Position numbers and translations under genes: made by a program
Shown: in pieces, positions 1-5,808 of the stretch
Layout of the letters: every line of letters starts with the position of its first letter
Numbering within the stretch: position 1 is the first letter of the stretch
IMG/VR virus record: IMGVR_UViG_2548876695_000016
DNA length: 5,808 bases
Direction: 5' to 3' (one strand)
Source of the DNA: a virus
Lineage: Duplodnaviria; Heunggongvirae; Uroviricota; Caudoviricetes
The notes under the pieces: generated by a model
What the model was told of the DNA's origin: nothing
What the model saw: the letters and a program-made list of their open reading frames with translations, nothing else
Database searches by the model: none

Positions 1-92
1 GGCTGCCAGCCCTCTTTCAGTTTGTGTGTCAGCTTTTCCGCAAGGTCTGACGGCGACGCCGCCCTGACAACATCGTAATGTTTAATCGACAT
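1..92 (-). CDS. Small phage protein, N-terminal fragment (runs off the window at position 1); possibly DUF1737-like protein preceding the lysis cassette
   Basis: Minus-strand ATG at 92-90 with GGGAGA Shine-Dalgarno about 7 nt upstream; open frame reads MSIKHYDVVRAASPSDLAEKLTHKLKEGWQ to the window edge. Not in the ORF track because it is truncated. Family resemblance is from memory only. Confidence 0.5.
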   Translation of the reverse strand, partial: MSIKHYDVVRAASPSDLAEKLTHKLKEGWQ

Positions 93-178
93 CGAATTTC
101 TCCCGTGTAGAGGAACAGAGTTAAAAAGCCGGAAGCGGAATCAAATCACAGGATGACCATCTGCCAGTGGCAGGTCAT

Positions 179-205
179 AAAAAAAAGGCTGCGCAATGCG
201 CAGCC
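179..205 (-). terminator. Rho-independent terminator on the minus strand
   Basis: Minus-strand RNA would form an 8-bp GC-rich stem (GGCUGCGC / GCGCAGCC, plus coords 187-194 and 198-205) with a 3-nt loop, immediately followed by U8 (plus-strand A8 at 179-186). About 85 nt upstream of the left-edge gene start. Confidence 0.85.
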
Positions 206-634
206 AGAACTCACAAGGAAAATGATAAAAGGAATAACACTAGTGATGTACGCATGGCGCCTCCCGCTAAGTTCTGCAATGATCAAACAGAACTCGCTAC
301 GTGCCCTTAAAACTCGATCATTTAGCCCCTCCAAGGAGGATTCACCATGCGGTTGATTTTTTAATAAACAGTAAACAAAAAAGTCAAGAATTATGCATTC
401 TGTTCTTTCATCATCGGCCACAGCAATACCACAATGCCGCAGACCAGAGCGCCATCAGTCAGTACCAACATTATCCTGCTGGTGAAATCCATCATCACCA
501 TCACTAAAAGCAGGATCACAACAGCAAGCAGACACAGTTTATAAAACAATGTTCAGAAAACGCATTCAGCATGCCTAAGGTTCTATTCCTACGAATAGCC
601 AACTTGCAACTTAAAATATTATTTATGCAGCCAA

Positions 635-1393
635 TTAAATTCTGGTCCTTACAATATCAACCTGAAGATTCTTATCTTGTGCTGATTGATAAATGACAAA
701 CCTTTTACTACCTGCATTGAAAGAAGTAGACAAAACCAGACAATTATCATAACGAGCAAGAACATAATACCAACCATCATTATAATTAATCATTTCATAT
801 TCTTTCTTAAACTGTGGTTTGTAATATCCTGTCAGAAATGAAAAAAGCCAAAAATATGCCACAAAAGCAATCATCACAATCTCAAAAAAATGTTTTTTTA
901 TAAATGGCTTATCATAGAAGCATGATACCGATAAAAATCGCCCATAAGATCTTATCGAAATTGTAACCGCCAGCGCAATCGCTGCTGACAGTAGCAAAAG
1001 AGGTACCTGAATCTTCTGTCTCAATATAGAAAACTCAATAATTGCCGGCACAAACAATAATTCCACAGCAAAATAAAGGCGAAATACATTTAGCTCTTGC
1101 ATAGAATGTTTTCTTTTCACTGCGAAAAAGAATACAACACCAATACCCCAACCGATAAGAAATATAGCAATGACGATAACTGCAAAAAATAAACTTCTGG
1201 CAACATCATCAACACCTGCACCTACAATCCACCATGGGAAGCCGTAGTAAAAAGAAGTACCCCATCCATAGAAATAAGCACTCCCCCATCCAAGGCATCC
1301 CATGTAGGCAATAAAAAGTGAAGAACTCCTGAGCAGCGCACCATCCTTCATAACCACCCCAATACAAGATGATAACATTGGCTTACAACTCAT
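635..1393 (-). CDS. Hypothetical polytopic membrane protein (cargo gene, unknown function)
   Basis: 252-codon ORF with no competing long ORF in other frames; visibly AT-rich relative to flanking phage genes. About five hydrophobic helices (approx. residues 25-59, 67-91, 102-123, 129-147, 166-189), basic loops (KRKH, KKH), then a ~60-aa Tyr-rich hydrophilic C-terminal domain. First ATG at 1393 has no clear SD; in-frame ATGs at 1378 and 1351 (the latter preceded by GGGGTGG) are alternative starts. Confidence 0.7.
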   Translation of the reverse strand: MSCKPMLSSCIGVVMKDGALLRSSSLFIAYMGCLGWGSAYFYGWGTSFYYGFPWWIVGAGVDDVARSLFFAVIVIAIFLIGWGIGVVFFFAVKRKHSMQELNVFRLYFAVELLFVPAIIEFSILRQKIQVPLLLLSAAIALAVTISIRSYGRFLSVSCFYDKPFIKKHFFEIVMIAFVAYFWLFSFLTGYYKPQFKKEYEMINYNDGWYYVLARYDNCLVLSTSFNAGSKRFVIYQSAQDKNLQVDIVRTRI

Positions 1394-1490
1394 AACAAAA
1401 GCAATTCAATGCCGTCAAGAGGTTACAGGCTAAAAAAACTCTATTACATAGCAGCCAGCATGTTTACCGTACAAGTACAACTCAGGGCAT

Positions 1491-1514
1491 AAAAAAAACC
1501 CACTCGGCAGCGGG
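1491..1514 (-). terminator. Intrinsic terminator just downstream of the Q-like gene (candidate tR')
   Basis: Minus-strand RNA CCCGCUGCCGAGUGGG forms a 6-bp stem (including one G-U pair) with a GCCG loop, followed directly by U8 (plus-strand A8 at 1491-1498). The plus-strand equivalent has an A-C mismatch, so it is orientation-specific. Confidence 0.55.
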
Positions 1515-1550
1515 TTTATACATTTTTTACAACATACCAAATTTGCATGA

Positions 1551-1579
1551 AGTATATGGCTTTTAATCCAGTTTTGCAA
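1551..1579 (-). promoter_or_regulatory. Candidate sigma70 late promoter (pR'-like) overlapping the 3' end of the Q-like gene
   Basis: Minus strand: -35 TTGCAA (1579-1574), 17-nt spacer, -10 TATACT (1556-1551). Predicted start near 1544 gives a ~50-nt transcript ending at the 1491-1514 terminator; the initial transcribed region contains -10-like elements (TATGTT, TGTATAAA) of the kind that induce sigma-dependent pausing at Q-utilisation sites. Confidence 0.4.
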
Positions 1580-2336
1580 TATTTTGCTGTAAAAATGCTG
1601 CCTTTTGTTTTGAACGTGTTCTCGTCACAAGCAATAAAGCATCACTATCAAGCTGTAGAAAAATGTGCTTCATTGCAACCCAGCGTTCAGTAAATGTCTC
1701 GGACCAGTTTTTTGTTGTCACTCCCACCAATGATGCCAGTGTCTGGTATTCATAGGCCTCACGCCCTGCAAGTTCGCTCTTCACATCCTGTGCAGCCAGC
1801 CAGATTAACGTCTTCAGGCGATCCAGTGTCTTACCTGCAATTTTTCTGTTACTTAACAAATCTTTAAACTCGCTCCATGCCCATTGCGTTATGGTGACCT
1901 GATGCCCCCATCGAACGCTTTCGCTGTAACACCAAAGCAACCATGCTTTCTGATGTTCATCGAGAGACAAAACCGCGCGGCGCCATGAAGAGGTTGAGAA
2001 TTCAACCGGGCTGACCAAAGCAATGGATGAACCTTTTGCGTACGACTGCTTACCGGAAGTCGGCGTATTATCCAGCGTAATCATCTTGCCAGTTACCACA
2101 TCCAGAATGCGCGGCTTCTTTCGTTTGTATGTACCAGTATCAAATTGTGCATGCTCCTGCCAGGCTTCGAGCTGGCCTTTCGTTGCTCCGTTCAAGTCAG
2201 CAGTAGCTGCCATAAGTTGCTCACGAACATACTGTAAATATTGGGTATTCATGCAGTAAATCCTTTCTATATTTTGGCATAATTCTTCAACATTCGGTAA
2301 TCGTTCAAAACCGAATCGGGGAAACGACATAAGCAC
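1563..2336 (-). CDS. Putative late-gene antitermination protein Q (non-lambda Q family)
   Basis: 257-aa ORF (track start is GTG at 2336; an ATG at 2330 gives 255 aa) in the Q position downstream of nin genes, followed at once by a promoter-like element and terminator. It replaces a lambda-type Q whose 5' remnant lies at 3813-3902. Family assignment is by position and recalled size of ~250-aa Q proteins, not sequence comparison. Confidence 0.6.
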   Translation of the reverse strand: MLMSFPRFGFERLPNVEELCQNIERIYCMNTQYLQYVREQLMAATADLNGATKGQLEAWQEHAQFDTGTYKRKKPRILDVVTGKMITLDNTPTSGKQSYAKGSSIALVSPVEFSTSSWRRAVLSLDEHQKAWLLWCYSESVRWGHQVTITQWAWSEFKDLLSNRKIAGKTLDRLKTLIWLAAQDVKSELAGREAYEYQTLASLVGVTTKNWSETFTERWVAMKHIFLQLDSDALLLVTRTRSKQKAAFLQQNIAKLD

Positions 2337-2727
2337 AGGAGCCCCCAGCGACAGCGAAGGAGTTCTGATATATAAGACTCAGACATCATTCATTCCCCGG
2401 TTCTCCAATATCTGTTTCACTCATCATCCATAACTACCTGTAATTGCCCCCCTTTTTTTTGTAACAGTTCTTATATTGCTATATAGAATAGCCATTACTA
2501 ATGCATTTAAATTTAATAAAATAAAAATTATAAAAAACATAAAACACCACGTAAACACACTTAATAAAAACACCGTTACATTAAAAGATAATAAAAACCG
2601 CAATAAAAAACGAATAAATCAATTGTCTCACGCAATTATAAAACATCATATTGATTACGCACCTTGTATTACAAACTCATGTATGTAAAATACGCGCACC
2701 ATTCAAAAAAAAGGAAGACAATAACAT

Positions 2728-3687
2728 ATGAAAAAAAGTGTCATCGCTGGCGTCTTTATTGCTCTGTCATTTACCACGTGTTCAGCTATCGCGAACAGCC
2801 TTGCATTATCATTAGCAAATGATGATGCAGGGAAGTTTCAACCAATACTTAATGATATTTATGGCAATAAACATGAAAACAGAGATGATTACTCACAAGG
2901 CTTATTTCTGGGATATAGCCACGATATCTCAGACTCGAGCCAATTATCTCTCCATATTGCGCAAGATATTTACTCTCCATCAGGCAGTAATAAAAGACAC
3001 AACACAGCTGTAACTGGAGACAGAGCTTTTAGTGCATACACTCACACTGGTATTGAATGGAACTCCCTTGCGAATGACTGGATTCGCTATCGATTAGGTA
3101 CTGACATAGGTGTTGTTGGCCCCGACGCAGGCGGTCAGAAAGTACAAAATAAAGCTCATGAGATTATTGGGGCAGAAAAATATCATGCATGGGATGATCA
3201 AATAGAGAATCGCTACGGTTATACTGTAAAAGGGATGCTATCCATGACACCAAGTATGGATATTTTAGGTGCTAATGTTGGATTATACCCTGAAGTTTCT
3301 GCTGTTACTGGAAACTTATTTCAATATGTAGCATATGGCGCAACCATTGCCATTGGTAATGATAAAACCTTCAATTCGGATAATGGCTTTGGTCTGCTGG
3401 CTCCCCGTGGTTTAATGCATATGTCCGATACAAGCGGATTCAAATACAAGATTTTTGCAGGTATGGAAAGACGAGATGTCAATCGCAACTATACTCTCGA
3501 AGGAAAAACAATACAGACGAAACAAACAACAGTATCGCTAAACAAAACTGTTGATGAATATCAAGTTGGCGCAACAATTGGGTATGCACCTGTAGCCTTC
3601 ACACTAGCATTTAATAAAGTAACATCAGAATTCAAGACAGGGGATGACTATTCATTTATAAATGGAGCAATCACCTTCTTTTTTTAA
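2728..3687 (+). CDS. lpxR: Lipid A 3'-O-deacylase LpxR family outer-membrane beta-barrel protein
   Basis: 319 aa with AGGAAG Shine-Dalgarno upstream of ATG 2728; N-terminal signal peptide MKKSVIAGVFIALSFTTCSAIA; C-terminal FFF typical of outer-membrane barrels. With cleavage after AIA, mature Asn9-Asp10 (codons at 2818-2823) and His122 (3157-3159) coincide with the LpxR catalytic residues as I recall them; position 34 is Ser where I recall Thr. Length matches the 319-aa Salmonella LpxR precursor. AT-rich gene and flanks. Confidence 0.85.
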   Translation: MKKSVIAGVFIALSFTTCSAIANSLALSLANDDAGKFQPILNDIYGNKHENRDDYSQGLFLGYSHDISDSSQLSLHIAQDIYSPSGSNKRHNTAVTGDRAFSAYTHTGIEWNSLANDWIRYRLGTDIGVVGPDAGGQKVQNKAHEIIGAEKYHAWDDQIENRYGYTVKGMLSMTPSMDILGANVGLYPEVSAVTGNLFQYVAYGATIAIGNDKTFNSDNGFGLLAPRGLMHMSDTSGFKYKIFAGMERRDVNRNYTLEGKTIQTKQTTVSLNKTVDEYQVGATIGYAPVAFTLAFNKVTSEFKTGDDYSFINGAITFFF

Positions 3688-3812
3688 CTGAATTGAATTC
3701 AATCAAAATAACATAAGTCCAACAAAAACATAAAGTGCGAAATGAATGCCAGCTCCATTTATTTCGCACTATAAAAGATTAAAAGTTGCAATAAAATAAT
3801 AAAATGACTCAG

Positions 3813-3902
3813 TTACGAAAACCAATAAACTGTGGCCAGTAGTGAGTCGCTCATCATCGGGCTTTTTGGCGAATGAAATTTAGCTACGCTTTCGAGTCTC
3901 AT
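3813..3902 (-). pseudogene. 5' remnant of a lambda-type Q antiterminator gene (29 codons then stop)
   Basis: Minus-strand ATG at 3902-3900 overlaps the phosphatase stop (ATGA) and reads [29 protein letters not shown]. The first 20 residues equal the lambda Q N-terminus as I recall it ([25 protein letters not shown]...); similarity decays over codons 21-27 and the frame terminates. Confidence 0.75.
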
Positions 3903-4564
3903 GCGCCTTCTCCCTGTACCTGAATCAATGTGAGGTTTCCGCAGAACACTGCGCCAGTATCGATATACATCTGGTTGGCAAATTTGAGTGGTTTCACTGC
4001 TGGCGTATGACCAAAGATGAACGTGTCCGCGCCTTTGATTTCTTTCACGATCCCGTCTTGTGAGTTGCTGATTCGTTCGCGGTTCCAGATTACCTGCTGA
4101 TGATCAACTGGCTTTCCAAACTCGTATTTATCACAAGGATAATCGGCGTGGCAAATGACATATTTTTTATCTTTGCTCACCAGTTCGATGATTAACGGAA
4201 GTTCTTCTGCTTTATGGGCAAGAACTTTAGCCAGAGTCTCTTTGTCGTAATCGAGATTAAAGAACCAGCCACCGCCATTAAGCAGCCAGTGATTAACGTT
4301 TCCACGCTCTGATAAGCCATCAATCATCATTTGCTCATGGTTTCCACGCACAGCTCTGAACCAGGGGAATGTGATTAATTCCAGACATTCGACGTTCTCT
4401 GTACCGCGATCAACCAAATCGCCAACCGAGATGAGCAGGTCTTTTTTGGTGTCGAATCCAATCGTATCCAGTTTGTTCATCAGGTTCGTGTAGCATCCGT
4501 GCAGGTCGCCAGCTACCCAAATATTTCGGTATTTGCTGCCATCAATTCTTTCGTAGATATTCAT
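3899..4564 (-). CDS. ninI: Ser/Thr protein phosphatase, lambda phosphatase (NinI / ORF221) homolog
   Basis: 221 aa, near-identical to the recalled lambda phosphatase; metallophosphatase motifs GDLHG, GDLVDRG and GNHE present; start ATG overlaps the ninG stop (ATGA). Confidence 0.93.
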
Positions 4565-5175
4565 GCAGCCTCACTTCTGCTGTTTCGCAGGTCTTTGAGT
4601 TTCTGTTGGTACTCTGCCTTGATCGCCTTGCACTCTTCGACAGTCCAGCGATGGCGGTTATGGTTTGATTCGATTTCGTCTACTGCTTCCTGCCCGATGC
4701 GGCTAATCAGTTCGACGCGATACGGAACGAGATTTCCGCTTTTGTGCTGGTTGCACACCACGCATTGCTTGTGAATATTGCGTTCATCAAATCGGAGTTG
4801 AGGTGCCGCAGCAGTTGTCCGGTAATGTCCGGCATCCCACTGAGCAGACGTGAGCGTTCCGCACGAGATACATGGTAAGTCGCGGTCTCTTTCTCTGATG
4901 AAGGCGTTTACGGCTTGTTGGGCTTGTTTAATCCAGTAACTGCGGGGCTTTAAGGCGAGTTTTCGAATCTTAAGTTTATCTTTCTGTTTCTGCTCCTCTC
5001 GTCGTCGTTTCTTCTCTGCTGCTTTTTCCGCTTTTTCGCGTTCTTTACTTCGTCGTTCGAGTGCTATCTTGGTTCCACACTCTGGAGAGCACCACCACTG
5101 ATTAGCGAATGCAAGGTGAAACCATTCCCGACATTCATCGTTTTTACATCGTCTTCGCGCTGGTTTAGCCATCAT
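4561..5175 (-). CDS. ninG: NinG (Rap) recombination-associated protein
   Basis: 204 aa beginning [19 protein letters not shown] with Cys-rich motifs ([24 protein letters not shown]), matching recalled lambda NinG; start overlaps the ninF 3' end. Confidence 0.92.
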
Positions 5176-5335
5176 CTTCTTCCTCGTGCATCGAGCTATT
5201 CGAATCGCTCATCAGCTCTGCACAGCAGTGCTCACACACGTGAACTTCCAGCACATGCAGCTTCTGACCGCAATTAGCGCACGTTAAAGCCCGCTCGACG
5301 CTTTCTTGTTCGTAACTTCGATTTGGGTCAATCAC
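5165..5335 (-). CDS. ninF: NinF
   Basis: Frame matches recalled lambda NinF (…[26 protein letters not shown]…EEEDDG). I place the start at GTG 5335-5333 ([10 protein letters not shown]…, 56 aa), which overlaps the ninE stop as GTGA and has GAGGAA 7 nt upstream. The track's 70-aa version starting at 5377 would overlap ninE by 46 nt. Confidence 0.85.
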
Positions 5336-5514
5336 CTTGTATTCCTCGCACGATGTCTTAGCCACCGGATATCCCACAGGTGAGCCGTGTAGTTGAAGGT
5401 TTTTACGTCAGATTCTTTTGGGATTGGCTTGCGTTTATTTCTGGAGCGTTTCGTTGGAAGGTATTTGCAGTTTTCGCAGATGATGTCGGTGAAACTTCGT
5501 CGTTGTCGCCTCAT
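5332..5514 (-). CDS. ninE: NinE
   Basis: 60 aa [60 protein letters not shown], matching recalled lambda NinE; AGGAGG Shine-Dalgarno 5 nt upstream of the ATG at 5514. Confidence 0.9.
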
Positions 5515-5808
5515 GTCGCCCTCCTGACGCCCTGCCCGATCGCCATCAATGCCGCTTTGGATACGATAGTAAACATCCGTCGAGGACTAATGAACGGTCG
5601 CCAAATCAGCAGCATGGAGCCTTTGCTGTTTCCCTTCTTCTCCAGCCCTGTCGATGGTTCGATAAAATTAATCCGTCCATCAGTGATAATACGAACTTCG
5701 TCAACACTCTCCAGAGCCTTGCTGAACCATCCGACTGAACCGCCCCGGGAATCCTGGAGACTAAACTCCCTGAGAAAGAGGTAAACAGGATGACTAAAAA
5801 TACACGTT
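5511..5808 (-). CDS. C-terminal fragment of an upstream nin-region gene (truncated by window edge), function unknown
   Basis: Minus-strand frame open across all 298 nt from the window edge, ending …[15 protein letters not shown] with TGA at 5513-5511 overlapping the ninE ATG (ATGA). Not in the ORF track because no start lies inside the window. The plus-strand ORF 5380..5784 covering the same DNA is antisense and likely spurious. Confidence 0.6.

Follow-up and report, generated by a model that had tools for sequence, protein, structure and literature searches.

Gene layout of the late-operon leader in phage 434

The window, by which we mean the whole stretch of 5,808 nt analysed here, derives from Escherichia phage 434: it is 99.7% identical to OL657226.1 over 99% of the query, as the reverse complement, and its nin and late genes all lie on the minus strand (Table 1). 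Read in the direction of late transcription, the Q82-like Q gene is followed by a promoter-like site and a terminator, by two cargo genes coding for a membrane protein and the DUF3927 protein TciB, by the element that is the subject of this study, and then by an esterase gene. The Q-to-lysis region of 434 is essentially that of the EPEC prophage PP2. Further upstream, the remnant of a lambda-type Q abuts the opposite-strand lpxR gene and marks the junction at which the original Q gave way to another. A search of the window with ARAGORN found neither tRNA nor tmRNA genes. Within positions 140-400 the window differs from OL657226 at a single base (position 395, G in the window and T in the record on the plus strand), which alters the penultimate codon of tciB, and over 150-400 the window has an exact match in E. 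coli strain 2011C-4251.

Table 1. Features of the window and of the PasD2 element (coordinates are window positions)
Feature	Position	Strand	Remarks
ninB...ninG-ninI	...-3899	minus	
lambda-type Q N-terminal remnant	~3804-3893	minus	90 nt, after ninI
lpxR	2728-3687	plus	lipid A deacylase; PF09982
ylcG	between lpxR and Q		
Q82-like Q	1563-2252	minus	PF03589
promoter-like site TTGCAA-17-TATACT	1579-1551	minus	directly after Q82-like Q; promoter scan
terminator after Q	1517-1489	minus	terminator scan; annotated in OL657226
membrane-protein gene	635-1378	minus	cargo
tciB	391-549	minus	cargo; DUF3927, Pfam PF13064, E = 7e-14
-35 hexamer TTGACT of pasD	382-387	minus	family consensus TTGNCT; putative activity
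-10 hexamer TAAAAA of pasD	358-363	minus	final T missing; mapped 5' end follows after 7 nt
pasD2	179-350	minus	172 nt; 5' end G350; 3' end in U-tract at 179
P1, 5' strand GCAUGGUG	343-350	minus	pairs with 259-252 in MFE and centroid folds
P2 hairpin CCUCC-UU-GGAGGGG	326-339	minus	counterpart of the invariant STnc100 hairpin CCCCCUGUGCGGAGGGG in the alignment
CDS CPT_434_70, 'putative membrane protein'	146-334	minus	GenBank; TTG start, 62 aa
P4 hairpin GAGUUCUG...CAGAACUU	269-295	minus	sole helix with covariation
P1, 3' strand CGCCAUGC	252-259	minus	directly after GGGAGG
seed UGUGAG	210-215	minus	targets CUCACA; RIL-seq/MEME (Pearl Mizrahi 2021, Fig. S5, Table S7); identical in 434
intrinsic terminator of PasD2	179-205	minus	stem 205-187, U8 186-179; homologue in 933W and BP-4795
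second hairpin	153-178	minus	esterase 5' UTR, directly after the terminator
start of sialate O-acetylesterase gene	1-92	minus	SASA family, nanS-p type; first gene after PasD2; annotated in OL657226 and E2348/69

Identity of the element with the PasD2 small RNA

The minus-strand segment running from 350 to 179 is identical at 172 of 172 nucleotides to PasD2 of the EPEC strain E2348/69, and the same sequence stands in the GenBank record of 434. PasD2 (NC_011601.1 741157-741328, 172 nt) and PasD1 (1060260-1060432) were described by Pearl Mizrahi 2021 (Table S6, PMC8550237). In that study, RNA-seq and Northern analysis place the 5' end of PasD2 on the counterpart of window 350 and its 3' end on that of 179. 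The PasD RNAs of EPEC give a Northern band of the predicted size, are highly expressed without prophage induction, rank high by the number of RIL-seq interactions, and form Hfq-bound RIL-seq chimeras with mRNAs carrying CUCACA (PMC8550237). Among the published partners are uspA, gltI and spr, which K-12 possesses as well. The complementary UGUGAG seed lies in a single-stranded segment immediately before the terminator. The Northern probe of that study corresponds to window 195-218, with one mismatch. These RNA-level data come from EPEC, where the sequence is identical, 434 itself being known here from its sequence. We conclude with high confidence that window 350-179 encodes PasD2, a small RNA of 172 nt that associates with Hfq and acts in trans. 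Deletion of hfq changed the abundance of PasD2 little under activating conditions (log2FC 0.55; DESeq2 table, PMC8550237), so that its stability may not depend strongly on Hfq. The EHEC homologue of PasD is EcOnc13 (PMC8550237 supplement).

An earlier sequence-only reading of this DNA had proposed a transcript starting near 350 and ending at 179-205, in agreement with the published ends of PasD2 in the identical EPEC sequence. Its proposal of a separate unit of promoter, ~170-nt RNA and terminator thus holds in so far as this unit is the PasD2 gene; the view of that unit as a late promoter left behind by a swap of Q does not hold, as discussed below.

The phage context is equally in line with what has been described for PasD. 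Zhu, Shabalina & Storz (2026 preprint) assigned sequences to PasD by a match over more than 75% of the length of the PasD query, and the window element matches over 172 of 172 nt; they report Q (PF03589) and LpxR as conserved neighbours, both of which lie within 10 kb of the element in the window, and pasD directly upstream of a sialate esterase in phage 2B8, to which the window is 97.3% identical over 261 nt. PasD2, its kinship with STnc100 and its phage context are already published; the main text of the preprint does not name phage 434 or discuss promoters, and our literature search found no genome paper on phage 434 (OL657226) and nothing on EcOnc13. Compared to the window element, PasD1 of E2348/69 differs by four substitutions and one inserted base. 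Both E2348/69 copies share the seed and the terminator with the window element, and both have the same neighbours as in 434, namely LpxR, Q, the membrane protein and DUF3927 upstream and the esterase downstream. PasD2 of E2348/69 belongs to a prophage of a pathogen, whereas the 434 copy, with no difference in its sequence, belongs to a classical and viable laboratory phage.

The GenBank record of 434 has no ncRNA at the element, but a CDS and a terminator. That this CDS, CPT_434_70, is a genuine protein-coding gene would fit its TTG start and a nearby purine-rich stretch, but is barely credible given that an intrinsic terminator lies inside the reading frame and that the product matched no Pfam family. 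Moreover, PasD1 and PasD2 differ by a 1-nt indel that breaks the reading frame beyond residue 31, and the RefSeq pipelines call different ORFs at this place, some of them on the opposite strand. The record hence probably carries a spurious CDS where the sRNA gene lies.

Phage 434 also contains a 100% identical copy of the 85-nt sRNA PasA (OL657226, locus L001, 1008-1092), ~1.9 kb to the left of window position 1. It is situated between the esterase and the holin, on the strand opposite to the late transcripts, and the only GenBank annotation at this place is a terminator. As 434, a classical laboratory phage, carries exact copies of PasD2 and PasA, both of them "pathogenicity-associated" sRNAs, it offers a tractable and non-pathogenic system in which to study them.

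A structured 5' domain shared with STnc100

Searches with Rfam models recovered a full-length match to STnc100 (RF02076, model positions 1-206) at 380-176 on the minus strand, with 41.4 bits and E = 1.3e-6. The gathering score of 47 bits is reached neither by PasD2 nor by PasD1 (37.7 bits), whereas canonical STnc100 copies score between 81 and 208 bits (933W, BP-4795, 1717, PhiR12_1, Evi, 813R8 and a Klebsiella phage). Zhu, Shabalina & Storz (2026 preprint) describe PasD as structurally homologous to STnc100 and as sharing ancestry with it. We thus regard PasD as a diverged member of the STnc100 family, in which the conserved 5' domain is joined to a different tail of seed and terminator.

The whole 172-nt RNA folds with -58 kcal/mol (z = -3.1 against shuffles). 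Among the helices of the STnc100 5' domain, P1, P2 and P4 are present in PasD2, while the 3' strand of P5 is deleted and the loop of P2 is 3 nt shorter than in canonical STnc100. It is because the 3' half of P5 is missing that the 3' strand of P1 comes directly after GGGAGG in PasD. In the minimum-energy fold of PasD2, the CCUCCU of P2 pairs instead with this GGGAGG (265-260). Across 25 diverse family members, 97% of the cells of the consensus structure are paired. Compensatory changes affect six of the seven pairs of P4, which reads UUCUG/CAGAA in PasD and UUCAG/CUGAA in most copies. In the same 25 sequences P1, P2 and P5 hardly vary and give no evidence of covariation. The five consensus pairs of P1 are 100% paired with G-U variants only, a count to be read with the caveat that MAFFT placed the 3' ends of PasD and of L233 under P5 rather than P1, which affects the P1 and P5 counts for both rows; P1 of PasD2 itself rests on a single-sequence fold. 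We did not follow the cloverleaf-like topology that the 5' domain of STnc100 shows, as PasD is devoid of P5.

STnc100 is represented by EcOnc27/sRNA103 downstream of stx2B and by EcOnc42 downstream of stx1B. PasD shares with it the 5' end GCAUGGUGAAUCC, the helices P1, P2 and P4, the promoter block, and the late-leader position upstream of an esterase or a holin. The two differ in the seed and the terminator tail: the terminator of PasD is the homologue not of STnc100's own terminator but of a second one that lies ~150 nt beyond STnc100 in 933W and BP-4795. In these two phages the anti-sRNAs AsxR and AgvB are encoded antisense, between the STnc100 terminator and this second, PasD-homologous terminator (L004 3501-3760; L007 2990-3264). 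Taking IMG/VR and GenBank phages together, at least 13 different 3' tails occur behind this 5' domain. A near-invariant 5' domain of ~100 nt with variable tails is the reverse of the usual sRNA pattern, where the seed is conserved and the body varies.

The domain (P1, P2, P4 and usually P5) is unchanged from E. coli to Klebsiella phages, and one may ask if it has a function of its own, apart from the Hfq-mediated pairing of the tail. We regard this as a doubtful proposition; possible forms of such a function are the binding of a protein or of ribosomes, or an action in cis on the late transcript, which has to run through it. As all copies lie behind the true pR'/tR' and ahead of the first late genes, the element could conceivably be a conserved late-operon checkpoint, with the role as an sRNA being secondary.

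Distribution, gene neighbourhoods and the mini-ORFs

To describe the neighbourhoods of the family we surveyed 145 copies of the element at 129 loci, on which a panel of Q and neighbouring proteins was mapped. The nearest upstream feature is a DUF3927/TciB-like ORF in 42 of the 145 copies, and the nearest downstream feature is the esterase or its DUF1737 N-terminal part in 79; a reversed iraM gene lies downstream in 36 copies and a holin in 14. Some phages have tandem copies, ~470 nt apart. PasD-type sequences occur in 679 of 5,426 complete E. coli genomes, in 917 copies, all of them chromosomal. A scan of genome contigs with the 16-mer CATGGTGAATCCYCCT gave nothing beyond chance matches to unrelated phyla. 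The element is absent from 434B; since this phage is a laboratory recombinant with the qsr' region of DLP12, the absence shows no more than that PasD falls within the Q-to-S replacement block.

The co-orientation of promoter, structured RNA, terminator and gene, and the frequency of the esterase or DUF1737 as the nearest downstream feature, would also fit a leader acting in cis, that is, an attenuator that sets the expression of the esterase and in which mini-ORFs couple translation to termination. Ribosome footprints on some EHEC STnc100 copies (PMC5331693) are in keeping with such a leader. The sequence-only reading had proposed this coupling on the basis of a palindromic Shine-Dalgarno element and of mini-ORFs on both strands, MRLIF at 347-364 on the plus strand and MIEF at 321-307 on the minus strand. 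Both mini-ORFs do read so, and the palindrome CCCCTCCAAGGAGG is present, at 326-339 and hence one base shorter than the 326-340 that had been given; it is the helix P2, and when folded by itself it does not exceed shuffled sequences in stability (z = 0.19).

The family does not bear out the coupling itself. Among its 84 unique variants, 59 lack a start codon at Shine-Dalgarno spacing after GGNGG, and the sense mini-ORFs of the rest encode unrelated peptides of 1-78 aa. On the antisense strand, the ORFs behind the ATG range from two to more than 40 codons, and this ATG is conserved only because it is the complement of a conserved CAU at +2 to +4. The copies that are followed by a reversed iraM or a holin, as well as those in tandem, are equally hard to reconcile with an esterase attenuator, and no alternative antiterminator pairing is evident. 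Consequently, we consider a cis-acting leader very unlikely and retain the trans-acting sRNA as the product of this gene.

A conserved putative promoter block upstream of the RNA

The sequence-only reading had pointed to TTGACT at 387-382 with a weak -10, and such is the case: the -35 hexamer is present and is followed, after an 18-nt spacer, by a TAAAAA devoid of the usually essential final T. It is on account of this missing T that our consensus promoter scan did not call the pasD site. The lone TTGACT is in itself not unusual for the window (one found against 3.7 expected). A comparison of 52 unique upstream sequences of the family showed the strongest conservation for T(T)AAAA(A/G)A at -13 to -6, along with a -35 consensus TTGNCT at -36 to -31 and an 18-nt spacer. 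Most non-PasD copies have an extended TG at -15/-14; PasD lacks the TG and has a better -35 in the form of TTGACT. The block is kept whatever lies upstream, be it stxB, tciB or no gene, and this conservation irrespective of the upstream gene suggests that the RNA has its own promoter. PasD2 would most likely be transcribed from its own sigma-70 promoter, in lysogens.

The 5' end of PasD2 in EPEC was obtained from RNA-seq coverage, not from a method specific for primary transcripts, and processing from a longer tciB transcript is therefore possible. The RNA would then have no promoter of its own but be the processed 3' end of the membrane protein-tciB mRNA, and its terminator would be that of the operon. 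The stop codon of tciB, which precedes the -35 hexamer by 4 nt, is indeed only 41 nt from the 5' end of the RNA, there is no other minus-strand terminator between 1496 and 205, and the weakness of the -10 and the 42 copies with a DUF3927-type ORF as upstream neighbour point the same way. Against this, the sequence of the 5' end and the TTGNCT-18-TAAAAR block are kept where stxB or no gene lies upstream, and the 5' end falls 7 nt past the conserved -10. Furthermore, an RpoD ChIP-exo signal has been reported at the STnc100 promoters of Salmonella (PMC10794520). On balance, we hold processing to be unlikely and favour initiation at the pasD promoter.

The terminator and the second hairpin

The minus-strand terminator, which had been singled out as strong from the sequence, is the strongest terminator-like site of the window: its stem, GGCUGCGC-AUU-GCGCAGCC, has 8 bp of which 7 are G-C, and it folds with -15.9 kcal/mol (z = -4.8), none of 200 shuffles being as stable. 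It likely serves as the Hfq-binding 3' end of PasD2. That it also ends the transcript of the cargo genes, the alternative offered in the sequence-only reading, is plausible in view of the lack of another minus-strand terminator between 1496 and 205. It may be the first block that transcription meets on the way from the cargo genes into the esterase and lysis genes. Matches to asX2, SorX and SorY were rejected as the identity of the element, their Rfam scores being far below gathering and their alignments lying mainly over the terminator hairpin.

The composite hairpin directly behind the terminator folds as had been described, with AUGACC/GGUCAU around CUGC/GCAG (-10.8 kcal/mol, z = -2.5, with 3 of 200 shuffles as stable). 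It is identical at the PasD1 and PasD2 loci. In the sister tail of the Evi/L142 type, substitutions break its pairs without compensation and change the minimum-energy fold, and these uncompensated changes leave a function of this hairpin unsupported. In the fold of the remaining esterase 5' UTR (93-152, minus strand), CCUGUG, immediately 3' of that hairpin, is paired with a CACGGG that shares bases with the Shine-Dalgarno GGGAGA of the esterase; this predicted pairing could possibly mask the Shine-Dalgarno from translation.

Relationship to Q and the probable true late promoter

The layout is superficially that of lambda, with a TTGACT -35, an RNA of ~170 nt and a strong terminator upstream of the first late genes. 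From this, the sequence-only reading had derived an orphaned Q-dependent module of promoter, leader and terminator, of the pR'-6S-tR' type and with its qut site, left behind when Q was exchanged. The truncated N-terminus of a lambda-type Q after ninI attests that Q was replaced in this lineage, and short pR' transcripts can be Hfq-associated sRNAs, as exemplified by StxS (PMC7547250). Yet the comparison with the qut region of a lambdoid phage, which that reading had suggested as a check and which we carried out with lambda, gave no similarity: the local alignment with the lambda Q-S intergenic region (pR', 6S, tR') scores 18, against a shuffle mean of 19.2 +/- 2.5. A run of T is likewise the only similarity between the element and the window's own post-Q module of the 82 type. 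No -10-like TANNNT pause element is seen in +1 to +30 (GCATGGTGAATCCTCCTTGGAGGGGCTAAATG), which is a weak test, read from the sequence.

The position of the element relative to Q also speaks against an orphaned module. In 434 the transcription start lies ~1.2 kb from Q, and between them are two cargo genes as well as Q's own promoter and terminator at 1579-1489, which are likely the true pR'/tR' module of this phage. Among the 103 copies with a Q gene in the locus, six reference Q proteins are found as best hits of the preceding Q. The nearest upstream co-oriented Q is Q82-like in 23, lambda-like in 39 and 933W-like in 29 cases, with the 1717, PhiR12 and Evi types also represented. The distance from the end of Q to the start of the RNA is at least 364 nt in all copies with Q. 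Even at this minimum, in PhiR12_1, a TTGACA-18-CATAAT promoter (2633-2662) overlaps the end of Q and is followed 40 nt later by a terminator (2703-2723), both of them upstream of the element. Within a single strain, E2348/69, an identical membrane protein-DUF3927-PasD cassette follows two different Q genes, a Q82-like one in prophage PP2 and a different one of 624 nt in PP4. The element therefore moves together with the cargo and the esterase or holin downstream, and is not tied to a Q gene. We accordingly judge it highly improbable that the element is an orphaned late promoter, and see in it the gene of PasD2, lying behind a separate late promoter.

The leader between the promoter-like site at 1579-1551 and the terminator at 1517-1489 gives a weak Rfam match to STnc240 (1487-1579, minus strand; 28.2 bits against 55, E = 0.45). 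A possibility raised by this match is that STnc240 may represent the pR'-tR' transcript of the 82-type Q module.

Proposed action of PasD2 and comparison with known systems

The PasD2 gene sits in the late-operon leader of 434, where it closes a cargo cassette (membrane protein, TciB/DUF3927, PasD) and closely precedes the genes for the esterase and lysis. In the model that we propose, the sigma-70 polymerase would in lysogens initiate from its predicted promoter (TTGACT, 18-nt spacer, TAAAAA), and the RNA starting at G350 would begin with the structured domain (P1, P2, P4) inherited from the STnc100 family, continue into a U-rich single-stranded stretch with the UGUGAG seed, and end in the terminator. 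Going by the EPEC data on the identical sequence, it would act in trans through Hfq-bound pairing with CUCACA-containing mRNAs. Antitermination by the lambda Q protein is an established model. At the PasD2 terminator, any transcription without the Q modification would end before the esterase and lysis genes, be it that starting at the PasD promoter or that coming from the cargo genes, and polymerase modified by Q at the true pR' (~1551) would read through the terminator. This role as a barrier follows from the lambda model of Q antitermination (summarised in PMC7547250).

The conserved promoter block, together with the fixed position behind the true pR'/tR', argues that these elements are autonomous late-operon units, not relics of late promoters. 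One parallel is provided by lambda 6S and StxS, which are short pR' transcripts ending at tR' (Sy et al. 2020, PMC7547250). Like these, PasD2 would have a constitutive promoter, yield a short terminated RNA in lysogens, and possess a terminator that needs read-through by Q-modified polymerase; with StxS it further shares Hfq-dependent regulation in trans (PMC7547250). In contrast to these, PasD2 lies at a distance from Q, shows no similarity in sequence to lambda 6S, occurs with several types of Q, and coexists with a separate pR'/tR' module at 1579-1489.

A second parallel is provided by the phage morons, which are units of a promoter, a cargo gene and a terminator inserted in the late operon. 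PasD2 resembles them in its predicted autonomous promoter and its terminator, in being co-oriented with the late operon, in its expression from a prophage, and in that its cassette moves between phages with different Q genes. Unlike in the morons, the cargo of PasD2 is a regulatory RNA and not a protein.

Follow-up and report, generated by a model that had tools for sequence, protein, structure and literature searches.

The founding TfpB, that of Moraxella bovis and M. lacunata, is encoded by an ORF that follows one pilin cassette within the Piv-invertible pilin segment, and its expression is probably phase-variable together with one pilin type. A second relative, Salmonella STM1630 (SL1344_1560), is encoded by an AT-rich, horizontally acquired chromosomal gene between steB and sseJ. 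STM1630 is bound by H-NS, is expressed in SPI-2-inducing medium and in macrophages, and co-clusters with PhoP-type envelope genes; its promoter is dead in ST313. The phenotypes of STM1630 mutants are weak and inconsistent: the deletion in strain 4/74 resulted in more intramacrophage replication, mutants were attenuated in calves and chicks, and the hypermotility that emerged from a screen is absent from the set of phenotypes that clean deletions confirmed. The low density of transposon insertions in the gene was ascribed by the authors of that work to H-NS binding.

Two further groups of proteins are relevant for comparison. P22 SieA, T4 Imm and HK97 gp15 are small (pro)phage-encoded inner-membrane proteins, which act without a partner and are dispensable for lytic growth. 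The TfpY/TfpZ/FimB-like proteins of Pseudomonas, Dichelobacter, Acinetobacter and Neisseria combine three helices with a larger alpha/beta domain in the periplasm, are encoded beside a pilin gene, and are thought to bind pilins (PMC11841053).

The window, that is, the whole stretch of 5,808 nucleotides analysed here, carries on its minus strand a gene (635..1351) whose product is almost certainly a member of the catalogued TfpB/STM1630 family (PHROG 1521, PF27470, PGAP), with its architecture of five helices and a beta domain. The protein is 100% identical to CPT_434_68 of phage 434, and the profile search proposed in the preliminary description of the locus matched it to PHROG 1521 over profile positions 1–222 of 222 (E 2.1e-154). 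The PF27470 (‘TfpB’) assignment is precomputed on a 100%-identical protein of 247 aa and on more than 100 homologues, and PGAP labels one homologue as ‘STM1630 family protein’. In a BLASTP comparison, the protein shared 27% identity with M. bovis TfpB over 240 aa (E 5e-23). Its identity with Salmonella STM1630 was 46%, and that this homologue is indeed STM1630 was confirmed by a published deletion primer, which encodes its residues 9–23, NSSMLLAYLGGLGWG. The gene is not new: the phage 434 annotation already includes it, Pfam, PHROGs and PGAP all have a name or number for its family, Salmonella mutants of the family have been made, and so the discovery itself is not new either. The preliminary description had taken the family to be an unrecognised one and the gene to be the best candidate for an undescribed function; the former view had to be abandoned, and the function is indeed undescribed. 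Scans of the protein against NCBIfam and against a copy of Pfam without the PF27470 model gave no match, a PDB sequence-profile search returned only noise (E > 2), and literature searches on WP_001302581 and PF27470 found nothing.

As in Moraxella TfpB, helix 1 of the window protein is rich in glycine and aromatic residues (AYxYGWGxxxYxGYPWW in TfpB), the number of helices is five, and the C-terminal beta domain contains YYxL. The gene surroundings differ, however, as the window gene occupies the late-region cargo slot of a lambdoid prophage, with no pilin gene nearby. Like the window protein, STM1630 has 238 aa, an AT-rich and horizontally acquired gene, and virulence cargo on its flanks, but the window gene is located in a phage, and the STM1630 promoter, about 220 nt upstream of that gene, is unrelated to the leader of the window gene.

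The longest ORF encodes 252 aa, beginning with the ATG at 1393 and ending with the stop codon at 635–637. The start at 1378 chosen by PGAP (WP_001302581.1), which is also the start deposited for CPT_434_68, gives 247 aa. As the full-length homologues, of 236–240 aa, all align at the ATG at 1351 (MKDGALL...), this ATG is the likely start, and the likely product is 238 aa long. The N-terminal extension of the longest ORF (1352..1393, minus strand), which contains the ATGs at 1393 and 1378 and overlaps a promoter-like site, is probably untranslated: it is absent from the 236–240-aa homologues, the upstream stretch has no protein-level conservation, and the PHROG profiles align only from residue 15 or residue 31 onwards in the 252-aa ORF. 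The dN/dS values of 0.06–0.19, obtained for the gene against ten homologues, rule out a chance ORF and indicate a functional coding gene under purifying selection.

The promoter-like site in question (TTGTTA, 18-nt spacer, TATCAT; 1369..1398, minus strand) is of the sigma-70 type and lies about 20 nt 5′ of the ATG at 1351; it matches the consensus at 9/12 positions, in a scan in which the region had no more such sites than shuffled sequence. A TTGACG hexamer is also present at 1418–1413. The promoter-like stretch is kept in the plasmid copy of enterotoxigenic E. coli (ETEC), where nucleotide homology reaches window position 1422. Where a prophage has a lambda-type Q, its homology to the window starts 144 nt before the ATG, directly after tR′, and this boundary delimits a 144-nt upstream leader (1352..1495, minus strand), which moves along with the gene whichever Q module precedes it. 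The leader is preceded by a tR′-like intrinsic terminator of the late leader (1496..1517, minus strand), with a 9-bp stem followed by a T run, which is a terminator in the phage 434 annotation as well. A pR′-like late promoter found by consensus scan (TTGCAA-17-TATACT; 1551..1579, minus strand) overlaps the end of the gene for a Q82-type antiterminator Q (1563..2336, minus strand; PF06323, E 1.7e-91, and phage 434 annotation). On the 3′ side of the gene, the next predicted terminator lies at 205–187, past two more small ORFs.

The order of genes in the window is that of the phage 434 locus: ninG, phosphatase, lpxR, ylcG, Q82-type Q, terminator, the gene, TciB, nanS-p and holin. The placement of the gene in the cargo slot after Q/tR′, as originally described, holds, and the corresponding slot of Enterobacter cloacae reads antiterminator-stxA-stxB-tfpB-lysis. 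A survey of the Q-to-holin junction of other prophages, which had been suggested as a check, confirmed that the gene recurs there, behind three different antiterminator families (Q82-type, lambda-type and PF06530-type). The gene is AT-rich, as had been claimed, with a G+C content of 36% as compared to 45–49% in ninG, the phosphatase gene and Q. This deviant composition, together with the variable presence of the gene (absent from 434B, present with three Q types), is what is expected of a moron. In the viable plaque-forming mutant 434B, the gene-bearing segment is replaced by Q-nmpC::IS5 of DLP12; since 434B lacks the gene and yet forms plaques, the gene is unnecessary for plaque formation. 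The location downstream of pR′/tR′ and upstream of the genes for holin, endolysin and spanins would fit a late phage function in the timing of lysis or in phage release. However, we rejected this very improbable role because 434B lyses cells and forms plaques without the gene. In addition, many homologues are encoded outside any prophage, and the G+C content of the gene is unlike that of the phage backbone.

An AlphaFold2 model built from 66 sequences (pLDDT 80.7, pTM 0.75; an earlier run with 28 close homologues had a pLDDT of 60 and was unusable) contains helices at about residues 3–36, 47–79, 84–111, 116–137 and 155–181, followed by a five-strand, all-beta, SH3-like C-terminal domain of about 55 residues (184–235). 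The hydropathy profile agrees with about five transmembrane helices, and both thus support the number given in the preliminary description. Five helices and a short C-terminal beta domain, within about 235–260 aa, are common to the 66 members aligned end-to-end. Across the 66 homologues, the counts of lysine plus arginine in successive loops were 1.6, 0.3, 3.4, 0.9 and 4.2, and the alternation was present in all three subfamilies. By the positive-inside rule and the predicted model, the protein would be an inner-membrane protein with five helices, an N-terminus inside the cell and a periplasmic SH3-like C-terminal domain; the loop counts also back the periplasmic position of this domain proposed earlier. 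The predicted fold had no match among solved structures.

Two compositional features pointed out earlier were both found in the protein. The Gly/aromatic motif GWGSAYFYGWGTSFYYGFPWW, with 5 G, 4 W, 4 Y and 3 F, occupies residues 21–41 of the 238-aa product, and the last 63 residues, the Tyr-rich C-terminal domain of about 60 aa, include 8 Tyr (12.7%). The Gly/aromatic segment of helix 1 is encoded by a 24-nt tandem duplication (1242..1289, minus strand; two copies, 75% identity), whose copies specify GWGSAYFY and GWGTSFYY, and no other stretch is as well conserved in the family. Y26 is the sole invariant residue of the family alignment; at the remaining positions with at least 90% conservation the residue is A, G, P, Y or L, with no conserved polar catalytic residue. 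Helices 3–4 are variable across the family, and the periplasmic face is conserved.

This conservation pattern bears on the resemblance to CPBP/Abi-type intramembrane proteases (EExxxR, FxxxH, HxxxB) noted in the preliminary description, which was based on the ELLF and FxxxH strings of this single sequence. Because no polar catalytic residue is conserved in the family, the protease idea fails, and we assign it next to no probability. E97 of ELLF occurs in the window protein alone, H154 of FxxxH is retained in 31/66 family members, the protein has no second His motif, and a Pfam scan at E <= 0.1 gave no match to CPBP/Abi (PF02517). The likeness is attributable to chance.

Close DNA copies of the gene, which span 80% or more of the query stretch and are mostly at least 95% identical, were found in 692/5,426 complete E. 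coli genomes (about 13%), mostly of EHEC-type strains, with up to three copies per genome. The matches in an IMG/VR scan were identical E. coli prophage copies only. Related copies reside on the Shigella invasion plasmid pINV and on toxin plasmids of porcine ETEC, and the other neighbours of tfpB across genomes include stx1 (Enterobacter), eltAB, cdtABC and sseJ/steB (Salmonella). S. enterica subspecies and C. rodentium have chromosomal copies fixed at the same locus, and solitary copies lie amid housekeeping genes in Pasteurellaceae and Neisseriaceae. The family is concentrated in Moraxellaceae, Neisseriaceae and Pasteurellaceae, and Aggregatibacter, Mannheimia and E. coli have several paralogues per genome. 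The Mangrovibacter homologue lies beside a serine invertase gene, and a search for inverted repeats around it, such as would bound an invertible segment, yielded nothing convincing.

The occurrence of this one-gene membrane protein on plasmids as well as in the moron slot of a prophage, its multiplication in E. coli genomes, its dispensability for lytic growth, and its conserved periplasmic face, on the side where ejection proteins act, would be compatible with superinfection exclusion or anti-phage defence, in which an inner-membrane protein, after the manner of P22 SieA, T4 Imm and HK97 gp15, blocks phage genome entry or triggers abortive infection. We nevertheless regard such a role as unlikely. 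A scan against PADLOC-DB 2.0 at E <= 1 matched no defence-protein family, and no sequence or profile similarity to SieA, Imm or HK97 gp15 was found. Unlike these proteins, the window protein has homologues fixed in non-prophage chromosomal loci, namely, at a stable single locus in Salmonella subspecies and Citrobacter and in housekeeping surroundings in Pasteurellaceae and Neisseria. The strong purifying selection on the gene and the expression of STM1630 under intracellular-type conditions also argue against exclusion. Nothing has thus come to favour the exclusion or abortive infection suggested in the preliminary description, and a host-adaptive role is suggested instead by the Salmonella expression data and by the fixation of chromosomal copies in Salmonella, Citrobacter, Pasteurellaceae and Neisseriaceae.

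The scatter of a solitary, partnerless small membrane protein over variable loci, the several paralogues that single genomes of Aggregatibacter, Mannheimia and E. coli contain, and the variability of helices 3–4 as opposed to the conserved periplasmic face, could also be expected of an orphan immunity protein directed against a membrane-acting bacteriocin or contact-dependent toxin. This is, however, highly unlikely, as no fitting toxin gene is consistently close by, the adjoining toxins LT, Stx1 and CDT target eukaryotic cells and need no immunity, and no similarity of the window protein to known immunity families was found.

The position of the founding tfpB and the concentration of the family in Moraxellaceae, Neisseriaceae and Pasteurellaceae, all of them lineages with type IV pili, raise the question of a pilin or pseudopilin accessory factor, which would bind pilin-like subunits within the inner membrane and tune the assembly of a type IV pilus or of a type II secretion pseudopilus. 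Such a role is distinctly unlikely for the window protein. S. Typhimurium and Shigella, which carry the gene, are not known to produce type IV pili, which speaks against it. A prepilin motif was present within 6 kb in the Moraxella loci only, and in none of the other fetched loci that were scanned nor in the window. The resemblance to TfpY/FimB-like proteins, which also span the inner membrane several times, place their C-terminal domain in the periplasm and have no enzymatic motif, fits such a role, but the published description of that group gives three helices and a larger alpha/beta domain (PMC11841053), whereas the window protein is predicted to have five helices and an all-beta domain of 55 residues. 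No recognisable TfpY or FimB surfaced among 72 family representatives, whose organisms were not listed. We therefore did not assign the window protein to the TfpY/FimB-like group, with which it was compared by published description: the helix number and domain type differ, and the window has no pilin gene, so the likeness is one of analogy and not of membership.

The best explanation, to which we give about even chances, is that the window gene encodes a non-enzymatic lysogenic-conversion factor acting at the periplasmic face of the inner membrane. The gene, with its own leader, would be a self-contained AT-rich moron that a lambdoid prophage of the phage-434 type carries between Q/tR′ and its lysis genes, and its product would most likely benefit the lysogen through lysogenic conversion or host adaptation. 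It would most likely act by binding and not by catalysis; we infer both the binding mechanism and the benefit to the lysogen. The conserved surface is made up of helix 1 at its Gly/aromatic end, loop 1, the first part of helix 2, the last part of helix 5 and the YYxL strand, and all of it is predicted to lie on the periplasmic side, from where it could engage an envelope component.

Among the possible targets of this binding, lipid A/LPS remodelling has the best contextual support, although it is speculative. The lipid A 3′-O-deacylase gene lpxR, itself a moron (2728..3687, plus strand; PF09982, E 7e-40), adjoins tfpB in three different arrangements, including those in C. rodentium and in ECOR29-type prophages, and pmrD is also a neighbour of tfpB. 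With this hint, an LPS-related target is possible but rather doubtful. An obligatory functional tie to lpxR or to AB toxins was rejected, as many copies have no such neighbours: at least 25/64 prophage loci in which the gene is identical contain a lambda-type Q but lack lpxR, and no lpxR adjoins the copies of Salmonella, Shigella pINV and ETEC. The clustering with virulence cargo may merely reflect a common insertion hot spot.

A further reading, which we consider improbable, is that TfpB/STM1630 proteins are a new type of single-component envelope modulator, which mobile elements carry alongside periplasmically assembled toxins (Stx1, LT, CDT) and the lipid A modifiers LpxR and PmrD. In such a case, the aromatic periplasmic belt and the SH3-like domain would bind an envelope machine or a lipid-linked intermediate, and during colonisation of the host this binding would alter vesiculation, the release of toxin or the properties of the outer membrane. 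The gene is among the commonest uncharacterised passengers of enterobacterial virulence elements. Identification of its target would fill a gap in what is known of the benefits that lambdoid prophages give to their hosts, and would also explain the silencing of the STM1630 copy in invasive Salmonella ST313.

Directly downstream of the window gene lies a gene for a DUF3927/TciB-like membrane protein of 52 aa (391..549, minus strand; PF13064, E 7e-14), which is a companion of the gene in E. coli prophages and was detected beside tfpB in 79/80 IMG/VR loci.

The window gene, an open reading frame on the minus strand, belongs to the TfpB/STM1630 family according to every sequence test that we ran. 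Although the preliminary description did not recognise the family, the identical protein and every homologue are assigned PF27470 'TfpB' in the precomputed Pfam column of a big protein collection, one E. coli homologue is labelled 'STM1630 family protein' by PGAP, and the window protein matched PHROG 1521 (labelled unknown function) with an E value of 2e-154. No match was obtained in our local Pfam, NCBIfam and PADLOC libraries. A genome scan for homologues recovered the pilin inversion segment of Moraxella bovis, in which the 261-aa ORF between two pilin cassettes, the classical tfpB, was 27% identical to the window protein over 240 residues (E 5e-23). The Salmonella homologue, which adjoins sseJ and is 46% identical to the window protein, is STM1630, because a published STM1630 deletion primer encodes its residues 9–23. 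The family is small: when 1.84 billion representatives were searched exhaustively with a profile, only 72 proved to be family members. In the genome scan, it was spread over Enterobacteriaceae, Pasteurellaceae, Neisseriaceae and Moraxellaceae, with a more distant subfamily in Mangrovibacter, Enterobacter and Klebsiella (about 15–25% identity for the Mangrovibacter phragmitis and Klebsiella aerogenes members).

The longest form of the ORF, read from its first ATG, spans 1393 to 635 and encodes 252 aa, and the RefSeq start at 1378 gives a 247-aa 'hypothetical protein' (WP_001302581.1). Full-length homologues from other genera measure 236–240 aa, and both protein and DNA alignments place all of their starts at the ATG at 1351, so the 238-aa form (MKDGALL...), to which residue numbers refer below, is the most likely product. 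The gene is AT-rich, as had been described, with a G+C content of 36% versus 45–49% for the adjoining phage genes. Its pairwise dN/dS values against ten homologues were 0.06–0.19; it is a real coding gene under selection.

The window represents the late region of phage 434, and the tfpB product is 100% identical to CPT_434_68, annotated there as 'putative membrane protein'. Both the gene and its family are already known, and the product is ordinary, one of the catalogued hypothetical membrane proteins that lambdoid cargo regions encode. The 1,061-bp stretch around it (500–1560) matched 692 of 5,426 complete E. coli genomes, at up to three places per genome. Read along the minus strand, the region comprises ninG (4561–5175), a lambda-type Ser/Thr phosphatase gene (3899–4564), a lambda-type Q remnant (about 3804–3893), the AT-rich moron lpxR, which encodes lipid A 3'-O-deacylase on the opposite, plus strand (2728–3687), ylcG, a Q82-type Q (1563–2336), a pR'-like promoter overlapping the end of Q (1579–1551), the intrinsic terminator tR' (1517–1496), tfpB, tciB, an STnc100-like element and the start of a nanS-p type esterase gene. 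The remnant is a 29-codon N-terminal fragment left after the phosphatase gene; thus, the lpxR-ylcG-Q82 block (2267–3687) seems to have displaced a lambda-type Q. The complete lpxR-ylcG-Q-tfpB block was present in 618 of the 692 matching genomes, and many prophages with an identical tfpB gene keep ninG, phosphatase and lambda Q without lpxR, the junction between the two types lying just after tR'.

The preliminary description had suggested a survey of the Q-to-holin junction, and tfpB did recur there, behind three unrelated antiterminator families. In the window it is preceded by a Q82-type antiterminator (PF06323). A lambda-type one (PF03589) takes this place in 25 or more of 64 IMG/VR prophage loci that encode the identical protein; there, homology to the window sets in precisely 144 nt before the tfpB ATG, just after tR'. 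A PF06530-type antiterminator precedes both the Yersinia enterocolitica homologue and a 68% identical E. coli variant. The slot in Enterobacter cloacae (CP017475) has the order antiterminator, stxA, stxB, tfpB and lysis genes, the stx1-like pair being identified by its RIP and SLT_beta domains. A role in lysis, which this position might suggest, is very unlikely; the window protein matched no lysis protein family in the libraries searched, and family members also occur outside prophages.

The tfpB gene is not needed for plaque formation, because 434B, a plaque-forming mutant of phage 434, lacks a homologue. According to the 434 genome paper, 434B is a clear-plaque mutant in which DLP12 DNA replaces the ylcG-to-lysis stretch that includes Q; in its record this stretch reads Q, nmpC::IS5, holin, and contains no tfpB homologue. 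Only 434 and 2B8 were found among phage records matching the window protein.

Outside prophages, homologues adjoin eltAB and estB on ETEC plasmids and lie among IS elements on Shigella pINV. The Salmonella chromosome carries its homologue flanked by steB and sseJ; that of Citrobacter rodentium occupies the same site and adjoins a split lpxR, and other E. coli have a copy close to iroBC and bor. Of 74 plasmids that matched the eltAB-tfpB block, 19 had both parts together, porcine isolates being among the 19; the human-stool plasmids among the matches listed carried the LT part only, without tfpB. The homologue adjoins cdtABC in Glaesserella parasuis and a YadA-like adhesin gene in Mannheimia; those of Avibacterium, Actinobacillus, Haemophilus, Aggregatibacter and Neisseria are solitary, with unrelated housekeeping genes on either side. 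No partner gene was conserved across the examined loci. The most recurrent neighbour was lpxR, which took three arrangements (in the window, divergent from tfpB with Q in the middle; in C. rodentium, divergent and adjacent; in ECOR29-type prophages, convergent and adjacent, once with pmrD), and many tfpB copies were without it. The evidence as a whole fits a self-contained cargo gene benefiting the lysogen rather than the virion. A rival reading, superinfection exclusion, is possible but doubtful; the window protein matched no defence system. Another rival, an orphan bacteriocin immunity protein, we consider quite improbable.

Three unrelated secreted toxin operons (stx1-like, eltAB and cdtABC) directly adjoin family members, which may reflect a common cargo hot spot, not a common function. 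Distant-subfamily members adjoin a Hin-type serine invertase gene in M. phragmitis, and umuDC-like genes and a Wzy_C/pectate-lyase pair in K. aerogenes; no convincing inverted repeats marking an invertible segment were found near the M. phragmitis locus.

The AlphaFold model was poor when built from 28 close homologues (pLDDT 60); 66 diverse homologues yielded one of pLDDT 80.7 and pTM 0.75, with five long predicted helices (3–36, 47–79, 84–111, 116–137 and 155–181) and a five-strand beta domain (184–235). Hydropathy revealed four clear hydrophobic spans and an atypical Gly/aromatic helix 1. Mean K+R counts per segment from the N-terminus onward were 1.6, 0.3, 3.4, 0.9 and 4.2 in 66 sequences, and this alternation was repeated in each of three subfamilies; it fits an N-terminus in and a C-terminal domain out, consistent with the periplasmic placement proposed earlier. 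The Gly/aromatic-rich motif was confirmed at residues 21–41, and the C-terminal domain is Tyr-rich, as described (8 tyrosines in the last 63 residues). The motif arises partly from a 24-nt internal tandem duplication (1242–1289, minus strand, 75% identity between copies) encoding two GWGxxxxY units of helix 1 (GWGSAYFY/GWGTSFYY). The duplication is old, since Moraxella TfpB shows the same 8-residue period.

Conserved positions gather on the putative periplasmic side, at residues 21–54, the end of helix 5 and the YYxL strand. Y26 is the only residue invariant across the family; A15, A25, G31, G37, P39, G175, Y195 and L198 are at least 90% conserved. The family alignment lacked any constellation of conserved acidic, His, Ser or Lys residues, and this speaks against an enzymatic role. 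The partial resemblance to CPBP/Abi proteases noted earlier did not hold, as no protease family was matched, and a CPBP protease is extremely improbable. Apart from this hint and the unrecognised family, the preliminary description was largely accurate.

The Moraxella context raises a pilin or pseudopilin accessory role by analogy with TfpY. However, among the loci scanned a prepilin gene lay within 6 kb of a family member in Moraxella only, and the window protein resembles TfpY/FimB-like proteins in general design only, failing their architectural features; we regard this role as unlikely. No function of Moraxella TfpB was found in the searchable literature. STM1630 is bound by H-NS and has few transposon insertions, and the authors of the D23580 study ascribe a similarly low count to H-NS, not essentiality. 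It is expressed in SPI-2-inducing medium and macrophages but is silent in every ST313 isolate tested, owing to two promoter SNPs, and its deletion in 4/74 led to higher intramacrophage replication. Signature-tagged mutants were attenuated in calves and chicks, as cited in the D23580/ST313 paper. In a regulator-mutant compendium, STM1630 co-clusters with SPI-2 and PhoP-type envelope genes (for example, pagD, pqaA, ugtL and lpxO). A deletion-library screen scored its mutant as hypermotile, a phenotype absent from those confirmed with clean deletions.

Given the lack of an enzyme signature and of a fixed partner, the strong purifying selection and the conserved periplasm-facing aromatic surface, the most economical mechanism would be that the protein binds a component of the envelope on the outer side of the inner membrane, through this surface with the small beta domain. 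Among the targets considered, lipid A/LPS remodelling is the best supported, by the LpxR and PmrD neighbours and the PhoP/SPI-2-type expression of the Salmonella copy, but it is a speculative and doubtful choice. The prevalence of tfpB on virulence elements and its unmatched predicted fold make it a reasonable experimental target.

Some minor features of the window were also observed. The TciB gene (391–549, minus strand) encodes a 52-aa DUF3927 protein whose name in the record of phage 434 is taken from phage P1; the gene was detected beside tfpB in 79 of 80 IMG/VR prophage loci but went undetected in the contexts from Salmonella, Citrobacter, Shigella and ETEC. The promoter and tR' (1496–1579, minus strand) would yield a short 6S-like late leader RNA weakly resembling STnc240, below threshold (28 bits versus 55). 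The STnc100-like element (176–380, minus strand) is a sub-threshold Rfam sRNA match (41.4 bits versus a gathering score of 47, E 1.3e-6) closed by a strong intrinsic terminator (205–187, minus strand). It overlaps CPT_434_70 (146–334), a 62-aa 'putative membrane protein' without a Pfam match, and may encode an sRNA instead of, or besides, the small protein. The nanS-p type esterase gene (DUF1737-SASA-DUF6645), whose start occupies 1–92 on the minus strand before running off the window, is frameshifted in strain E2865.

Follow-up and report, generated by a model that had tools for sequence, protein, structure and literature searches.

Read on the reverse strand, positions 1491–1579 of the analysed DNA (the window, a stretch of 5,808 nucleotides) very probably hold the late regulatory cassette of phage 434, which consists of PR', a pause element, and tR' and is orthologous to that of phage 82. 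In the GenBank record of phage 434 (OL657226) the Q gene and the terminator are annotated, but neither the promoter nor the pause element, and the cassette, not annotated before, belongs to a type that has been studied in great detail. Judged from its sequence, it fits the Q82 type on every membership feature that could be checked, except for the G/C-rich segment at +15–17. In cassettes of the Q families the promoter is constitutive, and the sigma-70 retained by the polymerase re-binds a -10-like element, whereupon the polymerase scrunches and pauses (PMC5001585, PMC4914094, PMC9388147). The paused complex is engaged by DNA-bound Q, together with NusA in the case of lambda Q and 82 Q, and the modified polymerase then ignores terminators (PMC5001585, PMC4914094, PMC9388147).

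The segment 1380–1700 of the window (minus strand) matches Escherichia phage 434 (OL657226.1) with 100% identity over its full length in a BLAST search against phage records. In the phage 434 record the window corresponds, in reverse orientation, to the nin-Q-late junction. The gene order is ninF, ninG, a Ser/Thr phosphatase gene, a 29-codon stub of a lambda-type Q gene, lpxR (on the opposite strand), a ylcG-like ORF, the 'Q82-like' antiterminator gene, and the annotated terminator (1514–1489), followed by the genes of a membrane protein, TciB (DUF3927), and an esterase. The stub corresponds to the N-terminus of a lambda-type Q (~3804–3893, minus strand), lies directly behind the phosphatase gene, and points to the replacement of an ancestral lambda-type Q by lpxR, ylcG, and the Q82-type Q/PR' module. 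The ~300 bp between the divergent lpxR and ylcG/Q genes (2400–2727) are very rich in A+T and probably hold the lpxR promoter region. The literature search returned no paper on the 434 genome.

The same block is found in prophage Sp3 of E. coli O157:H7 Sakai, with ECs_0815 as Q and ECs_0816 as the membrane protein. With a 201-nt query spanning the element, matches were obtained in 726 of the 5,426 complete E. coli genomes, and the identity is at least 99% in 621 complete genomes of this species, mostly EHEC. Sp3 is a defective prophage, yet it keeps the element. The membrane protein encoded behind the terminator gave no match in a Pfam search. Farther along the late region, a full-length but sub-threshold match to STnc100 (RF02076) was found at 176–380 on the minus strand (score 41.4 bits, gathering score 47, E = 1e-6); the second terminator listed in Table 1, with its T8 run, forms the 3' end of this STnc100/PasD-like element. 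The match maps to ~901,197–901,401 of the Sakai genome and overlaps the Hfq-bound EcOnc13 of Sp3 (901,332–901,382), which lies in the intergenic region that heads the ranking for Hfq binding (Tree 2014 supplement). In a 2026 preprint STnc100 is related to PasD, and PasD is linked to Q and lpxR.

Along its entire length, the antiterminator of 434 matches PF06323 (E = 1e-91), and it shares 89% identity with the Q protein of phage 82, which has the same length. Of the three unrelated families of Q proteins, PF06323 represents Q82 (Yin et al. 2022, PMC9388147), and the suggestion of a non-lambda Q system, made in the preliminary description of this DNA, holds by homology. At the DNA level, the last 138 nt of the gene show a 94% match to phage 82 Q (BLAST). 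The same description took Q for a 257-aa protein, which was not borne out: both the annotation of OL657226 ('Q82-like', MNT start) and the length of 82 Q place the start at the ATG at 2252. The 257-aa frame is an over-extension from an upstream GTG, and the added part, within 2252–2389 (minus strand), overlaps a YlcG-like ORF of 40 aa (2267–2389). The Q gene ends with a TAA stop codon (1565–1563, minus strand), and its product is the sole intact Q in 434, since the lambda-type gene is reduced to the stub. A search of the PDB (2026 copy) with this Q82-family protein found no detectably related chain, thus the family is still without a solved structure.

Table 1. Features of the late regulatory region of phage 434, in window coordinates
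Feature	Position	Strand	Basis or remark
Q antiterminator gene, 229 aa, Q82 family	1563..2252	-	PF06323 match, identity to 82 Q
PR' -35 hexamer TTGCAA, in the last Q codons I-A-K	1574..1579	-	promoter scan
17-bp spacer, presumed site of the Q-binding element (QBE)	1557..1573	-	Wells et al. 2016, PMC4914094; identity to the 82 type over -35..-17
PR' -10 hexamer TATACT	1551..1556	-	promoter scan; same register in the family
Predicted transcription start AAA, +1 = A1544	1542..1544	-	7th base after the -10 hexamer
Predicted sigma-70-dependent pause element: TG (+6/+7), G, TATGTT (+9..+14)	1531..1539 (TATGTT 1536-1531)	-	family register, homology to 82
Predicted pause site TGTA, +23..+26, U25 = 1520	1519..1522	-	same tetranucleotide and register as in the 82-type sequence
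TGTATAAA, +23..+30	1522-1515	-	direct reading of the sequence
Intrinsic terminator tR', 9-bp stem 1517-1509/1504-1496, loop GCCG, T8 1498-1491	1491..1517	-	terminator scan, fold
Terminator hairpin AAACCCGCU-GCCG-AGUGGGUUU	1517-1496	-	followed by the T8 run 1498-1491
Membrane protein (cargo), 247 aa, first gene behind the terminator	635..1378	-	CDS CPT_434_68 / ECs_0816
Second strong intrinsic terminator, farther along the late transcript	187..205	-	8-bp stem, 7 G-C pairs, T8

The consensus scan of the window finds both PR' (9/12 match) and tR', in agreement with the preliminary description, which placed a sigma-70 promoter over the last Q codons and proposed a transcript of ~50 nt that ends at a hairpin with a U8 tract. 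The predicted leader has ~51–54 nt (about 53) and ends at about +54. When folded as 54 nt, it has a minimum free energy of -15.3 kcal/mol (z = -3.25), and the terminator hairpin folded alone gives -12.0 kcal/mol. The TATGTT hexamer of the predicted pause element keeps the T-12, A-11, T-10, and T-7 positions of the -10 consensus, and the predicted pause site is located only ~5 nt upstream of the terminator stem. A weak hairpin (+8..+27), also present in the leader fold, was rejected as a feature, as it is not conserved in other short leaders.

Two -10-like repeats had been proposed in the leader as causes of sigma-dependent pausing. The one at +9..+14 (TATGTT), preceded by TG at +6/+7, was retained, while TGTATAAA, beginning at +23, is probably not a second pause-inducing element. 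Its TATAAA lacks the critical final T, and the segment is not kept as a -10-like box in relatives. The preferred reading is the pause site TGTA joined to the A-rich base of the terminator stem, with the A-run pairing with the U tract.

The reference for the 434 cassette is the PR' of phage 82, in which the -10-like element is nearer to consensus, an extended -10 motif and GCC at +15–17 are present, and the pause occurs at +25/26, where the RNA ends in U (Bird et al. 2016, PMC5001585). The QBE lies between the -35 and -10 elements, within -31..+30 of 82 PR' (Wells et al. 2016, PMC4914094). The deposited phage 82 record ends at the Q stop codon, and a full-text search of the literature for the 82 PR' sequence string returned only unrelated papers. 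Because of the end of the record, loci with an 82-identical Q gene (L071 and L073, 690/690 identical nucleotides) were used for the downstream sequence. Downstream of Q, these two loci read TTGCAA-17-TATATT-TCATAT-AAATCTGATATTTTGCCAATGTTGTAC..., with an extended -10-like TG-A-TATTTT at +6..+14, GCC at +15–17, and T at +25. The sequence appears to fit the published description of 82 PR' (extended -10-like element, GCC, U+25, QBE within -31..+30). The numbering, with +1 placed at AAA, yields GCC at +15–17 and T at +25 in the 82-Q-identical relative, as published for 82.

Without gaps, 434 and the 82-type sequence share 30 of 35 positions over -35..-1 and 18 of 26 over +1..+26, and then only 8 of 34. 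The shared bases within +1..+26 include the TG, T9-A10-T11, T13-T14, G15, and TGTA at +23..+26. The stretch -35..-17 is identical in both, and the same bases also encode the C-terminus of Q. In common with phage 82, 434 has the -35 hexamer, the 17-bp spacing, the AAA start, the TG-n-TAYnnT motif at +6..+14, TGTA at +23..+26, a downstream intrinsic terminator, and a Q of 229 aa. The differences are TATACT in place of TATATT in the -10 hexamer, TATGTT in place of TATTTT in the pause hexamer, and GTA in place of GCC at +15–17. Beyond +26, 434 has no homology to the 82 type. The terminator stem ends at +46–49 in 434 and at ~+71–74 in the 82-type sequence, which results in a leader of ~53 nt in the former and ~80 nt in the latter, and the +15..+35 hairpin of 82-type leaders is missing in 434. 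An origin of the 434 leader by recombination at ~+15, where the BLAST homology ends, was considered and dropped, as the ungapped homology extends to +26 and whole short leaders homologous to that of 434 are found beside divergent Q genes (L117, L099).

The G/C-rich, pause-stabilising segment at +15–17, absent from 434 (GTA), modulates the pause in 82 and is not a defining part of the cassette. In the case of 82, the exchange of GCC for AAA at +15–17 shortens the pause half-life ~5-fold, and the effect on pause strength is 2- to 5-fold (PMC5001585). With GTA at these positions, the 434 pause may therefore be weak or shifted.

The register was followed through the Q82 family in 80 loci from viral contigs, 62 usable bacterial loci, and eight annotated phages. 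The bacterial loci were taken from contigs of one genome per species, have Q identities of 50–73%, and come from ~60 enterobacterial species. TAYnnT is found exactly 14 nt past the -10 hexamer in 87 of the 88 distinct sequences, and 86 of these also have the 17-bp spacer, so that the complete register (-35 TTGCxx, 17 bp, -10, 14 nt, TAYnnT) is present in 86/88. TTGCxx occupies the same register in all surveyed Q82-family loci, and the -10 hexamer of the relatives, at the same position, reads TATATT, CATATT, or TACATT. The register remains constant while the inner positions of the hexamers and the flanking bases vary and the identity of Q drops to 50%; TAYnnT retains the -10 positions read by sigma region 2. 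The three bases after the pause hexamer are GCC or CGC in all sequences but the 434 type (GTA) and L117 (GTC).

Of 100 distinct sequences, 93 have a hairpin with a U tract no farther than ~110 nt from +1. The hairpins belong to at least five unrelated sequences and stand at a similar place, thus the position of the terminator is conserved, whereas its sequence turns over. Two classes can be distinguished by the stem end: a short one, at +45/46 (the minimal-stem call of the script), and a long one, at +62..+89, which includes phage 82. The short class comprises the 434 type and sequences from Kluyvera, Superficieibacter, Scandinavium, Citrobacter, Enterobacter, and one further enterobacterium. 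A hairpin homologous to 434 tR' (CCCGCC...GCGGG) is found at +31..+46 in six other genera; in the 5' part, the leaders of the short-leader relatives share with 434 only the pause element. The short leader of 434, which had been compared with the ~194-nt 6S RNA of lambda, is indeed far below it in length; it is not specific to this phage and belongs to one of two leader classes that recur in the family. The long-leader relatives (L071/L003, +15..+35; L007; L008) have a hairpin that begins at the GCC after the pause hexamer. Its versions (GCCA...TGGC, GTCG...CGAC, GCTGCC...GGCGGC) differ in sequence between subfamilies with the pairing kept, and the 434-type short leader lacks it.

In respect to statistical weight, the promoter and the terminator alone are not significant, since such sites are no commoner in the window than in shuffled sequences (promoter-like sites, 12 observed and 12.7 expected; terminator-like sites, 6 observed and 5.3 expected). 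A single copy of the composite pattern TTGC-N19-TATNNT-N14-TAYNNT, at 1531–1579, is present in the window, with 0.01 expected. The significance of the element results from this single composite pattern, from the arrangement kept in relatives, and from the z value of the leader fold.

The late promoter, the pause element at ~+9, the short leader, the terminator, and the non-lambda Q of the preliminary description hold because of the membership of this Q in the Q82 family and the gap-free homology to the 82-type promoter-to-pause segment. The comparison of sequences thus supports a late promoter in 434 that is gated by Q and has a sigma-dependent pause, and for it we infer the start site, the pause, the binding of Q, and the Q-dependent read-through; the literature searched contained no experimental reports on the element in either 434 or Sp3. 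In the proposed mechanism, sigma-70 RNA polymerase would start constitutively at A1544 from TTGCAA-17-TATACT, and region 2 of the sigma factor still bound to the polymerase would re-bind TG-n-TATGTT (+6..+14) in the non-template strand. The polymerase would then scrunch to ~U+25 (1520) and pause. Without Q it would resume and terminate at the hairpin and U8 tract (+28..+54; end at 1491–1494), with the release of a ~53-nt RNA. In the presence of the 229-aa Q82-type protein, Q would bind its site in the promoter DNA and engage the paused complex with NusA, and the modified polymerase would read through tR' and later terminators, such as that at 205–187. The read-through would cover the membrane-protein gene, tciB, the STnc100-like region, the esterase gene, and the lysis and structural genes.

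An alternative reading, which we consider unlikely although it could coexist with PR', assigns TTGCAA to a CII-activated promoter of the plus strand, paQ (TTGC-N6-TTGC, 1574–1587), with an RNA antisense to Q. As TTGCAA is palindromic, the PR' and paQ readings use the same bases. In OL657226, TTGCAATATTTTGC (1574–1587, plus strand) is annotated as a CII site with the 'paQ' -35, and TTGC-N6-TTGC is also present in 82-type relatives from E. coli (L003, L004); however, the GenBank record marks several CII-type sites by consensus alone. Three copies of the CII motif are present in the window (1.81 expected), and 53 of 200 shuffles reach this number. Its conservation is confounded, because the motif is located in coding sequence, and in most other genera the second TTGC is absent or mis-spaced. 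No plausible -10 is found ~13 nt downstream, where 1600–1605 reads GCCTTT, and paQ leaves the conserved pause element and the terminator of the other strand unexplained. The PR' cassette could also be a fortuitous match or a dead relic, with the hairpin merely ending the Q transcript and late transcription of 434 starting elsewhere. The chance frequency of promoter- and terminator-like sites in the window and the defective state of Sp3 would be in line with this, but the family-specific composite pattern is found only at this place in the window, and the register and the terminator are kept across genera. Since 434 is viable and has no other intact Q, we find a relic or chance match barely credible.

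The predicted leader RNA was also considered in its own right. By analogy with StxS, the ~53-nt constitutive transcript could act in trans as an Hfq-dependent small RNA besides its gating role, which we regard as very unlikely. StxS (Sy, Lan and Tree 2020) is likewise a short constitutive transcript from an antiterminated late promoter of an EHEC prophage, and its authors propose such promoters as a source of small RNAs (PMC7547250). It is derived from a 258-nt leader, which is processed by RNase E to 74 nt, and binds Hfq (PMC7547250). The 434 leader has no sequence similarity to StxS. It does have an A/U-rich 5' part, the terminator hairpin, and the U8 tail, and the retention of the element at ≥99% identity in the 621 genomes, even in the defective Sp3, speaks for this reading as well. 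In contrast, outside the pause element the 5' part of the leader differs among the short-leader relatives. Unlike StxS, the 434/Sp3 leader is not listed as Hfq-bound in the crosslinking tables for Sakai (Mol Cell 2014), which contain no small RNA or Hfq-bound region for ECs0815-ECs0816, while the next interval, ECs0816-ECs0818, is ranked first. Absence from a list is weak evidence; it is neutral for the activity of the promoter and gives no positive support for the transcript.

The only Rfam match on the element, STnc240 (RF02074), was rejected as a chance match, being below the threshold (score 28.2 bits, gathering score 55, E = 0.45) and representing an unrelated core-genome locus of Salmonella between yeeY and yoeI. 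HnrS, a multicopy prophage small RNA, is unrelated as well, as it is located in Sp9, Sp10, and Sp12 and not in Sp3.

The PR'/6S RNA/tR' region of lambda follows the same logic as the 434 cassette (Q gene, constitutive promoter, -10-like pause element, terminator, late genes; PMC9388147). Lambda Q belongs to PF03589 and is unrelated to the Q82 family. The lambda pause is at +16/17, in comparison with +25 in 82 (PMC5001585), and the lambda leader extends to +193 (PMC4914094), in comparison with ~53 nt in 434. In phage 2B8 (L011, 1380–1640), a lambda-type Q and a lambda-like PR' precede the same terminator/membrane-gene block as in 434. Relative to positions 1380–1516 of the window, the 2B8 terminator has a degenerate hairpin, CTGCCGCCGAGTAG, followed by T5. 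Thus, the terminator and cargo block occurs behind two different types of Q/PR'.

In general, the current understanding of antitermination is unchanged by the finding. It is distinctly unlikely that the ~53-nt leader of 434 and Sp3 is more than a by-product, i.e., a constitutive prophage small RNA with its own targets or a functionally distinct short-leader class of Q82 cassettes. Such a class would be set apart by the short distance (~5 nt) from the pause site to the terminator stem and, in 434, also by the lack of the G/C-rich pause stabiliser. If it were real, Q would have to make the polymerase resistant to termination less than 30 nt from loading, which would constrain models of the Q82 mechanism. 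The finding locates the predicted late promoter and pause signal of the classical phage 434 and of the EHEC prophage Sp3, which carries lpxR and, downstream, a small-RNA region strongly bound by Hfq. For the Q82-type cassettes as a family, it shows a fixed register, two classes of leader length, and turnover of the terminator sequence. The results may be of use in prophage annotation and provide natural variants for the study of Q82 loading, namely GTA in place of GCC at +15–17 and a terminator 5 nt past the pause site.

What the first reader, a model, noticed from the sequence alone, without database searches (positions are those of the whole stretch)
2728..3687. Lipid A deacylase (LpxR) carried as antisense-oriented prophage cargo between the phosphatase gene and Q
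The gene has a signal peptide, a C-terminal Phe, and Asn9/Asp10/His122 at the mature-protein positions I recall for Salmonella LpxR. LpxR removes the 3'-acyloxyacyl moiety of lipid A, which dampens TLR4 recognition, so this is a host-interaction function moved by a phage. It is transcribed convergently with the phage early/Q transcript, so read-through toward Q must cross lpxR antisense. This could couple lpxR silencing to induction, or couple Q expression to lpxR transcription.
Basis: partly seen in the sequence, partly recalled or inferred. Interest (0 to 1): 0.55.

Follow-up and report, generated by a model that had tools for sequence, protein, structure and literature searches.

The report
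Known phage-borne lipid A deacylase LpxR
The gene is a genuine, intact lipid A deacylase (LpxR) carried backwards between the nin genes and the late-gene activator Q of a lambda-like prophage, but the gene, its activity in pathogenic E. coli and its place in phage 434 are already on record, so it is ordinary.

Summary
ORF 2728-3687 (+) encodes a 319-aa LpxR: Pfam PF09982 at 6.8e-40, and an end-to-end match to the solved Salmonella LpxR (3FID, E 3.6e-153). In a real alignment, mature N9/D10/D11/K67/H122/E128 are conserved and T34 is Ser. A signal peptide (AIA|N) and a C-terminal Phe are present.

The gene sits in a 1,433-bp low-GC foreign cassette (2399-3831). The cassette lies between a truncated lambda-type Q (first 20 codons, 3813-3902) and ylcG plus a Q82-type Q, opposite in orientation to the early operon.

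All of this is already known. RefSeq annotates the gene. The GenBank record of classical phage 434 carries the same cassette (two SNPs and two small indels across 2250-4000) and labels it LpxR. Papers report the EHEC gene as an active 3'-O-deacylase switched on by Ler/Pch.

The cassette occurs once each in 620 of 5,426 complete E. coli genomes, always with the same flanks. That points to one capture event, so the antisense orientation is inherited rather than repeatedly selected.

In this window's own prophage, and in O157:H7, IS elements have deleted pR, N and cI, so there is no early transcript to collide with.

Verdict: already known, low interest.

The parts
2728..3687 (+). lpxR coding sequence (319 aa plus stop), outer-membrane lipid A 3'-O-deacylase
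   Evidence: ORF; PF09982 at 6.8e-40; 3FID_A at E 3.6e-153; active-site residues conserved; annotated as LpxR in RefSeq and in phage 434
2728..2793 (+). Signal peptide, residues 1-22 (MKKSVIAGVFIALSFTTCSAIA), predicted cleavage AIA|NS
   Evidence: KK n-region, hydrophobic core and A-x-A motif; A22 invariant; cleavage here reproduces the 3FID mature numbering. Sequence-based inference; no signal-peptide predictor was run.
2399..3831 (.). Foreign 1,433-bp cassette: lpxR plus 329 bp upstream and 144 bp downstream
   Evidence: DLP12 ylcG homology ends at 2398 and lambda ninI-Q homology ends at 3832. GC is 28.7% / 39.4% / 28.0% (computed over 2390-2727, the CDS, and 3688-3830) against 45-49% in ninI, ninG and Q. 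Both flanks are present in exactly the 620 lpxR-positive genomes.
2399..2727 (+). AT-rich upstream region of lpxR; presumed promoter and regulatory region (promoter not mapped here)
   Evidence: About 29% GC. Sigma-70-like hits are no more frequent than in shuffles. The last 46 nt before the ATG are shared with the 80%-identical homologues L064-L066. Literature reports Ler/Pch-dependent activation.
3734..3770 (.). 15-bp hairpin 47 nt after the lpxR stop. On the - strand it is followed by UUUAUGUUUUUGUU, so it is terminator-like and faces the early operon. On the + strand there is no U tract.
   Evidence: Fold of -19.1 kcal/mol, z -5.1 on the + strand; the - strand hairpin is followed by a U-rich tail. 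Terminator function is inferred.
3813..3902 (-). Remnant of a lambda-type Q gene: 20 lambda-Q codons ([20 protein letters not shown]), then 9 unrelated codons and a stop
   Evidence: Translation; lambda DNA homology runs 71 nt into Q and stops at 3832; annotated as a truncated antiterminator in RefSeq and in 434
3899..4564 (-). NinI-type Ser/Thr phosphatase, last intact nin gene upstream of the cassette
   Evidence: PF00149 at 3.4e-16; 96% DNA identity to lambda ninI
2267..2389 (-). ylcG-like small ORF with its native upstream 9 nt; first gene after the cassette in the early-operon direction
   Evidence: 85% DNA identity to DLP12 ylcG; phrog_2705; annotated in RefSeq and 434
1563..2252 (-). 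Q82-type late antiterminator Q (annotated start MNTQ...; the open frame extends to GTG at 2336)
   Evidence: PF06323 at 1.7e-91; annotations

Best explanation
The ORF is a functional lpxR, encoding a Ca2+-dependent outer-membrane beta-barrel enzyme. By the Salmonella mechanism, His122 activates a water molecule and a Ca2+ ion held by Asn9/Asp10 polarises the ester, removing the 3'-acyloxyacyl group of lipid A; under-acylated lipid A is less bioactive. The gene is a lysogenic-conversion 'moron'. A 1.43-kb low-GC fragment carrying lpxR with its own upstream region and a 3' hairpin was captured once by a lambdoid phage. The capture joined codon 20-24 of a lambda-type Q to the rusA/ylcG boundary of a Q82-type late-control module. 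The resulting block (Q' remnant, lpxR, ylcG) then spread by phage recombination and lysogeny through EHEC/EPEC lineages and is also present in the viable phage 434. In the host it is expressed as a bacterial virulence gene under Ler/Pch, not as part of the phage programme. In this window's prophage the early operon has been deleted, so lpxR is domesticated cargo of a cryptic prophage.

Shown here: gene identity, conserved residues, cassette borders, distribution, orientation, and deletion of the early region. Taken from the literature: enzymatic activity and Ler/Pch control in EHEC. Inferred: a single capture event, and terminator function of the hairpin.
For: Identity. Mechanistic residues in Salmonella LpxR (N9, D10, T34 as Ca2+ ligands; H122 as base; D11, K67, E128): PMC6260217. 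Reduced bioactivity of the deacylated lipid A: PMC4651636. Borders and composition. Lambda has ninI followed directly by Q, so the cassette is 'more on'. Same cassette in phage 434 with a full pR-N-nin-Q operon. Present in 620/5426 E. coli genomes at >=99% identity, single copy, with both flanks co-occurring exactly. The block 2262-3913 is constant in 52 IMG/VR prophage contigs while the outer neighbours vary (NinI or NinH upstream; different Q downstream in L032/L035). EHEC LpxR 3'-O-deacylase activity and Ler/Pch activation: Ogawa et al. 2018 as reported in PMC6393859, PMC9263587 and PMC7649339. Association with LEE: PMC6724679. Early region deleted by IS elements.
Against: No enzymatic or transcript data were generated here. 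The primary papers (Ogawa 2018, Reynolds 2006, Rutten 2009) were not readable in the held library, so their content is taken from citing papers. T34 is Ser in this protein; this is conservative and is also seen in the Yersinia enterocolitica homologue, but it was not tested. No donor genome for the flanks was found. The lpxR promoter was not located: consensus scans are no better than chance.
Confidence: 0.9

Rival explanations
1. The head-on placement is a regulatory device: lpxR transcription (or the hairpin facing the early operon) throttles read-through into Q and so delays or gates lysis. Conversely, induction-driven antisense transcription silences lpxR.
For: The geometry is real. In phage 434 the only annotated route to Q is pR through nin and across lpxR antisense. 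A hairpin with a U tract faces that transcript 60 nt after the Q' remnant. Natural prophages with imm434 (cro/cI434 next to nin) plus lpxR exist, in L033, L034 and L051.
Against: The orientation stems from one ancestral event, so it carries no signal of selection. An independent prophage capture of a 71%-identical lpxR sits at the tail-fibre end instead (L057). N-modified polymerase normally ignores such terminators (established lambda biology, from my own knowledge). The early operon is deleted in this window's prophage and in O157:H7. lpxR expression tracks Ler/LEE, not the Stx-prophage modulon of that study. No transcript data are available.
Confidence: 0.08
2. LpxR serves the phage rather than the bacterium, for example by altering the outer membrane to exclude superinfecting phages or to change vesiculation.
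For: Other outer-membrane cargo sits in the same kind of phage and prophage: a Bor/Iss-like lipoprotein in 434 and the porin gene nmpC, antisense next to quuD, in DLP12. The gene is kept at 100% identity in a viable phage isolated in the 1950s.
Against: Nothing tested here bears on exclusion. The gene is strongly associated with LEE-positive pathovars and is regulated by virulence regulators. It persists in prophages that can no longer make phage.
Confidence: 0.05
3. The gene is a silent relic with no current function.
For: In O157:H7 it lies in a decayed prophage, and in this window's genome the prophage has a frameshifted terminase, has lost its early region and carries IS elements. The AT-rich upstream region is typical of silenced foreign DNA.
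Against: The ORF is intact and >=99% identical in 620 genomes across many serotypes. All catalytic residues are kept. Citing papers describe activity and regulated expression in EHEC.
Confidence: 0.03

Closest known systems
EHEC O157:H7 lpxR (Ogawa et al. 2018, Cell Microbiol 20:e12806) and the identical gene CPT_434_65 of Escherichia phage 434 (OL657226)
   Same: The coding sequence is 100% identical, with the same flanks, the same Q' remnant and the same ylcG/Q82 neighbours. This is the same gene, not merely a relative.
   Different: Nothing of substance. Relative to 434 the window has a 1-nt poly-T difference (about 2453), two SNPs upstream (2552, 2577) and an 8-bp AATAAAAT duplication (3790-3797). 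It also lacks the early region because of an IS3-mediated deletion.
Salmonella Typhimurium LpxR (STM1328; PDB 3FID)
   Same: About 78% identity over the mature protein (my count from the alignment) and 72-73% over the full length, with the same length. N9, D10, D11, K67, H122, E128 and the C-terminal Phe are conserved.
   Different: The Salmonella gene is chromosomal, next to thrS-side housekeeping genes and not in a prophage (L063). Thr34 is Ser here. There is no flank homology.
Lambdoid lysogenic-conversion morons encoding outer-membrane proteins (lambda bor and lom, DLP12 nmpC, the 434 Iss-like gene)
   Same: A self-contained, low-GC gene inserted between phage operon genes, oriented against phage transcription, and encoding an envelope protein that benefits the lysogen.
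   Different: The product is an enzyme acting on lipid A rather than a porin or serum-resistance lipoprotein. It sits upstream of Q inside the delayed-early operon, having destroyed one Q gene and brought the phage under a different Q.
lambda paQ antisense control of Q
   Same: Transcription antisense to the Q region on the same strand as lpxR; a paQ -35 signal is annotated inside the 434 Q gene.
   Different: paQ is CII-dependent and overlaps Q itself. lpxR starts beyond ylcG and runs away from Q, so it cannot make RNA antisense to Q. It can only collide with polymerases approaching Q.

Membership tests
LpxR lipid A 3'-O-deacylase (Pfam PF09982) | Full-length match to the family profile above the curated threshold | tested here: met
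   137.4 bits against a cut-off of 26, residues 10-318 of 319
LpxR lipid A 3'-O-deacylase (Pfam PF09982) | End-to-end homology to the structurally and biochemically characterised S. Typhimurium enzyme | tested here: met
   3FID_A at E 3.6e-153, chain 2-296 aligned to residues 24-319 with one 1-residue gap
LpxR lipid A 3'-O-deacylase (Pfam PF09982) | Catalytic His122 and Ca2+-site residues Asn9, Asp10 (with Thr34), plus Asp11, Lys67 and Glu128 | tested here: met
   H144, N31, D32, D33, K89 and E150 are present. T34 is S56, which keeps the hydroxyl. H, N, D, D and K are invariant in 14 homologues. Residue roles are taken from PMC6260217.
LpxR lipid A 3'-O-deacylase (Pfam PF09982) | Sec signal peptide and C-terminal aromatic residue of outer-membrane beta-barrels | tested here: met
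   MKK, hydrophobic core, AIA|N; C-terminal FFF; A22 and F319 invariant. Judged from the sequence only.
LpxR lipid A 3'-O-deacylase (Pfam PF09982) | 12-stranded beta-barrel fold | not tested
   No model was built. Inferred from about 78% identity (my count from the alignment) over the whole solved chain.
LpxR lipid A 3'-O-deacylase (Pfam PF09982) | [quoted passage not shown] | not testable with these tools
   Reported for the EHEC gene by Ogawa 2018, as cited in PMC6393859 and PMC7649339; the primary paper is not held.
Phage moron (lysogenic-conversion cassette) | Extra DNA absent from the same junction in related phages | tested here: met
   In lambda, ninI abuts Q. Here 1,433 bp are interposed, with breakpoints at 2398/2399 and 3831/3832.
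Phage moron (lysogenic-conversion cassette) | Base composition different from the surrounding phage genes | tested here: met
   28-39% GC against 45-49%
Phage moron (lysogenic-conversion cassette) | Own promoter and terminator, expressed from the repressed prophage | tested here: inconclusive
   A 3' hairpin is present but has no U tract in the sense direction. Promoter-like hits are at chance level. Expression in non-induced EHEC under Ler/Pch is reported in the literature.
   For this window's prophage, pR, N and cI are deleted by IS3; the same holds in O157:H7. The geometry is met in phage 434 and in some imm434 prophages, but promoter activity cannot be tested here.

The most novel reading that the evidence does not exclude
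In intact 434-like prophages, lpxR transcription driven by Ler/Pch, together with the terminator-like hairpin that faces the early operon, may act as a gate on read-through into ylcG-Q. The virulence regulon would then modulate how efficiently or how fast the prophage reaches late gene expression, and induction would reciprocally shut off lipid A deacylation. A weaker variant is that CII-dependent paQ transcription, which is co-oriented with lpxR, reads into lpxR during establishment of lysogeny.
Probability: 0.07. Interest if true: 0.5.

Novelty: already known. Interest (0 to 1): 0.13.

Why it matters
Lipid A deacylation lowers the bioactivity of lipid A, and in EHEC lpxR has been reported to attenuate the innate immune response, so a phage-borne lpxR is a real host-interaction trait moved by phages. 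That is already established: the gene is annotated, characterised in EHEC, and used as a virulence marker associated with LEE. This check adds bookkeeping only: the exact 1,433-bp cassette borders, evidence for a single capture event, and the fact that the classical phage 434 carries the same cassette as EHEC prophages. The one open point, whether head-on transcription across lpxR affects Q, would be a modest addition to lambda-type regulation if true.

Tried and rejected
1. Donor search. The single genome-contig scan returned only a Citrobacter chromosomal lpxR next to phoPQ, at 73% identity. A protein search found nothing closer than 80-85% outside Escherichia coli and E. albertii. None of the loci L003, L057 or L063-L066 shares flank DNA beyond 46 nt upstream of the ATG. 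No donor was identified.

2. MicF control. The MicF 5' end can pair with AAUGAUGAUGCA, the N31-D32-D33-A34 codons. That 12-mer is identical at the nucleotide level in five homologues of 68-80% DNA identity. However, the duplex energy (-13.3 kcal/mol) is matched by 270 of 1000 shuffles, and the primary MicF-lpxR paper is not held. I kept this as a lead only.

3. Promoter and terminator consensus scans. Counts equal the shuffle expectation, so I rejected them as evidence for the lpxR promoter. For the same reason I rejected the best hit, a - strand TTTACG-17-TATAAT at 2555-2527 pointing toward ylcG-Q, as evidence for a Q promoter.

4. Primary papers. Reading Ogawa 2018 and Reynolds 2006 failed because neither is held.

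5. Papers linking phage 434 with the lipid A deacylase: none found. A broader search found none that discusses lpxR as a lambdoid moron, apart from the 2026 Pas sRNA preprint.

6. Structure prediction was not run. With a solved structure at about 78% identity it would add nothing.

7. I considered and rejected a coding role for the antisense ORFs inside lpxR (43 and 55 aa). They are short and unsupported.

Full report

Yes. The ORF listing gives an ATG-initiated ORF of 319 codons at 2728-3687 on the + strand.
- It matches Pfam LpxR (PF09982) almost end to end: 137 bits against a cut-off of 26, E 6.8e-40.
- It matches the crystallised S. Typhimurium LpxR chain 3FID_A from residue 24 to the last residue, with one single-residue gap (E 3.6e-153).
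- The alignment offset is 22 residues. Salmonella mature positions therefore map as N9=N31, D10=D32, D11=D33, K67=K89, H122=H144 and E128=E150, all conserved. T34 is Ser56.
- The roles of these residues come from PMC6260217, which summarises the Rutten et al. structure: H122 is the general base, N9/D10/T34 bind Ca2+, and D11, K67 and E128 are accessory.
- In an alignment of 14 full-length homologues down to 50% identity, N31, D32, D33, K89, H144 and the terminal F319 are invariant. Position 56 is only ever Ser or Thr.
- The N-terminus is MKK, a hydrophobic core and A-I-A|N, and A22 is invariant. Cleavage there reproduces the Salmonella mature numbering exactly. The C-terminus is ...ITFFF.

**2. 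What surrounds it?**

All neighbouring genes are on the - strand. In the direction of phage early transcription the order is:
- NinE, NinF, NinG;
- NinI phosphatase, 3899-4564;
- a 29-codon ORF, 3813-3902, whose first 20 residues ([20 protein letters not shown]) are the start of lambda-type Q (annotated as a truncated antiterminator);
- lpxR, in the opposite orientation;
- ylcG, 2267-2389;
- a Q82-type Q, 1563-2252, PF06323 at 1.7e-91.

The borders of the insertion can be placed by DNA homology. Similarity to lambda runs through ninI and 71 nt into Q, then stops at window 3832. Similarity to DLP12 ylcG, including 9 nt upstream of it, stops at window 2398. The foreign DNA is therefore 2399-3831, or 1,433 bp: lpxR with 329 bp upstream and 144 bp downstream.

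Its composition sets it apart: 39% GC in the gene and 28-29% in the flanks, against 45-49% in ninI, ninG and Q. Lambda itself has ninI directly followed by Q. This is a classic moron that destroyed one Q gene and left the phage dependent on a different Q module.

**3. Where does the window come from, and is it known?**

- The whole window is 100% identical to EHEC chromosomes, for example strain 2011C-4251, where RefSeq annotates 'lipid A deacylase LpxR family protein'.
- Window 1-5738 is 99.7% identical to the classical temperate phage 434 (OL657226, 'Paris sewer late 1950s'). Its curated record already labels the gene 'outer membrane beta-barrel lipid A deacylase LpxR'. It also annotates the Q N-terminal fragment, ylcG and the Q82-like Q.
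- lpxR occurs in 622 of 5,426 complete E. coli genomes. In 620 of them it is >=99% identical (622 places on chromosomes; two copies, at 80-90% identity, are on plasmids).
- The upstream flank and the downstream flank are each found in exactly 620 genomes, once each.
- In 52 IMG/VR prophage contigs that share the cassette and its flanks (L004-L055), the block 2262-3913 is constant while the outer neighbours change. NinH rather than NinI abuts the Q' remnant in the one such contig checked by Pfam (L004); 22 contigs share that breakpoint at q3913. A different Q follows ylcG in L032 and L035.
- This pattern indicates one capture event followed by modular phage recombination.
- Papers held in the library state that EHEC LpxR is an active 3'-O-deacylase that dampens innate responses and is activated by Pch and Ler (Ogawa et al. 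2018, cited). They also state that lpxR belongs to the LEE modulon in transcriptome decomposition, that it is associated with LEE in population genomics, and that E. coli O157:H7 was listed as carrying lpxR in the original Salmonella work.
- A 2026 preprint uses 'Q + LpxR' as the conserved neighbourhood of the PasD sRNAs.
- PHROGs holds the family as phrog_2309, with unknown function.

The finding is therefore a correct re-identification of a known gene in a known place.

**4. Other contexts of lpxR**

- The Salmonella gene is chromosomal, among housekeeping genes (L063).
- A Citrobacter homologue lies beside phoPQ (L003).
- 80%-identical homologues from metagenomes sit next to IS fragments (L064-L066).
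- A 71%-identical copy lies at the tail-fibre end of another prophage, next to IS remnants (L057).

Phages have thus picked up lpxR at least twice, in different positions. No sequence shares the E. coli cassette's flanks beyond 46 nt upstream of the ATG, so the donor remains unknown.

**5. The regulatory speculation**

The geometry is right. In 434, pR, nutR and N are annotated and nothing is annotated between ninI and Q that could start a Q transcript. The delayed-early transcript must therefore cross lpxR antisense. I also found a 15-bp hairpin at 3734-3770 (-19.1 kcal/mol, z -5.1). In the lpxR sense it lacks a U tract. On the - strand it is followed by UUUAUGUUUUUGUU, so it looks like an intrinsic terminator facing the incoming early transcript. 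N antitermination would be expected to override it; this rests on established lambda biology and is an inference here.

Four points argue against a designed coupling:
- The orientation is inherited from one event, so it carries no evidence of selection.
- In the genome this window matches, an IS3 element follows the truncated dam gene and is followed directly by int. As a result pR, cro, cI, N, O and P are absent, and the large terminase gene is frameshifted.
- In O157:H7 the same prophage, which carries nleB2, nleC and nleH1, has an independent IS1203 deletion between O and exo.
- Expression follows Ler/LEE, not the Stx-prophage modulon of that study.

Intact imm434 prophages with lpxR do exist (L033, L034, L051), so the idea can be tested. 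Nothing available here supports it.

**6. Leads that did not mature**

- MicF is reported to repress Salmonella lpxR at the ribosome-binding site and inside the coding sequence. The MicF 5' end can pair with AAUGAUGAUGCA, the N31-D32-D33-A34 codons. These 12 nt are identical in five homologues of 68-80% DNA identity, which hints at nucleotide-level constraint. However, the predicted duplex is no better than 27% of shuffles.
- Promoter-like hexamers in the AT-rich upstream region are at chance frequency.

**7. Verdict**

The identification and the prophage-cargo reading are supported. The coupling hypothesis is unsupported, and it is moot for this particular defective prophage. The feature is already known, so interest is low.

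Noticed in passing
window 176-380, - strand: STnc100-like structured RNA (Rfam RF02076, 41.4 bits against a gathering score of 47, E 1.3e-06) ending in a strong terminator (205-187). It lies between the DUF3927 gene and the SASA esterase gene. A 2026 preprint reports that the PasD sRNAs are structurally related to STnc100 and lie within 10 kb of Q and LpxR, so this is probably a PasD-family sRNA.
   Followed up: partly
window 1487-1556, - strand: Immediately after the Q stop there is a promoter-like site (1579-1551) followed by a hairpin plus U tract (1517-1496), with a weak STnc240 hit. A terminator is annotated at the same place in phage 434. This looks like the late promoter leader and tR' on which the Q82-type Q would act.
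   Followed up: no
window 5739-5808 and L001 25511-28074: Homology to phage 434 stops at 5738, inside the dam methyltransferase gene, and an IS3-family element begins there, followed directly by the integrase. The immunity, replication and recombination regions of the prophage at the ybhC (att-lambda) site are therefore deleted. O157:H7 has a different IS1203-bounded deletion in the equivalent prophage.
   Followed up: yes
window 635-1378 and 391-549, - strand: Two membrane-protein genes lie just downstream of Q/tR', where Shiga toxin genes sit in Stx phages. One is a 247-aa protein with no Pfam match (phrog_1521; one RefSeq record names it 'STM1630 family'), with 36% GC over the gene. The other is a DUF3927 protein, labelled TciB in phage 434. 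Function is unknown; they are probably further cargo.
   Followed up: partly
window 2818-2829, + strand: AATGATGATGCA, the codons for the active-site N-D-D-A, is complementary to the 5' end of the core-genome sRNA MicF. It is identical at every synonymous position in five lpxR homologues of 68-80% DNA identity. The duplex energy is not better than shuffles (270 of 1000).
   Followed up: partly
window 2555-2527, - strand: The best sigma-70-like match in the window (TTTACG-17-TATAAT, 10 of 12) lies in the lpxR upstream region and points toward ylcG and Q. One of the two SNPs relative to phage 434 (2552) falls in its -35 hexamer. In a 29% GC region this may well be chance.
   Followed up: no
window 4555-4561: NinG abuts NinI directly. 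Lambda has NinH between them. In IMG/VR contig L004, NinH rather than NinI lies next to the Q' remnant; 21 other contigs share its breakpoint at 3913.
   Followed up: partly
window 3790-3797, about 2453, 2552, 2577: These are the only differences from phage 434 across 2250-4000: an 8-bp AATAAAAT duplication in the 3' flank, a 1-nt poly-T length change, and two SNPs upstream of lpxR. Across E. coli the upstream flank varies more (432 of 620 genomes at 95-99%) than the coding sequence (620 at >=99%).
   Followed up: no
L002 6024-6029 (window about 1578-1583, + strand): The phage 434 record annotates a CII-dependent paQ -35 signal inside Q, on the same strand as lpxR. If a paQ transcript were not terminated it would run toward lpxR in the sense direction.
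   Followed up: no
NZ_AP045065.1 48957-49835 (E. coli plasmid); P0002: A second lpxR allele, at 83% DNA and 85% protein identity, occurs on two E. coli plasmids. The gene therefore also travels on plasmids.
   Followed up: no
L003 5995-9701: In Citrobacter sp. ANG330 a 73%-identical lpxR lies about 600 bp upstream of phoP-phoQ, on the same strand. This is a suggestive chromosomal linkage of a lipid A-modifying enzyme with the regulator of lipid A remodelling.
   Followed up: no

Follow-up and report, generated by a model that had tools for sequence, protein, structure and literature searches.

Gene organization of the window

The window, by which we mean the whole stretch of DNA that was analysed (5,808 nt), is a segment of a lambdoid prophage of the phage 434 type, the minus strand of which corresponds to the phage rightward direction. 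Over positions 1 to 5738, its identity to Escherichia phage 434 (OL657226) is 99.7%, and the stretches of it that were compared with the chromosome of E. coli 2011C-4251 (positions 1400 to 4600) are 100% identical; in this strain the prophage adjoins ybhC. The minus-strand gene order begins with ninE (5514 to 5332), followed by ninF, ninG (5175 to 4561, minus strand), and ninI (3899 to 4564, minus strand), which encodes a serine/threonine phosphatase (metallophosphatase) of 221 aa, has 95% nucleotide identity to lambda, and closes the lambda-like nin region that was retained. After ninI come a 29-codon frame (3902 to 3813, minus strand), which is a pseudogene of Q and is referred to below as the stub; lpxR (2728 to 3687, plus strand), a moron encoding a lipid A 3'-O-deacylase and lying antisense to the phage early operon; ylcG (2267 to 2389, minus strand), a small gene located ahead of Q in rusA-type lambdoid prophages; and an intact gene for a predicted Q82-family antiterminator of 229 aa (1563 to 2252, minus strand). 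Past the late terminator, the minus strand carries, in this order, a gene for a TfpB-like membrane protein, a gene for a DUF3927 protein, an STnc100-like RNA, and the start of a SASA esterase gene.

The gene ninH, which in lambda lies between ninG and ninI, is missing from the window, and ninG and ninI overlap directly (4555 to 4564); the match to lambda is split at ninG/ninI, with a gap of 190 nt on the lambda side. At the far end of the window (5736 to 5808), the match to phage 434 stops at 5738, and the final ~70 nt are matched by phage 2851, which carries an IS. In 2011C-4251, a Dam methyltransferase gene is truncated by an IS3-family element, and these nucleotides are located at the border of this element or just within it, which indicates that this prophage copy is degraded upstream of ninE.

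At the opposite end, between the DUF3927 and SASA esterase genes, the STnc100-like structured RNA was found at 176 to 380 (minus strand) with a score of 41.4 bits (E 1.3e-6), which falls short of the Rfam gathering score (47), and a strong terminator is located at its end (205 to 187). According to a 2026 preprint, the PasD sRNA, which is structurally related to STnc100, sits between DUF3927 and SASA esterase genes, and Q and LpxR are the conserved neighbours of PasD sRNAs; the RNA at 176 to 380 is probably PasD.

A remnant of a lambda-type Q gene follows ninI

The ATG of the 29-codon frame overlaps the TGA of ninI as ATGA, an overlap that is the same in lambda. In an ungapped comparison, window positions 3902 to 3842 were identical to nucleotides 1 to 61 of lambda Q (J02459, positions 43886 to 43946) at 61 of 61 sites, and residues 1 to 20 of the frame were identical to lambda Q at all 20 positions, with divergence setting in after residue 20 to 24. 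A prior sequence-only reading of this locus had described a minus-strand frame that encodes the first 20 residues of lambda Q, then diverges and stops after 29 codons, and the alignments bear this out in full. The length of 29 codons, the divergence after residue 20 to 24, and the lack of any Pfam match for the frame together identify it as a remnant rather than a functional member of the Q-lambda family, and no full-length PF03589 protein of ~207 aa is present here. We attach a negligible probability to the idea that the similarity arose by chance or from faulty assembly: the identity of 61 of 61 nucleotides and of the first 20 residues excludes chance, the gene overlap is that of lambda, and the same sequence recurs in the independently sequenced virion DNA of phages 434 and 434B as well as in hundreds of complete genomes.

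The similarity to lambda Q fades over a short distance. The transition zone (3841 to 3825, minus strand) agrees with nucleotides 62 to 78 of lambda Q at 12 of 17 positions (binomial P of about 3e-4 against a background of 28%), and beyond nucleotide 78 the identity to lambda Q is 27 to 30%, i.e., background. Megablast carried the match out to window position 3832 (67/69), both against lambda and against dozens of phages with a lambda-type Q. Judged from the alignments, the stretch from 3825 to 3841 can be read in two ways: (i) as patchy microhomology or (ii) as a mutated continuation of the stub. The left joint itself appears to be illegitimate, or at most guided by microhomology (GGCCAC), within the Q coding sequence; it lies inside the Q gene (about nucleotides 61 to 78), unlike the usual joint at a gene boundary. 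Its placement at 3825 to 3842 agrees with the estimate of 3815 to 3840 made beforehand. The further claim that the breakpoint is visible at nucleotide resolution is right in that the breakpoint could be located, and has to be relaxed in that the location is a zone of 18 nt and not a single base.

The fragment has been annotated before. In the phage 434 annotation (OL657226 and OL657227), a 90-nt CDS located between ninI and lpxR, CPT_434_64, is named "antiterminator-like protein" and described as an N-terminal fragment of lambda Q; in the 434 record the downstream gene is labelled "Q82-like" and lpxR is given as a lipid A deacylase. The junction itself is not taken up in the announcement of the 434 genome (Feiss et al. 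2022, PMC9119081). PGAP, in the two RefSeq genomes that were inspected, marks window positions 3831 to 3902 as an "antitermination protein" pseudogene without its C terminus, and among the other full-length matches listed for complete E. coli genomes, nearly all have an "antitermination protein" feature under the match. CPT_434_64 and the frame in the window are the same feature, the window adding an 8-bp tandem duplication outside the frame. This duplication (AATAAAAT present twice, at 3790 to 3805, just outside the 29-codon frame) was found in 54 of 56 prophage and IMG/VR loci, with a single copy in phages 434 and 434B. A search of Rfam gave no match in or near 3813 to 3902.

Delimitation of the replaced block against phage 2B8

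Phage 2B8 (NC_049952), which belongs to the same genus as 434 (Alegriavirus), carries an intact lambda-type Q gene of 207 aa right after ninI, followed by a lambda-like pR', and is devoid of lpxR. A comparison with relatives that lack lpxR had been suggested as the way to define the breakpoint, and 2B8 serves this purpose well: it is 96.6% identical to the window over 3832 to 5522 and 97.4% identical over 1 to 1516, with no match between, from which the swapped block is defined as 1517 to 3831. At both flanks, high identity to 2B8 gives way abruptly to none, the change by which a mosaic joint is recognized. Since homology to 2B8 resumes at 1516, the right end of the block coincides with the late terminator site, a hairpin with a U tract at 1496 to 1517 (minus strand) that is assigned by consensus and pattern matching only and the hairpin of which is common to 2B8. 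The right joint is thus intergenic, falling between the early transcribed region and the terminator, just upstream of the shared late terminator hairpin.

The block is composite and consists of the AT-rich lpxR cassette (about 2404 to 3831), a 14-nt 3' end of rusA, ylcG, and a Q gene of the Q82 family with its own predicted promoter. The proposal that a lambda-type Q had been displaced by a block carrying a different Q is substantiated by this comparison, as 2B8 is collinear with the window on both sides of the block and the incoming Q matches PF06323, which is unrelated to PF03589.

The Q82-type module

Q proteins fall into three families in all, among them Q82 (PF06323) and Q-lambda (PF03589), which share function and genome position and have no detectable sequence similarity (PMC9388147). 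The incoming Q gave a full-length match to PF06323 (E 1.7e-91, profile positions 1 to 216 of 220), and we regard it as a putative Q82-family antiterminator; NCBIfam returned no match for the protein, and no solved structure exists for the Q82 family. The sequence-only reading had put here an intact Q-like gene of 257 aa, with lpxR between it and the orphaned 5' end. The intactness of the gene, the position of lpxR, and the assignment to a Q family all hold, and only the length needs correction: the 257-aa frame (GTG at 2336) is an over-extension into ylcG (2267 to 2336), the Pfam match begins at residue 32, and the phage 434 record and PGAP both start Q at the ATG at 2252, giving 229 aa.

Window positions 2403 to 1530 are 88% identical to prophages with the order rusA-ylcG-Q(PF06323), e.g., that of E. 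coli NH-21, and this homology does not extend beyond the 14 nt that precede the ylcG ATG. What is left of rusA at this point (2390 to 2403, minus strand) is its last 14 nt, 13 of which are identical; they hold the ribosome-binding site of ylcG and form the right junction of the lpxR cassette (rusA'-ylcG sequence, GAACCGGGGAATGAATG). A longer rusA remnant upstream of ylcG was considered and rejected, as translation and alignment are convincing for the last 14 nt only and a TAG 15 codons up closes the frame.

Directly after the Q stop codon, a candidate pR'-like late promoter (TTGCAA, a 17-nt spacer, and TATACT) was found at 1551 to 1579 (minus strand) by consensus matching only. The incoming piece takes in this promoter-like site and roughly the first 15 to 25 transcribed nucleotides, and because a Q-binding element or pause site would lie in these incoming nucleotides, the Q82-type protein and its presumed cognate site may well have moved together. 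The presumption that the block had brought a cognate late promoter agrees with the 88% homology to the rusA-ylcG-Q prophages over 2403 to 1530, a span that takes in the candidate promoter (a consensus match) and the early transcribed region.

Other signals are present in this module. The only perfect CII-type site in the window (TTGCN6TTGC, 1574 to 1587, plus strand) overlaps the -35 element of the late promoter at the 3' end of the Q82-type gene and is annotated as paQ in the 434 record; by itself such a site is not significant, with at least one occurring in 86 of 200 shuffles. A terminator-like hairpin (2159 to 2176, plus strand) lies near the 5' end of the Q gene, in a layout that mirrors lambda PaQ. 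In the late-promoter leader (1487 to 1556, minus strand), a weak STnc240-like match was obtained (28 bits against a gathering score of 55, E 0.45), and this leader may be the counterpart of the lambda 6S RNA in the Q82-type module.

The lpxR cassette

The product of lpxR matches PF09982 (E 6.8e-40) and the Salmonella enzyme in PDB entry 3FID (E 3.6e-153 over residues 24 to 319). The gene is embedded in a cassette of ~1.43 kb (about 2404 to 3831) that is made up of an AT-rich upstream region with 27.5% GC (2404 to 2727, plus strand), which forms the right-hand part of the cassette, lpxR with 39% GC, and a 3' flank with 28% GC and a strong hairpin. Overall, the GC content of the cassette is 35.5%, compared to 45 to 48% in the flanks. 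The absence of lpxR from 2B8 and from the rusA-ylcG-Q prophages, its atypical GC content, and the hairpin mark it as a moron, to which the literature adds Ler-dependent expression: lpxR is placed in the Ler regulon of enterohemorrhagic E. coli (EHEC) by work that cites Ogawa et al. (2018), and it is reported to modify lipid A and to lower the host inflammatory response to EHEC.

As to the origin of lpxR, a scan of genome contigs recovered only a Citrobacter homologue with 73% protein identity, the nucleotide similarity being confined to the CDS, and a copy of lpxR on an E. coli plasmid (81%) covers essentially the CDS only, plus about 46 nt upstream. An origin of the cassette from a transposon or IS was rejected, because a transposase is absent and the cassette ends (2404 and 3831) do not carry terminal inverted repeats.

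An imperfect direct repeat is found near the cassette ends, offset from the joints (TCACTCATCATC at 2417 to 2428 and TCGCTCATCATC at 3847 to 3858; 11 of 12 positions identical), with a spacing of 1430 nt that equals the length of the cassette; one copy lies inside the Q stub (Q nucleotides 45 to 56), and this level of repetition was reached in 8 of 3,000 shuffles in a post hoc comparison. The repeat may be the footprint of microhomology, and no clean model fits it.

Distribution and uniformity of the block

Queries spanning each junction were covered to at least 80% by 618 of 5,426 complete E. coli genomes, and the right-junction region occurs once each in 620 complete E. coli genomes, always at full length. 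The contiguous block is present in phages 434 and 434B and in three annotated E. coli loci (two of them with the stub). The 3' hairpin of lpxR accompanies the contiguous block in all 44 IMG/VR contigs that have it, as far as each contig extends, and the block is likewise contiguous in all ten distinct NCBI contexts of the identical LpxR protein. The left junction could be read in 56 loci (a set that includes one contig ending inside the stub) and was the same junction throughout, the only differences being two point variants (one of which is a missense change located in the post-junction tail) and one difference in the copy number of the 8-bp repeat unit. In none of the 56 loci is the 29-codon frame disrupted; the copies are more than 99% identical, which leaves no power to detect relaxed selection on this frame. 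Both junctions appear to be fixed, and lpxR, which had been said to travel at or with the breakpoint, sits exactly at the joint in every copy examined.

No other context for the cassette flanks turned up in complete E. coli genomes, IMG/VR, the contigs with identical LpxR, phages, or plasmids, and the search for intermediates was negative: no other phage setting had the lpxR cassette, and in no case did the stub abut rusA'-ylcG. The event is old enough to have spread over strains of O157:H7, O103, O111, O121, and O145 and to phage 434, and recent enough for the copies to have kept more than 99% identity.

These data bear on the order of events. One could suppose that lpxR was not part of the removal of Q-lambda and was inserted separately, at a later time, when the Q stub had already been joined to rusA'-ylcG, into this joint. 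Such a course would account for a cassette that stands apart in its composition, that is bounded on both sides by remnants of phage genes, and that has the 11/12 direct repeat near both of its ends at a spacing equal to its own length. We nevertheless consider it unlikely for the following reasons: (i) a stub-ylcG joint free of lpxR was not found, the right-junction region being full length in 620 of 620 genomes, and the whole block is present at every locus with the lpxR 3' hairpin; (ii) the repeat is not a simple target-site duplication, because the homology to Q (nucleotides 57 to 78) continues past it; and (iii) terminal inverted repeats and a transposase are lacking.

Hairpins and predicted transcription across the joint

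In lambda-type phages, the antisense strand of the Q 5' segment forms a hairpin that is followed by CUUUUUGG, and in phage g341c this hairpin is annotated as "probably terminator for PaQ." Its counterpart in the window (3834 to 3869, plus strand) is crippled by two mismatches in the 5' arm, in the junction zone, and the predicted folding energy is -11.4 kcal/mol (z +0.9) in the window versus -27.6 kcal/mol (z -3.3) in lambda. Retention of the stub hairpin as a terminator for lpxR was considered and rejected, as the two mismatches abolish the fold in the window.

The same comparison weighs on the question of whether the stub has been kept for a function. It might encode a small protein, provide ninI with translational coupling or a spacer, or terminate lpxR or antisense transcripts. 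All 56 loci have the frame intact, the ribosome-binding site and start of lambda Q are retained, and the lambda-type segment that the stub derives from possesses a strong hairpin (the probable PaQ terminator of g341c) in the same orientation as lpxR. Set against these points are the broken hairpin, the survival of only 20 of 207 residues with no Pfam match, and the treatment of the frame as a fragment by both PGAP and the 434 annotators, while its lack of variation is accounted for by recent spread of the whole module, the copies of which are more than 99% identical; we therefore regard a retained function as highly improbable. Given that the lambda Q ribosome-binding site and start are preserved, ribosomes probably translate the stub during lytic growth, to give a 29-aa peptide of no use. 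The stub most likely has no role and is a dead remnant, or recombination scar, and not a gene.

Between the stub and lpxR, a strong hairpin (3735 to 3769) with a U-rich tract, together occupying 3720 to 3769 (minus strand), looks like an intrinsic terminator for phage-rightward transcription; the U tract is present on the minus strand only, with none on the lpxR strand. To reach ylcG and Q, N-modified delayed-early transcription from pR would have to cross the stub, this terminator-like hairpin, and the antisense lpxR gene. Because the PaQ-type hairpin is crippled and the lpxR strand of the 3' hairpin has no U tract, it can be proposed that lpxR transcripts run antisense through the stub into ninI-ninG, so that the scar would couple a virulence regulon to the delayed-early and Q82 expression of the prophage. 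This is a speculative proposal to which we give very little credence. If it were true, the read-through could, for example, damp induction while the LEE genes are on, and the stub would be a regulatory junction instead of inert debris.

Probable homologous exchange within the stub

Upstream of the stub lies ninI in some loci and ninH, itself preceded by rusA, in others, and the contexts diverge exactly from the stub ATG. In a four-way alignment, all four combinations of upstream and downstream sequence were found to exist, namely, ninH with the stub and lpxR, ninH with a full Q (HK620), ninI with the stub and lpxR (the window), and ninI with a full Q (lambda); among these four, the shared 61 nt show no difference. 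Since the sequences on the outer sides are non-homologous, we infer, and rather tightly so, at least one homologous exchange within the stub, by which the lpxR-Q82 module would have moved between ninI- and ninH-type nin regions. The stub offers a direct demonstration, in four combinations, that a segment of 61 nt can serve as a crossover site for a virulence module.

Module replacement as the probable origin of the stub

Taking these lines of evidence together, we consider it very probable that the lambda-type Q stub is the scar of a module replacement in which a composite block of 2.3 kb came to occupy the place of the Q-lambda module. The ancestor would have resembled 2B8, with the order ninG-ninI-Q(lambda type)-pR'(lambda type)-terminator-late genes. 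It would have lost the region from about Q codon 21 to 26 through pR' and the Q-loading region and gained the 2.3-kb block, which, read rightward, would consist of the reversed AT-rich lpxR cassette with its 3'-end hairpin, the last 14 nt of rusA, ylcG, and the Q82-family Q gene, and would end with the late promoter and early transcribed region belonging to the Q82 type, placed immediately ahead of the resident late terminator. The scar could have persisted because antitermination would be supplied by the incoming Q82-type gene. The lpxR cassette might have arrived with the Q82 module, before it, or after it.

What the scar records is a change in a lambdoid lineage, from a late switch of the Q-lambda type to one of the Q82 type, with lpxR gained at the same place; the lineage comprises the classical phage 434 and a prophage carried by about 11% of complete E. 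coli genomes. As had been asserted, this is lambdoid mosaicism, and a textbook case of it. The scar is real, but the mosaicism is ordinary and the fragment had already been annotated in 434 and in RefSeq E. coli genomes; as a clean case of a mosaic joint within a gene, the scar is useful for teaching, and it leaves current understanding unchanged.

Comparison with known systems

Phage 2B8 agrees with the window in its nin region and its late region (TfpB-like membrane protein, DUF3927/TciB, and SASA esterase), at 96 to 97% identity, and differs from it in having an intact 207-aa Q of the lambda type and a lambda-like pR' in place of the series stub-lpxR-ylcG-Q82-pR'. The rusA-ylcG-Q prophages, on the other hand, resemble the window in their Q gene of the Q82 family (in the window, a full-length match to PF06323, with a promoter-like and a terminator-like site after it), and differ in rusA, of which the window keeps only the last 14 nt.

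Morons of lambdoid phages, a concept of Juhala and Hendrix, are typically extra genes without a copy in close relatives, with lower GC content, an upstream region of their own, a hairpin, and an orientation that allows expression from the repressed prophage, and lpxR is alike in all of these respects. Such genes usually lie cleanly between two intact genes, whereas lpxR lies at the joint between two gene remnants.

In phage 434B, the region of Q, the late promoter, and lysis has been replaced by a segment of the DLP12 cryptic prophage (Feiss et al. 2022, PMC9119081). In 434B as in the window, the late-control module (Q, late promoter, and downstream genes) was swapped wholesale for a non-homologous lambdoid analogue, but the exchange in 434B was a homologous crossover inside ylcG (codons 34 to 39) that left no orphan fragment, whereas the joint in the window falls inside Q and leaves the stub. 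The qsr'/p4 substitution of lambda is a further case in which the late-control module was exchanged for a non-homologous lambdoid analogue.
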